From contig JACQZW010000034.1 in assembly GCA_016213675.1 (NCBI GenBank), positions 143,403-207,402 on the forward strand: 64,000 bases of DNA, written 5' to 3'. Positions within the stretch are counted from its first letter, which is position 1. Every line of letters starts with the position of its first letter. Below the pieces are notes generated by a model. That model did no database searches. It saw only the letters and a list, made by a program, of their open reading frames with translations, and was not told the origin of the DNA. Positions 1 through 64,000 of this stretch are shown in pieces. A program made the translations under genes and the position numbers. Origin of the DNA: Acidobacteriota bacterium. GTDB lineage: Bacteria > Acidobacteriota > Thermoanaerobaculia > Thermoanaerobaculales > Thermoanaerobaculaceae.

Positions 1-129
1 CTGGGCGCCGTCCGCCGCTTCGTCGACGATCTCGATGTCGTCGGTCCGCGAGAACAGGCGGCGCATCACGGCACGCACCGTGGACGAGTCGTCCACCAGC
101 ACCACCCGGATCTTGGCCGGGCCGGGCAT
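1..129 (-). CDS. cheB: CheB-like response regulator, N-terminal receiver domain (5' portion only; gene continues beyond window start)
   Basis: Reverse-complement of 1-129 translates MPGPAKIRVVLVDDSSTVRAVMRRLFSRTDDIEIVDEAADGA, the IRVLxVDDS...DIEVVGxAxDG pattern typical of CheB N-termini. ATG overlaps the cheA stop (ATGA) and sits last in the che operon. Confidence 0.55.
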   Translation of the reverse strand, partial: MPGPAKIRVVLVDDSSTVRAVMRRLFSRTDDIEIVDEAADGAQ

Positions 130-2174
130 CAGCGCCCCCCGAGCCGCCGCACCAGGCCGACCAGCTCGGTCGCGTCGAGTGCCTGCTTGGTGAGATACGC
201 GTCGGCGCCTGCCTCGAGGCCTTTCAGCCGGTCTTCCGGGCGTTCGCGGGTGGAGACCACGACGATGGGGAGCTGCGCCAGGTGCGGAATGGTCCGGAGG
301 TGACGGGTGAGCTCGAATCCATCCATCCCCGGCATCTCGATGTCGGTGACCAGGCAGTCGAATGGCTCCTCCGAGAGCCGGGCCAACGCCTCTCCGGCAT
401 CGCCGGCGGCCGCGACGTCGATGCCGGCGTCCTCGAGGAGCCGGCGCTCCATCTCGCGGGTGACCAGCGAGTCGTCGACCAGCAGCACGCGGACGCGGTG
501 CTGGTGAGCCCGGGCGGAAACGATCGGCGTCAGTCGCACCGCCTCTCGCAGGGCCAGGGCCGATGGCGAGAGCACCCCGACGGGCTCTCCGTCCGAGAGC
601 AGCGCCACACCGTCGAGGAGCGCCGTGACCGTTGCCCTGGTCGTGACCGGCCGGACCAGGACTTCCTCCTCGCCGGTCACCGCGTCGACGGCCACGGCCA
701 GGCCCTGGCCGGCCGCCTCGCCCTCGAGCAGGAGCTGCACGCCAGCCGGGGTCTCCCCGAAGAGCTGGGCCAGCGGCACGAACGGCACGAGGCGGTCGCC
801 GAGGTTGGCGAGGAACCGCCCGTCCCGCTCGACCACGGCGGCGGCCGGTAGTCGCCGCGCCGACCGGATCACCCCTCGCGGCAACGCGAAGCGCAGCCGT
901 CCGGCGCGCAGGAGCATTACCGTCTCGCCGCGCCGGGCCGCCGGCACCTCGAGGGTCACGGTGGTTCCCTGTCCCGGTTGCGAGGCGATCGAGACGCTGC
1001 CGCCGACCCGGCCCGCGGCGGCGGCGACGGCGTCGAGGCCGACGCCCCGGCCGGAAACCTCCGAAACCTCATCGCGCGTCGAGAAGTCCGGGGTGAAGAG
1101 CAGCCGCAGCGCCTCGTCGCGGGACAAGGAGCGGGCATCGTCGGCGTCGATCACGCCCCGGGCCACGGCAACCGCGACGATTCGCGCCGGGTCGATGCCG
1201 GCGCCGTCGTCGGCGACGACGATCCGCACCCGTGCACCCATCGCCGCGGCCTCGATGCGCACCGTCCCGTCCCGGGGCTTGCCCGCGGCCACGCGGACCT
1301 CCGGCGGCTCGATCCCGTGGTCGACCGCATTGCGCACGGTGTGGAGCAGCGCCTCCTCGAGCTCGCGGGCGATGCGACGGTCGAGCCGGGTTCCGTCCCC
1401 GCGGGTGACGACCTCGATCTCGCGGCCGAGGGTGCGGGCGAGCTCGCGCGCATGCCGCGCCAGGGTGTGGAAAAAGCCACTGAGGGGTTGGACCTGCAGC
1501 GAGAGGATGGTCTCGAGGTGCGACTCCGCCAGCCGGCGCAGGCGGCGCTGACCGGCCTCGATCTCCAGCGCCTGGCGCCGGATCGACGTGGCCAGGACCG
1601 CGAGCACCTGACCGGGCTGGTCCTCGTGCACGGCCTGCTCGGCGAGCCGAGCAAGCTCGGTGAGCCGCGCCGGGAAGGCAGCAGCCCCGAGGGAGAGGAT
1701 GCGCAGCCGGGTGGCGCGGTCGGCCATCGCGTCGACCGCCGCGGAGTCGAGCCTAATCTCCCCGCTCGCGGGATTCACCATTGCGGGAGTCGGGCTCACG
1801 GCCGCCTGTCCGGTGGGTGCCGTCCCTTCCGGCGCCCAGCGCAGGTCGTCGAGTAGGGCCGCATCGGGTTCGGGATCGGCGCCGCCGGCGATCGCCTCGA
1901 CCATCGCGGCGAGCCGGTCGGCGACCCTCGTGAGCAGCTCCGCGAGTCCCGGCGGCGAGGCCAGCAACGCACCCTCGGCGGCGTGGCACAGCTCGGCGAG
2001 CGGAGCCAGCCGCAGCATCCGTGCGGCCCCCTTGAGCGTGTGGAGCTCCCGCTTGACCTCGACGCTCGCCTTCTCGTCGCTGCCGAGCCGGCCGGCCACG
2101 TCGGCGAGATGCTCGACACGCCCCCGCGCCTCGCTGACGAACAGTGGCAGGAGGTCGACGAAGTCAGGATCCAT
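129..2174 (-). CDS. cheA: Chemotaxis histidine kinase CheA fused to a C-terminal receiver domain (CheA-CheY hybrid, FrzE/CheA3-like)
   Basis: HPt-like N-terminus (MDPDFVDLLPLFVSEARGRVEHL...HTLKGAARM), a P3/HATPase region (HTVRNAVDHGIE, DDGAGID, GRGVGLD), a CheW-like P5 region and a terminal REC domain (VLLVDDS...DIEMPGMDG...GADAYLTKQ). The ORF-table start at 2300 is probably an upstream extension; M43 at 2174 fits the HPt start. Confidence 0.85.
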   Translation of the reverse strand: MDPDFVDLLPLFVSEARGRVEHLADVAGRLGSDEKASVEVKRELHTLKGAARMLRLAPLAELCHAAEGALLASPPGLAELLTRVADRLAAMVEAIAGGADPEPDAALLDDLRWAPEGTAPTGQAAVSPTPAMVNPASGEIRLDSAAVDAMADRATRLRILSLGAAAFPARLTELARLAEQAVHEDQPGQVLAVLATSIRRQALEIEAGQRRLRRLAESHLETILSLQVQPLSGFFHTLARHARELARTLGREIEVVTRGDGTRLDRRIARELEEALLHTVRNAVDHGIEPPEVRVAAGKPRDGTVRIEAAAMGARVRIVVADDGAGIDPARIVAVAVARGVIDADDARSLSRDEALRLLFTPDFSTRDEVSEVSGRGVGLDAVAAAAGRVGGSVSIASQPGQGTTVTLEVPAARRGETVMLLRAGRLRFALPRGVIRSARRLPAAAVVERDGRFLANLGDRLVPFVPLAQLFGETPAGVQLLLEGEAAGQGLAVAVDAVTGEEEVLVRPVTTRATVTALLDGVALLSDGEPVGVLSPSALALREAVRLTPIVSARAHQHRVRVLLVDDSLVTREMERRLLEDAGIDVAAAGDAGEALARLSEEPFDCLVTDIEMPGMDGFELTRHLRTIPHLAQLPIVVVSTRERPEDRLKGLEAGADAYLTKQALDATELVGLVRRLGGR

Positions 2175-2351
2175 GCCGCCGCCCACCCGCCCGGGGAGAG
2201 GGGAGAGGATAGAGGGAAGGAATTCGGGCGCTCGTGCTGCGCGAAGCCGCTGCTCGAAGAGTGGTCGGAGCGAGGGCGAGAGAATGACCACCAACGGCAA
2301 GCAGGGGTGCTGTACCTCTCCCCTCTTCCCTCAGCCCCCTCTCCTGTTCCA

Positions 2352-3983
2352 TCAGATCTTCGACCAGTCGCGGACGTTCACGTCGAAGGCGAACACCGCG
2401 GCGATCCGGTCCTTCACGTCGCGCACCGGCGTGGCGACCGTGAACGTCGGTTCGTGCGTCAGGATCGATTCGTAGATCGGCGTGAGGATCGTCCGCTGCT
2501 CGCGCATCGCCGACTGGAACCACGGGCGCTCACGGAACTCGATACCCGCCTTGACGCCCGACGCCGTGACCCGCTCGGCCGGGATCGCGGGGCTGAAGGC
2601 CATGGTCATCAACGTCCCCTGGACGTCGGTGAGGTAGGCCATCTCGGTGAACGGGTGCTCCTTGATCATCGCCTCGAGCAGTCCGGTCGTTGCCTCGAGG
2701 TGGGCGACCCGCGCGCTGCACTCCTCCGACCAGCGCTCGGCCAGGTGCTTGAGCGACCGCGGCGAGTCGAGGTGGAACGACTGCGTGAGGAGCTGGATCG
2801 ACAGGGCGACGTGGTTGAGACGATCGGCCGCGCCGGAGAAGTGCTTGAGCCCCTCCGCCATCCGCTGGATCACCTGGCTGACCTCCTTCAGCGTGAGGAC
2901 GACCTGATCGGAGGCGGTGCGCTGCTGCTGGGTCGCCAGGGAGATCTCGCGGGCGGCCCGGGCGGTGTCGGCCAGGGCGCCGCGAAGCTCCTCGATGACC
3001 GCGGCCGAGGCCCGGGCGCGCTCGAGCACCCGCGACGCCTCTTTGCTCCCTTCCTCGGTGGCGACGACCGTGGCCCGGATCGACCCGGCGAACTCGTCGA
3101 GCAGGCCGCGCACCGACTCGGCCGACTCGTGCGAGCGCTGGGCCAGGCGCCGGACCTCCTCGGCGACCACCGAGAAGCGACGGCCGTGCTCGCCGGCGGC
3201 GGCGGCCTCGATGGCGGCGTTGAGCGACAGGATGTGGGTTTCCTGGGCGATCTCGGTGATCAGGTCGAGGACGCGGTAGATCTCCTTGGAGCGGGTGCCG
3301 AGCTGATCGGCACGGGCGGCGATCCCGGTGATGCGTTTCTGCACCTCCTCGACGCCCCGCAGTGCCTCGTCGACCGAGGACACGCCGAGATCGCCGCTCT
3401 GCTCGGAGCGAGCCGCCAGCTCGGCCTGGGACGACGCGTTGGCGGCGATCTGCGCGGCGGTGCGCGCCAGCTCCTCCATGGTCGCGGTGATCTCGACGAC
3501 CGCGGCCGCCTGCTGCGACGAGCCGGAGGCCAGCTCGGAGGCGGTGGCGTGGACGGTGTTGCCGGCCGCCGCCACCTCGATGGAGCTGTTCTGGATCTGC
3601 TGGACCAGCGCACCCAGCGCGCGGGCGGCATTGGCGAACGAGGCGGCGAAGCGCTCGGGGAGCTCCTTCGCGTTGGCCAGCGTGCCGGCCACGTTCCCCG
3701 ACTGCAGGTGCTCGAGGCCCCGAGCGAAGGCGGCGTCCGCGCGGGCCTGGTCGGCCCGCTCCGCCGCCAGGCTTCGGGCGGCGGCCCGCTGTGGCAGGTA
3801 CACGGCCGCGAGGTACGCCCCGTAGAGCACGAGGCCGATCGGGACGATGGTACTCATCAGCCAGGTGGGCGCGCCGTGGGCGTGGGCGATGGCCACCGTC
3901 ACGGTGCCGACACCGCCGATCGCGGTGACAAGAAGGAGCCCTGCCGTCGGGCCGTCCAACCACGTCGAGTCTTGTCGGGGCAT
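2352..3983 (-). CDS. Methyl-accepting chemotaxis protein with two N-terminal TM helices, an MA signalling domain and a C-terminal Cache/PAS-like sensory domain
   Basis: Highly conserved MCP hairpin tip (ETHILSLNAAIEAAAAGEHGRRFSVVAEEVRRLAQRS). Hydrophobic N-terminus (LLLVTAIGGVGTVTV...IVPIGLVLYGAYLAAVYL). The C-terminal ~130 aa carry a Cache-like signature (RPWFQSA...LTPIYESILTHEPTFTVATPVRD...AAVFAFDVNV). The ORF start at 4373 is trimmed to M131 at 3983, placing the start 18 nt past the stop of the next gene. Confidence 0.8.
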   Translation of the reverse strand: MPRQDSTWLDGPTAGLLLVTAIGGVGTVTVAIAHAHGAPTWLMSTIVPIGLVLYGAYLAAVYLPQRAAARSLAAERADQARADAAFARGLEHLQSGNVAGTLANAKELPERFAASFANAARALGALVQQIQNSSIEVAAAGNTVHATASELASGSSQQAAAVVEITATMEELARTAAQIAANASSQAELAARSEQSGDLGVSSVDEALRGVEEVQKRITGIAARADQLGTRSKEIYRVLDLITEIAQETHILSLNAAIEAAAAGEHGRRFSVVAEEVRRLAQRSHESAESVRGLLDEFAGSIRATVVATEEGSKEASRVLERARASAAVIEELRGALADTARAAREISLATQQQRTASDQVVLTLKEVSQVIQRMAEGLKHFSGAADRLNHVALSIQLLTQSFHLDSPRSLKHLAERWSEECSARVAHLEATTGLLEAMIKEHPFTEMAYLTDVQGTLMTMAFSPAIPAERVTASGVKAGIEFRERPWFQSAMREQRTILTPIYESILTHEPTFTVATPVRDVKDRIAAVFAFDVNVRDWSKI

Positions 3984-4000
3984 GCCTTCCCTCGCTTTCC

Positions 4001-4291
4001 TCACTCCAGCAGGGCGCGCGGAGGATGGTCCGAATCGACGACCACCAGCGGCAGCCCGCCATGAACCGCCACACCTCGGCAGTGTTCCTGCCAGTAGCGC
4101 CGCATCATCGCGCCGACCGGCCGGATCTCCAGGTCGCGGACCAACCCCACCACCTCGTCGGCCAACAGGCTCGTGGAGCGCAACCCGACCCGCACGCCGG
4201 CGGCCGAAGCGTCGAGCCCGACCACCTGCTCTCGGGGTACGCCCCACAGCGTGAGCCCGCGCCGCAACAGCAGGACCGTCGCCTCGCTCAC
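4001..4291 (-). CDS. Short CheW-like coupling protein (truncated CheW domain)
   Basis: 96 aa with weak CheW-like features (LLLRRGLTLWGVPREQVVG...LPLVVVDS). It overlaps the upstream cheW by ATGA and lies within the che operon. Confidence 0.4.
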   Translation of the reverse strand: MSEATVLLLRRGLTLWGVPREQVVGLDASAAGVRVGLRSTSLLADEVVGLVRDLEIRPVGAMMRRYWQEHCRGVAVHGGLPLVVVDSDHPPRALLE

Positions 4292-4728
4292 GGTGACGCT
4301 CGCAGCGCTTCCAGGTCGATGATGCGGACCAGTCGCCCGCCGATCGTCGTTTCGCCCCGGACCAGCCCGGCACCTCCGGTCACGATGCCCGAGGTCGGAA
4401 CCGCGACGATCTCGACGGCGGCATCGGCGGCGAGGCCGATCAGTTCACGAGCCTCCGCCGAACCGGCCGCCACGACGATCGTCACCGGATAGACGGCTTT
4501 TGCGCCGCTCGGGGCGTTGAGCAGCCGCGCCAGGTCGAGGATCGCGAGCGGTTCGCCGCCGAACTCCGCGAGACCGACGAGCTCGGGGCCGGCCCCGGGC
4601 AGTGGGTGGGTCGGCAGTGCCCTCACGACGCGGCGCACGACCGCGATCGGTACCGCGCAGAGGTCGTCACCGGCTTGGACCAGCAGGCAGGGAACACTGC
4701 CGCCGCCACGCTCTTCCGCGGCTTTCAT
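4288..4728 (-). CDS. cheW: Chemotaxis coupling protein CheW
   Basis: 146 aa with the typical CheW pattern (LLVQAGDDLCAVPIAVVRRVV...GLAEFGGEPLAILDLARLL...RLVRIIDLEAL). It is first in the operon of genes from 4728 down to 1. Confidence 0.8.
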   Translation of the reverse strand: MKAAEERGGGSVPCLLVQAGDDLCAVPIAVVRRVVRALPTHPLPGAGPELVGLAEFGGEPLAILDLARLLNAPSGAKAVYPVTIVVAAGSAEARELIGLAADAAVEIVAVPTSGIVTGGAGLVRGETTIGGRLVRIIDLEALRASP

Positions 4729-4858
4729 GATACGAGAATAGCATCAGGGTGCCAGGGGACAGGGGACAGGGGACGCCGGGACACGGGGACGTGGAACAGG
4801 AAACAGGAAACGGGATGCAAGGGCGGGACCTCCTGGCTCCCGCGGCGGGCTCGACCGG

Positions 4859-6334
4859 CTAGCGAGGGGGCTCGGAGCCGTCGGCGGTGCCGAGAAGGGC
4901 GAGGAGGTCGTCCCGTCGCAGCTTGCCGCGGTCGGAGACCGGCAGCTCGTCGACCAGGACGACGCGGCGCGGCAGCTTGTGCGGGGCCAGACGGTCCCGG
5001 CAGGCCGACAGGACGGCACGCACGGTGAGGTTCGCGCCGGGCTCGACCGCGACGACGGCGGCAACCAGGTCTCCGCGGTGGCGGTCGGGCAGTCCGGTCA
5101 CGACGGCGCCGGCCACCCCGGGGATCGCCTCGAGGACGCGGCGCACCTCGTCGGGATGGACCTTCTTTCCGGCGACGTTGAGGGTCTCGCCGATCCGGCC
5201 CGTCAGCGTCAGCTTACCCTCGGCATCGAACCGCCCGAGGTCGCCGGTCAGGAAGACGCCCGGGGCGAGCACGAGCTCCTCCGGCGCGGGGATGGCTGCC
5301 AGCGCCACCGCGCGCGACCGCACGCGCACCCGGCCCTCGGCGCCGTCGGGCAGGACCCTTCCTTCGGCGTCGACGAGCTCGACTTCGACGCGCGCCATCG
5401 GCGTCCCCACCGCACCGGAGGCGTGAGACGGTGCGCTCGAGCGGTCGTAGGTGATCCCTCCGCACTCGCTCGAACCGTAGAACACGTGCACCTTGCGACC
5501 CGTCGCAGCGTGGAACGCGGCCGCGTCGCGCGGGGCGAGCGGTGCGCCGGCGGCGAGGACCACGCGGAGGCGCGGAAACTCCGGCAACCCGGGGAGCGTC
5601 GCCAGCGCCCGGACCATCGCGGGGACGGCGGGGAAGTGGGCGACGTCCGAGGCGGTGAGCGTGGCGGCAAGCGCGGCCGGGAGGGCGCAGGTCGGGAACG
5701 TCTGCGGCGTGCCTGTCAGCAGGAGCGGCAGCAGGCACGACCCGAGACCGTAGGAGTGGGTGAGAGGAATGGCCGCAAGGGTGACATCCCCACCCCCGAA
5801 GCCCATCGTTCGCATGATCTGCACGCCGTCGGCGGCGAGTTGGCGGGCCGACAGGGCGATCGCCTTGGGGAGGCCCGAGGAGCCGGACGTCAACTTGAGG
5901 ACGGCCGTGCCCTCAGGCAGGGCGACCACCGGCAGGTCGCGCTGCAGGCCGAGCGCGAGCCCGTCCCCCTCCCAGACGGTCTGGCCGGCGATGCGCTCCG
6001 GCGTCGCCAGGACGGCGCCGGCGCCGATGGCCACCGCACAACGTCGGAGCTCGTCGGCCGGAGCCGAGGCGTCGACCAGCGCCACCGGCACGCCGATCCG
6101 GCGGAGCGCCAGGAACGCGCGCACGAATCGCTCGCCGTTCGGCAGCGACAGCACGACCGGGCGCGCCCCGGGCACGCGCGGCCGAAGCTCGCCGGAGAAC
6201 TCGACAGCGGCCCGGGCGAGGGCCGAGCGGGTCGCGGCCGGGCGACCGTCCGGACCGAGGAGCGCGACCGACTCACCGTCGACGCGAGCCAGGGAGAAGA
6301 AGCGCCTGACGAGTGGGCAACGGGTCTCAGGCAC
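4859..6334 (-). CDS. AMP-dependent synthetase/ligase (acyl-CoA synthetase superfamily)
   Basis: AMP-binding motif TSGSSGLPK, YGSSECGG and a C-terminal GKLRRDDL. It overlaps the upstream gene by 8 nt. Confidence 0.8.
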   Translation of the reverse strand: MPETRCPLVRRFFSLARVDGESVALLGPDGRPAATRSALARAAVEFSGELRPRVPGARPVVLSLPNGERFVRAFLALRRIGVPVALVDASAPADELRRCAVAIGAGAVLATPERIAGQTVWEGDGLALGLQRDLPVVALPEGTAVLKLTSGSSGLPKAIALSARQLAADGVQIMRTMGFGGGDVTLAAIPLTHSYGLGSCLLPLLLTGTPQTFPTCALPAALAATLTASDVAHFPAVPAMVRALATLPGLPEFPRLRVVLAAGAPLAPRDAAAFHAATGRKVHVFYGSSECGGITYDRSSAPSHASGAVGTPMARVEVELVDAEGRVLPDGAEGRVRVRSRAVALAAIPAPEELVLAPGVFLTGDLGRFDAEGKLTLTGRIGETLNVAGKKVHPDEVRRVLEAIPGVAGAVVTGLPDRHRGDLVAAVVAVEPGANLTVRAVLSACRDRLAPHKLPRRVVLVDELPVSDRGKLRRDDLLALLGTADGSEPPR

Positions 6335-7325
6335 CCCCGCCTCGCAGGCGGGCGAGCATCGCCTCGGCGGTGGACTGAACGCGCTGTTGGTAGAACTTCT
6401 GGAGCACCTCGCGGACCTCGGGCCACCTGGTCATGATGCTCTCGAGGTCCTCGTGGGAGATCTCGACGACCGTGGCGCGGTCCGACGCGACGATGGTCGC
6501 CGTGCGGGGGCGGCCGGTGAGCATTGCGACCTCCCCGAAGAACTCGCCGGGGCCGAGGGTGGCGAGCTGGAGCGGTCTGCCCGCGGTGTCGTGGGTGTGG
6601 ACGTCGACCGCCCCGTCGGCGATGAGGAACATCGCAGTGCCGGGCTCCCCCTCGCGCATGATCGTCTCGCCGGGCGCGAAGCTCAGGACCGACGTGGAGG
6701 AGAGGAGCTGGTCGAGCGCCGGCCGGGGGAACGCGGCGAAGAACCTCCCGGCGTCGCGCTCCTTCGCCGCCTGCTCGGCCGACACGGACTCGAACGGCTC
6801 CGCCGGGGGCACCGCGGCGACGGCCGGGGCTGCGACCGGCGGCGCCGGCGCCTCGTCCTCGTCGACGACCACGACGTCCTCATCCTCGGCCACTGGCGGG
6901 TGGGCGAACTGCGCGGCGGGCGCGGGTGCCGTCTTGTCGGCACCGCCAGCCGGAACCGCGGCGCGCTCGAGTCGTTCGCGGGAGGCCTTCTCGACCTCCT
7001 GCTGGGCGGTGATCAGGTCGGCAAGCTCGTCGGTGACTTCCTTGCGCGCCGGGTCCAGACGCAGGATCTTGTTGGTCACCGCGATCGCCCGGGCGTAGAA
7101 GCCCTCTTTGGCGTAGTGCTGCGCGAGCTGCCGATAGACGTAGATCGCCTGCTCCCGGTCGCCGGCGAGCCCGAGGATCTCGGCCTGCCGCAGGAGGAGG
7201 TTGAAGCTCTCCGGCCGGCGCTTGATCTCGTCCGTGATCGCTTCTAAGGCGAGCCCGTACTCACGACGGACCAGGTACTGGTCGAGCTGGTCGAAACGTG
7301 GTTTCGGTTTGAACATCATTGCCAC
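6327..7325 (-). CDS. TPR-like N-terminal domain fused to a cyclic-nucleotide-binding (cNMP) domain
   Basis: N-terminal helical repeats (YGLALEAITDEIKRRPESFNLLLRQAEILGLAGDREQAIYVYRQLAQHYAKEGFYARAIAV), an Ala/Pro/Glu-rich acidic linker and a C-terminal cNMP-binding signature (FLIADGAVDV...GPGEFFGEVAMLTGRPRTATIVA). Confidence 0.7.
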   Translation of the reverse strand: MAMMFKPKPRFDQLDQYLVRREYGLALEAITDEIKRRPESFNLLLRQAEILGLAGDREQAIYVYRQLAQHYAKEGFYARAIAVTNKILRLDPARKEVTDELADLITAQQEVEKASRERLERAAVPAGGADKTAPAPAAQFAHPPVAEDEDVVVVDEDEAPAPPVAAPAVAAVPPAEPFESVSAEQAAKERDAGRFFAAFPRPALDQLLSSTSVLSFAPGETIMREGEPGTAMFLIADGAVDVHTHDTAGRPLQLATLGPGEFFGEVAMLTGRPRTATIVASDRATVVEISHEDLESIMTRWPEVREVLQKFYQQRVQSTAEAMLARLRGGGA

Positions 7326-8653
7326 CCCAGTCGGTCCGCGACGGCCCGAGCGGCCGCGCGCGCCTCGCGACGGACTGCAGCCGCATCGGCCGAGACGAGC
7401 TCGCCGTCACGCACGACGACACGACCGTCGACGATCACGTGGCGGACGCTCGCGACCCCACCACCGTACACCACCATGGCCGCCGGGTCACCGCCCGGTT
7501 CCATCGCCCAGGTGTCGGCGCGGAGCACCACGACGTCGGCTCGACGACCTGGCTGGAGCGAGCCGATCTCGTCGCCCAGTCCGATCGCTGCTGCGCCTCG
7601 GCAGGTCGCGAGCTCGAGCACTGTCCACGGGTCGAGGGCGCACGCGCCGTAGCGGAGGTTGTGCAGGGTTCCGGCCAGCGCCATCTCGTGAAACACCGAG
7701 AGGCGGTTGTTGCAGGGCGGACCGTCGGCCCCGAGCCCGATCCGGGCACCTGCGGCCAGCAGTCGCGGGACGTCGGCGATCCCGGACGCAAGCTTGAGGT
7801 TCGCTCCCGGGCAGTGGGCAACTCCAGTGGCATGCGCGGCGAGGAGCCCGATTTCGTGGTCCTCGAGATGCACGCAGTGGGCAAGCACCGTGTCGCTGCC
7901 GCCGATACCCAAATCGGCCAGAAACTCGACGTTACCCATCCCGCTGACCTCGCGCACGAGCGCGGTCTCGACCGGGTTCTCGCTCGCGTGGGTGTGAAGC
8001 AGGTAGCCGTGCCGGCGGGCCAGGCTCACTGCACCGGCCATCAGCTCGCGGGTGCAGGACAGGACGAAACGGGGCGCGACGGCGTAGCGCAGGCGCCCGG
8101 CGGCTGCGCCGTGCCAGCGGGCGCCGAGCCGTTCTGCCTCGGCCAAGGACTCGTCGGTATCCTCGAGAAGCCCCGGCGGCACGCCTTCGCCGACGTCCAT
8201 GTGGCACTTTCCGGACGCGAACCGGATGCCCAGCTCGTCGGCCGCCGCGAAGATCCCATCCTGATCGTGAGTCGTTCCCATGTCGAGGGCGGTCGTGGTG
8301 CCCCCGGCGAGCAGCTCGGCGATGCCCAGACGTGCGGCTGCGCCGACCTCGCCGCGCGAGAGAGCGGCCTCGTACGGCCAGATGCGCTCCCGCAGCCAGG
8401 GCAGTAGGGCCAGCCCCTCCGCCCGGTTGCGGACCAGGCTCTGGACGACGTGCACGTGGGCCTGAACGAAGCCGGGAAGGACCAGCGCATCCGTCGCGTC
8501 GACGATCTCGGCGCCCGCGGGAGCCGGGATGGTCGCCGCGACCTCGGCCACCCTGCCGTCCGCGAGCCGGACATCCGCGGTGGCCCATCGGCGCGTGCCG
8601 TCGAGCGGTACCACCGTCCCACCGCGAACGACAACCGTCCCCTGACTCGTCAT
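7316..8653 (-). CDS. Amidohydrolase-family metal-dependent deaminase/chlorohydrolase (MtaD/guanine deaminase/SsnA-like)
   Basis: GFVQAHVHVVQS HxH metal-binding motif and HTHASE, with a TIM-barrel amidohydrolase layout. ORF-table start 8689 is trimmed to M13 (MTSQGTVVVRGGTVV). Confidence 0.75.
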   Translation of the reverse strand: MTSQGTVVVRGGTVVPLDGTRRWATADVRLADGRVAEVAATIPAPAGAEIVDATDALVLPGFVQAHVHVVQSLVRNRAEGLALLPWLRERIWPYEAALSRGEVGAAARLGIAELLAGGTTTALDMGTTHDQDGIFAAADELGIRFASGKCHMDVGEGVPPGLLEDTDESLAEAERLGARWHGAAAGRLRYAVAPRFVLSCTRELMAGAVSLARRHGYLLHTHASENPVETALVREVSGMGNVEFLADLGIGGSDTVLAHCVHLEDHEIGLLAAHATGVAHCPGANLKLASGIADVPRLLAAGARIGLGADGPPCNNRLSVFHEMALAGTLHNLRYGACALDPWTVLELATCRGAAAIGLGDEIGSLQPGRRADVVVLRADTWAMEPGGDPAAMVVYGGGVASVRHVIVDGRVVVRDGELVSADAAAVRREARAAARAVADRLGWQ

Positions 8654-8729
8654 GCGGACGATTCTCGGAACACGGCAGCGGCGTGTCAAGGCGAGGCGGT
8701 CCGGACCCGGGCGCCGCTATACTCGGCCG

Positions 8730-10112
8730 GTGGGCGGCAATCCTGCGCGGTTCGGCCTCGGTCACCTGGTCGTTTTCGTGGTCGTCGCGCTGGTCCTGAA
8801 CGCGCAGTTCACCTGGTGGGTCGTTCACTCCCTCCGCGAGAACCGGGGACGGCTGGACTTGGAGCGCTCGGTGATCCTGGTGGGCGCTCAGGTTGCCGCG
8901 TTGAAGCTGGAGCTGGCCGCCGAGGGTGCCGCACGGCGACTCGTCCAATCGTCGCCCGGGGTGATCCCGGCCGCGCTGCCGCCCTTCGTCGAAGTCCGGG
9001 TCGTCGACGACGCACCGGTTACGTCCGGCTGGAGCGCCCGGGACGGAGGACCGGCGTTTGCGTGGCCGGTGGCGCGGGGTCGCACCGCGCTGGCGGTGCT
9101 CGACCCGCTGGCGCCCCACCGGTGGCTGGCGGAGATCGACGACACGCTCCATCTGGTCGAGGCGGGAACGGGCAGCGCCGATCTACCGAGGATCAGCCTC
9201 GCCGAGCCGCTCGAACGCTGGGCCGTCGTCCCGGACGAGGGACGGTGGCGCGAAGGTGTCGCGCGCTACCGTCGCCGGGTCGTCCTGGTCCTCGGCGAGG
9301 GCGTGCTTTTCGTCGCGGCGATGGTCAGCGCGGTCGCCCTGCTGTGGACGGTGTTGCGTCGCGAGGGCGCCCGCGAGAGGCAGCACCAGAACTTCGTGTC
9401 CGCGGTCACGCACGAGCTGAAGACGCCGATCGCCGGGATCCGGCTGGCACTTGAAACCGTCCTGTCCGGGCGCGTGGATACCGAGGGCCGTGACCGGTTT
9501 CTCCGCAACGCGCTGGCGGACTCGGAGCGACTCGCCGATCTGGTCGAGAAGGTCCTCGAGGTGACACGCTACGCCGGCGGCGCCCACCGACTCCACATCG
9601 AGGTCTCCGACCTCTCGGGACTGGTCGAGGAGGAGGTCATGGCCGCCGAGCGCCGGGCTGCCGCCCGCGGAATCCGCCTCGAGTCCGACATCGTCGCGGA
9701 CGTGCGAGCACCGTTCGATGCGGAGTCGCTCGGGATCGTGCTCTCGAACCTTGTCGAGAACGCGCTGAAGTACGCCCAGGGAGAGCCGCCCGAGGTGAAG
9801 GTGACCCTCGGCGTGGAGCACGGCCTCGCGGTCATTACGGTGCGCGACAACGGCGTCGGGATCGCCCCCGAGGAATTGGACAAGGTCTTCGCGCCTTTCT
9901 ACAGGTCGACCGACGAAGTGACGCGTCGTACCCCGGGGACTGGAATCGGGCTCTACGTGGCACGAGAGATCGTGGTGGCCCACGGTGGGCATCTGACGGC
10001 GGCGAGCGAAGGCCGCGGTCAGGGGGCGATGTTCAGGCTCGCTCTGCCGGGAGCGAGCGTGCTCCCCGTGGACGACCTTTCAGAGTACGATGTCGAGAAC
10101 GAAACGAGGTGA
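8730..10112 (+). CDS. Sensor histidine kinase (two TM segments, HisKA and HATPase_c)
   Basis: H-box AVTHELKTPIAGI; N/G boxes (NLVENALKYA, DNGVGI, GTGIGL); TM helices flank a periplasmic loop. Start uncertain: ATG 8652 or in-frame GTG 8730 just before the first TM. Confidence 0.75.
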   Translation: MGGNPARFGLGHLVVFVVVALVLNAQFTWWVVHSLRENRGRLDLERSVILVGAQVAALKLELAAEGAARRLVQSSPGVIPAALPPFVEVRVVDDAPVTSGWSARDGGPAFAWPVARGRTALAVLDPLAPHRWLAEIDDTLHLVEAGTGSADLPRISLAEPLERWAVVPDEGRWREGVARYRRRVVLVLGEGVLFVAAMVSAVALLWTVLRREGARERQHQNFVSAVTHELKTPIAGIRLALETVLSGRVDTEGRDRFLRNALADSERLADLVEKVLEVTRYAGGAHRLHIEVSDLSGLVEEEVMAAERRAAARGIRLESDIVADVRAPFDAESLGIVLSNLVENALKYAQGEPPEVKVTLGVEHGLAVITVRDNGVGIAPEELDKVFAPFYRSTDEVTRRTPGTGIGLYVAREIVVAHGGHLTAASEGRGQGAMFRLALPGASVLPVDDLSEYDVENETR

Positions 10113-10115
10113 GAC

Positions 10116-10826
10116 ATGGCGAGCCGGATCCTGGTCGTCGAAGACGAGAAGCACCTGGCTGAGGCGTTGGCGCACAACCTCAAGTTCGAAGGGTACGAGG
10201 CGACCGTGGCCGGGGATGGGGAGGCCGCCCTCGACCGTGTCGCGGCAGAGGACTACGACCTGCTCGTGCTCGACGTCATGCTGCCGGGGATCTCCGGATT
10301 CGACGTTTGCGAGCGGCTGCGCGAGTCGGGCAACCGGGTGCCGGTGCTGTTCCTGACGGCCCGTACGACCGACGCGGACCGCCTGCAGGGGCTCCGGCAC
10401 GGTGGCGACGACTACATGACCAAGCCGTTCCTCCTCGAGGAACTGGTTCTCCGCATCAAGGGGATCCTGCGCCGGCAGGAGTGGTACCAGACGCCGGTCG
10501 CCGAGCGCGGCATCTTCAAGTTCGGCGACAGCGAGGTCAACTTCCGCACCTTCAAGGCCAAGGGCCCGGGCGGCGAGGTCCAGCTCACCGAGAAGGAGTG
10601 CATGCTGATGAAGCTGATGGTCGAGCGTCAGGGCCAGGTCGTCTCCCGGGAGCTCATACTCGAGCGTGTCTGGGGCTACAAGTACGGCTCCTCGTCGCGG
10701 ACCATCGACAACTTCATCGTCCGGCTGCGCAGGTATTTCGAGGCCGATCCGCGGCGGCCCAAGTACATCCACTCGGTGCGGGGCGTCGGCTACCGCTTCA
10801 CTCCCGAGGGAGAGACGCAGACCTGA
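10116..10826 (+). CDS. OmpR/PhoB-family response regulator
   Basis: REC domain (ILVVEDE...DLLVLDVMLPGISG...YMTKPF) plus a winged-helix C-terminus (VRGVGYRF). It starts 4 nt after the kinase stop. Confidence 0.9.
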   Translation: MASRILVVEDEKHLAEALAHNLKFEGYEATVAGDGEAALDRVAAEDYDLLVLDVMLPGISGFDVCERLRESGNRVPVLFLTARTTDADRLQGLRHGGDDYMTKPFLLEELVLRIKGILRRQEWYQTPVAERGIFKFGDSEVNFRTFKAKGPGGEVQLTEKECMLMKLMVERQGQVVSRELILERVWGYKYGSSSRTIDNFIVRLRRYFEADPRRPKYIHSVRGVGYRFTPEGETQT

Positions 10827-11055
10827 CCCCGTAGTCCCGGCGTTGCTGCCCACCCTCACGCACATGGTGGCTCGTCCCGGAGATCCGGTCGTGGCGCCGG
10901 GGCCGCCGCCGGTTTGACGAAGCCGGTGTGTCTATACTCTCTGTGTTCAAGGAGTTGGACGGACCTACGCGGCCGAGCTTCGTAGCCCGGTCGCCCCCCG
11001 GAGGTGACACCCGTCACGAACCCGACCGTTCCAGGGGAGATGTCTTCTCAAGTGT

Positions 11056-11086
11056 CTTGACATTGTGTCTCCAAATCATGTACGCT
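11056..11086 (+). promoter_or_regulatory. Possible sigma70-like promoter (TTGACA ... TACGCT) upstream of the ECF sigma gene
   Basis: TTGACA at about 11056 followed about 19 nt later by TACGCT, 20-50 nt upstream of candidate starts 11078/11108. Sequence-only guess in a GC-rich genome. Confidence 0.2.
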
Positions 11087-11107
11087 CACCCGGACGTGGA
11101 GGTGGGT

Positions 11108-11758
11108 ATGAGCGAGCATGGATTCTGGGACTTCGAAACCGGCGAGCTTCCCTACCGTGACCAGCTTCACAAGACCGCGCTGCGTCTGACGCGGAGCTCC
11201 GAGGATGCCGAGGACCTCGTCCAGGAGACGTACTTGAAGGCGTACCGGCACTACGCGAGCTTCCAGCCGGGCACCAACCTCAAGGCGTGGTTGTTCAAGA
11301 TCCTGAAGAACACCTTCATCAACGACTACCGCCGAAAGAAGCAGGTTCCGCCGCAGGTCGACTTCGCCGACCTCGAGGAGACGTTCGAGTCGGTCCTGTC
11401 CAGCAACGAGAACAACCCGAATCGCTCGCCCGAGGAGGTGCTCATGGAAGCCTCGCTCGACGGTGAGGTGCGACGCGCCCTCAAGGATCTCCCCCACAAC
11501 TACAAGGTGGTGGTGCTGCTCGCCGACATCGAGGACTACGCGTACAAGGAGATCGCCGACATACTGGCGATTCCGGTCGGCACCGTGATGTCCCGCCTGT
11601 ACCGCGGCCGCCGGCTGCTCGAGAAGGCGCTGCTTTCCTTCGGCGTGCGCTACAACTACCTGCACAGCCGGCCTCACCGGATGCGTTCCGAGAACCTGGA
11701 CATGGACAGGTTGTTCGCCGAGCGGGCTCCCGGTGGCGGAGTGGCTCGGGCGCACTGA
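11108..11758 (+). CDS. ECF-type RNA polymerase sigma factor (sigma-70 regions 2 and 4) with a C-terminal extension
   Basis: Region 2 ([41 protein letters not shown]) and region 4 ([26 protein letters not shown]). Alternative ATG at 11078; the ORF-table start 10928 is probably too far upstream. Confidence 0.8.
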
Positions 11759-11917
11759 TCCGCTGCCGTCCCGGGCTGCCGCCAGTTCCACCGACCCCGC
11801 GCCCGGCGCGGGGTCCTTGCGTCTGGTGCGTCTGGCCGTATGATTCGTGAGGGCTGGTCGGGGGTGGGCGGTCGACGGCCCCGAACCGGGGGGCAGGGGT
11901 GAAACGCGAACGCAGGG

Positions 11918-13192
11918 GTGACGCCGGTGCAGAAGGCTGATCGGGTCTTCGGACTGCTCGCTGCCGCGGTGGTGGCGCTGAGCGGCTGGGTCGGCGGCCG
12001 GCCCGTCGAAGGCGAGCTTCCGCCGCGCGCCAGAGTCGTCGTGCGTCCCTTGGAGCTCCCAGGATCGTTGCGTCGCGCGGTTCTGGGTAGGGGCGACACC
12101 CTGGGCGACGTCCTCGATCGCCTCGGCGTCCCCTCCGACCAAATTCCGGCATGGGCGGCGGCAACGCAACGCCACCTCGATGTCCGCTCGCTCCCGGTCG
12201 GCCTGGTGGCCGAAGCCGTCCTCGACTATCACGGCACCCTGACGAGCGTCCGCCTCACGCCTGATTGGCGGGCGACAGTTGTTCTGGAACCCGGTGACGC
12301 GGGTGTGCAGGCTCGTCGCGAGACGCGCCCCGTCGATCGGGAGATGGCCGTGGTGCGCGGCTCGGTGACGTCCAGCCTGTTCGGGGCGGTGGACGCCGCG
12401 GGCGAGGACGAGGCGCTCGCGATTCAGCTCGCCGAGCTGTTCCAGTGGGACATCGACTTCCACCGCGAGGTGCAGCCGGGCGACACGTTCGCTCTGCTGG
12501 TGGAACGGGTCCGCAGCGAGGGACGGATCGTGGCGTACGGTCCGATCGTCGGGGCGGAGTACATCAACAACGGAAAGCGCTTCGTGTCGGTGCGTTATGC
12601 GTCTGCCGTAAGCCCGCCCGGATACTACGATCTCAAGGGCCGACCCTTGAAGAAGGCGTTCCTCAGGTCGCCCCTGCGGTTCAGCCGGGTGACCTCGCGT
12701 TTCTCCATGAACCGCATGCACCCCGTCCTGGGCCGACGGTTGCCGCACTACGGGGTCGACTACGGTGCCCCGGCAGGTACGCCGGTCATGGCCACCGCCG
12801 ACGGGACGGTGAGCTTCACCGGCCGCAAGGGCGGGGGGGGCAACACCGTCGAGATCCGGCACGCAGGTGGATACGTGACCGCGTACCTGCACCTGTCGCG
12901 GTTCGCAGTCAGGCCAGGCACGCGGGTCGAGCAGGGCCGGGTCATCGGATATGTCGGGTCGACCGGCCTGTCGACAGGCCCTCACCTGGACTACCGCGTC
13001 ACCCAGGGTGGACGCTACGTCAACCCGCTCATGGTCGGCAAGGAGCCTTCTCCTCCGCTCCCGCCGTCGGCGCTCCCCGCGTTCGCCCGCTGGGCCGAGC
13101 GGGTCCTCCCGATGCTCCTCACACCGGGCAGGCCCACGGCCGAGGCAGAGGCGAGCCTCAGGGCGGGAAGCCCGGTCCGATTCGACACCTGA
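11918..13192 (+). CDS. M23-family metallopeptidase with an N-terminal OapA/LysM-like domain
   Basis: [22 protein letters not shown] ... [18 protein letters not shown] (the HxxxD/HxH LytM motifs), with an N-terminal TM/signal segment. The 836-aa antisense ORF 11048-13558 is rejected. Confidence 0.85.
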
Positions 13193-13289
13193 CCGCGACA
13201 AGAACGACGCTGGCTCGGCAGCGCCTTTCGGCGCGGCCGGGAGGGCGCTACGATTGCGTGGCGCCGGAGGACGGCGTGCGGAGGTCCAT

Positions 13290-14951
13290 GTGACGACTGA
13301 ACGACGGGTGATACGGGCGCCTCGAGGCGCCGGGTTGTCGTGTAAGGGTTGGCCACAGGAAGCGGCGCTTCGCATGCTCATGAACAACCTCGATCCCGAG
13401 GTGGCCGAGCGCCCCGAGGACCTCGTGGTGTACGGCGGCTCCGGGAAGGCTGCCCGCAACTGGGAGTGCTTCGACGCGATCGTCCGCTCGCTGCGGGAGC
13501 TCGAGGCCGACGAGACGCTCCTCGTCCAGTCCGGCAAGCCCGTCGGGGTGTTCCACACGCACGCGGACGCTCCGAGGGTCCTGATCGCGAACGCGAACCT
13601 CGTGCCGTACTGGGCGACCGGCGACGAGTTCCGCCGTCTGGAGGCGCTCGGGTTGACGATGTTCGGACAGATGACCGCGGGCTCGTGGATCTACATCGGC
13701 ACGCAGGGGATCCTCCAGGGCACCTACGAGTGTTTTGCCGCTGCCGCGCGCCAGCACTTCGGCTCGTCGCTGCGGGGCCGCCTCGTCGTGACCGCGGGAC
13801 TCGGGGGCATGGGCGGTGCCCAGCCGCTGGCCGCGACGATGAACGATGCGACCTTTCTGGCCGCCGAGGTGGACGAGGCGCGCATCGACAAGCGCCTCGC
13901 GACCCGCTACGTCGACGAGAAGTTCCTCGACGTCGACGTGGCCATCGACCGCGCCCTGGATCTGAAGGCGGCCGGCGAGGCCCGCTCGATCGGGGTGGTC
14001 GCCAACGCCGCCGACCTCCTCGCCCGGCTGATCACCCGGGGGATCGTTCCCGACGTCCTGACCGACCAGACCTCGGCCCACGACGAGCTGAACGGGTACG
14101 TTCCCAATCGGATGAGCTACGCGGCGGCCTTGGAGCTGCGCCGGCAGGACCCTGACCGCTACAAGGCCGAGGCCTTCCGGACCATGGCCGAGCACATGCG
14201 GGCGCTGCTCGAGCTGCAGCGGCGCGGCGCCGTGACGTTCGACTACGGCAACAACCTCCGGGGTCAGGCCGTCAAGGTCGGAGTGGCCGACGCCTTCGAC
14301 GTCGTCGGCTTCGTGCCGCTCTACATCCGTCCGCTCTTCTGCGAGGGCAAGGGCCCGTTCCGCTGGGCGGCGCTCTCTGGGGATCCGCAGGACATCCTGC
14401 AGACCGACCGGGCGGTCCTCGAGCTGTTTCCCGAGGACGAGGGGTTGGCCAGGTGGATCCGCATGGCCGAAGAACGGGTCCAGTTCCAGGGGCTGCCCGC
14501 CCGGATCTGCTGGCTGGGCTACGGGGAGCGCGCCCGGGCGGGGCTGGCGTTCAACGACCTGGTGGCGTCGGGGAAGGTGTCCGCCCCCATCGTCATCGGC
14601 CGCGATCACCTCGACTCCGGGTCGGTCGCGTCACCGAACCGGGAGACGGAGGGCATGAAGGACGGCTCGGACGCGATCGGCGACTGGCCCATTCTCAACG
14701 CGCTGCTCAACACGGCGGCCGGTGCCACCTGGGTGTCGTTCCATCACGGGGGAGGCGTCGGGATCGGCTACGCGTTGCACGCCGGGATGGTCGTCGTAGC
14801 GGATGGCACCCCCGAGGCCGCGCGACGCCTCGAGCGGGTGCTCACCACGGACCCCGGCACCGGCGTCATGCGTCACGTGGACGCCGGCTACGAGGAGGCG
14901 ATCGACTGCGCGAGGAGCCGCGGGATCATTATCCCGATGCTCGGGCGCTGA
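13290..14951 (+). CDS. hutU: Urocanate hydratase
   Basis: Strong HutU similarity throughout ([62 protein letters not shown]). GTG start at 13290 gives 553 aa, typical for HutU. Confidence 0.9.
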
Positions 14952-15028
14952 GCTGGTCCGGCCTGGTCGCCGGTCTGGCCGCGACGCTGGCAGCCGGCCC
15001 GTGGCCTGCGCTCGGGACAGCTTCGTTG

Positions 15029-18000
15029 GTGTGGCGGGCGCCGCTCGTGCTCGCCGGCCTCGGCTTCGCGTGGCGGCGACTCGGCTGGCGCACGCTCGCC
15101 CTGGCGCTCCCGGCGGTCCTGGCGATCGGAATGGACGCGACCCTGCCGGCCCGGCGCGGCGATACCGTGCTGGCCGACCGGCTGGCGCTCGAGGTCGTGG
15201 CGATGCAGCGCGGCCTCGGAGCCATCGCCGACACGGAGTCGCTACGCCACCTGCTGTCCAGCGGCGGCGGCGAGGCGGAGCCCGAGGCTCCTTTCCGGGT
15301 CCTCGACGAGGCGGTGTCGGGGTTGCCGCTCCGACTCGACGCCTTCGTGATGATCGACGAGCGCGGGCAGCCGATCGGCTGGGTGGGCGAGAGGAGCCGC
15401 CTCCCGCTTCGCCTGCGCCCGCTCGGCGACCGCACGGTCTCCATCGAGCCCGGGATCGGTGCGGTCTGGCTGTGGTGGCGGGAGCCGGTCTTCGAGACCG
15501 GCCGCCCGGTCGGCGCGTTGTTGGCGGGTAGCCGTCTCCCGGAGGAAGGTGGGCGCCGGATCCTCGGAGCCTGGGCGGGACGGGCCGCCAAGGCCCGCCC
15601 CGTCCTGCAGGGCGGGCAGCCGGTGCGTGATCCGACCGGGGCCTGGTTGCTGGGCCTCGAGGTCGTGCCGGATTCCCCCGCGCTGTGGAGCGCGGGCGGG
15701 CTCGCCGCGATCGTGGGGGCCGCCTTGCTGGCGCTCCTCGGCGTCGGCCGCAGGCGAGAGGTGCTCGCCCTGGGCGCACTCCTCGGGGCCCTCCTGCTGC
15801 CGTGGCCTACTCCGGCATGGCTCGCCGCGCCGGCCCTCCTCGGCCTTGCGATCCTCGCGCATTGGCTGCCCGGGCGGCGACCGTTCCGGTTCGCGGCCAT
15901 CGTGGCTGTCGGAGCCCTGGGGTGGGTCGCGGCCGGTCTCATCGGTGAGCTCGGCGTCAACGTGGTTCCCGAGGACCTGCTGGCTCCCGGAGTGTTGCGC
16001 TTCGCCGTGATGATGGCGGCGACGCTCCTGCTGTGGGCCATCCCTCCTGCTGGCGGCAGCCTGCCCGGACCGTTGCGACTGCTGTGCTGGCTGCCGCTCG
16101 GGATCGGAGTCATCCGGGGCGAGCCGAGTCTCCTCGGTATCGGCCTCGCTGTTGCGCTCCTGGGAGGGATCCGGGGCCGGAGTGCCTTCCTCGCGGCTGT
16201 GGCGGCTGCGATGGTCCTGGTCGGTAGTGAGGACGCGGCCCGTTCGCGCGAGCTGGTCGGGAGGACCGAGGCGACCCTGGCTCGGCTGGACAGGGCGGAG
16301 GCCCCCGCCCGCGCGGTCTTGGCGCGTCCGCCCGAGGCGGCCCTCGTCGCCCTGACCAGGCTGCAAGCTGGGGAGCGGCAGGTGGTCCTCGGTCGACTCT
16401 CGCGGTGGCTGGAAGTGGAAGAGGTCCTTCCCGGCACTTCCCTGATCCTCCTCGATCCGGGAGGAAACGCCGCCGCGACGTGGGGCGAGACGACGGAGGC
16501 CTCCCCGTTGCCCGAGCCTGAGCTGGCCGCCCGGCTGCTTCCAGGCGGTTGGCAATTGGTGCTGCGCACGCCGACGCCGCCCAACGACCTGGTCGCGGCA
16601 CTCAGCGCCGCCGGCATCGACGGACCCCTGGCCGTGTTCGACAGGGCGGGAGAGGCGGTCGGCCGAGGCGGTACGTTCCGTCCGCTCTCGCCGGGTCGGG
16701 TGGGCAAGGCGCTGGCGACCGGGCGAAGCTGGGGCACGATCGGTGTCGGTGAGCGGGAGTACCGTGCCTACCTGCGCTCGCGGGGCGACGTCGTCCTGGC
16801 GGTACCGTGGATCCGCCGTCCGCCGGCCGAGTCGGCGCTGGCGGTCGGTGCACTCGGGTTGTGGGTCGCGATCCCCCTGGTCATCTGGGAGCGCCGCCGC
16901 CGATTCGGTGCCTGGTGGTCCAGGCGACACACCGTCGCCGGTCGCGTGCAAGCCCTGACCGTGCTGGCCGCCGTGGCTCCCGTGCTGGTGCTCGCCAACC
17001 TCCTGCCCCAGCAGTGGACGCGGCAGCGGGAGCGCGGTCGGCTGGAGGTGGCGCGGGCGATCGGGGGTCCGATCAGCGACGCGGGTGCCGACCGCGACAT
17101 GGGCTGGCTGGTCCGACAGAGCGGCGCCATCGTCGCGACCTACCGGGGCGGCGTGCTCGTGTGGTGCACGCGGCCGGACCTGGCCAGCGCGGGCGACGTG
17201 CCACTGATGCCGCCGGAGGGCGCCTTCGTGCGGGCCGTGCGCGGGTGGCGGGAGCCCGTCCTGGTCGGGAGCTCGCAAACCGACATCTTCGTTCCGACCC
17301 GGATGGCCGGCGAGCCGGCGGTGGTCGGCGTTCTGGGCCTGCGCGTGGCGGGCCTCGCCAGCGGCCCGTCACCGGGCGAGTGGTTCGCGGTGATGGGCGT
17401 GCTTGCGTTGCTCCTGGCCCTGGGCGGCGCCGAGCGGCTGGGCGAGCGAGTCACCGGACCCCTGAGCGCGCTCGTCCAGGCCGCGCAGCGCCTTCAGAGG
17501 GGCGAGCCGGTGCCGGAGCTGACTGTCGGGGGTGAGGAGGACGTCGCGGCGTTGGGGAGGGCGTTCGAAGCGATGGCCGGCACGGTTCAGCGTCGCGAGG
17601 AGGAGCTCAGGCGTGAGCGCGACCTGCTCGAGCGGGTCCTCGGCACGCTTTCGGCGGCGGTCATCGTGGTGGATCAGCGGGGCTCGGTCGAGCTTGCCAA
17701 CCCCGCAGGCCGCCTCCTCCTGGGTGAGAGGAATCACGTCGAGGCGTTGGCTGAGTCGTTCGGTGCCGAGATGGCGGCGCTGACGTCCCGCGCCGCCGGT
17801 GGACAGACCGCCACGACCTCGCTTCGCCCGGCGAGTGAGCCGGATGCGGTGTGGCAGGCCACGGCCCAGCCGCTGACCGGCGCGGTCGGCAGGGTGCTCC
17901 TGGTCATGGAGGACGTCTCGGTTGTCGCGCGTGCGCAGCGCCTGGCCTCGTTGGCCGAGGCAGCTCGCATCGTCGCCCATGAGGTCAAGAACCCGCTCAC

Positions 18001-18601
18001 GCCGATTCGCCTGTGGGCCGAGGAGCTGCTGGCGGCGATCGAGCGCGGGCCGCAGGCCACGGTGGACGTGGCCCGCACCGCTGCGGAGCAGATCCTCGAG
18101 CGTGTGGCCCACCTGCGCGACGTCGCCCAGGGCTTCTCGAACCTGGCAGCACTGGAGCACTGGCAGCCCGAGCTGGTCCGCCTCGGGGCTGTCCTGGAGG
18201 AGGTGGCGGCCGAGTACGCCGTCCTCGCCCAGCGGGGAGTGGCGATCGACATCGCTGCGGCGGTGGACGTCCCCGTCCTTGTGGATCCGACCTGGCTGCG
18301 CCGAGCACTCCGCCACCTCCTCGAGAACAGCGTCCGTGCGATCGGCGAGCGGGCGGGTCGTGTGGTGCTCGGCGTCGAGTCGGTTGGCGGTGCGATCACC
18401 GTCGTGGTCCGCGACAGCGGCGGGGGAGTTCCCGAGGCGCAACTGGCCCGCCTCTTCGAGCCCCACTTCTCGACGACCAGCGGGGGGAGTGGCCTCGGGC
18501 TGGCGATGGTCCAGCGGATCATGGCGAGGGCCGGCGGCCACGTCGAGGCCAGCAACGCCCAGACTGGTCTTGAGATCCGCCTCGTCTTTCCGCGGGGGTA
18601 G
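15029..18601 (+). CDS. Very large membrane sensor histidine kinase (at least 10 predicted TM helices, HAMP, PAS-like, HisKA, HATPase_c)
   Basis: The C-terminus has HAMP (LSALVQAAQRLQRGE), H-box IVAHEVKNPLTPIRLWAEEL, and N/G boxes (LLENSVRAI, DSGGGV, GGSGLGLAMV). The N-terminal ~600 aa are Leu/Ala-rich hydrophobic helices. Start ambiguous (TTG 15026/GTG 15029/ATG 15131). The ORF-table start 14453 lies inside hutU in another frame. Confidence 0.75.
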   Translation: MWRAPLVLAGLGFAWRRLGWRTLALALPAVLAIGMDATLPARRGDTVLADRLALEVVAMQRGLGAIADTESLRHLLSSGGGEAEPEAPFRVLDEAVSGLPLRLDAFVMIDERGQPIGWVGERSRLPLRLRPLGDRTVSIEPGIGAVWLWWREPVFETGRPVGALLAGSRLPEEGGRRILGAWAGRAAKARPVLQGGQPVRDPTGAWLLGLEVVPDSPALWSAGGLAAIVGAALLALLGVGRRREVLALGALLGALLLPWPTPAWLAAPALLGLAILAHWLPGRRPFRFAAIVAVGALGWVAAGLIGELGVNVVPEDLLAPGVLRFAVMMAATLLLWAIPPAGGSLPGPLRLLCWLPLGIGVIRGEPSLLGIGLAVALLGGIRGRSAFLAAVAAAMVLVGSEDAARSRELVGRTEATLARLDRAEAPARAVLARPPEAALVALTRLQAGERQVVLGRLSRWLEVEEVLPGTSLILLDPGGNAAATWGETTEASPLPEPELAARLLPGGWQLVLRTPTPPNDLVAALSAAGIDGPLAVFDRAGEAVGRGGTFRPLSPGRVGKALATGRSWGTIGVGEREYRAYLRSRGDVVLAVPWIRRPPAESALAVGALGLWVAIPLVIWERRRRFGAWWSRRHTVAGRVQALTVLAAVAPVLVLANLLPQQWTRQRERGRLEVARAIGGPISDAGADRDMGWLVRQSGAIVATYRGGVLVWCTRPDLASAGDVPLMPPEGAFVRAVRGWREPVLVGSSQTDIFVPTRMAGEPAVVGVLGLRVAGLASGPSPGEWFAVMGVLALLLALGGAERLGERVTGPLSALVQAAQRLQRGEPVPELTVGGEEDVAALGRAFEAMAGTVQRREEELRRERDLLERVLGTLSAAVIVVDQRGSVELANPAGRLLLGERNHVEALAESFGAEMAALTSRAAGGQTATTSLRPASEPDAVWQATAQPLTGAVGRVLLVMEDVSVVARAQRLASLAEAARIVAHEVKNPLTPIRLWAEELLAAIERGPQATVDVARTAAEQILERVAHLRDVAQGFSNLAALEHWQPELVRLGAVLEEVAAEYAVLAQRGVAIDIAAAVDVPVLVDPTWLRRALRHLLENSVRAIGERAGRVVLGVESVGGAITVVVRDSGGGVPEAQLARLFEPHFSTTSGGSGLGLAMVQRIMARAGGHVEASNAQTGLEIRLVFPRG

Positions 18602-18711
18602 GAGACTACCGGAGGCCGACCGCGGCTCGGGACGCGCCTCGGACCGTGTCGGCCCGGCACCAGCCTCCGCCCTGACGGTCCGCCTCCTGCCGAACCGAGT
18701 GCTCTGGTAGC

Positions 18712-20073
18712 ATGAGCGCCATGATCCGACGAGTTGTGGCCGCTGTTCTCTTGACCCTGGCGTCGGCGGCGTGGGCCCAACAACCGTCACGGCTCCCGCA
18801 CCGGGTCTGGCTATCCTCGGGGGTTCCCGCGGCCGACGTGCTCGCCGAGCTGCGGAGCGCCGGGATCGACGAATTGGCCGTCCCGGTCGGTGACGCAGAG
18901 CTCGGGGAGACCACGACGCGATTCACGATGCGACCGATGCCCGACCTCAAGCCGCTGGCCGGCTGGTCGGTCACCGCGCTCGTGTGGGTCAACGGCCAGG
19001 GCAAGGACGTCGGAGACGCGGAGCAGTTCTGGACCCAGTTCGCGCCGACTCTGCGCATGCTGCCGGGCAAGGGGTCGCTGCTCCTGGTCGCGCGACAGTA
19101 TTTCGAGGGTCTCTCCCGGTTTGCCGCCGCCGTCGCGGCGGAATCTGGTCAGTCGGTCGGATTGGCCCTGTCTGCCCAAGAGTTGGCCGCACACCTGCCG
19201 GTCGGCGGTTGGCCGGGCATCGAGTTGGTGCCGGTCGCGTTCGGCAACCCGCAGGCGTTCGGGTTTCCCCCCTCCACGATCCATGACGACGTGACGGCGC
19301 TCGACGAGATCGACCAACGGGGAACGCCGTATCGCCCGGCCATCGTGGTGGGATGGCGTGCCACCCCGGCACCGGGCCCGCAGCCCGTCTCTCTGTCGTT
19401 GATCACTCGCGGCAACGTGGCGACCTATACCCCCGGAGCGCGTGGCGACGTTTTCGCCCTCAAGCTTCCCGTCGACTGGGGTGGCAGCCGACTCGACGTG
19501 GGGCAGACGGTCGAGGTCGAGGTCGTCGAGACGGCCCGCTACCACCGGGATCTCGGGCTCGTGCTGCGGCCGACGCGGGCGAATCTGGTCGGGTGGGACA
19601 CCGTCTCGCTCCCTTCCGGCGAGCCTGCTCTCGGGATGAGCCGTGAGGCCTTCCTCGACTATCTGCGCGGCGGCATGCCGTACCCGACTCCGGACGTGGA
19701 GTTGGCGGTCAACGGCACCATCGTGTCCGTGGGCCTGCGAAACCCGTCGCCGCACGCCAGCGCCATCGCCACGACGGGGAACTGGGTCGAACTGCACTAC
19801 TCGGGCACCGGGGTGCGCGACATTGAGCTCGGCGAGTTCTCGGGGGTGCAGTTCGGTCGGCTCGAGGGAGGCGTCTTCAAGGAGATCGTGGCCCGCGACG
19901 CGACCCTGGTGCGCCTGTACCTCCCCTACGTGGCGCCGCGCAGTCGGGTCAGCGGCGGGGCCGTGGCGTTCCTCTCCGGACCTCGCACCCTGGCGGTACG
20001 TTGGGGTCTACGACTCGGGGACGGCAGCGTGGTGAGCGGACCTCTCGAATCGCGCGACGTCAGGACGCGGTGA
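18712..20073 (+). CDS. Secreted hypothetical protein (signal peptide, no recognised domain)
   Basis: N-terminal signal peptide MIRRVVAAVLLTLASAAWAQQ with good GC3 bias. It converges with and overlaps the 3' end of the downstream minus-strand gene by about 14 nt. Confidence 0.6.
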   Translation: MSAMIRRVVAAVLLTLASAAWAQQPSRLPHRVWLSSGVPAADVLAELRSAGIDELAVPVGDAELGETTTRFTMRPMPDLKPLAGWSVTALVWVNGQGKDVGDAEQFWTQFAPTLRMLPGKGSLLLVARQYFEGLSRFAAAVAAESGQSVGLALSAQELAAHLPVGGWPGIELVPVAFGNPQAFGFPPSTIHDDVTALDEIDQRGTPYRPAIVVGWRATPAPGPQPVSLSLITRGNVATYTPGARGDVFALKLPVDWGGSRLDVGQTVEVEVVETARYHRDLGLVLRPTRANLVGWDTVSLPSGEPALGMSREAFLDYLRGGMPYPTPDVELAVNGTIVSVGLRNPSPHASAIATTGNWVELHYSGTGVRDIELGEFSGVQFGRLEGGVFKEIVARDATLVRLYLPYVAPRSRVSGGAVAFLSGPRTLAVRWGLRLGDGSVVSGPLESRDVRTR

Positions 20074-20998
20074 TCGCGTCGATGGCTGCGATCACTCCAG
20101 CGACGGTGCCGATGCGGTGTCCGTCGGCCACCACCCACGCGGACACCCACTCACCGCTGCACGAGAGGTCGGAACAGCGGACGTGGTCGTGATCGACGGC
20201 TTCTGAGGGGCACAGTCGCTCGTGCGGGCGCGCCAGCCGGACGATGCCTCCCTCACGGAACAACGAGCGCACGGCTGAGACCCGGACGCGCGACCCGCAG
20301 CGGACCTGGACGACAGCGGCGTGGCCGAGGAAGACTCCGGCATCCAATGACTGAATCCGAACCGACAGCTCGGGGAACAGACGGCTGAACTGAGCGGCCA
20401 ATTGGTCCCGGTGTCCGGCCGCGGACGGAGCCAGGTCGAACGCGAGGATCCCCGGCAGCAGTCGGGGCCGTTTCGGTTGCGCCCCGGAGAGACGCGCCAC
20501 GCCCTGCGCCGCGAGCTCCTCGAGTGCCTCGCCGCCGAAACCCGAGACGGGGTTGATGAGCGTGATCTGACACTCCCTCGGCTCGAGCTCCGCCAGAGCG
20601 GCGACGAACGCCGCGGGTCCGGCGAGTGCCGGATCAGCGAGGTGATAGCGGTGCGCCCCGCGTGCACCCACTGGGCGCTCGGGGTCTTCGAGGCCGAGGC
20701 CGGTGACGCTCGCGTCGACCACGGTGACCTCGGGGTGGCTGCGCAGCCATTCGACCAAAGCTACCGCGACCGCCGGTGCCGGAGCCGTCGTCACGATGAC
20801 CGCGGTCGAGCCCGCAAGCTCGTCGAAATCGGTGAGGGGAGGAACCAGCGCGGCCTCGCCCGCGACCTCGGCGATCGATACCTCCGGGTCGCCGGTGGTG
20901 TGGGAGTAGGAACGGCGCGCGGTCGGGAACACCTCGGCGACGCGCTCGGCGACGTCCCGCCCGACCAGCGAGGCGGGGTCAAGGATTCTCAGGATGAG
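20060..20998 (-). CDS. Aspartate-semialdehyde dehydrogenase-like (semialdehyde DH fold) protein; start codon unresolved
   Basis: The C-terminal region resembles the Asd/ArgC dimerisation domain (VQVRCGSRVRVSAV ... VVADGHRIGTVAGVIAAIDAI) and the N-terminus is Rossmann-like (ILRILDPASLVGRDV). No in-frame ATG/GTG/TTG lies between the pssA stop (20979) and the conserved region, and the ORF-table M at 21145 would overlap pssA by 166 nt. The start is therefore uncertain. Confidence 0.4.
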   Translation of the reverse strand, partial: LILRILDPASLVGRDVAERVAEVFPTARRSYSHTTGDPEVSIAEVAGEAALVPPLTDFDELAGSTAVIVTTAPAPAVAVALVEWLRSHPEVTVVDASVTGLGLEDPERPVGARGAHRYHLADPALAGPAAFVAALAELEPRECQITLINPVSGFGGEALEELAAQGVARLSGAQPKRPRLLPGILAFDLAPSAAGHRDQLAAQFSRLFPELSVRIQSLDAGVFLGHAAVVQVRCGSRVRVSAVRSLFREGGIVRLARPHERLCPSEAVDHDHVRCSDLSCSGEWVSAWVVADGHRIGTVAGVIAAIDAITAS

Positions 20999-21800
20999 CG
21001 GGGGCAGAGGGCACCTCGGCAGATGAAAGTGGCGGTGGGTTGGGCTTCTTGGCAAAGCGGCGAACGGCGTACTCGACCGGCCCGGCCACGAGGTAAATCC
21101 CCAGCGCGAGTGCCATGGTCGGGAACCACGCGACAGCGACACCACCGACCACGAGGGCGATGAAGAAGAAGGTGGTGGCGGGCCAGCGGCGTCGCAAGTT
21201 GAAGTCCTTGAACGACCGATAGGGGACCGTCGAGACCATCAACACCGAGATCAGCAGCACGAACCCCCAGACGGCGTACGTGAGCCGCGCGTCGAGGACC
21301 GGGTCGGGGTCGCACAGGACCATCAGGGTCAGGGCTCCGGCACCACCTGGGATCGGCAGGCCGGTGAAGTAGCGACGGTCGCCATGGGCGGACTTGACGT
21401 TGAAACGGGCGAGCCGCACCGATCCGGCCACCACGAAGAGGAACGCCACCAGCCAGCCCCACCGGCCCATCCCGCGCAAGCCCCACTGGTAGGCCAGGAT
21501 CGCCGGCGCGACTCCGAAGCTCACCACGTCGGCCAGCGAGTCGTACTCCTTGCCGAACTCCGATGTGGAGTTGGTCAGCCGGGCGATGCGGCCGTCCAAG
21601 CCGTCCAGGATGCCGGCCAGGATGATGAGCATCCCCGCCAGCTCCAAGCGGCCCTCGATTGCGTGCAGGACCGCGGCGAATCCCGCCAGCATGTTCCCGA
21701 CGGTGAACAGGGATGGGATGACGTAGATGCCGCGGCGGAGCTGCTCGGGGCCGGGGTGGCGGGGCCGGGGTCGGCGAGGCCGGCGCTCACGGAGGCTCAC
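20979..21800 (-). CDS. pssA: CDP-diacylglycerol--serine O-phosphatidyltransferase (CDP-alcohol phosphatidyltransferase family)
   Basis: CDP-OH transferase motif DGLDGRIARLTNSTSEFGKEYDSLADVVS with multiple TM helices. Its start overlaps the psd stop by 4 nt. Confidence 0.85.
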   Translation of the reverse strand: MSLRERRPRRPRPRHPGPEQLRRGIYVIPSLFTVGNMLAGFAAVLHAIEGRLELAGMLIILAGILDGLDGRIARLTNSTSEFGKEYDSLADVVSFGVAPAILAYQWGLRGMGRWGWLVAFLFVVAGSVRLARFNVKSAHGDRRYFTGLPIPGGAGALTLMVLCDPDPVLDARLTYAVWGFVLLISVLMVSTVPYRSFKDFNLRRRWPATTFFFIALVVGGVAVAWFPTMALALGIYLVAGPVEYAVRRFAKKPNPPPLSSAEVPSAPAHPENP

Positions 21801-22462
21801 GGTTCGTCCACCCCACCCATCGTCGCTACCACGGTGACCCCCGCCCGGGTGCGCATCCCCGGCTCCACGGCGACCGCCGCGGAGGCAGGAAGGAAGAGAT
21901 CGACGCGCGAGCTGAACTTGATGATCCCCACGCGTTGGCCGCGCGCGACCGTGTCACCGGCCGAGAGGTCACAGACGACGCGGCGAGCGATCGAGCCGGC
22001 GATCTGCTTGTAGGCCAGCGTGCCCAGGGGCCCGTCGATGACGACGAAGCTGTGCTCGTTGAGCTCTGACGCCTTGTCCCTGAACGCCGGCAGCTTCTTG
22101 CCACGCGAGTAGCGCGCCTCGCAGACCTTGCCGGCGATCGGGGCGCGGTTGACGTGGACGTTGGCAGGCGACATGAAGATCGACACCTGGATCGGCATGC
22201 CCATTCCGGCCACGGCAGCGGGAGCAGGCCCCACGGACAGGACCTTCCCGTCGGCCGGGGCGAGGACCGCCCCGGGAGGGGCGTCGGAGTGTCGGGCCGG
22301 GTCCCGGAAGAACGAGATGCAGAACAGGGCCACGAGCCACAGGAGCACGGCGACTGTCGGATAGCCGAAGGTCCAGGCAAAAATCCCGGCGATGGCCGGG
22401 ATCAGGACGAACGGGTACCCCTCTGGGGCAAGGGGAAGCATCGCAGGGCGATCAGGAGGCAC
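21797..22462 (-). CDS. psd: Phosphatidylserine decarboxylase-related protein (short archaeal-type Psd)
   Basis: 221 aa with two N-terminal TM helices and a Psd-like C-terminus (FMSPANVHVNRAPIAGKV ... GQRVGIIKFSSRVDLFLP, with a GS-type cleavage region). Directly upstream of pssA. Confidence 0.75.
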   Translation of the reverse strand: MPPDRPAMLPLAPEGYPFVLIPAIAGIFAWTFGYPTVAVLLWLVALFCISFFRDPARHSDAPPGAVLAPADGKVLSVGPAPAAVAGMGMPIQVSIFMSPANVHVNRAPIAGKVCEARYSRGKKLPAFRDKASELNEHSFVVIDGPLGTLAYKQIAGSIARRVVCDLSAGDTVARGQRVGIIKFSSRVDLFLPASAAVAVEPGMRTRAGVTVVATMGGVDEP

Positions 22463-22670
22463 GGAGGCGTAGCATGCTCTCCATCTTGTCCTTGAGTTGG
22501 AGCTTCTCCTTCTTCAAACGTTTCTCCTCCTGCTCTTCCTCGGAGGTCAGCCAACCCTTCTGGGACAGCTCCTTGAGCCGGTTGTCACGGGCTTGGTGCT
22601 CTTCGAGGAGACGGCGGAACTCCGGGTTCTGCTGCGCCAACTGCTCGCGCAGTTCCTGTGTGGAGCTCAT
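22452..22670 (-). CDS. DUF465/YdcH-family small coiled-coil protein
   Basis: MSSTQELREQLAQQNPEFRRLLEEHQARDNRLKELSQKGWLTSEEEQEEKRLKKEKLQLKDKM is the characteristic YdcH pattern. ORF trimmed to M19. Confidence 0.7.
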   Translation of the reverse strand: MSSTQELREQLAQQNPEFRRLLEEHQARDNRLKELSQKGWLTSEEEQEEKRLKKEKLQLKDKMESMLRLRAS

Positions 22671-22736
22671 TGACACCTCCCGGGATTTGCATGGCGAGGG
22701 CGCATCCCAGCAGAATGCTACCACAGGAGGTCGGCG

Positions 22737-23222
22737 GTGACCGAGGTGATCTTCGCCTGCGACGCGATGCTCGGTTCGCTCGCTCGCTGGCTGCGCCTCG
22801 CGGGTTTCGATACCCGCTTCGATCCCGGTTTGTCGGACCCGGAACTGAGTGCGCTGGCAAGGCAGGAAGGACGGTGGCTCGTCACGTGCGACCGCCGGCT
22901 CGCGGCGGGCGCCGGGCCGCGCGCCATTCTCCTCGGCCAGGGACCGGTCGCCGAGCAGGTCTTCGAGCTCCGTCGCCGGCTTCCGGTCTCGGTCGAAGCA
23001 GCGCGCTTCCTCTCTCGCTGCTCACGGTGCAACGGGGCGCTGCGTGTCGTGGCTCGGGAGGAGGTTGCCGGGTCGGTTCCGCCGTACGTCGCGGTGCACG
23101 CGCCCGGCTTCAAGGTGTGCGGAGGATGCGGCAGGATCTACTGGCCGGGGACGCACACGGAGCGCATCGTGCGGAAGCTGTGGGAGTTGTTCGGCGCCGA
23201 CTCGCGGCTCACGGAGCGGTGA
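22737..23222 (+). CDS. Mut7-C RNase-domain / DUF5615-type PIN-like protein (COG1656)
   Basis: N-terminal (FACDAMLGSLARWLRLAGFD) and C-terminal zinc-ribbon-like (CSRCNG...CGGCGRIYWPGTH) features of the Mut7-C family. Confidence 0.65.
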   Translation: MTEVIFACDAMLGSLARWLRLAGFDTRFDPGLSDPELSALARQEGRWLVTCDRRLAAGAGPRAILLGQGPVAEQVFELRRRLPVSVEAARFLSRCSRCNGALRVVAREEVAGSVPPYVAVHAPGFKVCGGCGRIYWPGTHTERIVRKLWELFGADSRLTER

Positions 23223-24345
23223 GGACCAGCGCGATGGCGGACCCGCCACCGGCCTGACCGACCACGAGCGCGCTGCGCGGCGCGCTCGTCGGGAGTGGAG
23301 AGGCAAGGTCAGCAAGGTGTTCGGGGACGCCCCAGGCGAGTGACGCCCGGCCGGAGACCAGGAGCGCCGCGATCACGGCCCGTGCCGCTCCGCCGAACGC
23401 CCCGTCGCCCAGTCGCTCGGTGACTGCGACCGCAGCGGGTCGGCCCGCACGGAACAACTCCTGCCAGACATCCCGCTCGATCCGGGCGAGGGCGGGAATG
23501 CCGTTCGAGCAACTGACGACGAGGTCGATCTCGTCCGCCTTCATCGCGGCGGACTCGAGGGCCTGCCGGCAGGCACGCAGGAGTGCCCCACCGGTCCCGG
23601 GGTAGAGGTGAGGGGGAGCAACGGCGCTCGAGGACCCGGCGCCGAGGATCCGGGCGTACGGGTTGGGTCCCCCTTCGATGCCGAGCAGGAGGACCCCGGC
23701 GCCCTCGCCCATGACCATCCCCGGGCTCCCGGCCCGGCGCAGGCTGCCGAGCCGTTCGAACCCTTCGGCATTGAGCCACTGTGCCTCGTCGACGCCAGCG
23801 GCGAGGACCGCATCCGCGCGACCGTGGGTCAGTAGGCGAGCCGCCTCGCTGATCGCCCGAAGCCCGCCGACCTGTTTCTCCGCAAAGGTGACGTTGGGTC
23901 CGCCGAGCTTCTCAAGGAGGGCGAGCTGAGAGGCGGGCGCGTTGGCCACGGTGGACGGGAACTGCATCGGGGGCGCCTCGTCCGGCGACGCCAGGAAGAC
24001 CACGCGGAGCACTTCGAAGAGCGCCTCTGTACCGGCGGTCCAGGTGCCTGCCGTGACCCCGATCCGGTCGCGATCCGAGGGGAGGGTTCCGCCACCGGCG
24101 AGCGCTTCGCGGGCGGCGACGGCGAGCAGGCGTGCGGGCCGGTCGAGTCGGCGTGCGACCAACGGTGGCAGGTGGTCCTTGGCGGAGAAGTCGTGGCACG
24201 TGACGACTGCGAGCGGCGGAGCATCGGGCCGGTCCAGGCCGATCCGCGGCTGCCAGGCCGGATCGGCCAGCGCGCTGCACAGTCGCTCGACACCGGTGCC
24301 GGCTCCGGAGACGATACCGATCGAGCGGACGAACACGGCGCTCAC
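23209..24345 (-). CDS. Ketosynthase-like protein lacking the catalytic Cys (chain-length-factor / KS-beta-like partner)
   Basis: Thiolase-fold similarity (GMVMGEGAGVLLLG, C-terminal GGSAIALVL), but no TACSS active-site motif at the expected position. GTG start at 24345 overlaps the upstream KS stop (GTGA). The ORF-table 512-aa version is an upstream extension. Confidence 0.65.
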   Translation of the reverse strand: MSAVFVRSIGIVSGAGTGVERLCSALADPAWQPRIGLDRPDAPPLAVVTCHDFSAKDHLPPLVARRLDRPARLLAVAAREALAGGGTLPSDRDRIGVTAGTWTAGTEALFEVLRVVFLASPDEAPPMQFPSTVANAPASQLALLEKLGGPNVTFAEKQVGGLRAISEAARLLTHGRADAVLAAGVDEAQWLNAEGFERLGSLRRAGSPGMVMGEGAGVLLLGIEGGPNPYARILGAGSSSAVAPPHLYPGTGGALLRACRQALESAAMKADEIDLVVSCSNGIPALARIERDVWQELFRAGRPAAVAVTERLGDGAFGGAARAVIAALLVSGRASLAWGVPEHLADLASPLPTSAPRSALVVGQAGGGSAIALVLTAP

Positions 24346-25550
24346 CGCACGGCCTCCAGCGCGATCGCCGCCGAGTTTCCGCCGAAGGCGAACGAGCAGG
24401 ACAACGCGGTCCGGATGCGCACCTGCCGGCCGCGGGCGGCGACCGGATCGATCGGGCATGCGGGGTCGGCCTCGGCAAACCCGACCGTGGGCGGCGCAGT
24501 CTGCCGGGAGATGGCGAGAGCCGTGATGGCCGCCTCGATACCTCCGGCCCCGCACAGGCAGTGGCCGAGCGCGCCCTTCACCGTGGAGACCGGCATCTGG
24601 GCCAGGCGCGCGCCGAACACCCTGGCGTAGGCGGCACACTCGGCCGGGTCGGTCTGCTCCGTCGCGGTGCCGTGCGCGTTGATGTAGTCGATGGCTTCGG
24701 GAGTGACGCCGCCATCGGCGAGAGCGGCGCGGACGGTCCGCTCCCACGCAGCGCCCGTCGGCTCAGGCTGGGTCATGTGGAAGGCGTCGTTGGTGACTCC
24801 GTAGCCCCGGACCGCAGCGTAGGCCCGCGCGCCGCGAGCCCGTGCACGATCGGCGCGCTCGAGCACCAACACGGCCGCTCCCTCACCGAGCGAGAGCCCT
24901 TTGCGGCGACGGTCGAACGGCTTGCAGGGCTCGGAATCGACTGCACGGAGAGAGTTGAAGCCGGCGAACGTGAGCCTGCACAGCGCATCGGAGCCCCCGG
25001 CCAGGGCGACGTCGACCTCGCCCTCGCGGACCATCTCGGCCGCACGGCCGACCGCGATCGTCGAGGACGAGCACGCCGTGGTCACGGTGAGGCGGGGTCC
25101 GATCAGGGAGAAGGCAGCGGCGACCCGATCGGCGGGAGCATCCTGCGGAACCTCGAGGAACGTCCCCAAACCGCGCGCTCGGGGGCCGTGGCGCAGGCGG
25201 CGGGCCACGAAGTCCTCGGCCTCGAACAGCCCGGCAGTTCCACCGCCGAACACCAGTCCCCACGGGAGCTCCCCGCTTGCCCGCAGACCGGCGTCGTCAA
25301 TCGCTTCCCGGGCGGCGAGCAGCGCGAAGTGGGTGGCACGGGTCGAGTGCCTGGGGAGCAAGCCCGGCTGAGGGTCGGGGAGACTCGCCACGTCGACCTG
25401 AGCGGCCAGCGTCGTCCGGAAGCCGGTCGTATCGAACAGCGTGATCGGGCGAATCCCCGTCTCGCCCGCAGTCAGCCGCCGCCAGGTTGTCTCCCGGTCG
25501 GGACCAAGCGCGGTGAGAAGCCCGATCCCGGTGATCCACACGTCGTCCAT
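24342..25550 (-). CDS. Beta-ketoacyl-ACP synthase II-like condensing enzyme (FabF/KS-alpha type)
   Basis: Active-site motifs TACSSS, HGTATEQTD and GHCLCGAGG, with a C-terminal FAFGGNSAA. Confidence 0.85.
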   Translation of the reverse strand: MDDVWITGIGLLTALGPDRETTWRRLTAGETGIRPITLFDTTGFRTTLAAQVDVASLPDPQPGLLPRHSTRATHFALLAAREAIDDAGLRASGELPWGLVFGGGTAGLFEAEDFVARRLRHGPRARGLGTFLEVPQDAPADRVAAAFSLIGPRLTVTTACSSSTIAVGRAAEMVREGEVDVALAGGSDALCRLTFAGFNSLRAVDSEPCKPFDRRRKGLSLGEGAAVLVLERADRARARGARAYAAVRGYGVTNDAFHMTQPEPTGAAWERTVRAALADGGVTPEAIDYINAHGTATEQTDPAECAAYARVFGARLAQMPVSTVKGALGHCLCGAGGIEAAITALAISRQTAPPTVGFAEADPACPIDPVAARGRQVRIRTALSCSFAFGGNSAAIALEAVR

Positions 25551-25933
25551 CTCGGCGGAGTATAGCCGACGGGCATCCGCCGCAGGGCGACCCCGGGGAC
25601 GTCGCTCGTGAACGCATTCTGCCCGCCGCGCTGCTCGATTGGCGTGCTCAGGCGAGGGTGCCGTTCATCGTCGACTGACAGCCAGGCCCGGGTCTGCGCC
25701 GGAAGCGTCGGGAGCAAGAACGTGCCGGGATTCTCGGTGCCGGGCTCGAAGACGGGCGTGGCATTGCCCGTCCAGGGGCTTTCGTGTATCGTCGAGAGCG
25801 CGCGTGAAGGTACGGGGTGTGGCGAGGGCAGGGCGTGTAGCCCGGGTGGAACCATGGCGGGCGTGATGGGGAGCCTCTCGGGTAGCCTGGGCGAGCGGCC
25901 CCCGGACGGCTGGAACCGCGCAGGAGTGCGACC

Positions 25934-26569
25934 GTGTCCAGGGAACTCATCGAAGCTGTTCAAAAAGGCGACGTTCACCAGATTCAACGACTGATCGACG
26001 GTGGCGCCGACCCGCGCACGGTCGACAGCGATGGGAACTCGCCGCTCATGGCCGCCGCGGCAGCGGGTCAGTTCTCGGCCGTCAAGACCCTGTTGACCAA
26101 CGGCGCCGACGTCAACGTCGCGAACAAGAACAGGATGACCGCACTGCACTTCGCCTCGGCGATGCGGCACGAAGACATGGTGAAGCTGTTGCTTGCTCGC
26201 GGTGGCGTGGTCAACGCGGCCAACGACGAGGGCTTCACGGCACTGATGATAGCGGCAAGAGCCGGGCTTGCCGGCGCCGTTCAGTGCCTGTTGGAGGGCC
26301 GCGCCGACGTCAATGCGGCCAACCGCGAAGGGATCACATCCCTCATGCAGGCTGCCAGGGGGCACTATCTGACGGTCGTGAAGCTGCTGATCGACAACGG
26401 TGCCGACCCCCGCCTGCGCGACCACTTCGGCCGCCGGGCGGTGCAGTACGCCTTCGAGAAGGGCAACCCTCCCGCCGTGCTGCTCCGGTTGCTCAAGCCG
26501 GACGACACCACCGGGAAGCAGAAATCGGCCGCCGCCTCCCGCCCGTGGTGGCGTTTCTGGGGGCGCTGA
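25934..26569 (+). CDS. Ankyrin-repeat protein
   Basis: At least five ANK repeats ([36 protein letters not shown]...[23 protein letters not shown]...[15 protein letters not shown]...IDNGADP). Confidence 0.85.
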
Positions 26570-26702
26570 GGTCCGCGGTCCCATCGCGCAGTCCTGGAAG
26601 CCCATCGAACACCGAAAGCCCGCGACGTTGGGCGGCGGCCTGCCGGAATTGAACGGCAACGTGCGCTATCCTGGAATCGCTCGATATCAAGGAGGTGCAC
26701 CC

Positions 26703-27116
26703 GTGCTCAAGGAGTTCAAGGAGTTCGCCGTCAAGGGCAACGTCATGGACATGGCCGTGGGCATCATCATCGGTGGGGCCTTCGGCAAGATCGTCGGTTC
26801 GCTGGTCAACGACGTCATCATGCCGCCGATCGGGCGACTGCTCGGGAAGGTCGACTTCACCAATCTGTACATCAACCTGACCGGAGGCGAGTTCACCTCC
26901 CTCGTCGAGGCCAAGAAGGCCGGTGCGGCCACGCTCAACTATGGAGTGTTCCTCAACACGGTGATCGAGTTCGTGATCGTCGCCTTCGCCGTGTTCCTGC
27001 TCGTCAAGCAGGTGAACCGCTTCCGGCGCGAGCCGGCGCCGGCCGCACCGCCGGAGCCGACGCCGACCGAGAAACTGCTCGGCGAGATCCGCGACACGCT
27101 CAAGGCGCGCACCTAG
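26703..27116 (+). CDS. mscL: Large-conductance mechanosensitive channel MscL
   Basis: [44 protein letters not shown] is near-canonical MscL. GTG start with an AAGGAGG Shine-Dalgarno 7 nt upstream. Confidence 0.9.
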
Positions 27117-27192
27117 TACTGTTCCCAGATCGCGTGTGCCGTCGGCATCGAGGGTAGACCACGCCGCGACAGGCCGACCACAGGAGGACGTG

Positions 27193-27909
27193 ATGGTGAG
27201 AAGAACGTTCGTCGCCGCTGCCGTTGCCGCACTCATCGCGACTGCGGTATTTGCCGAGGAGCCGCCGCCGAAGTTCACCCTCGGTCTGGCCTACCTCGCG
27301 ACTTCGGGCAACTCGGACAGCAGCACCGGCGGTCTCGACGTCAAGTACAAGGACGCCTTCGGCGCCTGGGGGTTGGAGCTCACCGGCGCGTACCTGCGCG
27401 CCGAGCAGGACGGCGAACTCACGGCCGAGCGCCTGTTCGCCGGGATCCGAGGGACCCGCTCGATCAGCGAGCACTGGCAAGCGTTCGCGGGTGCGAGCTA
27501 CCTTCAGGACAAGTTCGCCGGACTCGATGCGCGATACGTGGTGGAGGCAGGGGCGACCTACACAATGCTCAAGGGCGTACCACACGAGCTGGCCTTCGAC
27601 CTCGGTGCGGCCTGGAACAGCGACGAGCTGGTCGATGGGACGAGCGACTCGTACGTGAGTGGCCTCGCAGCGCTCAGGTATGCCTGGACGATCAGCGACT
27701 CCGCGAAGCTCACCGAGCGACTGGCGTTCTTCCCGAGCTTCGCGGACAGCAACGACTACCGGATCGAGTCCGACCTCGCGATCCAGGCCGCCATCGCCAA
27801 GCACCTCGCGCTCAAGTTCGGCTACGGCGTCCGCTTCGACAATCAGCCGGTGCCCGGCTTCAGCGAGACCGACACGGTGACGTCGGTTTCGCTGGTCTTG
27901 AGCTACTGA
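27193..27909 (+). CDS. DUF481-family outer-membrane beta-barrel protein (YdiY-like)
   Basis: Signal peptide (MVRRTFVAAAVAALIATAVFA), alternating beta-strand pattern, and a C-terminal aromatic residue (...VSLVLSY), as in DUF481 proteins. Confidence 0.6.
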   Translation: MVRRTFVAAAVAALIATAVFAEEPPPKFTLGLAYLATSGNSDSSTGGLDVKYKDAFGAWGLELTGAYLRAEQDGELTAERLFAGIRGTRSISEHWQAFAGASYLQDKFAGLDARYVVEAGATYTMLKGVPHELAFDLGAAWNSDELVDGTSDSYVSGLAALRYAWTISDSAKLTERLAFFPSFADSNDYRIESDLAIQAAIAKHLALKFGYGVRFDNQPVPGFSETDTVTSVSLVLSY

Positions 27910-28040
27910 GACGGGAGTCGCTCTTCTTCAATGAGCCCGGAGTGCAGGAAACCCTCGCAACCGTGGTCCACACGGCAGGGCTCCAAGCGTCCGGGGGATT
28001 CCGCCTCGCTGGGGCAGGGTGAGCGCGAGGGCTCGCTCTG

Positions 28041-29912
28041 CTACCTGCGGCTGCGGCCGGCGGGCGTGGGGAACAGGCTCGACGACGGGCGGCGCGGCTC
28101 CCACGGGGCGATGAAGCGGGAACGCGGGTCGCGATCCTCGGCGGCGGTCTGCCCGGCGTTCTCGGCGGGGGCCCAGGGCTCGACCTTCTTCATCCGGGCG
28201 TCCATGGCGTCGAGCTCGCGGTGCGCGAGGTCGCGGATGTCCTTGCGCAGGCCTTGCGCGGCGATCTCCTCGGTGAACTTGCGGCGCCCGTCGACCAGGT
28301 CGGCGACGTAGGCCTCGATCTGGGCGTCGGTGTAGAACCCCTTGGGGTCGTACGCAGAGAGGTCCGCGCCCTCGCACTTGACGACGTACTCGGTGCCGAG
28401 GCGTCCCTTCTGGTACTCGTTGGTCCCGCGCAGGTCGCCTCGCTGCAGCGCGGCCATCAGGTCGATCGGCACGCGCTGCGCCTTGCGGATCAGCTTCCTC
28501 TTGCCGGTCCCCTTGTCGACTTCGATGAGCTCACCCATGCCACCGGTGTTGTACTGGAAGAAGTGGACCTTGCCCGGGTAGCGGGCCACGAGGTCCATGA
28601 CGATGTCGTGGAACGCGTTCACCTTGCGGCCCTGCGCGCCGATGATGAAGTCGTCCATGCCGACGATGCGCACGCTCTCGCCGGCCTTCTCCGGGACGGT
28701 GGCGAACGAGTGGGTCGACTCGCCCCAGAGGTAGGCCATGACGCCCTGCTCCGGGGTGAGGCGTTGGGCGAACGGCATGATGGTGTTGCGCCTCGTGATG
28801 AAGGCAAAGGCGATGCCGTCGACCTCCTCGAGACTCGGGGTGTTGATCGAGTCGGCGCAGATCGACACCATCTTCCGCCCGCGTTTGACCTTGAGCTCGC
28901 GGCGATCGAGCACCCCGCGGCCGTTCTCGCCCAGCCGCTCGTCGGTGAAGTCGATCTCGCCCTTGCCGTTGATCATGACGTTCTCGAGAAGTGCCGTCTT
29001 GTGGGCCAGCGCCCGGTACATCGCCTCCTGCATCTGGAGCGTGACGTCGGTCTTCACGTAGTAGTTCTGCTCGGTACCGTACGACGAGCCGTCGCGGCGG
29101 AGCCAGACGATGTCGTCCTGGCTCACCCAGGTGCCCTCGCCGGCGTCGTTGTCGAGCCCGATCTGGTGGCAGCTCCACGTCGACTTGCCGGTCGCCGTCA
29201 AACCGAACATGAACACGGCATGGGTCTTGAGCTTGCCGGAACTGGCGTCGCGGGCGCGCACGAGCTTGGTGCCGGCGTGGAGCCCGAGCATGCCGCGCCC
29301 ATCCGCGCGGAACATGGCCTGGCGGAGGAACCCCTTCTTGCACTCCCCGGTGTAATCCGTGCCGAGGGCGATGTTGATGTCGTGCTCGGGAATCGTGAGG
29401 ATCTGCATCCGCAGTTGGTGTTCCTGCGGCACGTCGATCATGATGAACTCCGGACCCGGCCGGGACCGCTTGACCTCGCCCATGGTCATCGCCCATTCGT
29501 ACGCCAGGCGGTAGTTCTTCTTGTCGGCAACGCACACGTAGAGGTTGCAGATCGGGTTGAACTCGCGGTTGTCGCCCATCTGCCGGCGGACGTGGACGAA
29601 CGGCATGGTGCGCATGAGCTGCAGCACCTTGTGGAGCTGGTCGGGCGCCTTCTCGACGATGGCGAGCTGCTGCGGGTTCGGGGTCGGCAGGACGATCTCG
29701 GGTCCCGAGCCGAGGTAGACGGTCTTTGCGGCCTGGCGCGAGGAGATCGCCGAGAACCACAACGGCGAACCGTTGGCGGTCTTGACGGCCGTCTCCCAGG
29801 CCTTCTTCCTCAGCGTGCGCATCGACGGGTGCTCGATGTTGGGGCCGCCCAGGGCGGCGGGCAGGTTCTCGGCGAATCGCCGGTACACGTCAGGGTCGTA
29901 CGGGTGGGCCAT
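28041..29912 (-). CDS. Phosphoenolpyruvate carboxykinase (ATP)-family protein
   Basis: Kinase-1a P-loop FMFGLTATGKSTWS and an NTGG(M)G kinase-2-like region. Trimmed to M33 (MAHPYDPDVYRRF). It is longer than typical PckA (624 aa), so exact function is uncertain. Confidence 0.6.
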   Translation of the reverse strand: MAHPYDPDVYRRFAENLPAALGGPNIEHPSMRTLRKKAWETAVKTANGSPLWFSAISSRQAAKTVYLGSGPEIVLPTPNPQQLAIVEKAPDQLHKVLQLMRTMPFVHVRRQMGDNREFNPICNLYVCVADKKNYRLAYEWAMTMGEVKRSRPGPEFIMIDVPQEHQLRMQILTIPEHDINIALGTDYTGECKKGFLRQAMFRADGRGMLGLHAGTKLVRARDASSGKLKTHAVFMFGLTATGKSTWSCHQIGLDNDAGEGTWVSQDDIVWLRRDGSSYGTEQNYYVKTDVTLQMQEAMYRALAHKTALLENVMINGKGEIDFTDERLGENGRGVLDRRELKVKRGRKMVSICADSINTPSLEEVDGIAFAFITRRNTIMPFAQRLTPEQGVMAYLWGESTHSFATVPEKAGESVRIVGMDDFIIGAQGRKVNAFHDIVMDLVARYPGKVHFFQYNTGGMGELIEVDKGTGKRKLIRKAQRVPIDLMAALQRGDLRGTNEYQKGRLGTEYVVKCEGADLSAYDPKGFYTDAQIEAYVADLVDGRRKFTEEIAAQGLRKDIRDLAHRELDAMDARMKKVEPWAPAENAGQTAAEDRDPRSRFIAPWEPRRPSSSLFPTPAGRSRR

Positions 29913-30142
29913 CGCGTCCTCGTCGGGCGCCGCGAGCGCCCGTCGAGAGCATAGAGCTTGTACCTTGCCCGTGCAAGCGTGGCGACCTGCCTCGCGATCT
30001 GCGTCCACGGCAGAGGACGACTGCCCCCAAGTTCGGACTCGGCAGAGCCAGGTGGCTGCAGGGAAGGGGACGGGAGTCGGGCACGCCTCTTGCTCCCGCA
30101 GGATCCGCGCGGCGTCGAGCGTCGCCGGAACGGAGGCAGACA

Positions 30143-30577
30143 GTGTTCCACCACAGCAAGTTCCATCTCGTAGCCACGACCGCGGCGATCACGATGGCCA
30201 GCCTGGCGCTCGCGGCGCCCGCCGGTGCAGGGGAGCGAGGCCACCGGTCCCCACACCAGCGGCACGATCGCGGCGTCGTCGTCCCCGTGCCTCCGCTACC
30301 GCCCCTCCCGGGGCATGTGCACCTGCCGTCGCCGGAGCTCGTCCTTCGCGAGCTGGCCCGGCTGGCGCCGGGGTGGAGCCATGAGGCGACCCGTGGCCCG
30401 CACGACCGCTGGCATCACTCCCGACACGTACCGCCCCGGGCACACGGGTCCGAGTTCGGCCGCCGGAACCACCACCGGGACGGCCGCCCGGGGAGTCACG
30501 GGAGGCAGGAACGGATGCGACATGACCGTGGGGGCCGGCATCCGGCGCACGGCCGCCAGGGCCACGACAGGCACTGA
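30143..30577 (+). CDS. Histidine/arginine-rich small secreted protein (hypothetical)
   Basis: N-terminal signal peptide (HLVATTAAITMASLALAAPAGAG), then a low-complexity His-rich sequence (HRSPHQRHDRG...HDRWHHSRH...RNHHRDGRPGSHG...RHPAHGRQGHDRH). High GC3 in this frame; transcribed divergently from the PEPCK-like gene. Confidence 0.4.
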   Translation: MFHHSKFHLVATTAAITMASLALAAPAGAGERGHRSPHQRHDRGVVVPVPPLPPLPGHVHLPSPELVLRELARLAPGWSHEATRGPHDRWHHSRHVPPRAHGSEFGRRNHHRDGRPGSHGRQERMRHDRGGRHPAHGRQGHDRH

Positions 30578-30588
30578 GCGACGGGTCG

Positions 30589-31146
30589 TCAATCGGATCC
30601 CACGAGGGGCTTCTCGCGGCGCAGCAGCACGCGCCGCGCCCAGTCGACGACCAGGAGCGTGCCGGTCGGCTGGAACTCGTCGACACCGAGCTGCCGGGTG
30701 AGGAGCCGGACGACCCCGCCGTGGGTGAACACGAGGTGACGTCCCGCGTCGAGTGTGGCGAGGAAGGCGTGGACGCGTGCGGCGAGCTCGTCCAGGGACT
30801 CGCCGCCGGGTGGGTGGAAGCCGTCCCAGCCGAGCAGGGATTCCTTGAGCGGTCGAGGCAGCGCGGTCCAGCGCAGCCCCTCGAGGTCGCCGAACGACAG
30901 CTCCCGCAGCCGCCGATCGGCCTGGGCGCGGCCCCAGGCGAGCCGGGCCGTCATGCGGGTACGAGCCAGATCGGAGCACCAGACGCCGGTGAAGTTCCCG
31001 CCCGCGAGAAGAGGGCGGAGCGCGCGAGCCTCGGTGCGGCCTCGCTCCGTCAGGCGTACGTCGGACCATCCCGCGAGGCGACCGTCACGGCTGCGGGTCG
31101 TCTCGCCGTGACGCACCAACCAGAGCTCGAGGAGCGGTTCGACCAT
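30589..31146 (-). CDS. Histidine phosphatase family protein (phosphoglycerate mutase / CobC-like)
   Basis: LVRHGET catalytic motif, a downstream SDLARTRMTA, and a C-terminal HGGVVR. Trimmed to M80 of the ORF-table entry. Confidence 0.75.
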   Translation of the reverse strand: MVEPLLELWLVRHGETTRSRDGRLAGWSDVRLTERGRTEARALRPLLAGGNFTGVWCSDLARTRMTARLAWGRAQADRRLRELSFGDLEGLRWTALPRPLKESLLGWDGFHPPGGESLDELAARVHAFLATLDAGRHLVFTHGGVVRLLTRQLGVDEFQPTGTLLVVDWARRVLLRREKPLVGSD

Positions 31147-31306
31147 CGGCGCCCAGTGTAGGCCCGCGACCCCGGCGCACGTCCCGGGCCGGGAGGAGGA
31201 CGGTCGGCCGTTAGCCGTGGGCTGTCGGCCCCCAGGGCGGGCTTGTACCTCCCAGGAACTTGTCGTAACGTGACTCCGTCCGCCCGGTCGGGCGGCGGAG
31301 GAAACC

Positions 31307-32695
31307 ATGGCGTTGTTCCCCTGGATCATCGGTGCGGTCACAGTCGTCCTGCTGCTGGCGTTCGTCGGCCTGTGGGCCTTCAACTACCGCAAGGTGGGTC
31401 CCAACCAGGTGCTGGTGATCTCCGGTCGCACCTCGACGGTGATCGAGCCCGATGGGCGAAAGCGGGAGGTCGGGTATCGGCTACAGGTGGGCGGCGGCAC
31501 CTTCGTCATGCCTCTCGTCGAGACCGTCGACACCCTTCCCCTCGAGGTGTTCTCCATCTCGGTCCGTTGCCCTGAGGTTCTCACCGCGCAGGGCGTGATG
31601 ATCGCCGCGGAGGCGTTCGGCCAGGTCAAGGCCGCCTCCGACGAGCGCCTCATCCACAGGGCGGTGGAGAACTTCCTGTCCCGAGGCTCCGCCGGGATCA
31701 CCGCGGTCGCCCAGGAGGTCCTCGAAGGCCACATGCGGGCGGCGCTCGGCCGGATGACGGTGGAGGAGATCTACACCGAGCGCGACCGCTTCGCCGACCA
31801 GGTCCGACAGGCCGCGACCGAGGACTTCTCGCGCCTGGGCCTCGAGCTTCTCGCGTTCTCGCTCAAGGACATTTCCGACGCGCAGGGCTACCTGTCCTCG
31901 CTCGGCGCGCGCCGGATCGCCGAGGTCAAGCGCGACGCCGCACTCGCCCAGGCCGAGGCGGACCGCGACTCCGCGATTCACGCTGCCGAGTACCGCAAGG
32001 AGGGTGACATCGCCCGTCTCGCCGCCGAGGCGGAGCTGGCCAAGGCGACGCGTGACTTCGAGATGCAGCGGGCCGAGTTCCAGGCGTCGGTCAACGTCAA
32101 GCGGGCCCAGGCCGACGTCGCCTACGACCTCGAGAAGGCCACGCTCTCCGAGGCGCTCAAGCGGCAGGAGGGCCAGGTCCGACTCACCGAGAAGGAGCTG
32201 GCGGCCAGGATCGAAGAGCAGGAAATCGCGCGCCGCGAGAAGGAGCTGGAGGCCACGGTCAAGCGGCCGGCCGAGGCGATGAACTACCAAGCGCGACTCG
32301 AGGCCGAATCCGACGCCTACCGCAAGGAGCTCGACGCCAAGGGCAAGGCGGCGGGAATCAAGCTGATCGGCGCGTCCGAGGCGGAAGCCGCCGCGGCGCG
32401 CGGCAAGGCCGACGCCGAGGCCATGCGTCTCAAGGCCGCGGCGTGGAAGGAGTACACCGACGCGGCGCTGGTCGAGATGGTCGTCAAGCAGCTTCCGGAG
32501 CTGGCCCGCGCTGTGTCCGAACCGCTCTCCAAGGTCGAGAAGATCATCATGGTCGGCGACGACAAGGGTGTCCCCAAGCTGACCGGCCAGGTCGCCTCGG
32601 TGGTCGCGCAGCTCCCCACCATCGTCGAGTCGCTGACCGGACTGAAGCTGGATGACCTTCTGCGGCGTGGCAAGAAGGAGAAGGAGAATGCCTAG
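31307..32695 (+). CDS. Flotillin / SPFH (band 7) domain protein
   Basis: N-terminal TM segment, SPFH domain and a long Ala/Glu-rich coiled-coil C-terminus (EAELAKA, AEAESDAYRKELDAKGKAAG), as in FloT/YuaG-type flotillins. Confidence 0.85.
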   Translation: MALFPWIIGAVTVVLLLAFVGLWAFNYRKVGPNQVLVISGRTSTVIEPDGRKREVGYRLQVGGGTFVMPLVETVDTLPLEVFSISVRCPEVLTAQGVMIAAEAFGQVKAASDERLIHRAVENFLSRGSAGITAVAQEVLEGHMRAALGRMTVEEIYTERDRFADQVRQAATEDFSRLGLELLAFSLKDISDAQGYLSSLGARRIAEVKRDAALAQAEADRDSAIHAAEYRKEGDIARLAAEAELAKATRDFEMQRAEFQASVNVKRAQADVAYDLEKATLSEALKRQEGQVRLTEKELAARIEEQEIARREKELEATVKRPAEAMNYQARLEAESDAYRKELDAKGKAAGIKLIGASEAEAAAARGKADAEAMRLKAAAWKEYTDAALVEMVVKQLPELARAVSEPLSKVEKIIMVGDDKGVPKLTGQVASVVAQLPTIVESLTGLKLDDLLRRGKKEKENA

Positions 32696-33245
32696 AGGCG
32701 GGCACTCCGCCCACCGCGAGTGCGTTCGCCGTCTCGTGATCGGGTTGCACCTAGCCGTTTTCGCGATGCCTGCCTTGATCGGCCAGGCAGTGGCAGGCGA
32801 ATCTCCTGATGCCTTCCGGCGTCTCGTGAGCCGGGTCATGCGCCAGCCCCAGATGAAGAAGGACACGGCCAGGGATTCCATCAACTACTCCACCAGAACG
32901 CCAGTGTTCGCGGTGCCGACCGACCCGGCGAAGCCCATCAACCCGAACGACGGGTCGACCTTCATGACGGTCTTCGCGGAGGTCACCCTCACCGACAGGG
33001 AGCCGTTGGCACTCACCCCAGAACGACTGGGTGCCGAGGACGTCCTGCTGGTGGTGCTGCGCACCGAGGGAACCGGCCACATTTTCTGGAAGAACCGTGA
33101 CGCAGGCCTCAAGGGTCCGGGCGAGGCGGCGTCGAAGGAACTGGTCCCCCTGTTCGGCGAAGAGCCGCAGGCCAAGTACAAGGACGTCGTGAACCGCATC
33201 AACGCCGCGCTCGATGCCGAGGCGGTGGAAGGCCAGGCGAAGTGA
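32688..33245 (+). CDS. Hypothetical exported protein translationally coupled to the flotillin gene
   Basis: The start overlaps the flotillin stop (ATGCCTAG), with an AAGGAGAAGGAG tract upstream. Hydrophobic signal-like segment (LVIGLHLAVFAMPALIGQAVAG). No recognised domain. Confidence 0.5.
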   Translation: MPRGGHSAHRECVRRLVIGLHLAVFAMPALIGQAVAGESPDAFRRLVSRVMRQPQMKKDTARDSINYSTRTPVFAVPTDPAKPINPNDGSTFMTVFAEVTLTDREPLALTPERLGAEDVLLVVLRTEGTGHIFWKNRDAGLKGPGEAASKELVPLFGEEPQAKYKDVVNRINAALDAEAVEGQAK

Positions 33246-33281
33246 ACCGGCGCGCTCCCTGCAGGCCGAGGTAAGGTACGA

Positions 33282-35603
33282 ATGCTCTCCGAACGCTCGA
33301 ACCGCATCGCACTCTCCCCGACACTCCGTATCTCCGCACGGGCACTCGCCATGAAGGCGCAGGGGATCGACGTCGTCGACTTCTCCGCCGGTGAGCCGGA
33401 CTTCGCCACGCCCGACGCGGTGAAGCGGGCCGCCAAGGAGGCGCTCGACGCCAACTTCACCAAGTACGTCGCCAACGACGGCATCCCGGAGTTGAAGAAA
33501 GCGATCTGCGAGAAGCTCGAGCGCGAGAACGGCGTGCGGTTCTCGCCGGACGAGGTCATCGTCTCGTGCGGTGCCAAGAACTCGCTCTTCAACGTCGCGA
33601 TGTCGCTCTACGAGCCCGGCGACGACGTGCTCATCCCGTCGCCCTACTGGGTGTCCTATCCCGATCAGGTGAAGCTGTGCGGCGCCAACCCGGTCTTCGT
33701 GCCGACGCGCGAGGAGGACGGCTTCCGCCTCCGAGCCCGCGAGCTCGCGGCGGCGATCACCCCGAACACCAAGGCGCTCATCCTCAACTACCCCGGCAAC
33801 CCGACCGGAGCCTTCTACTCCCGCGAGGAGCTCGAGGAAATCGCGGAAGTGTGCGTCCGCGAGCAGATCTGGGTGATCGCCGACGAGATCTACGAGAAGC
33901 TGCTCTACGACGGGCAGCGTTTCACCTCGATCGCCTCACTGAACGAGCGGATCAAGAAGCTCACCGTCGTGATCAACGGCTTCTCCAAGGCCTTCGCGAT
34001 GACCGGCTGGAGGCTCGGGTACGCCGCCGGTCCACGCGAGATCGTCGCATCCTGCTCGAAGATCCAGTCGCACAACACCTCGAACGCCACGTCGTTCGTG
34101 CAGAAGGCCGGCGTGACGGCCCTGCGCGACTGCGGGATGGAGGTGGAGCGGATGCGGCAGGAGTTCGAGCGCCGGCGCAACTACGTGGTCTACCGGCTGC
34201 GTGCGCTTCCGAGGGTGTCGTGCAACTCCCCGGCCGGGGCGTTCTACGTCATGCCCAACGTCGCCGCGTACCTCGACAAGGAGTACCAGGGAGCCCCGAT
34301 CCGCAACACCTACGGCCTGTCGTACTACCTGCTCAAGGAAGCGCACGTCGCGCTGGTCCCGGGCGAGGCGTTCGGCACCGACGAGCACCTGCGGATCTCG
34401 TTCGCGACCTCGATGGAACGGCTCGAGGAGGGGACACGTCGCATCGAGAAGGCGCTCGCCCGCCTCGAGGAGCCGCGCCGGGTGCGGCCGCGCGCCCTCG
34501 CCAACGTGCTCACCAAGGTCGTCGACTACGCCGAGACCCGCTCGATCGCCGGGCTCACGACGAGGAACGAGCTGCTCGCCGAGGTAGAGTCACACCTGCC
34601 CGCCGACTCCTACTTCGAGTGGAACGCGGCAATCGCCGGCATCGTCGTGCAACTGCGCACCTCGTCGCCGCACCTGGCCGACTTCTACCAGGAAAACTTC
34701 TACCCTGCGCCGCTCGAGAGCGACCTCGAACCCCACGCGGTCATCTACGCCGTCAAGGACGTTCCGGGTCGTGAGGCGTCCGGTGCCGTCTCACTGGAGA
34801 CCAACACCGCCTTCGTCTTCAACACGGCGTACTACGGGCAGGTCCGTTCGTTGGCGCTGCAACTCGCGGCCGAGGCCGCCTCGCGCTCGTCGGGCGCGTT
34901 GCTCGCTCACTGCGCGGCGCTCGACGTGGACGGCAGCGGCGTGCTGATCTGGGGCGGCCCCGGTTCGGGCCGCACCGGGGTCCTCGGCGCCGCGCTCGAG
35001 CGCGAGGGCGTCAAGCTCGTCGCCAGCGACTGCGTGCTGGTCCGCCATGGGGCCGAGCCGGTCGCCGACCTCGTCGAGCGGAAGCTCTACCTCAAGGCGA
35101 AGTGGGCCGGGAAGCTCCCCGAGATCGCCAAGCTCCTCGATCGCGCCAAGCTGGAGAACATCGTCACGGATCGGGCGGCCTGCCACATCGACCACCCCGA
35201 CGACGTGTGCCCTCTCGACCGGGGCGCCGCGGCATGCCTCGAGGCGTCGACGAAGGGCCGGATCGTCGTCGATCCCTACTGGCTCGGCGGCGGCACGCGC
35301 CACGCGCGGCGCACCGCACCGAAACTGTGCATCCTGCTGGCCCGCGATCCGGTTCTGCCGCTCCTCAAGGAGGTCGAGCCGCGCGAGGCCGCCCGGCTGG
35401 TCGCGAGTGGCCAGCTCCCGGGTGCCGCGGGCAAGGCGCTCCCGTTCCTCAACCCGCACCTCGCAGGGCTGGACGCAGCGCGCAGTGACCAGATGCAGGG
35501 CCAGCACGAACGGCTCTTCGCGGCCACGAAGGTGGTGATCGTCAACACCGCAGTGGGCTCTCCAGCGTCGCTGGCGGCGAGGATCACCGAGGTCGTGAAG
35601 TAG
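33282..35603 (+). CDS. Class I/II (aspartate-type) PLP-dependent aminotransferase fused to a C-terminal HPr-kinase-like P-loop domain
   Basis: Residues 1-390 match aspartate aminotransferases (NYPGNPTG, the PLP-lysine motif GFSKAFAMTGWRLGY). Residues ~520-700 match the HprK C-terminal fold (LLAHCAALDVDGSGVLIWGGPGSGRTGVLGAALEREGVKLVASDCVLV). One 773-aa uninterrupted frame. Confidence 0.75.
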   Translation: MLSERSNRIALSPTLRISARALAMKAQGIDVVDFSAGEPDFATPDAVKRAAKEALDANFTKYVANDGIPELKKAICEKLERENGVRFSPDEVIVSCGAKNSLFNVAMSLYEPGDDVLIPSPYWVSYPDQVKLCGANPVFVPTREEDGFRLRARELAAAITPNTKALILNYPGNPTGAFYSREELEEIAEVCVREQIWVIADEIYEKLLYDGQRFTSIASLNERIKKLTVVINGFSKAFAMTGWRLGYAAGPREIVASCSKIQSHNTSNATSFVQKAGVTALRDCGMEVERMRQEFERRRNYVVYRLRALPRVSCNSPAGAFYVMPNVAAYLDKEYQGAPIRNTYGLSYYLLKEAHVALVPGEAFGTDEHLRISFATSMERLEEGTRRIEKALARLEEPRRVRPRALANVLTKVVDYAETRSIAGLTTRNELLAEVESHLPADSYFEWNAAIAGIVVQLRTSSPHLADFYQENFYPAPLESDLEPHAVIYAVKDVPGREASGAVSLETNTAFVFNTAYYGQVRSLALQLAAEAASRSSGALLAHCAALDVDGSGVLIWGGPGSGRTGVLGAALEREGVKLVASDCVLVRHGAEPVADLVERKLYLKAKWAGKLPEIAKLLDRAKLENIVTDRAACHIDHPDDVCPLDRGAAACLEASTKGRIVVDPYWLGGGTRHARRTAPKLCILLARDPVLPLLKEVEPREAARLVASGQLPGAAGKALPFLNPHLAGLDAARSDQMQGQHERLFAATKVVIVNTAVGSPASLAARITEVVK

Positions 35604-35629
35604 CCGCCAGGACGGAGTTTGCAGGCGCC

Positions 35630-37162
35630 ATGGGTAACCCATCGGTCGGACGGCGGGCGAGCGGCTGGCTGGCCACGATCCTGGTGACGGGCGCACTCGT
35701 CGGCTGCATGGGCTCGGAACCGTCGAAGCCCCTCGTCGTCGCGTTCGGTGAGAACCCGGTGGCCTTGGATCCGCAGTTTCAGGACCGCAACACGGCGTGG
35801 TCGGTGCTGTCGAGCTTCTACGACCCCCTCGTATCGTTCACCCCGGAGCTCAAGCTGGAGCCCGCTCTAGCGAGGTCGTGGGAACAGGTGGATGCAACGC
35901 ATTGGCGGTTCGAGCTCCGGACCGGTGTGACGTTCGCCGGCGGTGGAACGCTGACGGCCGACGATGTCGTGGCGAGCTTCGAACGGGCGCGCAACCACCC
36001 CCGATCTGCGGTGCGACATTACGTGACCGGCATCCGCGAGGTGCGTGCCGTCACGGAGCAGACCGTCGAGGTCGAGACCTCAGGGCCTGCGCCGGACCTC
36101 CTCGAACGGTTGACCTTTCTGCTCGTCATCCCACGCCGGGCCGCCGGCCACGACGAGATCGAGCAGCCGGACGGGACGGGCCCGTACCGGTTCCTGGGCC
36201 GGCTGGGGGACGGCACCGTGGTCGCCCGGGCTCGAGCCGGCTGGAGGCCGCGTCCGGAAATCGCCGAGGTGCGCTTCGTCTTCTGTGGGACCGATGCGGA
36301 GGCGGCTCGCCGGCTCGTCGCGGGCGAGGTCGATGTCAGCCATCTCCTGCCCGACGATCTGGTCGGGGAGATCGCCGGCGTCCCGAATCTCCGCGTCGTC
36401 GAGCAACCCAGACTCGCGGTCCAACTCCTCTCCATCCACCCCGAGGCCGCGGAGGGCTCGACGCGACGGGCGCTGGCGGATCCGCGTGTCCGGCGCGCCC
36501 TCCTGCTGGCGCTCGATCGCCAACGCTGGGTCGATCGGTTGTTCCGCGGCCGTGGCGTGGTCGCGTCGCAGTACGTTCACCCGGCCGTGCTGGGGTTCGA
36601 CCCGGGCCTCGTACCCGAGCCGACTGACCGCGCCGAGGCCCGCAGGTTGATCGCCGAAGCGGGGTTCTCCGAGGGTTTCGACGTCGATCTTCGCTACAGC
36701 CCGACGCACTCCGAGGTCGTCGCCGCGATCGTCGGGGACCTCGCGCACGTCAACGTCCGGGTCACGGCCTATCCGAGCGGGACGAGCCCTGCGGCGGGCA
36801 TCTCGGGGAAGGACCGGCTGGGACTCGTGTATTTCGCATGGGCGTGCAGTACCGGCGACGGGTCCGACTTCCTGAACAGCCTGGTCCGGAGCAGGAACGA
36901 GACCCTCGGCGTCGGGGAGGACAGCGATTCGTACTTCGTCGACAGGGAACTGGACACCCTGCTTTCGGCGGCCGACACGGAGGTCGATCGTGACGCCCGA
37001 CTCCGGCTGCTCCAGGCGGCCCAGCGCCGGGTGCTCAGGAGCCTGCCGCTCCTCCCGCTGACGATCCGGGGGGGCAGCAAGGGCGTGTCCTCCCGCGTCG
37101 AGGTCGTCACCCGGTACGACGAGCGGGAGTGCGTCGCGGCGTTTCGCTGGCGCCGCGACTGA
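35630..37162 (+). CDS. ABC transporter substrate-binding lipoprotein, family 5 (peptide/nickel/oligopeptide type)
   Basis: Lipoprotein signal (LVTGALVGC), then SBP_bac_5-like organisation (TGPYRF, LLPLTIRGG). Confidence 0.7.
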   Translation: MGNPSVGRRASGWLATILVTGALVGCMGSEPSKPLVVAFGENPVALDPQFQDRNTAWSVLSSFYDPLVSFTPELKLEPALARSWEQVDATHWRFELRTGVTFAGGGTLTADDVVASFERARNHPRSAVRHYVTGIREVRAVTEQTVEVETSGPAPDLLERLTFLLVIPRRAAGHDEIEQPDGTGPYRFLGRLGDGTVVARARAGWRPRPEIAEVRFVFCGTDAEAARRLVAGEVDVSHLLPDDLVGEIAGVPNLRVVEQPRLAVQLLSIHPEAAEGSTRRALADPRVRRALLLALDRQRWVDRLFRGRGVVASQYVHPAVLGFDPGLVPEPTDRAEARRLIAEAGFSEGFDVDLRYSPTHSEVVAAIVGDLAHVNVRVTAYPSGTSPAAGISGKDRLGLVYFAWACSTGDGSDFLNSLVRSRNETLGVGEDSDSYFVDRELDTLLSAADTEVDRDARLRLLQAAQRRVLRSLPLLPLTIRGGSKGVSSRVEVVTRYDERECVAAFRWRRD

Positions 37163-37221
37163 CCCACCCGAGGGAGGCTCGTCCAGCGCGGAGACTGCGT
37201 CGGCGTGGGGCTGCCGAGGCT

Positions 37222-37833
37222 TCAGTGGAGCGGGCGGAATTGCGGCCCGGGGCCGGGGATCTGCGGCGAAATGAGCCTCGGAATGGGCTGCGCCGGCTGG
37301 TTGACCGTGAACGAGACCTGCTTCGCGTTGTTGGCCTCAGAGGACTCCTGAACTGCGTTGTGGACGTCCACGGTACACCGGTACGTGTGGGAGCCGGGCG
37401 TGTGCGGCACGTAGTCGATGAACGCGGTCGTCCCCCCGGAGAACGACCAGGTGAACTCGCAGCTCGGCGTGTGGATCATGAAGTCCCCCTCGCCGCAGGT
37501 GATCTGGCCGTCGATGTACCAGGCGATCGACCATCCGCCCGGCGCGGAAGGCGACATCCGGACGTCGCAGACGAGGGAGACCTTCTCGCCGACCCAGGGG
37601 CTCCGCCCGAGCGGCTCGAACCGCTCATCGGTGTGGGTCGCGGTTCCCTTTCCGAGCCACACGCTCGCGACGCTCAGGTCCGGTCGTCGCGCCGCGACTG
37701 CCGGCCCGGCCTGCTGGGCTGCCGGAGCGCCGGCAGAGGAGGGCGGGGTCGGCCGGTTGCCCGCCCCTGCCGGGGTGGGTGTGAGCCCGATTGCGCAGGC
37801 CAGGACGATGATGAAACGGCACGCTCCGCGCAT
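37222..37833 (-). CDS. Secreted protein with a CARDB-like Ig-fold domain (hypothetical)
   Basis: Signal peptide (MRGACRFIIVLACAIGLTPTPAGA), a Pro/Ala-rich linker, and a C-terminal beta-rich domain with CARDB-like features (VSLVCDV...HTYRCTVDVHNAVQESSEANNAKQVSFTV). Confidence 0.5.
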   Translation of the reverse strand: MRGACRFIIVLACAIGLTPTPAGAGNRPTPPSSAGAPAAQQAGPAVAARRPDLSVASVWLGKGTATHTDERFEPLGRSPWVGEKVSLVCDVRMSPSAPGGWSIAWYIDGQITCGEGDFMIHTPSCEFTWSFSGGTTAFIDYVPHTPGSHTYRCTVDVHNAVQESSEANNAKQVSFTVNQPAQPIPRLISPQIPGPGPQFRPLH

Positions 37834-37975
37834 GGACGACCTCCAGTCACGCGATCCTACTCTTGGAGAACGCCAACGGCCGCGACGACCGCACACCCTC
37901 GACCGGAGCTCGGGTCCGGGGTGACCCCGGTCACGGGTCGGCTGGAACCTTCAGGCCTCCTCGTACGTCTTTACA

Positions 37976-38278
37976 GTGACGGCCGACAGACGCAGGAGAC
38001 TCGGTTGGGGAGAACGGGCGGCCGTCGTGGCGGAGGCAGTCATGGGATCGGTGGCGCACGAGCTCAACAGTCAAGTTCGCTCCCAGGTCGGGCACGGTGG
38101 GCTTCTCGTGCCGATCATCGCAGACTGGGGCGAGGCGGCAGCGGTTGTGATGGTGGAGTTCGCCAGGTCCCCGCGGGTCGGCGACTCGTTCCGCTTTCAG
38201 GGCCGTGACTGGGTGATCACCCGGGCCCGGGACCACGCCCGGACCTGTGTGGCCCGGCCGGTCCGACGCCGTTGTTGA
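37976..38278 (+). CDS. Small hypothetical protein (100 aa)
   Basis: Moderate GC3 bias and no known motifs. Intergenic position between convergent and divergent neighbours. Confidence 0.25.
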   Translation: MTADRRRRLGWGERAAVVAEAVMGSVAHELNSQVRSQVGHGGLLVPIIADWGEAAAVVMVEFARSPRVGDSFRFQGRDWVITRARDHARTCVARPVRRRC

Positions 38279-38428
38279 TCACGCCCACGCTGCGTGATCC
38301 GGGGGATCGCAGGGGGGCCGTCCAAGGTGCCCGCGAACGGCTGACTGCGGCGTACGCCCGGACCCTGCGACCGTTCTGCCCGCCTTCGCATCCTTGAGGG
38401 CAGGGACCGGAACGGTTCTCACCTGGAG

Positions 38429-39928
38429 GTGGGCATGAATCGTGGCTCGCTCGGACACTGGGGGATCGTCGGCTCGTTGGCGTTCGCTGCCGCGCAGATC
38501 ATGGCGCCGCCGAGCCTCGCGCAGGGGACAGTGACTGCGGGCGACACGGCCGTGCCGTCGACCGAGGCCGGACGGTGCGCGACGGCGTACCTCGCCGCCT
38601 TCAATGCCGGCGAGGACGCGATGCGGCGCTTCTTCCTCGACTGGGCTTCCGCGGAGTCGCTGGCCGAGCGCCCGGTCGATGTGCGGCTCGGGATCTACGG
38701 CCGACTTCGGCAGGATCTCGGCCAGCTCGCTGCGCGACGTGTCGTCTCCAGCTCCGATGGCTCGCTGACCGTCCTGGCCGAAGGTCGCGACGACCTGTGG
38801 GTGGAGCTCACCTTGGTGATGACCGGCGACGCACCGCGCCGGCTTGCCGGCATCCGCGTGGAGCAGGCCGAGCCAGGCGGGGACACCCCGTCGCAAGGCA
38901 CGCCGCTGGCGATCGGCGAGCTTGCCGGCCAGGCCGAGCGTCTGGTCGCTGAGGCGGTCGGGAAGGACGAGTTCTCCGGCGCCGTCCTGCTCGCCAGAGA
39001 CGGGGCGGTGCTCCTCGAGAAGGCATGGGGTCAGGCGAACAAGAGCCATGGGGTCGCCAACCGGGTCGACACCAAGTTCTGTCTCGGCTCGATCAACAAG
39101 CTCTTCACCCGGATCGTCGTCCTGCAGCTCGAGGCGCAGGGCCGGCTCTTGCTCGACGACCCGCTGGGCAAGCACCTGCCGGACTATCCGAACCGCGATG
39201 CGGCGACCAGGGTCACGATCCGCCACCTCCTCGACATGACCTCGGGGATCGGCGACTTCTTCAACGAGAAGTTCGATGCGATGCCGAAGGACCGGCTGCG
39301 CACGACGGCCGACTATCTCCGGCTCTTCGCATCCGATCCGCTGCTCTTCGCGCCGGGCAGCCAGCGTCGCTACTCCAACGGCGGTTACGTGGTCCTCGGC
39401 GCCGTCATCGAAAAGGTCACCGGCCGCAGCTACTACGACGTCGTGCGGGCGCAGGTGTTCGCACCGGCCGGGATGACCGACACCGACTCGTACGAGGTCG
39501 ATGTCCCGGTGCCCAACCTGGCGACCGGCTACACACGGGAGGGCGGTCGTGACGAGGGTTGGCGGAGCAACGTCTACACCAAGCCGGCGCGGGGCAGCTC
39601 CGCGGGCGGAGGCTACTCGACCCTGCGCGACCTGCTCCGCTTCACCGCGGCGCTCACCGAAGGGACGCTGCTGTCCCGCCCGTACACCGCGTGGGTTCTC
39701 GGCGGCCCGGAGCCGGGAGCGGGGACGGCAGACGCCCGCTCCGGCGGAGGGCAGGGCCTCGGGGTGGCCGGTGGTGCCCCGGGCATGAACGCCGTGCTCG
39801 ACGTCGACCTCGACGCCGGGTTCACCCTGGTGGTTCTTTCCAACTACGACCCGCCGGCTGCCGAGCGAGTTGCCCGACAGATCAGGGCCCTGTTGCGGCG
39901 CGTGCGATCGGGCCCTTCCGCCGATTGA
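38429..39928 (+). CDS. Serine hydrolase of the beta-lactamase/transpeptidase-like family (class C-type / DD-peptidase-like)
   Basis: Signal peptide, SxxK motif (LGSINKLFT), YSNGGY (YxN motif) and a later GGGYST region. Confidence 0.75.
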   Translation: MGMNRGSLGHWGIVGSLAFAAAQIMAPPSLAQGTVTAGDTAVPSTEAGRCATAYLAAFNAGEDAMRRFFLDWASAESLAERPVDVRLGIYGRLRQDLGQLAARRVVSSSDGSLTVLAEGRDDLWVELTLVMTGDAPRRLAGIRVEQAEPGGDTPSQGTPLAIGELAGQAERLVAEAVGKDEFSGAVLLARDGAVLLEKAWGQANKSHGVANRVDTKFCLGSINKLFTRIVVLQLEAQGRLLLDDPLGKHLPDYPNRDAATRVTIRHLLDMTSGIGDFFNEKFDAMPKDRLRTTADYLRLFASDPLLFAPGSQRRYSNGGYVVLGAVIEKVTGRSYYDVVRAQVFAPAGMTDTDSYEVDVPVPNLATGYTREGGRDEGWRSNVYTKPARGSSAGGGYSTLRDLLRFTAALTEGTLLSRPYTAWVLGGPEPGAGTADARSGGGQGLGVAGGAPGMNAVLDVDLDAGFTLVVLSNYDPPAAERVARQIRALLRRVRSGPSAD

Positions 39929-40023
39929 CTTCGGAGGCGCCCGGCGAGTAACCTCCCGTTTGATGGTCTTGAGTTTCAGTCGCGGACGATGGGAGTCCGG
40001 CCGTAGCGCCGGGTTGTAGGGCC

Positions 40024-41103
40024 ATGGCGACGCGCGCGGCCATCCCGTCGATCGACCTCGCCCTCGACTTCGAACCGCGGTCGCGGTACGACGCGATCGA
40101 CGTCAACGTCCAGATTCGCGAACGGTACGGTGACGTGCTGGCGCCGTTCGGGCGCGCGGCGTACTGCTCCCTCCACACCACCGCGGGGTACCTGGACCAG
40201 AGCTTGTCGGCGCGATTGGACCACCGGCGGGAGCGTCTCGACCCGTTCATCCGTGCATTCCAGGTGCTCTTCCCGGCCGGGGCGGGCTACCGACACGACC
40301 GGCTCGAGGAGCGCCGCGAGTTGTCGGAGGAGCAGCGCCGGATCGAGCCGAGGAACGCCGACTCGCACCTGGCGTTCATCGCGTCCGGCCTGCGCAACTG
40401 CGTGACCTACGTGCGGCGCCCGGACGAGCCCGTCTACTTCATGGACCTCGACGGGGTGAGCGGCGACATCGTGCGCCGACGGCAGACGCGGGTGATCGCG
40501 TTCAACCGGGAGCGGGTGGTGGCCCGGGCGCGGATCGCCCTCCCGGTGTCCGGCCATCCCATCGACTCGCTGAACCTCGCCGACCCGCGGTGCGGCGTCA
40601 TGCCGCTCGGTGAAGAGCTCATGACCGCGCACGGCATCTCCCGTGGTCGGCTGGACATCGGCCTGGACCCGACAGAGCGCGACGCGGGCGTGACGGTCAA
40701 CGAGTACGAGACGCTGCTGATGCGGCACGACCTGGCCGAGGTGCTCGCTGATCCGCTGCGCTTCCTGGCCCGGCAGGGCCGGCGGATGTTGCAGGAGCCG
40801 CGAGTGATCGCGGCGAAGAGCCTCGGCTACGCGAAGTACGACCTCGTGCACCTGCTCAACGAGCTGATGGATGCGCTCTGCGTCTCCGAGTCGGCGGTCG
40901 AGCGGCTCGTCGCCAGGGTCATGGCGCTGCCGGCCTCCCGCTTCCTGCGCCTGAAGCGGGGGATCAGCCTACTGGTGGCCGACAGGGGCTCTGGAGGGCC
41001 GACGATCGTCCGTGGAACCTACCAGAGCCCCATCCTCATCCAGTGGAGCGCGCCGCCTGGTCGGACGCGCGTCCTCCAGCTCACGCTCACCGAGTTCGTC
41101 TGA
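40024..41103 (+). CDS. UPF0047/YjbQ-family protein with two tandem YjbQ-like domains
   Basis: Domain 1 (AAYCSLHTTAGYL...NADSHLAFIASGLRNCVTYV) and a degenerate domain 2 ending in the characteristic GTYQSPILIQ...RVLQLTLTEFV. 359 aa versus about 140 aa for single-domain YjbQ. Confidence 0.5.
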   Translation: MATRAAIPSIDLALDFEPRSRYDAIDVNVQIRERYGDVLAPFGRAAYCSLHTTAGYLDQSLSARLDHRRERLDPFIRAFQVLFPAGAGYRHDRLEERRELSEEQRRIEPRNADSHLAFIASGLRNCVTYVRRPDEPVYFMDLDGVSGDIVRRRQTRVIAFNRERVVARARIALPVSGHPIDSLNLADPRCGVMPLGEELMTAHGISRGRLDIGLDPTERDAGVTVNEYETLLMRHDLAEVLADPLRFLARQGRRMLQEPRVIAAKSLGYAKYDLVHLLNELMDALCVSESAVERLVARVMALPASRFLRLKRGISLLVADRGSGGPTIVRGTYQSPILIQWSAPPGRTRVLQLTLTEFV

Positions 41104-41157
41104 GCCGGCGCGCCGGGACGACTCGGGACCCGCAGCGACCAAGGGAGAAGCGTCCGC

Positions 41158-41949
41158 ATGTCGAACCGCCCAATGACCGCCGACCTCCAACGCGTCGTCG
41201 TGATCGGTCCCGGCGAGGTGGGACGGCGCCTGATGCGTGCGCTCGCGACGGCCGGCGTCCAGGCGAATCCCGTCACCCGGGACATCGGCTGGGAGGCGAT
41301 CGCCGGCTCCGGCGCCGCACCGATCCTCGTGTGTGTCCGCGAGGAGGCGCTGCCAGCCGTGTTCGATCGGCTCGGTGGCGTGGACCCCGATCGCCTCGTC
41401 CTGGTCCAGAACGGCTGGATCCGACCCCTGCTGGGCGGGTGGGAGTCGGCGAGCCGGGCCCTGATCTGGTTCACCTCCAAGGGCGAGTTCTTTCGCGAGC
41501 TCCGGCCCAGCCTCTTCGGCGGGACGCTGGCCGGACCCCTGGTCGCTGCGCTGCACCGGGGTGGTCTGGACGTCGCCGCCGTCGGCGATCCGGAGTTCCG
41601 CGCCGCCGAAGCCGAAAAGATGGGCTTCAACTGCGTGGTCGGCCTGCCGCTGGCGGTGCATGGCGTGTCACTTGCCGAGTACCTGGACCAATGGACCGAC
41701 GAGGCCCACGCACTGTTCGACGAGAGCACGACGGTCTGCGCCCGCGCCCTCGGCGTCGATCCGGCGCCGGGATGGTGGCACGAGTTCCGGCGCGCCGTCG
41801 CGCCCATCGGCTGGGTGCGTGCCGCGTCGGCGAAGGCCCTGAAGTTCCGGAACGGCGCCGTGCTCCGTCTCGCCGACGACTTCGGCATCGGAGTCCCCGT
41901 GACCGCCCGCCTCCTCGCCGCCGCCGGCTATCGCCCGGACGAACCGTAG
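41158..41949 (+). CDS. NAD(P)-binding Rossmann-fold protein (ApbA/PanE-like N-terminus), function unknown
   Basis: N-terminal dinucleotide-binding motif (VVVIGPGEVGRRL). No further recognisable catalytic motif. Confidence 0.4.
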   Translation: MSNRPMTADLQRVVVIGPGEVGRRLMRALATAGVQANPVTRDIGWEAIAGSGAAPILVCVREEALPAVFDRLGGVDPDRLVLVQNGWIRPLLGGWESASRALIWFTSKGEFFRELRPSLFGGTLAGPLVAALHRGGLDVAAVGDPEFRAAEAEKMGFNCVVGLPLAVHGVSLAEYLDQWTDEAHALFDESTTVCARALGVDPAPGWWHEFRRAVAPIGWVRAASAKALKFRNGAVLRLADDFGIGVPVTARLLAAAGYRPDEP

Positions 41950-42063
41950 AGCGCGCCGCGCGAGACGCTCCACCTGTCCCATGTTCCCGGGTGAGCGGGC
42001 GGGGCATTGTGATACCTTTCCCGAGTGAAGCACTTCCGTCGCGCGTCCGGCGAGGAGGCCTCG

Positions 42064-43449
42064 ATGAACCCCAACGTCAAGAAGCTCGCGATCCTGGCCG
42101 GAGGCGGCCCGGCGCCGGGAATCAACAGCGTGATCGGTGCGGCGGCGATCCGAGCCGCCCTGTCCGGCTCCGAGGTGATCGGCATCCTCGACGGCTTCAA
42201 GTGGATCATGGAAGGCAACGTCGATCACATCATGCCCCTGACCATCGAGGGCGTGTCGCGCATCCACTTCCGCGGCGGCTCCCACATCGGCATCTCCCGC
42301 GCCAACCCGACCAAGCACGACCAGCACTTGGAGAACAGCGTCATCTCCCTGCTTCGCCTCAACGTCGACCGGCTGATCACGATCGGCGGCGACGACACCG
42401 CCTTCTCCGCCTACAAGCTCAACGAGCGCAGCCAGGGCCGCATCCGCGTCGTCCACGTGCCGAAGACGATCGACAACGACCTCGAGCTCCCGGCCGGCGG
42501 CAACACCTTCGGATTCCAGACCGCCCGCCACATCGGGGTCGGCATCGTCCGGGACCTCATGGTCGACGCCAAGGCGACGTCGCGCTGGTACCTCGTGGTC
42601 ACGATGGGTCGCAAGGTCGGGCACCTCGCCCTCGGGATCGGCAAGGCGGCGGGCGCGGCGCTCACGCTCATCCCCGAGGAGTTCGGCGAGCGCGTCCCGC
42701 TCAAGACCATCGTCGACACCCTGCTCGGGGCGATGATCAAGCGGATGAGCTACGGCATGCCGCACGGCGTGGCCGTTCTCGCCGAGGGGCTCGTGGAGGC
42801 CGTCGACCCGGCGGAGCTGGAGGAGGTGGGCGGGGCCGAGCGGGACGCCCACGGCAACCTCCGGATGGCCGAGGTGAACCTCGGCGAAATCCTCAAGGCC
42901 AAGGTCCTCGAGCAGCTCAAGCGCTACCACATCAACACCACCGTGGTCGCCAAGAACATCGGCTACGAGCTGCGCTGCGCCGATCCGATCCCCCTCGACA
43001 TGGAGTACACCCGCGACCTCGGCTACTACGCCGCGCAGTACCTCGCCGAGGGGGGCAGCGGCGTGGTGATCGCCGTCGAGGGCGACCACTTCAAGGCGCT
43101 GCCGTTCTCGGAGAACATCGATCCCAAGACCGGCAAGACCAAGCTCCGCATGGTGGACGTCAACTCCGAGCGCTACCGGGTCGCCCGCCGCTACATGATC
43201 CGGCTCAACCGCGAGGACTTCGAGGACATGCACCAGGTGGCCAAGCTCGCCGCGACGGCAGGGATCTCGCTGGCCCAGTTCCGCCGCGAGTTCGCGTACC
43301 TCGTGGAGCACGAGCCGGCGCCGGTGAAGCTGATCACCGGGACCCTCCCGGGGCACGAGGTGGCGTCGGACCTTCTTCCGGAGGCCGAGCCGCTCGTCCA
43401 GCCTGCCAGCGGTCAGCGGCGAGCCAGGCGACGGCTGACCGCCGGCTGA
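42064..43449 (+). CDS. pfk: 6-phosphofructokinase (long PFK-A family; possibly PPi-dependent)
   Basis: LAILAGGGPAPGINSVI, GGDDT and PKTIDNDL motifs. Trimmed to M14. 462 aa suggests the long/PPi-PFK group. Confidence 0.85.
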   Translation: MNPNVKKLAILAGGGPAPGINSVIGAAAIRAALSGSEVIGILDGFKWIMEGNVDHIMPLTIEGVSRIHFRGGSHIGISRANPTKHDQHLENSVISLLRLNVDRLITIGGDDTAFSAYKLNERSQGRIRVVHVPKTIDNDLELPAGGNTFGFQTARHIGVGIVRDLMVDAKATSRWYLVVTMGRKVGHLALGIGKAAGAALTLIPEEFGERVPLKTIVDTLLGAMIKRMSYGMPHGVAVLAEGLVEAVDPAELEEVGGAERDAHGNLRMAEVNLGEILKAKVLEQLKRYHINTTVVAKNIGYELRCADPIPLDMEYTRDLGYYAAQYLAEGGSGVVIAVEGDHFKALPFSENIDPKTGKTKLRMVDVNSERYRVARRYMIRLNREDFEDMHQVAKLAATAGISLAQFRREFAYLVEHEPAPVKLITGTLPGHEVASDLLPEAEPLVQPASGQRRARRRLTAG

Positions 43450-43465
43450 GGGGGCGGAGGTACGC

Positions 43466-44278
43466 ATGCGGCGCGTGGTCTTCAACCAGAAGGGCGGCGT
43501 CGGCAAGTCCACGATCGTGTGCAACCTGGCTGCGATCTCGGCGGCGCGGGGGATTCGCACGCTGGTCGTCGACCTCGATCCGCAGGCCAACACGACCCAC
43601 TACCTCCTCGGTCGCGACCGTGCCGAAGCGCGCCCGAACCTGGCCGACTTCTTCGACCAGACGCTGTCGTTCCGGTTGTTCCGCGAGGGCAGTCGAGCCT
43701 TCGTCCACGAGACGCCGTTCCCGCACCTCGCCGTCGCTCCGGCCCATCCCGACCTCCACGACCTCCTCGGGAAGCTCGAGTCGCACCACAAGATCTACAA
43801 GCTCCGCGACCTGCTGAACGATCTCGACGGCTTCGACGCCGTGTGGATCGACACCCCGCCGGCGCTCAACTTCTTCACGCTGTCGGCGCTGATCGCCGCC
43901 GAGCGCTGCCTGATCCCGTTCGACTGCGACGACTTCTCCCGCCGCGCGCTGTACACACTGCTCGACTCGGTGCACGAGGTCCGCGAGGACCACAACCGGG
44001 AGCTCGAGGTCGAGGGCATCGTGGTCAACCAGTACCAGTCGCGGGCGCTCTTGCCGCAGCGCCTAGTCGACGAGCTGATCGCCGAAGGGTTGCCGGTGCT
44101 GCGGCCGTTCCTCCGTTCGTCGGTCAAGGTTCGCGAGTCGCACCAGGCGGGCCGGCCGCTCATCCACCTGGCGCCGACCCACAAGCTGACGGGCGACTTC
44201 GAGGCGCTCCTCGACGCGTTGAGCTCGAAGCGGAGCACGCGCAAGGTGCGCACGAAGCCCCGCGGCGGCACGGCGTAG
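43466..44278 (+). CDS. ParA/MinD-family P-loop ATPase
   Basis: Deviant Walker A (FNQKGGVGKST) and LVVDLDPQAN. No parB follows. Confidence 0.8.
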   Translation: MRRVVFNQKGGVGKSTIVCNLAAISAARGIRTLVVDLDPQANTTHYLLGRDRAEARPNLADFFDQTLSFRLFREGSRAFVHETPFPHLAVAPAHPDLHDLLGKLESHHKIYKLRDLLNDLDGFDAVWIDTPPALNFFTLSALIAAERCLIPFDCDDFSRRALYTLLDSVHEVREDHNRELEVEGIVVNQYQSRALLPQRLVDELIAEGLPVLRPFLRSSVKVRESHQAGRPLIHLAPTHKLTGDFEALLDALSSKRSTRKVRTKPRGGTA

Positions 44279-44290
44279 CCCACAACGCCG

Positions 44291-44343
44291 CCTGAGCCTC
44301 AACCCTCAGGCCCCAAGCCTCAAGCCTCAAGCCCCAAGCCCCG
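44291..44343. repeat. Imperfect tandem heptamer repeat (CAAGCCY, about 6-7 copies) between convergent genes
   Basis: cctgagcctcaaccctcaggccccaagcctcaagcctcaagccccaagcccc, read directly in the parA-SDR intergenic spacer. Confidence 0.6.
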
Positions 44344-44346
44344 TTT

Positions 44347-45165
44347 CTACCCCTTGTCCCCCGGCTCCCGCCGGTAGGGCTTGCCGCGACCGAGGATCCA
44401 GGCGACGAGCGGGGCGCAGTGCCGGGACAGGAAGACCGCGAGCTTGCCGTGGCCGGTGATCACGGCCTCGCGGCGACGCCGGGCGATGGCGCGGGCGATC
44501 TTGCGGGCGGCGACGTCGGCGGGCATCCGCAGCCAGCCCGGGATCGGGTCGGCGGCGTGCTCGTGGAGGACGCCGCGGTTGTCGATCTTGCGGATCTCCG
44601 AGTCGACGAACCCCGGCGCGACGTGGACGATGGCCACGCCCTCGGTCTTCAGCTCGGCGCGCAGCGACTCGGCGAGGGCGCGAACGGCGAACTTCGACAT
44701 CGCGTACGGCGAGGCGCCCGGCGTGGCGACGAAGCCGGTGACGCTGCCGACGATCGCCAGCGTCCCGCGCGTCGCCTTCAAGAACGGCACCACCGCCTGC
44801 GCCGTGCGGATGACGCCGAAGACGTTGGTCTCGAACTGGCGGCGATAGTCGTCGACCACGAGCTTGTCGAAGCGCTTGGCGATGCCGAAGCCGGCGTTGG
44901 CGACCGCGACGTCGATCCGCCCGAGCCGCTCGGCGACGTGCTGGACGGCGCGCTCGAGGTCGCCGTCGCGGGTGACGTCGCACTGGACCGCGAGCGCTTC
45001 GACGCCGAGGGCGCGGAGCTCGACGGCGAGGGTCTCGAGCCGATCGGTCCGGCGCGCCAGCAGCGCCACGGAGGCCCCTTGCCGCGCCAGCTCGCGGGCG
45101 AGCGCCTCACCGATCCCCGACGACGCGCCGGTGACGAGGGCGACCTTGCCTTCGAGTCGCTTCAT
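44347..45165 (-). CDS. Short-chain dehydrogenase/reductase (SDR)
   Basis: TGASSGIGEA cofactor motif, NAGFG, and catalytic YAMSK (YxxxK). Trimmed to M146 of the 417-aa ORF-table entry. Confidence 0.85.
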   Translation of the reverse strand: MKRLEGKVALVTGASSGIGEALARELARQGASVALLARRTDRLETLAVELRALGVEALAVQCDVTRDGDLERAVQHVAERLGRIDVAVANAGFGIAKRFDKLVVDDYRRQFETNVFGVIRTAQAVVPFLKATRGTLAIVGSVTGFVATPGASPYAMSKFAVRALAESLRAELKTEGVAIVHVAPGFVDSEIRKIDNRGVLHEHAADPIPGWLRMPADVAARKIARAIARRRREAVITGHGKLAVFLSRHCAPLVAWILGRGKPYRREPGDKG

Positions 45166-45176
45166 CGCCCGTCTCC

Positions 45177-45764
45177 TCAGGTGCCGGCCGGCGGGTAGGG
45201 AGGCTTGCTCCAGTTGATCGGCCCCTTCTCGAAGCGGAGGACCAGCCGGTACAGGACGACGTCCCACGCCCGCTCGAAGTAGGCGTGCGCCTGCGGCCAC
45301 TCGCCGCCGGTGCGCCAGCCGAGGTGCGTCAAGGTGAGGCGGGTCCTGCCGCCGCCGGCGTCGTCGAAGCGGACCACCACCCAGGTCTTCTCCTGCCGGA
45401 TCGACGGCAGCTTCGGCGGGTTGTTCCAGTCGAACGACAGCATCTCGCCGGGCAGGTACGACACGATGCGGCACCCCTCGCTGCCGCGCCCCCCCTCGTT
45501 GGCCTCGGGATCGAAGAGCATCTCGTACGGGCCCCCGATGCGGAGCTCCATGTTGGCGTCGGGGGCGAAGAACGACCGCACCCCAGCGAGGGTCGTCCAC
45601 GCCTCGAAGACCTGCGCCGGCGTGGCCGGGACCGTGACCTCCTTCCGGATCGGCTCGGTGCCGGGTTCACCCGCGGGTACCCCGGCGAAGATGGCCGCCG
45701 GGACGAGCGAGCAGAGCGCCGCCACGACGAGGCCTGAGCTCACGAACGGGAATTGCGTGGTCAT
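45177..45764 (-). CDS. SRPBCC-superfamily (Aha1/BetV1-like) protein with signal peptide
   Basis: Signal peptide (VVAALCSLVPAAIFAGVPAG), then AHSA1-like features (VPATPAQVFEAWTT...SFDWNNP...RTRLTLTHLGW). Confidence 0.6.
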   Translation of the reverse strand: MTTQFPFVSSGLVVAALCSLVPAAIFAGVPAGEPGTEPIRKEVTVPATPAQVFEAWTTLAGVRSFFAPDANMELRIGGPYEMLFDPEANEGGRGSEGCRIVSYLPGEMLSFDWNNPPKLPSIRQEKTWVVVRFDDAGGGRTRLTLTHLGWRTGGEWPQAHAYFERAWDVVLYRLVLRFEKGPINWSKPPYPPAGT

Positions 45765-45847
45765 CCGTGAAGCGTACCAGCCTCGCCCCCGGTGCGCGAC
45801 CGGCGGGATGGGGGTAGCATGGAAGAAAGCTCACGACGGAGGCACCG

Positions 45848-47272
45848 ATGAGGAGAGCGGCACCGGTCTGGTTGGTCGCGATCATGGTGGCCACGGCGGC
45901 GGGCGCCAACTTCTGCGCCCGCGACAACGTGCCTTCGGCCACCTTGCTCTTCCCGTTCATCGCCGTCGACCTGGACGTCGCCGGGGTGCCCGACTCGACC
46001 GGCGAGACCACCATCTCGCGGGTCACCAACGCGTCGCACCAGGCCGTCGTCGTCCACGTCACGGTGTGGGACGTCGAGGGGACGCCGCACGCGGTCTTCA
46101 ACGAGATCCTGTCCGGCTACGACGTCCTGCAGATCAACTGGCGCGACTTTCTGAACGGCCGTTTCGACTACTTCGACACGGCGCACACCGACTTCACCGC
46201 CACTCTGCCCTGGACACTCGACCCATTCGAGTGGGGCCCGGACGGCCGAGACGATACCTCCCAGTCAGGCTCCGACCCCTACGGGGCAGGCGAGCCGCGG
46301 AGCACGGTCACGGCGTCGCAGTGTCCGATGGGGCCGCCGTACGGCAACCGCTCCGAGCTCGCTCCGGTCCTGCGCAGCCTGTTCGCGGGATCGCTGGCGG
46401 CCCGCGAGCACGGCGGTTGTGGGGGCCTCTACAGCCTGCGATCGACTCGCCTTGGGTTGTGGGAGTCGGCGCGGACGACCCCGCTGGTGTTCTACGCGAC
46501 GGTCGATGTGGTCGCGGGCTGTACCGACCTGTTCCCGAGTCAAGCCGCCTACTTCGCTGGCGTCGCGCGGAACGACAACGTGCTGTTCGGCGAGGTCATC
46601 TACCTCGACGCTCAGAGCGGGTACTCGGAGATGATGCCCGCGGTGCACATCGAGGCGGCCAGCGGGGCGACCGGCGGTGCTTCGGTCACCGGCTTCTACG
46701 AGGAGCGGACGGCCGGGACCGAGACCTACCGGGAGCCCCTCGCGACTGCGCTGGCGTTCTCCTACGCCGACGACACCGCTGCCGGCATCACTTCCGAGGC
46801 GATCGTGTGGAAGAACCACTCCGAGTTCGCCGGGGAGCCGGACCCAGTGACCGGGGCCCAGGCGATCTGCGATCTCGGGTCTTACGTCTACTACGCCTGG
46901 GACATGGATGAACGCTCTCTGGCAACGAGGGACCTCATATGCGACCCAGGCCCCTGCATCCTCTACGACCCGAACCAGCTCCCGTTCATCACCCAGCGCG
47001 TCCCGTTGGTGAGCAACTACTTCGACCTGCCCGGCGCCTACGGCTGGATGCTCCTGGTCTTTCCCCCGTCGTACGACCAGCCGTTCGCCGATCGCACCCC
47101 GGAGCCGTACGGCTACCTCACCCACCCGACGATGGGCTGGGCCGCGCTGCGCTTCGAGTGGGGCGGGTACTCGTGCGGCAGCGATGCCATCACCATGTCC
47201 AACGCGCTGTGCTTCCCGACCCAGGTGATGCCGAACCTCGGGACCAACGACGGCACTGCGCCGATCCGCTGA
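45848..47272 (+). CDS. Secreted Cys-containing protein of unknown function, paralog A (474 aa)
   Basis: Signal peptide (WLVAIMVATAAGANFCA); no recognisable domain. About 75-80% identical to the downstream paralog, with near-identical termini. Confidence 0.7.
   Translation: MRRAAPVWLVAIMVATAAGANFCARDNVPSATLLFPFIAVDLDVAGVPDSTGETTISRVTNASHQAVVVHVTVWDVEGTPHAVFNEILSGYDVLQINWRDFLNGRFDYFDTAHTDFTATLPWTLDPFEWGPDGRDDTSQSGSDPYGAGEPRSTVTASQCPMGPPYGNRSELAPVLRSLFAGSLAAREHGGCGGLYSLRSTRLGLWESARTTPLVFYATVDVVAGCTDLFPSQAAYFAGVARNDNVLFGEVIYLDAQSGYSEMMPAVHIEAASGATGGASVTGFYEERTAGTETYREPLATALAFSYADDTAAGITSEAIVWKNHSEFAGEPDPVTGAQAICDLGSYVYYAWDMDERSLATRDLICDPGPCILYDPNQLPFITQRVPLVSNYFDLPGAYGWMLLVFPPSYDQPFADRTPEPYGYLTHPTMGWAALRFEWGGYSCGSDAITMSNALCFPTQVMPNLGTNDGTAPIR
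45905..46205 (+). repeat. Direct repeat / gene-conversion tract (5' parts of paralogs A and B, about 95% nt identity; copy at about 47488-47788)
   Basis: ggcgccaacttctgcgcccgcgacaacgtgccttcggccac...gtcttcaacgagatcctgtc occurs almost verbatim in both genes. A second near-identical tract covers the last ~290 nt of each gene (about 46980-47272 and 48560-48852). Coordinates are approximate. Confidence 0.7.
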
Positions 47273-47430
47273 CCCCGGCCTCGCCCTCCGAAGGGTCGCG
47301 TTCCCGACGGACGGCAGAGGTGTGAGCGCCGTCATCGCCGCCTGAGCCCCGTGTCCCGATCGGGGCAAGCGCGGGAAGCCCCTCGCCCGGGGGTGTACGA
47401 TCAGGGCACTGACATTGACAGGAGGTCGTC

Positions 47431-48852
47431 ATGGCAAGGGTCGCTTCGATCACATCGGTGGCGGTCATGGTGGCCGCCGTCGCCGGCGCCAACTTCTGCG
47501 CCCGCGACAACGTGCCTTCGGCCACGTTGCTCTTCCCGTTCATCGCCGTCGACCTGGACGTCGCCGGGGTGCCCGACTCGACCGGCGAGACCACCATCTC
47601 GCGGATCACCAACGCGTCGCGCCAGGCCGTCGTCGTCCACGTCACGGTGTGGGACGTCGAGGGAACCCCGCACGCGGTCTTCAACGAGATCCTGTCGGGC
47701 TACGACGTCCTGCAGATCAACTGGCGCGACTTCCTGAACGGGCGGTTCGACCTGTTCGACACGGCCCGGACGGACTTCACGGCGCCGTCGCCGTACACGC
47801 TCAACCCGTTCGAGTGGGGACCGGACAACCGTTGTCCTTGGGCCGACCAGGGTTGCGTTGACGCCTTCGCTGCTCCTGAAAGTCGCAGCACGGTTCCCGC
47901 TGCGAACTGCCCGGCCACACCGCCGTACGGAAACAGACCCGACCTCGCGCCTCTTCTCCGCACGCTGCTGTCCGGCTCGCTGCTGGCGCGGGACCACGGC
48001 GGCTGTTCCGAGTTGGGATACCTCCGGTCTGTCCGACTGGGACTGTGGGAGGTCGTTCGGACAACTGCGCTGACGTTCTACGCCACGGTCGACGTGGTCG
48101 CGGGTTGCACCGAGCTGTTCCCGTCCGAGGCCGGCTACTTCGAGGGCGTCGCGCGCAACGACAACGTGCTGTTCGGCGAGGTGATCTACCTCGACGCGCG
48201 GCGCAACTTCTCGGAGATGATGCCGGCGGTGCACGTCGAGGCGGCGGGTGGGGCAGGCGGCGGCCCTTCTGTGACCGGGTTCTACGAGGAGCGGACCGGC
48301 GGGGTCGAGACGTACCGCGAGCCCCTCGCCACGGCATTCGGGTTCTCCTACGCCAACGACACGGCCGCGGGCATCACCTCCGAGGCGATCGTGTGGAAGA
48401 ACCGCGCCGAGTTCGCCGGCGAGCCAGATCCGATCACCGGGGCCCAGCCGATCTGCGACCTCGGGTCGTACGTCTACTACGCCTGGGACATGGACGAGCG
48501 GTCGCTCGCCTCGCGCGTTCCGATTTCCGAGCCGTTCAACCCGACCGACCCGAACCAACTCCCGTTCTTCACCCAGCGGGTCCCGTTGATCAACAACTAC
48601 TTCGACCTCCCCGGCGCCTACGGCTGGATGCTGTTGGTTTTCCCGCCGTCGTACGACCGTCCATTCCCCGACCGCACTCCGGACCCCTACGGCTACCTCG
48701 ACCACCCGACGATGGGCTGGGCGGGGCTCCACTTGGAGTGGGGCGGGTACTCGTGCGGGAGCGACGCCATCACCATGTCCAACGCGCTGTGCTTCCCGAC
48801 CCAGGTCATGCCCGGCCTCGGGACGAACGACGGCACCGCGCCGATCCGCTGA
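47431..48852 (+). CDS. Secreted Cys-containing protein of unknown function, paralog B (473 aa)
   Basis: Signal peptide (VAVMVAAVAGANFCA). Tandem duplicate of 45848-47272. Confidence 0.7.
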   Translation: MARVASITSVAVMVAAVAGANFCARDNVPSATLLFPFIAVDLDVAGVPDSTGETTISRITNASRQAVVVHVTVWDVEGTPHAVFNEILSGYDVLQINWRDFLNGRFDLFDTARTDFTAPSPYTLNPFEWGPDNRCPWADQGCVDAFAAPESRSTVPAANCPATPPYGNRPDLAPLLRTLLSGSLLARDHGGCSELGYLRSVRLGLWEVVRTTALTFYATVDVVAGCTELFPSEAGYFEGVARNDNVLFGEVIYLDARRNFSEMMPAVHVEAAGGAGGGPSVTGFYEERTGGVETYREPLATAFGFSYANDTAAGITSEAIVWKNRAEFAGEPDPITGAQPICDLGSYVYYAWDMDERSLASRVPISEPFNPTDPNQLPFFTQRVPLINNYFDLPGAYGWMLLVFPPSYDRPFPDRTPDPYGYLDHPTMGWAGLHLEWGGYSCGSDAITMSNALCFPTQVMPGLGTNDGTAPIR

Positions 48853-48886
48853 CCCCGGCCTCGCCCCCGGAGGACGCTACACTCTG

Positions 48887-48909
48887 CCCGGGCGGCCCGG
48901 CCGCCCGGG
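48887..48909. terminator. GC-rich palindrome (possible terminator or attenuator hairpin) between paralog B and the M14 peptidase gene
   Basis: cccgggcggcccggccgcccggg is almost perfectly self-complementary. No U-tract; lies 10-30 nt upstream of the peptidase ATG. Confidence 0.25.
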
Positions 48910-48917
48910 GAGGCTCG

Positions 48918-51512
48918 ATGCGCGGCGCAGGACGCTGGCTGATTCCACTGGCCGTCGGCATGGTGGCGGCGGTGTCGGCCGGCGCGGCGACGGTGCCGAG
49001 CCCGACGGAGGTCCTCGGCATCGCGGTGGGACAGGACCGCATCCTCGCCACCTACGGCGAGAGCGTCCGGGTGCTCGAGGCGCTCGCTGCCGCCAGCGAC
49101 CGGGTGCGGCTCCTCGAGGTCGGACCGACCGTGGAGGGGCGGGCGATGCGGGCGGTGGCGATCTCCTCGCCCGCGAACCTGGCCCGGGTCGACGACCTCA
49201 AGCGGTCGTGGGCACGCCTCGCCGACCCGCGCGGCCTGACCGACGTCGAGCGCGACGCGATCCTCGTCGCCACGCCGGCGTGTGCCCTGATCACCGCCGG
49301 GATCCACGGCAACGAGGTGGCGGGCCCGCAGGCGACGCTGCTCTTCGCCCACCGGCTGGCCGCCGCACCGCCCGGCAGCGACGCGGCGTCCTGGCTCGAG
49401 CGGACCGTGGTGCTGATCGTGCCGTCGCTCAACCCGGACGGCCAGGACGCCGTCGTCGGCTGGTACCGCAGACAGGTCGGCACCCCGTACGAGGGGTCGA
49501 ACCTGCCGGGGCTCTACCACCGCTACGCCGGCCACGACAACAACCGCGACTTCGTCTTCCTGACACAGCCCGAGAGCCGCGCGCTCAACCGCTTCGTCTA
49601 CCGCGACTGGCACCCCCAGCTCTTCCTCGACCTTCACCAGATGGGCTCGACCGGGCCGCGCCAGTTCGTCCCGCCGTTCGCCGACCCGATCGCCCCCAAC
49701 GTCCACCCGCTGGTCTGGCGCGTCACCTCGCACCTCGGGACGCTGATGTCGCTGCGTCTCGAGGAGGCCGGCCGGACCGGGGTCGTGTCGGGCTGGACGT
49801 TCGACGGCAACTGGATCGGCGGCACCCGCAACACCGGCTGGTGGAAGAACACCTTCGGCGTGCTCACCGAGACCGCCGGCGCGGCGCTCGCCACGCCGAT
49901 CGAGGTGGACGAGGGGGAGCTGCGAGCCGGCGGCAAGGGACTCGTCGACTACCGCCAGCAGGTCAATTTCCCCAACCCGTGGCCGGGCGGGTCGTGGGGG
50001 CTCGTCGAGGCCGTCGCGTACCAGCTCGACGTGATGTCCGCGTTCGTCGAGTTCGCCGCGACGCAGCGACGCGACCTGCTCCGCGACGTCAGCACGATGG
50101 CCGCCGGGGCGGTCGCACAGGGGACGCAGGCGGCGCCGTGGGCGTACCTGGTGCCGCCGGGCGACGACCCAGGGCGGAGGCGGCGCTTGGTCGACCTGTT
50201 GCTCGAGGCGGGCGTCGAGGGGTTCATCGCCCCCGAGGGGGTGAGCGCCGACGGGCTGACCTACCCGCCGGGCACGGCGGTGTTCCCCACCGCGCAGCCG
50301 CTCCGCCAGTACCTGCTCGAGGTGCTGGAGCGGCAACGCTACCCCGAGGTGGCGCCGGCGCCCGACGCCGACATCCTCCTCCCCTACGACGTCACCGCCT
50401 GGTCGATGCCGCTGGCGCTGGGGGTGAAGGTGTCGCGGGCCGAGGGCGGCCCGCCGGCCGGCAGGCTGGTGCCGCTGCGCGCCGGCGAGCTCGCCGGCGG
50501 CCGGGTCACGGCTGACGGGGCGTGGGCCGTGGTCCCGGCCGGGCAGCTCGGCGGCTTCGGGGCCGCCAACCGGGTGCTGGCCGCAAAAGGCAGGGCGTGG
50601 CGCCTGAGCGCCGGGACCGAGATCGCCGGGCGCCGGGTCGGCGCGGGCTCCTTCGTCCTCGAGGGTCTCGCGCGCGCCGAGCTCGAGGCGATCGCCGCGG
50701 ACGCCGGCGTCGACATCGCACAGGTCGGGGAACGTCCGTCCGCCGCGGTCGCGCTGAGGCCGGTGACCGTCGGTGTCTACCATCCGAATTGGGGGTCGGA
50801 GGACGCCGGCTGGCTGCGCTTCGTCCTCGAGCAGGCCGGCTTCCCGGTCGAGGTCGTCGACGGCGCGATGCTGTCCAGGGGGCTGCCGTCACGCGTCCGT
50901 GTCCTGGTCCTGCCGCCGATCGACGGGAAGCGGCTGGTCGACGGCCCCCAGCGCGGCGCGGCCGTCCAGCCGCCGCCCGAGTACCGTAAGGGGATCGGCA
51001 AGGAGGGCGTCGAGGAGGTGAAGCGGTTCTTCGCCGACGGCGGCACGGTGCTCGCGTTCGGCGGGAGCGCCGAGTGGCTCGCCGAGGCGCTGGAGCTGCC
51101 GGTTGTCAACGTGCTCAAGGGCGTCAAGCGCGACGAGTTCTTCTGCCCCGGGGCGCAGGTCCAGCTCGCCGTGGAGACGGACACGGCGCTCGGGTGGGGG
51201 ACGACGCCGGCGCCCGCAGCGATGGTCGACGACGGCTTCGCGTTCCAGACCCGGCCGACCGGCGGGGACGAGGCGCGGGTCGTCGCGGCGCGCTTCCCCG
51301 ACGGGCCTCTGCTGCTCTCCGGATTCATCCGTGGCGAGGAGAAGCTGCGACGGCGCGCGGCCGTGGTCGAGCTGCGGCGCGGCGCCAGCCGAGCCGTCCT
51401 CTACGCCTTCGCGCCCTACTTCCGCGGTCAGACCCAGGCGACGTTCCCGCTGCTGTTCAACGCCGTGCTCGAGGAGATGGCCGAGCCGTCGCCGGTCGGG
51501 TCGAAGCGATGA
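48918..51512 (+). CDS. Secreted M14-family zinc carboxypeptidase with large C-terminal extension
   Basis: Signal peptide (WLIPLAVGMVAAVSAGAA), then Zn-binding motifs (HGNE, NPDG, FLDLHQMGS). The ATG at 48918 is chosen from the 1155-aa ORF-table frame that starts inside paralog B. Confidence 0.75.
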   Translation: MRGAGRWLIPLAVGMVAAVSAGAATVPSPTEVLGIAVGQDRILATYGESVRVLEALAAASDRVRLLEVGPTVEGRAMRAVAISSPANLARVDDLKRSWARLADPRGLTDVERDAILVATPACALITAGIHGNEVAGPQATLLFAHRLAAAPPGSDAASWLERTVVLIVPSLNPDGQDAVVGWYRRQVGTPYEGSNLPGLYHRYAGHDNNRDFVFLTQPESRALNRFVYRDWHPQLFLDLHQMGSTGPRQFVPPFADPIAPNVHPLVWRVTSHLGTLMSLRLEEAGRTGVVSGWTFDGNWIGGTRNTGWWKNTFGVLTETAGAALATPIEVDEGELRAGGKGLVDYRQQVNFPNPWPGGSWGLVEAVAYQLDVMSAFVEFAATQRRDLLRDVSTMAAGAVAQGTQAAPWAYLVPPGDDPGRRRRLVDLLLEAGVEGFIAPEGVSADGLTYPPGTAVFPTAQPLRQYLLEVLERQRYPEVAPAPDADILLPYDVTAWSMPLALGVKVSRAEGGPPAGRLVPLRAGELAGGRVTADGAWAVVPAGQLGGFGAANRVLAAKGRAWRLSAGTEIAGRRVGAGSFVLEGLARAELEAIAADAGVDIAQVGERPSAAVALRPVTVGVYHPNWGSEDAGWLRFVLEQAGFPVEVVDGAMLSRGLPSRVRVLVLPPIDGKRLVDGPQRGAAVQPPPEYRKGIGKEGVEEVKRFFADGGTVLAFGGSAEWLAEALELPVVNVLKGVKRDEFFCPGAQVQLAVETDTALGWGTTPAPAAMVDDGFAFQTRPTGGDEARVVAARFPDGPLLLSGFIRGEEKLRRRAAVVELRRGASRAVLYAFAPYFRGQTQATFPLLFNAVLEEMAEPSPVGSKR

Positions 51513-51931
51513 TCGAGATCGCCCCGGGGGTCGCCCTTGCCGATTGGGAGCTGAGCTTCACGACGGCACGCAGCGGCGGGCCGGGCGGACAGAACGTCAA
51601 CAAGGTGGAGACCAAGGTCACGCTGCACTTCGACGTCGCCGCTTCACCCAGCCTGTCGGGGGAGGCACGAGTCCGCATCCGCGAGAAGCTCGCCTCGCGC
51701 ATCGGCCGCGACGGCGTGCTCCGCGTCACGAGCCAGAAGCACCGCACCCAGGGCGCCAACCGCGAGGCGGCTGTCGCGCGCTTCGTCGAGCTGGTGCGTG
51801 GGGCGCTGGCCGAGGAGCTGCCGCGGGTGCCGACCCGGCCCTCGCGCGCCGCCAGGGAGCGCCGCGTCGGCGAGAAGAAGCTCCGCGCCCGCGTCAAGCA
51901 GCAGCGTCGCGCTCCGGCCGACGAGGACTAG
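51509..51931 (+). CDS. arfB: Alternative ribosome-rescue factor ArfB (peptidyl-tRNA hydrolase, GGQ protein)
   Basis: Catalytic GGQ motif (SGGPGGQNVNKVETKV) and a basic C-terminal tail (RRVGEKKLRARVKQQRRAP). Its ATG overlaps the peptidase stop (ATGA). Confidence 0.85.
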   Translation: MIEIAPGVALADWELSFTTARSGGPGGQNVNKVETKVTLHFDVAASPSLSGEARVRIREKLASRIGRDGVLRVTSQKHRTQGANREAAVARFVELVRGALAEELPRVPTRPSRAARERRVGEKKLRARVKQQRRAPADED

Positions 51932-51946
51932 CCTCTCTCGGTCCGC

Positions 51947-52864
51947 CTACCAACTCGACGAGGAGCCCCCCCCGCCGAAGCTGCCGCCGCCGCCGGAGAA
52001 CGAGCCGCCGCCACTCGACCAGCCTCCCGAGCTCCGCCCCGCGCTGGCCGCGAACGTCGTCAGCGCCGGATGCGCCTTGAGGAAGCTCTGGCCGCCGAGC
52101 GTCTTGCCGAGCCAGAACTTGAGGAGGGGAAAGCCGAACAGCCAGGCGACGATCGGGATCCAGCCCACGGTCGGGCCGAGGAGGGCGAAGGGGAAGGCGG
52201 CGTAGAACGGCATCAGGAAGAGGTAGAGGAACCAGCTCTGGCACCCCTTGTTGATTACGGCGAGGAGGGAGAACACGCCGATCACGAGGGTGAAGATCCC
52301 CATTCCGATGAACCGCGCCGGCAGGTCGAGCTCCGGCCCGACCGACGTGCCGGGCGGGGCCTCCGCCGGGACCACGTCCTGCCCCTGGATCGTTCCGGCG
52401 ATGGCGTCGACGCCCGCCTCGATGCCGCCGGCGAAGTTGCCCGACTTGAAGTGCGGGCGGACGAGGTTGTCGAGGATCCGCTTCGTCAAGGCGTCGGTCA
52501 GCTTGGGCTCGAGGCCGTAGCCGACCTCGAGGCGCATCTTGCGGTCGTCGCGGGCGATGAGGAAGAGCACGCCGTCGTCGACGTCCTTGCGGCCGAGCTT
52601 CCACGTCTCGGCGACTCTGAGGGCGTACTCCTCGAGCACCTCGCCGTCGAGCGACGGGACGGTGAGCACGGCCACCTGGGCGCCGGTCGCCTTCTCGAGC
52701 TCGACGAGCTTGCCCTCGAGCCGGTCCTTGTCGCTCTGCTGGAGCATCCCGGCGGTGTCGTTGACGTGCCCGGCGAGGTACGGCACGTCCTTGCCGGACG
52801 CCGTCACTCCGATCGCCAGCGTGACGACCGTCAGGAGCGATGCGAAGGGTCGCGGGCCGCGCAC
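51947..52864 (-). CDS. TPM-domain (YgcG/TLP18.3/MOLO-1) phosphatase-like membrane protein
   Basis: N-terminal signal/TM, a TPM fold (VNDTAGMLQQSDKDRLEGKL...VAVLTVPSL...GVLFLIARDDRKMRLEVGYGLE), C-terminal TM helices and a Gly/Ser-rich tail (GGGSFSGGGGSFGGGGSSSSW). Confidence 0.75.
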   Translation of the reverse strand: MRGPRPFASLLTVVTLAIGVTASGKDVPYLAGHVNDTAGMLQQSDKDRLEGKLVELEKATGAQVAVLTVPSLDGEVLEEYALRVAETWKLGRKDVDDGVLFLIARDDRKMRLEVGYGLEPKLTDALTKRILDNLVRPHFKSGNFAGGIEAGVDAIAGTIQGQDVVPAEAPPGTSVGPELDLPARFIGMGIFTLVIGVFSLLAVINKGCQSWFLYLFLMPFYAAFPFALLGPTVGWIPIVAWLFGFPLLKFWLGKTLGGQSFLKAHPALTTFAASAGRSSGGWSSGGGSFSGGGGSFGGGGSSSSW

Positions 52865-52868
52865 GGCG

Positions 52869-53519
52869 TCACTCCTGACGGATGCGCAGGCGGTCGTCCA
52901 GCTCGTCCCGGTCGTCAGTGCGCCGCTCGACCTTGCGCTCGGCCAGCAGGGCGCCGCAGCGCTCGATCGCCTGGGCCAGCGCCGCGCCGGGAGTGCCCGC
53001 CCGGATGCCGGCGACGATCGCGGCGACGATGCCGTCCCACTCGCGCTGCTCGACCTTGGCGTTGATGCCGGAGTCGGCCAGGACCACCACCCGGTGCTCG
53101 AGCAGCGACAGGAAGATGAGGATCCCGGTGCGCTCGCGGGTCTTGAAAACTTCTTGCTCGAGAAAGGCTGCGCGGGCGCGCCGCTCGACCTGGTCGGCGA
53201 GCTGCGCCGACGACACGAGTCGGCGGCGGACGGCAGGCACGAGGGCGGTCAGAATCCCGCACGCGGCGCCGGCGAACGGGGGCAGGGCAATCCAGACCAG
53301 GGAGTACCCCCAGAACTGCCCGGCCTCGTGGACCAGGGCGGCGAGCAGCCCGCCGAGCAGCGCTCCGAAGGCCGCGGCCTTCCAGGTCGCCTCCGGGTAG
53401 TCGTCGGACCGGCCGACCACGTACGGGACGATCTCGCCCGATGTATGCCCCTCGGCCGCCTTGACGGCGACCTCGATCTCATGGATGTCCTGCGGCGTGA
53501 AGAAAGCTCGTGCGTCCAT
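52869..53519 (-). CDS. TPM-domain protein (second, paralogous type)
   Basis: FTPQDIHEIEVAVKAAEGHTSGEIVPYVVGRSDDY...GILIFLSLLEHRVVVLADSGI matches the TPM/Psb32-like pattern. Membrane helices in the middle. Trimmed to M17. Confidence 0.6.
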   Translation of the reverse strand: MDARAFFTPQDIHEIEVAVKAAEGHTSGEIVPYVVGRSDDYPEATWKAAAFGALLGGLLAALVHEAGQFWGYSLVWIALPPFAGAACGILTALVPAVRRRLVSSAQLADQVERRARAAFLEQEVFKTRERTGILIFLSLLEHRVVVLADSGINAKVEQREWDGIVAAIVAGIRAGTPGAALAQAIERCGALLAERKVERRTDDRDELDDRLRIRQE

Positions 53520-53718
53520 GATCGGCGCCCACCCCCAGGGCCGTAACCCGTCGTCAGTCGGGAGCATAACACGCAGTCAGGAACGCCCCGGAAGGGCCCA
53601 GACGGCGTGGTTGACAGGACGGCGGACAGGATCGACATTGAGGATATTGCGACATCATCTCGATAGTCGTGAACAGAGGGTGCCGGAGGCTTCCGGCTCC
53701 TCGGAAGGGAGAACAGCG

Positions 53719-54084
53719 ATGAGGCACGATCGTATCTTCGCGGTGGTTCTGGTCGCACTGGTGGGGGTGATGACCGCGGCCGTGGCGTTTGGCTCCGACC
53801 CGTACACGGGTACCACCCCAGGTGCCAAGTACGTCTGTACGAGCTGCAAGGTCGGCGCGGACAGCCCGGGGAAGTGCCCACTGTGCGCCAAGGAGATGAT
53901 CAAGGCCGGCACCTACATGTGCCCCGCCTGTGACACGACCTCTGACAAGCCGGGGAAGTGCGGCTGTGGCAGGGATTACGTCAAGACCGAGCTGGCGGGT
54001 AAGAAGTGCGGCGGCTGCGGCTATTACATCGCCAAGGACGCGAAGTCCTGCCCGGTCTGCGACGCGCGGGCCAAGAAGATGTAG
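53719..54084 (+). CDS. Small secreted Cys-rich protein with six CxxC motifs (putative metal-binding; uncharacterised)
   Basis: Signal peptide (IFAVVLVALVGVMTAAVAFG), then CTSC, CPLC, CPAC, CGCG, CGGCG and CPVC spaced by Lys-rich linkers. Strong GC3 bias. GGAAGGGAG RBS upstream. Confidence 0.65.
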   Translation: MRHDRIFAVVLVALVGVMTAAVAFGSDPYTGTTPGAKYVCTSCKVGADSPGKCPLCAKEMIKAGTYMCPACDTTSDKPGKCGCGRDYVKTELAGKKCGGCGYYIAKDAKSCPVCDARAKKM

Positions 54085-54204
54085 GAACGGCAGCAGGTAG
54101 ACGGGGGGAGGGGCAGGTCACCGACCCATCCGGCAAACCGTGGTCCTGCCCTTCCCCTGCCGTTCTCTCGGCCCGTGCCCTGCCGTCTTTCTGCCTGGTG
54201 CCAC

Positions 54205-54900
54205 TTAGGGCAGGGTCGTGAAGAACCTCCGCCAGCGCGGCAGGTAGTGACGCTCGGGGTCGACTGACGCCGCGACCGCGGTGGCACGGCCGAGGATGCT
54301 GTCGTGGCTGACGAACCCGAAGTAGCGGGAGTCGCCGCTCTCGTCACGGTTGTCGCCCATCAGGAAGACGTGGTCCGGCGGCACGGTGATGGGACCGAAC
54401 GACCTCATCGCCGGGACATCGGGCGTGATCATCACCGGATGGCCGCGCTCGCCGATGCGCTCGGTGGCGAACAGCCGGCGCCGGCCGTCGTCGCGCCAAC
54501 CACCCAGCGTGGCGGGGTCGAAAGGTTCGTAGGAGGCCGGTTCGTCGTTGACGTAGAGACGCTCGTTGCGCAGGGCGAGGCGGTCGCCTGCTGCGCCGAC
54601 GACACGCTTGACCAGCCGCTTGCCGTCGGCGGGGGAGTAGAGCACGACGATCTCGCCGCGCCTCGGCTCGGCCCAGCGAGCCAGTCTCCAGGTGGTGAAA
54701 GGCACCTTGAGGTCGTAGGCCAGCTTGTTGATGACGATCCGGTCGCCCTCGAGGATGGTCGGCTTCATCGATCCGGTCGGGACGTCGTTCCAGTCGGCGA
54801 TCGCCGAACGGAACGAGCCGACCACCATGACGACGACCAGGAGCGTGCGGATCCACTCCCGCCACAACCAGATCGACCACCTCTTGAGCTTCTCGTTCAT
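54205..54900 (-). CDS. lepB: Signal peptidase I
   Basis: Catalytic Ser region GSMKPTI, SPase I box D GDNRDESGDSRYFGFV, and an N-terminal TM. Trimmed to M8. Confidence 0.85.
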   Translation of the reverse strand: MNEKLKRWSIWLWREWIRTLLVVVMVVGSFRSAIADWNDVPTGSMKPTILEGDRIVINKLAYDLKVPFTTWRLARWAEPRRGEIVVLYSPADGKRLVKRVVGAAGDRLALRNERLYVNDEPASYEPFDPATLGGWRDDGRRRLFATERIGERGHPVMITPDVPAMRSFGPITVPPDHVFLMGDNRDESGDSRYFGFVSHDSILGRATAVAASVDPERHYLPRWRRFFTTLP

Positions 54901-55036
54901 CCCCTCACCTCTCGACCGCAACCAATTGTACGGACGCGCCGTGCTGCGGTTCCGCCGCTCGTGTCGTCGGGTCTATTGATCCACTCCGGTCCCGCTGGTA
55001 GATTAGGTGAGGGAGTACAGACTCCAAGCAACCACC

Positions 55037-55378
55037 ATGGCACACGACTACCCACACCGCCGCCGCTTCCCGAGGATCTCGTCGGAGCACACCGTCCTGG
55101 TGAAGAAGCTGGGCGGCGACGCGGCCGAGGCGTTCGCCAAGACACGCGTCGTCGGCCTCGGCGGCTGCATGTTCGTCAGCGCCGGGCCGGTCGGCGTGGG
55201 TTCCATCGTCGAGGTGCTCATCTCGGTGCACCTCCGGGTGGTACGAGCGCTGGTCCGGGTCGTCTACGAGATCGCCAAGGGCGACACGGAGTTCGAGGTC
55301 GGAGTCGAGTTCGTCGAGATCAGTCCGGCCGATCGGCAGATCATCGAAGCGATGCTCAAGGGCGCGACCGCGACCTGA
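55037..55378 (+). CDS. PilZ-domain protein (c-di-GMP receptor type)
   Basis: RRRFPR (RxxxR) and DAAEAFAKTRVVGLGGCMFVS (D/NxSxxG-like) motifs of PilZ domains. Confidence 0.6.
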   Translation: MAHDYPHRRRFPRISSEHTVLVKKLGGDAAEAFAKTRVVGLGGCMFVSAGPVGVGSIVEVLISVHLRVVRALVRVVYEIAKGDTEFEVGVEFVEISPADRQIIEAMLKGATAT

Positions 55379-55567
55379 ACCGGCCGACTCCAATTTCGCA
55401 CTGCACACCCGTCGAGCGAGTCGGTTGATCTTCGTGAATCCTTTCACTATCATCCCGCGGGGGCACGGGCGGGGAGCCGTGCCGGACCATGCGGGGCCGC
55501 CTCGCGGCAGGCGCCCGAGTCGTCCGAGCGGGTGCGACCGTCACTCGGGGAGAGGTCGGAGACGATG

Positions 55568-57109
55568 AATCTGAGGACGAGGCTGGCGGAGTTCTTCAAG
55601 CGCAAGGAGAACGCCGTTCAGGGCGGAGGGCCCAAGGCGATCGAGAAGCAGCACGCCCAGGGAAAGCTGACGGCTCGCGCCCGCATCACCGCGCTCCTGG
55701 ACCCGCAGTCCTTTCACGAGTGCGACATGTTCGTCGAGCACAAGTGCGAGGATTTCGGGATGGACAAGAAGCACTTCCCGGGTGACGGGGTGGTGACCGG
55801 GACCGGGAAGATCCAGGGGCATCCGGTGTGCATCTACGCGCAGGACTTCACCGTCGCCGGCGGCTCCCTCGGCCTGATGCACGCGCGCAAGATCACCAAG
55901 ATCATGGATCAGGCCATGAAGCTCGGCGTACCGCTGATCGGGATCAACGACTCGGGCGGTGCGCGCATTCAGGAGGGGGTCAACTCGCTGGCCGGCTATG
56001 GGGAGATCTTCTTCCGCAACACCCTGGCCTCAGGCGTCATCCCGCAGATCTCGGTGGTCCTCGGACCGTGCGCCGGTGGAGCCGTGTACTCGCCCGCGCT
56101 CACGGACTTCGTCTTCGTCGTCGACAAGATCTCCAAGATGTTCATCACCGGCCCCGAGGTCATCAAGACCGTGCTCGGCGAGGAGATCTCCATGGAGGAG
56201 TTGGGCGGCGCCCGGGTCCAGGTGGAGATCTCCGGCAACGCGCACTTCTACGCCGCGAGCGAGCAGGAGTGCTTCGACCAGATCAACCGCCTGGTCACGT
56301 TCATCCCCTGGAACAACAAGAAGAAGGCCGACCCCTATCCGGCGGCCCTGCCGAAGCCCGAGTACAGCCTCGAGAGGGTCATCCCAGCCGAGCCCACCCA
56401 ACCCTACGACGTCCGCGACGTCATCCGGGCGATCTTCGACGGCAGCGATTTCTTCGAGGTCCAGGAGCACTGGGCTGCCAACATCGTCGTCGGGTTCGCC
56501 CGTCTCAAGGGCGAGACGGTGGGCATCGTCGCCAACCAGCCGCTGGTCCTGGCGGGGGTGCTCGACGTGGACTCTTCGGACAAGGCGGCCCGCTTCATCC
56601 GCTTCTGCGACGCGTTCAACATCCCGCTGGTGACGCTCGTGGACCTCCCCGGCTACCTGCCCGGGGTCGACCAGGAGCACGCCGGGGTCATCCGTCACGG
56701 CGCCAAGATCCTCTACGCCTACTCCGAGGCGACGGTGCCCAAGATCACGGTGATCCTCCGCAAGGCCTACGGAGGCGGCTACATCGCGATGTGCTCGCGC
56801 CACCTCGGAGCCGACTTCCTGTTCGCCTGGCCGACCGCCGAGATCGCCGTGATGGGGCCGGAAGGCGCCGCGAACATCATCTTCCGGGCCGAGATCGCCG
56901 AGGCCGCGGATCCCGCCGCGATGCGCCGCCAGAAGGTCGCCGAGTACACCGAGAAGTTCGCCAACCCCTTCATCGCGGCCGCCAACGGCCACGTCGATGC
57001 GGTGATCTCGCCGCAGGAGACGCGGGGATTCCTGATCCACGCCCTCGAGATCTCCGCGCACAAGTCCGAGTCGCGGCCGGCCAAGAAGCACGGCGTGCCG
57101 CCGTCCTGA
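55568..57109 (+). CDS. Acyl-CoA carboxylase carboxyltransferase subunit (propionyl-CoA carboxylase beta / methylmalonyl-CoA carboxyltransferase 12S-like)
   Basis: Strong similarity throughout (ITALLDPQSFHECDMFVEH, GINDSGGARIQEG, YGGGYIAMCS). Confidence 0.9.
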   Translation, partial: NLRTRLAEFFKRKENAVQGGGPKAIEKQHAQGKLTARARITALLDPQSFHECDMFVEHKCEDFGMDKKHFPGDGVVTGTGKIQGHPVCIYAQDFTVAGGSLGLMHARKITKIMDQAMKLGVPLIGINDSGGARIQEGVNSLAGYGEIFFRNTLASGVIPQISVVLGPCAGGAVYSPALTDFVFVVDKISKMFITGPEVIKTVLGEEISMEELGGARVQVEISGNAHFYAASEQECFDQINRLVTFIPWNNKKKADPYPAALPKPEYSLERVIPAEPTQPYDVRDVIRAIFDGSDFFEVQEHWAANIVVGFARLKGETVGIVANQPLVLAGVLDVDSSDKAARFIRFCDAFNIPLVTLVDLPGYLPGVDQEHAGVIRHGAKILYAYSEATVPKITVILRKAYGGGYIAMCSRHLGADFLFAWPTAEIAVMGPEGAANIIFRAEIAEAADPAAMRRQKVAEYTEKFANPFIAAANGHVDAVISPQETRGFLIHALEISAHKSESRPAKKHGVPPS

Positions 57110-57113
57110 TCGC

Positions 57114-57431
57114 ATGACCGAGCGCAAGAACCTCACGAGTCTGGTCGTGGACGACACCGTCTACGTGACTACGACGACGCCCAAGTTCGAACGGCGCAAG
57201 CCGTACGTTCCGGGCGATCCGCGGCATGTCGTCGCCTTCATCCCCGGCGTCATCCAGAAGATCCACGTGGCGCCCGGCCAGGCCGTGCGTTGGGGGGATG
57301 GCCTGCTCGTCCTCGAGGCCATGAAGATGAAGAACGACCTCACCTCGCCGCGCCACGGGGTGATCAAGGCCATCCATGTCGAGGTCGGGGCGATGGTCGC
57401 CAAGGGGCAGCTCCTCATCGAGTTCGAGTAG
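57114..57431 (+). CDS. Biotin carboxyl carrier / biotinyl-domain protein (1.3S subunit-like)
   Basis: Biotinylation motif LEAMKMKN in a 105-aa lipoyl/biotinyl fold. Starts 5 nt after the carboxyltransferase stop. Confidence 0.8.
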   Translation: MTERKNLTSLVVDDTVYVTTTTPKFERRKPYVPGDPRHVVAFIPGVIQKIHVAPGQAVRWGDGLLVLEAMKMKNDLTSPRHGVIKAIHVEVGAMVAKGQLLIEFE

Positions 57432-57531
57432 CGGCCTCGCGCTCGGTTGCCCGGATCCGCAGTGAGGCGGATCGTTGCCTTTTTCCTCCACCCGGGGCAT
57501 CATCGGACCACCACAAGAAGGGGGGAAGGCA

Positions 57532-59793
57532 ATGTCAAGGCAATCTCTTCGGTGCACTGTGTCCGTGATCGCGTTGTCCCTCGCCGCGACGGTCGTGGCG
57601 GCCCCGCCCGCCAGGATCGAGGCCGGCGATCCACCGGCGGCTCGGGTAAGGGAGCTCGCGGGCAGGCGCGGATCACTCGTCCCGGGCGTTCACGGAACCC
57701 AGATCTCGGGAGTCCTCTCGGGGGAGCGCTTCTTCCCGCAGTCGATCGCGTCCGGTGACCCGCGTCCCGACAGCGTGATCATCTGGACCCGGGTGTCCGA
57801 CGCCGACCGGGCCGGGACCGACCTGCCCGTCCGCCTGATCGTCACCAAGGACCGCTTCTTCTCCCACGTCGTCTTCAACCAGGTGGTCACCGCGAAGAGC
57901 GACTACGACCACTGTGTGAAGGTCCGCGTCGGCGGGCTGGAGCCCGGGACCTCCTACATCTACTTCTTCGTCTACGAGAATGGCGGGACGCTCTACCTCT
58001 CGCACACGGGGTCCACCAAGACCGCGCCGGCCCCCGACTCGGACGTGCCGGTCAGGTTCGCCTTCCTCAACTGCCAGGACTACGTCGGCCGCTACTACAA
58101 CGTGCTGCAGAAGGCCCTGCTCGATCACTCGTCCGACATCGACTTCGTGGTCCACCTCGGCGACTACGTCTACGAGACGACCGGCGATCCCAGCTTCCAG
58201 GCCCCGCCCGCCGATCGCGAGCTGGTGTTCGCCGACCAGGCAGGCGCGATCCGGCTCGGTGACGACGAGCATCCCTACTACGCGGCCAACTCGCTGTCGA
58301 ACTACCGCGACCTGTACAAGACGTACCGGTCGGACCAGATGCTGCAGAAGATTCACGAGCGCTACCCGATGATCGCCACCTGGGACGACCACGAGTACAC
58401 CAATGACTCGCACGGGGCCGAGGGGACGTACTTCGCCGGCCGGCGGGACGAGAACGACCCGGTGAGGCGCCGCAACGCCGATCGCGCGTACCTCGAGTTC
58501 ATGCCCATCGAGGTCGGCCTCGACGCGGCGGGCACGCTCACCGTCGACGACTCGATGATCTTCCCGAACACCCGGATCTACCGCACGTTCCGGTTCGGGA
58601 CCAACGTCGAGCTGGTGATGACCGACTACCGCTCCTTCCGCCCCGACCACCTGGTCCCCGAGGACGCCTTCCCCGGCAAGCTCGCCATCAGCCGCGAGGT
58701 CATCGAGCTGGTCATCGGCCCGGCGGGCTACCAGTTGTTCGCCAGCCAGCTCGATCCCTACGTCGACCTCGACGGCCTCCCGGCGGTGATGGCCCCGATG
58801 CTCGCGATCGTGACGCAGATGTACCTCACGGAAAACCCCGAGCTGTCCCAGGCGGACGCGGCCGCGCTCGCGGGCGAGGCGCTCGGCGGCCGGGTCTCGG
58901 CAACGTTCGTCAACGCGGCGTTCGCCGCGGCCTCTCTGCCGTCGCCCTTCGACGACGCCGCGTTGGCGGCCATGGACCGCGGGCTGACCGTGCTCATGTT
59001 CGGCAAGCGGAGCATCTACTCGGCGGCGGGCTCGCGAAACTTCGTGGTCAAGGACTCGCTCGACATGTACTCCAGCTTCGGGTTCTTCTCGACCGGCGGA
59101 GAGACGCAGAACGCCTACGGGGCGACCCAGGAGGCATGGTTGCGGGACACGCTCAGCGAGTCGCCGGCCACCTGGAAGCTGCTGGGCAGCTCGGTCGCCT
59201 ATGCCCCGAAGATCCTCGACTTCACCAACCCGACGATCGCCGCCGTCCTCCCGCCCACCTTCCCGGACCTCCTCCGTCGCGCCTTCCTGTTCGGGGCCGA
59301 CGACTGGGACGGCTTCCCCGACAAGCGCAGCAGCCTGATGCAGTTCTACGCTACCGTGCCGAACCTGGTGATCCTCTCGGGCGACTGGCACGCGTCGTTC
59401 GTCACGGATCACCTGAACGGGGTCTTCGAGTTCACCGGGCCGGCCGTCTCGTCGGAAACGGCCCAGGGCGAGGCGCTCAAGTTCGTCCTCGGTGATCCGC
59501 TGCTCTCGCAGGTCCCCGGCGTCGAGCAGATCGTCGGTCTGCTCGGCACCATCGTCCAGATCTCCTCGCTCGACCCCGAGGTGTCACCGGCGCAGCTCGC
59601 GTTCTCGGACACCGCGAGGAACGGTTACGTCTTCGTCGAGGTCACCCCCGACGCGCTGCTGGCGACCTACAGCCTGATCGACGGCGACGAGACGCTGACC
59701 TCGTACTACGCAACGCCGGACGCCCTGCCGAGCCTGTTCACCACCACGACCTTCACGCTGAGCGGAGGCAGCCTGAGCATCAGCGCCCCGTGA
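57532..59793 (+). CDS. phoD: PhoD-family alkaline phosphatase/phosphodiesterase (secreted metallophosphatase)
   Basis: Signal peptide, GDYVYE, WDDHEYTNDSHG and GDWHASF metallophosphatase motifs. Trimmed to M20. Confidence 0.75.
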   Translation: MSRQSLRCTVSVIALSLAATVVAAPPARIEAGDPPAARVRELAGRRGSLVPGVHGTQISGVLSGERFFPQSIASGDPRPDSVIIWTRVSDADRAGTDLPVRLIVTKDRFFSHVVFNQVVTAKSDYDHCVKVRVGGLEPGTSYIYFFVYENGGTLYLSHTGSTKTAPAPDSDVPVRFAFLNCQDYVGRYYNVLQKALLDHSSDIDFVVHLGDYVYETTGDPSFQAPPADRELVFADQAGAIRLGDDEHPYYAANSLSNYRDLYKTYRSDQMLQKIHERYPMIATWDDHEYTNDSHGAEGTYFAGRRDENDPVRRRNADRAYLEFMPIEVGLDAAGTLTVDDSMIFPNTRIYRTFRFGTNVELVMTDYRSFRPDHLVPEDAFPGKLAISREVIELVIGPAGYQLFASQLDPYVDLDGLPAVMAPMLAIVTQMYLTENPELSQADAAALAGEALGGRVSATFVNAAFAAASLPSPFDDAALAAMDRGLTVLMFGKRSIYSAAGSRNFVVKDSLDMYSSFGFFSTGGETQNAYGATQEAWLRDTLSESPATWKLLGSSVAYAPKILDFTNPTIAAVLPPTFPDLLRRAFLFGADDWDGFPDKRSSLMQFYATVPNLVILSGDWHASFVTDHLNGVFEFTGPAVSSETAQGEALKFVLGDPLLSQVPGVEQIVGLLGTIVQISSLDPEVSPAQLAFSDTARNGYVFVEVTPDALLATYSLIDGDETLTSYYATPDALPSLFTTTTFTLSGGSLSISAP

Positions 59794-59865
59794 CCCGGGG
59801 TGAACGCCCGTTGCCGTGGCGGGTCCCGGCGGTGCCGGGGCCCGCTCGGCGTATGATCGCGACCG

Positions 59866-60507
59866 GTGGCCATGACGGGTAACGTGGTTGCGCTGATCGC
59901 CGTGGCGGTGGGTGCCGTCGGCGTCCTCCTCGTCGGGGAGGCGAAGGGACGCCGGCCGTTGGTGCTGGCGGCCAAGCCTCTGGCCTCGGCGTGCTTCGTC
60001 GCCGTCGGCTGGGTGTCGCTCCGCGACTCGGACCCGTACGGTGCGTGGATCGTGCTCGGGCTGGCCTTCTCGATGGTCGGAGACATCCTGCTCATGTTCA
60101 GGCGGGCGTTCCTGGCGGGGATCGGCGTGTTCCTGGCCGCCCACGTCGCCTATCTCGCGGCCTTTCACGTCCTGCTGCCGGCGCACGACTGGCCGCTTTG
60201 GATCGCCGCCCCCGTGACCACGACCTCGGCATTCGCGGCCGCCTGGCTGTGGCCTCACCTGGGGCGTCTCCGCGCGCCGGTGGTTGCCTATGTCGCCGCG
60301 ATCACGCTCATGCTGTGGGGGGCACTGGCCGCCCTGGAAGCGGGCCGGCTCGGGACCGTCTTCGCTGCCGGCGCGGTGCTCTTCTACCTGTCGGACCTGG
60401 CGGTCGCGCGAGACCGGTTCGTGAGGTCGGGCTTCGTCAACCGGGCGTGGGGACTGCCGGCCTACTACATCGGACAGATCCTGCTGGCGCTCAGTGTCGG
60501 CAGATAG
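59866..60507 (+). CDS. YhhN-family integral membrane protein (lysoplasmalogenase/TMEM86-like)
   Basis: Eight predicted TM helices with the YhhN pattern (FSMVGDILLM...GVFLAAHVAYL...FYLSDLAVARDRF). Confidence 0.65.
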   Translation: MAMTGNVVALIAVAVGAVGVLLVGEAKGRRPLVLAAKPLASACFVAVGWVSLRDSDPYGAWIVLGLAFSMVGDILLMFRRAFLAGIGVFLAAHVAYLAAFHVLLPAHDWPLWIAAPVTTTSAFAAAWLWPHLGRLRAPVVAYVAAITLMLWGALAALEAGRLGTVFAAGAVLFYLSDLAVARDRFVRSGFVNRAWGLPAYYIGQILLALSVGR

Positions 60508-60558
60508 GCGCCTGGAGTGGCGAGCCGGGACCGGTGGGGCGGTGGGAGCGGGGCGGGG

Positions 60559-61257
60559 TCAGACGGCGAGCTGCGAGAGGTGCTGGACCAGGCGGTCCTG
60601 GTCCTCGGCCCGGATCGACCGGAAGCGCAGGGCGACGCCCGTGAGCCGCTCACGACGCTGGGTGGCGTGCCTGACCACCTCGGCCTGCCCGCGGATCGGC
60701 CCGGGCTCTCCCGGCACGGTGAGCTCGAAACCGATCTCGGTGCCGACGGGATAGGTTTCGTCGATGCGGACGAGCATACCGCTCGACGAGACATTGACGG
60801 TCTGACAGAGGACGCGGGTGGTCCCGAGCTCCGAGGGGACCTCGAGACGCGCCAGCGCGCGAAGCGGCACCCGCGGCGCCACCTCGATGATCCCAGGGAG
60901 GACGTGCTGCAGCACGGACGGCGGGCTGGAGGTCCCGAGGACGCGGTTGGCGCCCTTGCCGACATGGCTCTCGGCCTCGGCGATCGACTCGTCGGGAGCC
61001 ACCAGGACGATCGCCGAGTGCTTGCACGACGAGTTCTCCCGGCGGAGGAAGTCGAGAAGCCGCTCGGCCGACATGTCGGGAACCGGGAGCGCGATCACCA
61101 CGGCGTCGTAGGGTAGGAGCGCGGTGAGCTCGAGGGCGCCGGCCGCGGTGGAGATGTAGTCACAGCGGAACTCGGCGAGTGACAATCCCCCGGTCCAGCG
61201 CTCGAAGAGCGGGGGTTCGAAGCCCACGAAGAGCACGTCCCGCTTGGCGGTGAGCAT
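60559..61257 (-). CDS. Pseudo-receiver (REC-like) domain fused to a PilZ domain, paralog 1
   Basis: N-terminal REC-like fold without the acidic pocket pair (VLFVGFEPP...YDAVVIALPVPDMSAE). C-terminal PilZ (RVLCQTVNVSSSGMLVRIDETYPVGTEIGFEL...IRGQAEVVRH). Confidence 0.55.
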   Translation of the reverse strand: MLTAKRDVLFVGFEPPLFERWTGGLSLAEFRCDYISTAAGALELTALLPYDAVVIALPVPDMSAERLLDFLRRENSSCKHSAIVLVAPDESIAEAESHVGKGANRVLGTSSPPSVLQHVLPGIIEVAPRVPLRALARLEVPSELGTTRVLCQTVNVSSSGMLVRIDETYPVGTEIGFELTVPGEPGPIRGQAEVVRHATQRRERLTGVALRFRSIRAEDQDRLVQHLSQLAV

Positions 61258-61507
61258 GACTGCAGCCCTCGGCTTCCCTCCGCGACCCTACGACCGAATC
61301 TGCTCGAACAGCCCACGGTGGCGCCTGTCGATCGAGTGCCGCAGTTGCTCGCCCTCGAACGCCCGCCCGGTGCAAGTCCGTACGACAACCGCGGGTTACG
61401 CCTTCGTGGTCACTCTCACACTACTGTACCACCGGTGGAACCTGCGTCTCGCCTGAGCCCGAGCCTCCCGTCCATCAGGACCGCCCCTGTCCCGCGGCTG
61501 CGCGGGG

Positions 61508-62206
61508 TCACGAGGCCAGGTGATCGAGGTAGCTGGCGAACCGCTGTGCGTCACTCCCCTCGAAGTGCGAGAAGCGCACCCCGACCCCGGCGATGCGTTC
61601 GCGACGCTGGAGGGTGTTGCGAACCACCTGGGCCCGACCGCGGATCGGCTTGTCCACACCGGGCAGGGCCAGCTCGAAGGCGAACTCGGTCCCGACGGGG
61701 TACTCCTGGTCGGTGCGGAGCAGCATCCCGGTCGCCGAGATGTTCTCGGTCTGGCAAAGCACCAGCTTGGTGCCGCGGGAGCCCTCGACCTTCACCCTGC
61801 TGATCGCGCGCAGCGCCAGCCTCGGCGCTATGCCGGTGAGCGTCGCGATGGTCTTCTCGATCTGGTGAGCCGGGGCATCGACGGCGAGCACGCGGTTCGC
61901 GCCGTAGCCGAGCAGGACTCCGGCGTCCTCGAGCGCCTCGGAGCCGGCGAGGAGGACGACGGCGGCGTTTCGGCTCGGGCAGTCGGCCTTGCGCACGGCC
62001 GACAGGAACGGCCTGGCCTCGACGTCCGGAAGCGGGAAGCCCACGACCACAGCGTCGTAGGGGAACAGCGACATCAGGTCGAGCGCCTCCCGACCGGTCG
62101 CGATGAACTCGGTGAAGAAATGCGCGCGGTTGAGGACCGGTGTCACCTCGTCGAAGACGTGGTGTGGAACCCCGACCACGAGCACGCTGCGACCCGCCGC
62201 CACCAT
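61508..62206 (-). CDS. Pseudo-receiver (REC-like) domain fused to a PilZ domain, paralog 2
   Basis: About 45% identical to 60559-61257 (VLVVGVPHH...YDAVVVGFPLPDVEAR; KLVLCQTENISATGMLLRTDQEYPVGTEFAFEL...IRGRAQVVRN). Trimmed to M40. The ORF-table start is a GTG at 62323. Confidence 0.55.
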   Translation of the reverse strand: MVAAGRSVLVVGVPHHVFDEVTPVLNRAHFFTEFIATGREALDLMSLFPYDAVVVGFPLPDVEARPFLSAVRKADCPSRNAAVVLLAGSEALEDAGVLLGYGANRVLAVDAPAHQIEKTIATLTGIAPRLALRAISRVKVEGSRGTKLVLCQTENISATGMLLRTDQEYPVGTEFAFELALPGVDKPIRGRAQVVRNTLQRRERIAGVGVRFSHFEGSDAQRFASYLDHLAS

Positions 62207-62334
62207 GGGTTCATTATCGCGCCTCCGGGGCCGCCGGCAACCTCTCCCGGTCGCTCGGGGTTGCCACCCGCGAGCCAACCCCTTACCCTGGACGGCAGAG
62301 GGACCGTGGTCAGGCCACGGCACTCACGACGAAC

Positions 62335-63312
62335 ATGCCGGTGCAAGATCGCTTCCAGGACCTTTCGGAGCTGCGGAGCTTCCGCCTCTTCGAGCATTTC
62401 ACCGACAACCAGCTCGCCGTGCTCTACCAGGCCACCCGTCACGAGAGGTTGGCCGAGAAGGAGGTCGTCTACGCCGAAGGCCAGGCCGGCGACGACTTCT
62501 TCGTGATCGTCGCGGGAGGCGTCGAGGCGTACCGCGAGACCATGGTCGGTCGCCAACCGGTGGCCAGGCTGCGGGTAGGTCAAGTCTTTGGCGAGGACTC
62601 CTTCATCGATGGCGACGTCCGGTCTGCGACGGCCGTCGGCGTCCAGGGGGGGTTGCTCCTGCGCGTGGACGGGGCGCAGGCGCGCATGCTCATCGGGTCG
62701 CTCAAGGGATTCGACGTCGCCGTGCTGCGGTCGTTCTGGCACGCACTCGCCGCCAAGGTTAGGCAGGCCAACGCCTTCATGGCCGAGATCGCGGCCACCG
62801 GGCACGAGGCTCCGCAGCGCGGTCCGACCGAGCGGGGTGAGCAGGTCGCCCTGCAGCCCTCGGCCAAGCTCGGGCTCTTCCAGGAGCAGGGGCTGGGAAC
62901 CGCGGAGCTTCGCCTCCTCGCCACCACGCTGCCGGCCGAGCGGTTCGCTCCGGACGCCATGATCTTCTTCGAAGGAGAGCTCGGCGACAGCCTCTTCATC
63001 GTCGTCGACGGCGAGGTGCGGATCTCCCGCCGCCTGCCCGGGATGGGCGAGGAGACGCTGGCGATCCTCGGCCGGGGCGAGGTGTTCGGCGAGATGGCGC
63101 TCATCGACGAGCTGCCACGCTCCGCCGACGCCCGCTCGCACTTCCGGGGCTGCACCGTGCTGAGGCTGTCGCGCAACGACCTCGACGAGCTGCTCGGCCT
63201 GGACAGCGCGGCCTCGGCGTTCCTCGGCCTGCTCTGCCGGCTCCTCACGCGACGCTACCGCGCGATGATCAACCACCTGATCACGTGGCGGGTCATGGCC
63301 GGTTTCAGCTAG
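62335..63312 (+). CDS. Protein with two tandem cyclic-nucleotide-binding domains
   Basis: cNMP domain 1 (FFVIVAGGVEAY...GQVFGEDSFIDGDVRSATAV) and domain 2 (LFIVVDGEVRISRR...GRGEVFGEMALIDELPRSADA). Trimmed to M66. Confidence 0.7.
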   Translation: MPVQDRFQDLSELRSFRLFEHFTDNQLAVLYQATRHERLAEKEVVYAEGQAGDDFFVIVAGGVEAYRETMVGRQPVARLRVGQVFGEDSFIDGDVRSATAVGVQGGLLLRVDGAQARMLIGSLKGFDVAVLRSFWHALAAKVRQANAFMAEIAATGHEAPQRGPTERGEQVALQPSAKLGLFQEQGLGTAELRLLATTLPAERFAPDAMIFFEGELGDSLFIVVDGEVRISRRLPGMGEETLAILGRGEVFGEMALIDELPRSADARSHFRGCTVLRLSRNDLDELLGLDSAASAFLGLLCRLLTRRYRAMINHLITWRVMAGFS

Positions 63313-63325
63313 CGTTCTCGGCGGA

Positions 63326-63673
63326 TCAGCGCAGCAGCCTGGCGTACGAGGCTTCGTCGAAACCGACGATGAGGGTCCTCCCCGTGAGGAGCGAGGGCGC
63401 TCGCAGGTTGCCGCTCGGTCCGAGCAGGACCTTGAGCAGCGCCTCGCGGTCGGGTCTGTCCTTCTTCATGTCGATGTCGACGATCCGCTTCCCCTTGCTG
63501 GCGATGATCCGATCGACCCGGGACGCGAGCGCCAGCGCGTCATCGGGGCCGAGGATCTGCTTCTTCGTGCTGACCTGGTCGTGGACTTCGACGTCCTCCC
63601 GCGCAAGGAACTCCTGCGTTCGCCCGCACGTCGTTCAACCGGGCCGGAAGTAGAGCCAGTCGGCGCGTGGCAT
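63326..63673 (-). CDS. ArsC/Spx/YffB-family thioredoxin-fold protein with an in-frame TGA at the first Cys of the CxxC motif (candidate selenoprotein, UxxC)
   Basis: Reverse-complement translation: MPRADWLYFRPG-[TGA]-TTCGRTQEFLAREDVEVHDQVSTKKQILGPDDALALASRVDRIIASKGKRIVDIDMKKDRPDREALLKVLLGPSGNLRAPSLLTGRTLIVGFDEASYARLLR*. It aligns with the Spx/ArsC N-terminus (IYxxPxCxxCRKAxxwL) with TGA (63635-63637) exactly at the first Cys. The frame continues 103 codons past TGA with high GC3 and family-typical motifs. A stem-loop follows the TGA. Confidence 0.55.
63590..63632 (-). promoter_or_regulatory. Candidate bacterial SECIS-like stem-loop 2 nt downstream of the in-frame UGA
   Basis: mRNA: UGA ac GACGU gcgggcgaa CGCAGG aguuc CUUGCG cgggagg ACGUC. 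A two-tier hairpin with a 5-bp lower stem, internal loop and 6-bp upper stem (one G-U) starts 2 nt after UGA. The apical loop sits about 22 nt downstream, the distance range seen in bacterial SECIS elements. Confidence 0.35.
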
Positions 63674-63718
63674 GGGGCCTCCCTTCGCGGGTCAGCATAG
63701 CGCCGCCCGGGAGCACGC

Positions 63719-64000
63719 TCACAGCCATCTGCCGCCGCGCGCCAGGAGCGTGGGATCGGACCGCCAGCCCGTGGCCGACGGCATCGGCGGCGGCGATGGC
63801 GGCGGCGCCGCAGCAGCGGCCGACACTCCATCGGCCCGCCAGGACAGCGTCACGGTGGCCGTGTAGCGGCGTTGGAACGGGGGCGCCGGCATGTCCGCCC
63901 CGGAGAGGCTGCGGCTGAGGTCGGCCCCGGCCTGGACGCTGACCAGGGAGCTCGCCCACGCCGGCGACCACTGCACCACGAGCTGGTACTGCTCGCTGGC
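63719..64000 (-). CDS. Partial ORF (C-terminal end of a gene that starts beyond the window); hypothetical
   Basis: Open frame to the window edge reading ...ASEQYQLVVQWSPAWASSLVSVQAGADLSRSLSGADMPAPPFQRRYTATVTLSWRADG..., then an Ala/Pro-rich tail. No recognisable domain, so this may be a shadow ORF. Confidence 0.2.
   Translation of the reverse strand, partial: ASEQYQLVVQWSPAWASSLVSVQAGADLSRSLSGADMPAPPFQRRYTATVTLSWRADGVSAAAAAPPPSPPPMPSATGWRSDPTLLARGGRWL

Follow-up and report, generated by a model that had tools for sequence, protein, structure and literature searches.

Two adjacent genes in a 64,000-nucleotide stretch of a Thermoanaerobaculia metagenome-assembled genome (the whole analysed stretch is called the window here) encode paralogous proteins, A and B, that belong to a large family of exported proteins. 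The explanation that we favour, and to which we give about an even chance, is that A and B are Sec-exported, disulfide-stabilised ligand-binding proteins with hypervariable loops that arose by duplication and partial gene conversion, ligand binding being their presumed function.

The gene pair and its conserved and variable segments

The two open reading frames agree in coordinates and length (474 and 473 aa) with a previous sequence-only reading of this DNA, and GGAGG lies 5' of A's ATG and AGGAGG 5' of B's. The features of the pair are as follows:

45848..47272, + strand: gene A, open reading frame for a 474 aa exported family member
45848..45907, + strand: predicted Sec signal peptide of A, residues 1-20, cleavage between AGA and NFCARD, read by eye
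45908..46177, + strand: conserved N-terminal block of A, residues 21-110, a tract shared with B at 47491-47760
46178..46459, + strand: hypervariable insertion of A, residues 111-204 (B equivalent 47761-48045)
46730..47212, + strand: C-terminal β-sandwich domain of A, about residues 295-455, TM1070/ASRT-like in fold
46910..46969, + strand: second hypervariable loop of A, about residues 355-374, with C365 and C370
47261..47286, + strand: 26-nt sequence shared exactly by both gene ends (final 12 nt of coding sequence, then 14 nt of 3' flank), with its second copy at 48841-48866
47273..47430, + strand: A-B spacer, unique, 158 nt, holding B's ribosome-binding site
47431..48852, + strand: gene B, open reading frame for a 473 aa, older and more divergent tandem paralogue
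47431-47490: predicted signal peptide of B, equivalent to that of A, read by eye

The two proteins are 80% identical over their whole lengths, and this identity is unevenly spread. Both signal peptides have a basic N-terminus and a hydrophobic stretch followed by AGA-NF (the family consensus is MKK, a hydrophobic h-region and then AYA-NFCARD), and they have diverged from one another to 55% amino acid and 67% nucleotide identity. Immediately after them the near-identity reported in the sequence-only reading is present, at 96–100% of nucleotides over approximately 45914-46138 (45-nt windows) in a tract of about 270 nt; a repeat search returned 94% identity over 45874-46173. A 38-mer and a 26-mer quoted in that reading each occur exactly twice (at 45905 and 47488, and at 47261 and 48841, respectively) and have 0 matches in shuffles of the window. 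The last ~290 nt, also described as nearly identical, are in fact 88% identical over about 300 nt. The 3' flank said to follow both genes is common to them for 14 nt past the stop codon, the remaining 12 nt of the 26-mer being coding, and this repeat marks the duplication boundary. A core of about 60% amino acid identity is found at codons 111-205 (62%) and does not extend to codons 206-355, which are 80–86% identical. In the hypervariable insertion A and B have 61% nucleotide and 62% amino acid identity (dS 1.58, dN 0.37, dN/dS 0.23). Finally, the cysteines differ in position and not, as had been thought, in number: there are 9 in each protein, 7 positions are common, and one pair is relocated, C365/C370 being found only in A and C135/C142 only in B.

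The A-B spacer has no resemblance to the region upstream of A. Intergenic hairpins, including those in this spacer, fold no better than shuffled sequences (z-scores -0.7 and -1.6), and a scan for promoters and terminators returned nothing useful and no signal for or against a shared operon.

Old duplication, segmental gene conversion

Gene A is the orthologue of P0004, a single-copy gene at a syntenic locus (L001) in a related genome, and it lies nearer to P0004 (dS 0.38) than to B (dS 0.56 overall); the genome baseline given by the flanking genes is 0.11–0.17. This synonymous divergence shows that the tandem duplication is old. In codons 21-110 the A-B dS is 0.126, against 0.38–1.58 in the rest of the gene. 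The orthologue comparison (A-C) gives a dS of 0.177 for the same codons, which is near the flanking-gene baseline; what keeps the A-B value low is therefore common ancestry in the recent past, and not constraint on synonymous sites. Informative sites are clustered as well, with maximum-run permutation tests giving p = 0.0004–0.0022 for three site patterns. Gene conversion, which the sequence-only reading had proposed for both gene ends, is well supported for this 5' block; at the 3' end the A-B dS of 0.38 is about two to three times the genome baseline, and recent conversion there finds no support.

Conserved ends and a variable core might also have arisen with no gene conversion at all, through uneven purifying selection on an old duplicate. 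The pattern itself is real but for the most part characterises the clade as a whole: in all pairs of the five full-length close homologues, which come from different samples, 90–98% of residues 21-110 are identical, and the variable stretches are low-confidence, indel-rich loops, both of which would suit such selection. Against it stand the drop of the A-B dS to 0.126 between neighbouring segments with values of 0.97 (signal peptide) and 1.58 (hypervariable insertion), the near-baseline orthologue dS with its lack of any special synonymous constraint, and the runs test on informative sites (p ≤ 0.002), and we consider it improbable. The diversifying selection that had been suggested for the middle region finds no support in A and B, whose dN/dS is 0.14–0.36 in all estimable segments; the segment-by-segment calculation that had been proposed as a check gives values below 0.6 in all estimable segments, with a maximum of 0.58 over all pairs.

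The history of the pair, which we regard as largely shown, is that after the old tandem duplication gene conversion homogenised ~270 nt at the start of the mature coding region, at about the time that the source genome and the L001 relative split, and that further short patches were exchanged between A and B. In a neighbour-joining tree B is sister to a group of A, P0002, P0003 and P0004; the two copies at the distant locus L074 pair together, and the window copies lie within one clade. In this tree the paralogues of two distant lineages with the pair at one locus group by genome, in keeping with gene conversion, and independent duplications could also produce this. At the L074 locus, which corresponds to that of A and B, the gene is likewise present as a tandem pair, and the syntenic L001 has a single gene whose body is mostly A-like, including the C-terminal coding part, and whose flank after the shared 26-mer is B-like. 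A simple chimera made by unequal crossover (A 5' half plus B 3' half) does not account for the L001 gene, given its A-like C-terminal coding part. One copy was lost in the L001 lineage; the identical 3' ends plausibly recombined with each other, and the 26-nt repeat is a possible substrate for such a deletion. A diversity-generating retroelement was also considered and was rejected since there is no template repeat: the 64-kb window holds no further copy of A or B or of any part of them, except for one 82-nt match with 73% identity.

The source is a metagenome-assembled genome and the copies share a nearly identical ~270-nt tract, both of which would be expected if the pair were an assembly artefact made by stitching two strain alleles together. 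This is very unlikely, because the copies are separated by the unique 158-nt spacer with its own ribosome-binding site and because an independent metagenome-assembled genome (L074) has the same tandem arrangement at the same locus. The 19% overall difference between the copies and the arrays in several more independent assemblies (below) also argue against it.

An unannotated family nearly confined to the Thermoanaerobaculia

As the sequence-only reading had stated, A and B contain no Pfam or NCBIfam domain, and its suggestion of an uncharacterised exported family is borne out in that the family has no Pfam, NCBIfam or PDB sequence match and is "hypothetical" in every source. A search by indexed words found 141 matches, all of them "hypothetical" and without Pfam domains, and a profile search (protein A itself matches the A1 family profile with E = 4e-190) found 1570 clusters at 50% identity with E ≤ 1e-3, of which 1202 have E ≤ 1e-10. 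The 66 genome loci are nearly all in metagenome-assembled genomes of the Thermoanaerobaculia, so that the family is found almost only in this class. PDB sequence searches returned noise only (2l3j with E 0.34 for A alone, 2oh1 with E 1.9 for the family profile), and we dismissed as noise an NCBIfam catechol dioxygenase match (E 0.15, 11 bits against a cut-off of 392) and weak Pfam matches in single members (Slr4, Dockerin, Peptidase_Mx1). No mention of the family was found in the literature on ASRAH proteins and on secreted hypothetical proteins of the Thermoanaerobaculia.

The survey of copy number that had been suggested along with the family search shows tandem arrays at further loci, namely L005 (3 copies), L020 (4 copies), L007, L036, L055 and L058. 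The L005 copies are 95–100% identical outside their loop patches, and within the patches nonsynonymous differences stand to synonymous ones (Nd/Sd) in about the proportion expected under neutrality or a slightly higher one, on small counts. The module is also present in two-module proteins and in giant proteins with PKD, BACON and P-domains, which speaks for an extracellular setting.

C23 and C455 occur in all of 56 family sequences and C159, C191 and C225 in 53 of them. Eight acidic or histidine residues (D26, H70, D92, D100, E269, E296, D352 and E355) do not vary among sequences of 33–80% identity, nor do W321 and W400; the eight stand in motifs such as WDxDE and REP, and the conserved N-terminal block holds the invariant residues C23, D26, N61, H70, D92 and D100. 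The three residues before C23 are A-N-F (family consensus AYANFC) and do not fit the lipobox pattern [LVI][ASTVI][GAS]C; lipidation is not expected because this cysteine is not in a lipobox, and a lipoprotein reading was rejected on that ground.

Predicted fold and possible relationship to the ASRAH superfamily

The predicted structure has two sandwiches of 8–9 strands each. The conserved N-terminal block forms β strands 1–5 of the first sandwich (pLDDT 94–97), and the hypervariable insertion has pLDDT values of 60–74 at residues 121-150 and 66–67 at residues 191-210, on either side of a confident helix. Many indels occur in this insertion across the family, and the profile matches of remote homologues jump over positions ~104-209. 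The second hypervariable loop has a pLDDT of 53 at residues 361-370, and its counterpart in B (about 48496-48546) lacks cysteines; the loop exists in two types, one in B and the L001 gene and the other in A, P0002, P0003 and P0006.

When the C-terminal sandwich was searched alone it was found to be a β-sandwich superposable on TM1070 (1nc7), and in our reading this domain has the TM1070/ASRT ("ASRAH") fold and the N-terminal one probably has it too. The reference for this superfamily is Pfam PF07100 and the study of de Souza, Iyer & Aravind (2009, PMC2739507), in which its members were proposed to bind sugars or small molecules, its secreted members were described as dyads or tetrads, and an almost invariant Asn, placed where strand 2 ends and a tight turn follows, was given as its hallmark. 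In our family each half has a counterpart of this residue: N61 ends the strand at residues 53-61 and is invariant (56/56), and N323, directly after the strand at residues 314-322, is present in 41 of the 56 sequences (the others have S or D). At the sequence level PF07100 has no match to A or B at E ≤ 1 and none at E ≤ 0.1 in the 56 members. An hhalign comparison of 120 ASRT homologues with the family gave a best local E of 0.02–0.04 and a probability below 3%, the ASRT profile being shallow (77–100% identical); this weak alignment puts ASRT N38 on N61. The conserved Trp at the start of ASRAH strand 1 is absent (the first strands here are ATLLFPF and ALAFSYA), as are the H/C ligand residues of ASRAH proteins, and hhalign comparisons of the N-terminal with the C-terminal half, and of quarter-domains with one another, revealed no internal repeat.

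The ASRT/TM1070 proteins are small cytoplasmic tetramers, whereas A and B are about four times larger, have a signal peptide, conserved disulfides and a variable insertion of about 100 residues within the first sandwich, and show no significant sequence or profile similarity to them. A second comparison is with secreted actinobacterial proteins with two ASRAH domains, a third family for which carbohydrate binding at the cell surface was proposed (PMC2739507); as described there, they have in common with A and B export, two sandwiches, conserved N- and C-terminal extensions and a conserved Cys just after the signal peptide, and they belong to another phylum.

Genome context and possible functions

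Downstream of B lie two genes that had been recognised in the sequence-only reading, and both identifications are confirmed:

48918..51512, + strand: exported M14 zinc carboxypeptidase-domain protein, 864 aa, 65 nt 3' of B (Pfam PF00246)
51509..51931, + strand: arfB-like RF-1-domain protein, 140 aa, overlapping the M14 stop by 4 nt (PF00472)

The former matches PF00246 over residues 52-221 with E = 1.1e-17 (65 bits against a gathering cut-off of 21.6), and the latter matches PF00472 with E = 4e-18 (65.8 bits) and contains GPGGQ (the GGQ motif). In other members of the family the context is different: at about 50 of 70 loci the family gene lies between a gene for an FG-GAP protein and one for a protein of ~1300–2000 aa, usually with PKD domains, and the flanks of this group encode a KpsM/Wzm-like permease and a Wzt/TagH-like ATPase (the latter with a Wzt_C domain in L077). 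The polysaccharide-exporter context thus belongs to other family members, and the window pair adjoins a peptidase. The giant PKD neighbours were searched for the family module with hmmsearch --max, which gave E 0.56 in L003 and no match in L005 and L006.

In the explanation that we favour, the conserved two-sandwich framework would carry loops that vary in sequence, in length and in the Cys pairs that staple them, presumably by disulfide pairing. The proteins would bind a ligand outside the cytoplasm, most probably a glycan in a lectin-like manner, and the loops would set specificity so that paralogues give alternative specificities. Carbohydrate-binding modules (CBMs) and bacterial lectins have the same proposed working, a rigid sandwich with loop-set specificity, and a further likeness is that the module of our family recurs in large multi-domain surface proteins with PKD and BACON domains.

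The invariant acidic and histidine residues would, however, be as much in place in an enzyme as in a binding site, and the family could be extracellular glycan or peptide hydrolases or lyases on a β-sandwich scaffold, with these eight residues catalytic or metal-binding and the variable loops shaping substrate access. The persistence of D26, H70, D92, D100, E269, E296, D352 and E355 in sequences as little as 33% identical is in keeping with this, as is the presence of adjoining secreted peptidases in two contexts independent of each other (an M14 peptidase at the window, L001 and L074 loci; an M4 peptidase and an S9 fragment in L002) and the polysaccharide-export context of other members. We think an enzymatic role unlikely.

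The members could also have a structural or adhesive role in an assembly at the cell surface that includes the FG-GAP and giant PKD proteins. A and B would then be copies of a subunit that has been relocated and duplicated, and the variability of their loops would come from surface exposure (phage or predator pressure) and not from specificity. The order FG-GAP, family gene, giant gene between the halves of the ABC exporter, kept at those ~50 of 70 loci, speaks for this, as do the recurrent arrays with patches varying only in loops and the speed at which the family outpaces its neighbours: window and L074 family proteins are 53–55% identical, against 72% for their M14 proteins, and the family dN is 0.115, against 0.014–0.038 for most neighbours. 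There is, however, no lipobox, no sorting-signal family among the Pfam and NCBIfam results and no S-layer or pilin fold match; the weak Slr4 matches (2/56 members, E 0.015) are at noise level. This idea, which overlaps with ligand binding, seems to us doubtful.

Least probable of the functional alternatives is that A and B share an operon with the downstream M14 carboxypeptidase and work with it, whether by capturing its substrate, by inhibiting it or as its chaperones. The genes have one orientation, the gap before M14 is 65 nt, and their adjacency is kept in L001 (64 nt) and in L074 (83 nt) in spite of the other rearrangements of L074, which has lost AHSA1 and gained a transposase gene upstream and an SDF gene between M14 and arfB. 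The association is confined to one sub-clade (3 of ~70 loci), so inherited gene order could explain it, and no peptidase-inhibitor fold was matched.

Parallels to A and B include the tandem surface-protein families with segmental gene conversion, such as Neisseria opa/pilS and Anaplasma msp2, in which a conserved framework likewise carries variable patches, copies exchange sequence as mosaics and the paralogues of one genome group together. A and B differ from these in that their locus has only two copies and no silent cassettes, that there is no evidence of programmed switching, that the organism is free-living, and that the A/B dN/dS is below 1.

Implications for the family and its hosts

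The findings on A and B do not overturn current understanding. They define a sizeable family, with at least 1200 clusters at 50% identity and without a Pfam or NCBIfam model, that is nearly confined to one little-studied acidobacterial class, which is common in soils and sediments. The family gains a first structural handle in its ASRT/TM1070-like sandwich, a conserved context (FG-GAP protein, giant PKD protein and Wzm/Wzt-type exporter) and a testable hypothesis of extracellular glycan or ligand binding through variable loops. The window pair, set beside its single-copy and distant two-copy relatives, is a clean small case of duplication, partial conversion and copy loss. A more speculative reading, to which we give a low probability, is that the Thermoanaerobaculia possess a lineage-specific repertoire of exported recognition proteins in which loops on a constant double ASRAH-like scaffold move as cassettes, through gene conversion, from one tandem paralogue to another. 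If this is true, cassette swapping of loops with alternative stapling disulfides would diversify the binding or recognition of glycans, neighbouring cells or phages, and a new protein family would be joined to diversification by loop exchange in free-living bacteria.

The tandem pair and its neighbours

Genes A and B are followed by a peptidase-like gene and an arfB-like gene:

45848-47272, + strand: gene A, intact ORF of 474 aa
47431-48852, + strand: gene B, intact ORF of 473 aa
48918-51512, downstream of A and B: M14-domain protein, 864 aa
51509-51931, downstream of the M14 gene: ArfB-like protein, 140 aa, with an RF-1 domain and GGQ

A GGAGG-type ribosome-binding site precedes both A and B, and a unique 158-nt spacer sets them apart; an origin of this tandem pair as an assembly artefact is very improbable. 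The two proteins are 80% identical with 5 gaps (BLASTP), and nucleotide identity along the genes is very uneven: below 50% 5' of the genes, 67% in the signal-peptide codons, 96–100% over about 45914-46138 of A, 53–71% over 46180-46460, and 80–93% in the remainder, with a second dip at about 46900-46990 and 88% over the final 300 nt. The sequence-only reading had described near-identical gene ends around a divergent core with differing cysteines. This was largely right, but needed correcting as to the 3' end, how far the variable region reaches and how many Cys there are. Both strings that it quoted occur exactly twice each, but 12 nt of the 26-mer taken as a shared 3' flank are coding, and the sharing extends only 14 nt past the stop codon. 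A and B each contain nine Cys; seven occupy equivalent positions and one pair is relocated (C365/C370 in A, C135/C142 in B).

PFK and ParA-like genes (+ strand) and SDR and AHSA1 genes (- strand) lie upstream of A, and elsewhere the window carries ordinary chromosomal genes (CheA, MCP, PEPCK, aminotransferase, PhoD and others). The M14 stop codon and arfB start codon overlap by 4 nt both here (51509-51512) and in locus L001, a close syntenic relative (12078-12081); this coupling is not universal, since in the more distant relative L074 (7723-9473) an opposite-strand SDF transporter gene parts the two. Gene order is AHSA1, family gene, M14, arfB, TPM, TPM in the window and L001, and SDR, two family genes, M14, SDF, arfB, TPM in L074, which lacks the AHSA1 gene. 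The M14 gene stays beside the family genes in these orders; a functional link between its product and A/B is a possible but improbable reading.

Several other features were observed. A perfect 10-bp G+C hairpin (CCCGGGCGGC / GCCGCCCGGG) in 48853-48917 lies directly ahead of the M14 ribosome-binding site; no U-run follows it, and this interval shows no clear excess of folding strength over shuffled sequences (z = -1.6). An 82-nt stretch at 398-474, within a CheA-like gene on the opposite strand, is 72–73% identical to nucleotides 111–189 of A and of B, and is probably a chance GC-rich similarity. The TPM-domain gene at 51947-52864 (- strand) is 83% identical in amino acids to its L001 orthologue (dS 0.36, dN 0.10), and the genes around it are far less diverged (dS 0.11–0.22). 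In L074 a Y1 (IS200/IS605-type) transposase gene (182-1147) adjoins the SDR gene, directly upstream of the tandem pair. A diversity-generating retroelement at A/B was considered and rejected, as no template repeat was found in the 64-kb window.

A lineage-restricted family of predicted exported proteins

A and B, listed as HY825_08235 and HY825_08240 in an Acidobacteria MAG, match nothing in Pfam or NCBIfam, and PDB sequence searches with single sequences and with a 56-sequence profile gave no match. An index of 5.8 billion proteins yielded 141 relatives, all "hypothetical", none with a Pfam domain, and all from MAGs of Acidobacteriota or Thermoanaerobaculaceae. Among 1.84 billion cluster representatives, a profile search found 1570 proteins at E≤1e-3 (1202 at E≤1e-10), and a scan of species-representative genomes found 66 loci, almost all labelled Thermoanaerobaculia, Thermoanaerobaculales, Sulfomarinibacteraceae or just Acidobacteriota. 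The family is thus unannotated and lineage-restricted, and the earlier suggestion of an uncharacterised exported family is supported. Its predicted signal peptide ends at AYA|NFCARD across the alignment; two Cys (C23 and C455) never vary, and three more (C159, C191 and C225) hardly do. The invariant polar residues are D26, T55, N61, H70, D92, D100, T111, E269, E296, D352 and E355; indels concentrate, in A numbering, at about 111–205, 270–295, 356–376 and 408–425. Among remote homologues, P0172, P0195 and P0208 carry two whole modules of about 450 aa in tandem, P0176, P0223, P0194 and P0213 carry the module inside giants of 1200–1900 aa with PKD, BACON or proprotein-convertase P domains, and giants of 1000–1900 aa combine two modules with domains of these kinds. 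In six MAG loci (L057, L062, L065, L069, L070 and L072; match regions about 5900-7500) the family gene is split over 2–3 reading frames, so that these may be real pseudogenes or the product of sequencing or assembly errors left uncorrected.

Predicted structure

An AlphaFold2 model built on the 56-sequence alignment (pLDDT 84.5, pTM 0.87) is mainly beta, with low confidence exactly in the variable stretches; hypervariable loops are carried on a conserved frame. The model has a TM1070/ASRT-like sandwich at least in the C-terminal domain; the N-terminal half, whose 8–9 predicted strands are broken by an insertion of about 100 variable residues, may share this fold. ASRT (Pfam PF07100) and TM1070 belong to the ASRAH superfamily defined by De Souza, Iyer and Aravind, who argued that its members bind small molecules or sugars and, when secreted, occur as dyads or tetrads (PMC2739507). 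Counterparts of the ASRAH hallmark Asn that closes strand 2 are N61 (invariant) and N323 (41 of 56 sequences); the hallmark Trp and H/C ligand residues are absent from the family. Profile-profile comparison with ASRT (query identical to 2ii7_A, 120 homologues gathered) was not significant (E 0.02–0.04, probability <3%), so the resemblance is structural and homology is unproven, although ASRT N38 falls on N61 in that weak alignment. A true ASRT homologue, P0377, annotated from a Thermoanaerobaculia MAG, is 77% identical to Anabaena ASRT and matches PF07100, so Thermoanaerobaculia also have the small cytoplasmic ASRT.

Gene context of the family

In about 50 of 70 non-redundant loci (for example L003 5417-16327, and likewise L005, L006, L075 and L077) the family gene lies downstream of a gene for an FG-GAP/VCBS protein of about 560 aa and upstream of one for a protein of about 1300–2000 aa, usually with PKD domains. 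Where flanks are readable, this trio is flanked by a KpsM/Wzm-like ABC-2 permease on the FG-GAP side and, beyond the giant, by a Wzt/TagH-like ATPase (bearing a Wzt_C domain in L077), and an HTH-TPR-unknown trio lies divergently upstream of the cluster. Three secreted-protein genes inside a split polysaccharide-type ABC exporter is an unusual arrangement. Four of the giant neighbours have in common a C-terminal motif, approximately YASVIDxxTGDPxFIxAxPxP:

L003 9646-15021
L075 8606-14734
L076 1684-7050
L077 10073-14047

An 817-aa protein upstream of a family gene in L007 (5490-7943) shows just the core S[VL][IV]Dxx[TN]xDP close to its end; the motif may act as a shared signal for sorting or anchoring. 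A and B belong to a sub-clade sited elsewhere than the exporter cluster, in the loci of the window, L001, L074, L002 and L007. L002 has an M4 peptidase gene upstream of its family gene and an S9 fragment downstream, and L007 has two family copies on opposite strands. All of these contexts are extracytoplasmic in flavour; none decides function.

Evolution of the pair

L001 has a single family copy, C (P0004). The flanking proteins of the window and L001 are 92–97% identical except for one TPM protein at 83%, and dS runs from 0.11 to 0.17 across the six nearest genes, with 0.22 and 0.36 in the two TPM genes. Over the whole family gene, dS is 0.56 between A and B, 0.38 between A and C and 0.54 between B and C; A-C being lowest, A is the orthologue of C, and B is a copy whose age is several times that of the divergence of the two genomes. 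In codons 21–110 all three values are near the genome baseline (A-B 0.126, A-C 0.177, B-C 0.160), while A-B dS is 0.97 in the signal peptide and 1.58 in codons 111–205. Since A and its orthologue C give no sign of special synonymous constraint there, the low A-B value indicates recent common ancestry, which makes these codons a gene-conversion tract of about 270 nt, roughly as old as the genome split. Conversion of the 5' block, as originally proposed, is therefore supported; recent conversion of the 3' end is not (A-B dS 0.38 in the 3' third). All three patterns of informative sites (A=B, A=C, B=C) cluster significantly (p 0.0004 to 0.0022): C resembles A upstream and over most of the gene; two internal patches, at the loop-1 Cys pair and at loop 2, are of the B type instead, as is the flank past the shared 26-mer. 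This mosaic fits loss of B in the L001 lineage by recombination of the identical 3' ends together with earlier patchy conversion, as we infer. Overall, the tandem duplication is old, conversion has affected a 5' tract and the pair is mosaic in structure.

A tandem pair also occupies this locus in L074, where the M14 protein is 72% identical to that of the window and the family proteins only 53–55%. The two L074 copies, 61% identical, group together in the tree, which is the classical signature of concerted evolution, although independent duplications may also account for it. Arrays elsewhere have three copies (L005/L017), four (L020) or two (L007, L008, which is the L074 locus, L036, L055 and L058). 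The L005 copies are 95–100% identical save in short patches within predicted loops, where nonsynonymous differences occur at about neutral frequency or above, with small counts.

Diversifying selection on the core had also been suggested; dN/dS is 0.14–0.58 in all estimable segments and pairs among A, B and C, and gives no evidence of it. In a comparison of six close homologues (five full-length) that come from different samples, residues 21–110 are 90–98% identical in every pair and the loops 33–83%, so the pattern of conserved ends and a variable core is mainly a family property.

Possible function

The invariant acidic and His residues make an enzymatic role a serious rival, though an unlikely one, and a structural or adhesive role is about equally doubtful. 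Three things point to ligand binding: the role proposed for ASRAH folds, the recurrence of the module in surface giants with PKD/BACON domains, and the polysaccharide-exporter setting in which most members are encoded. A and B would bind a ligand extracellularly, probably glycans, with the loops setting specificity. The A/B family is an unannotated, secreted, predicted ASRAH-like beta-sandwich family that is evolving by well-known mechanisms.
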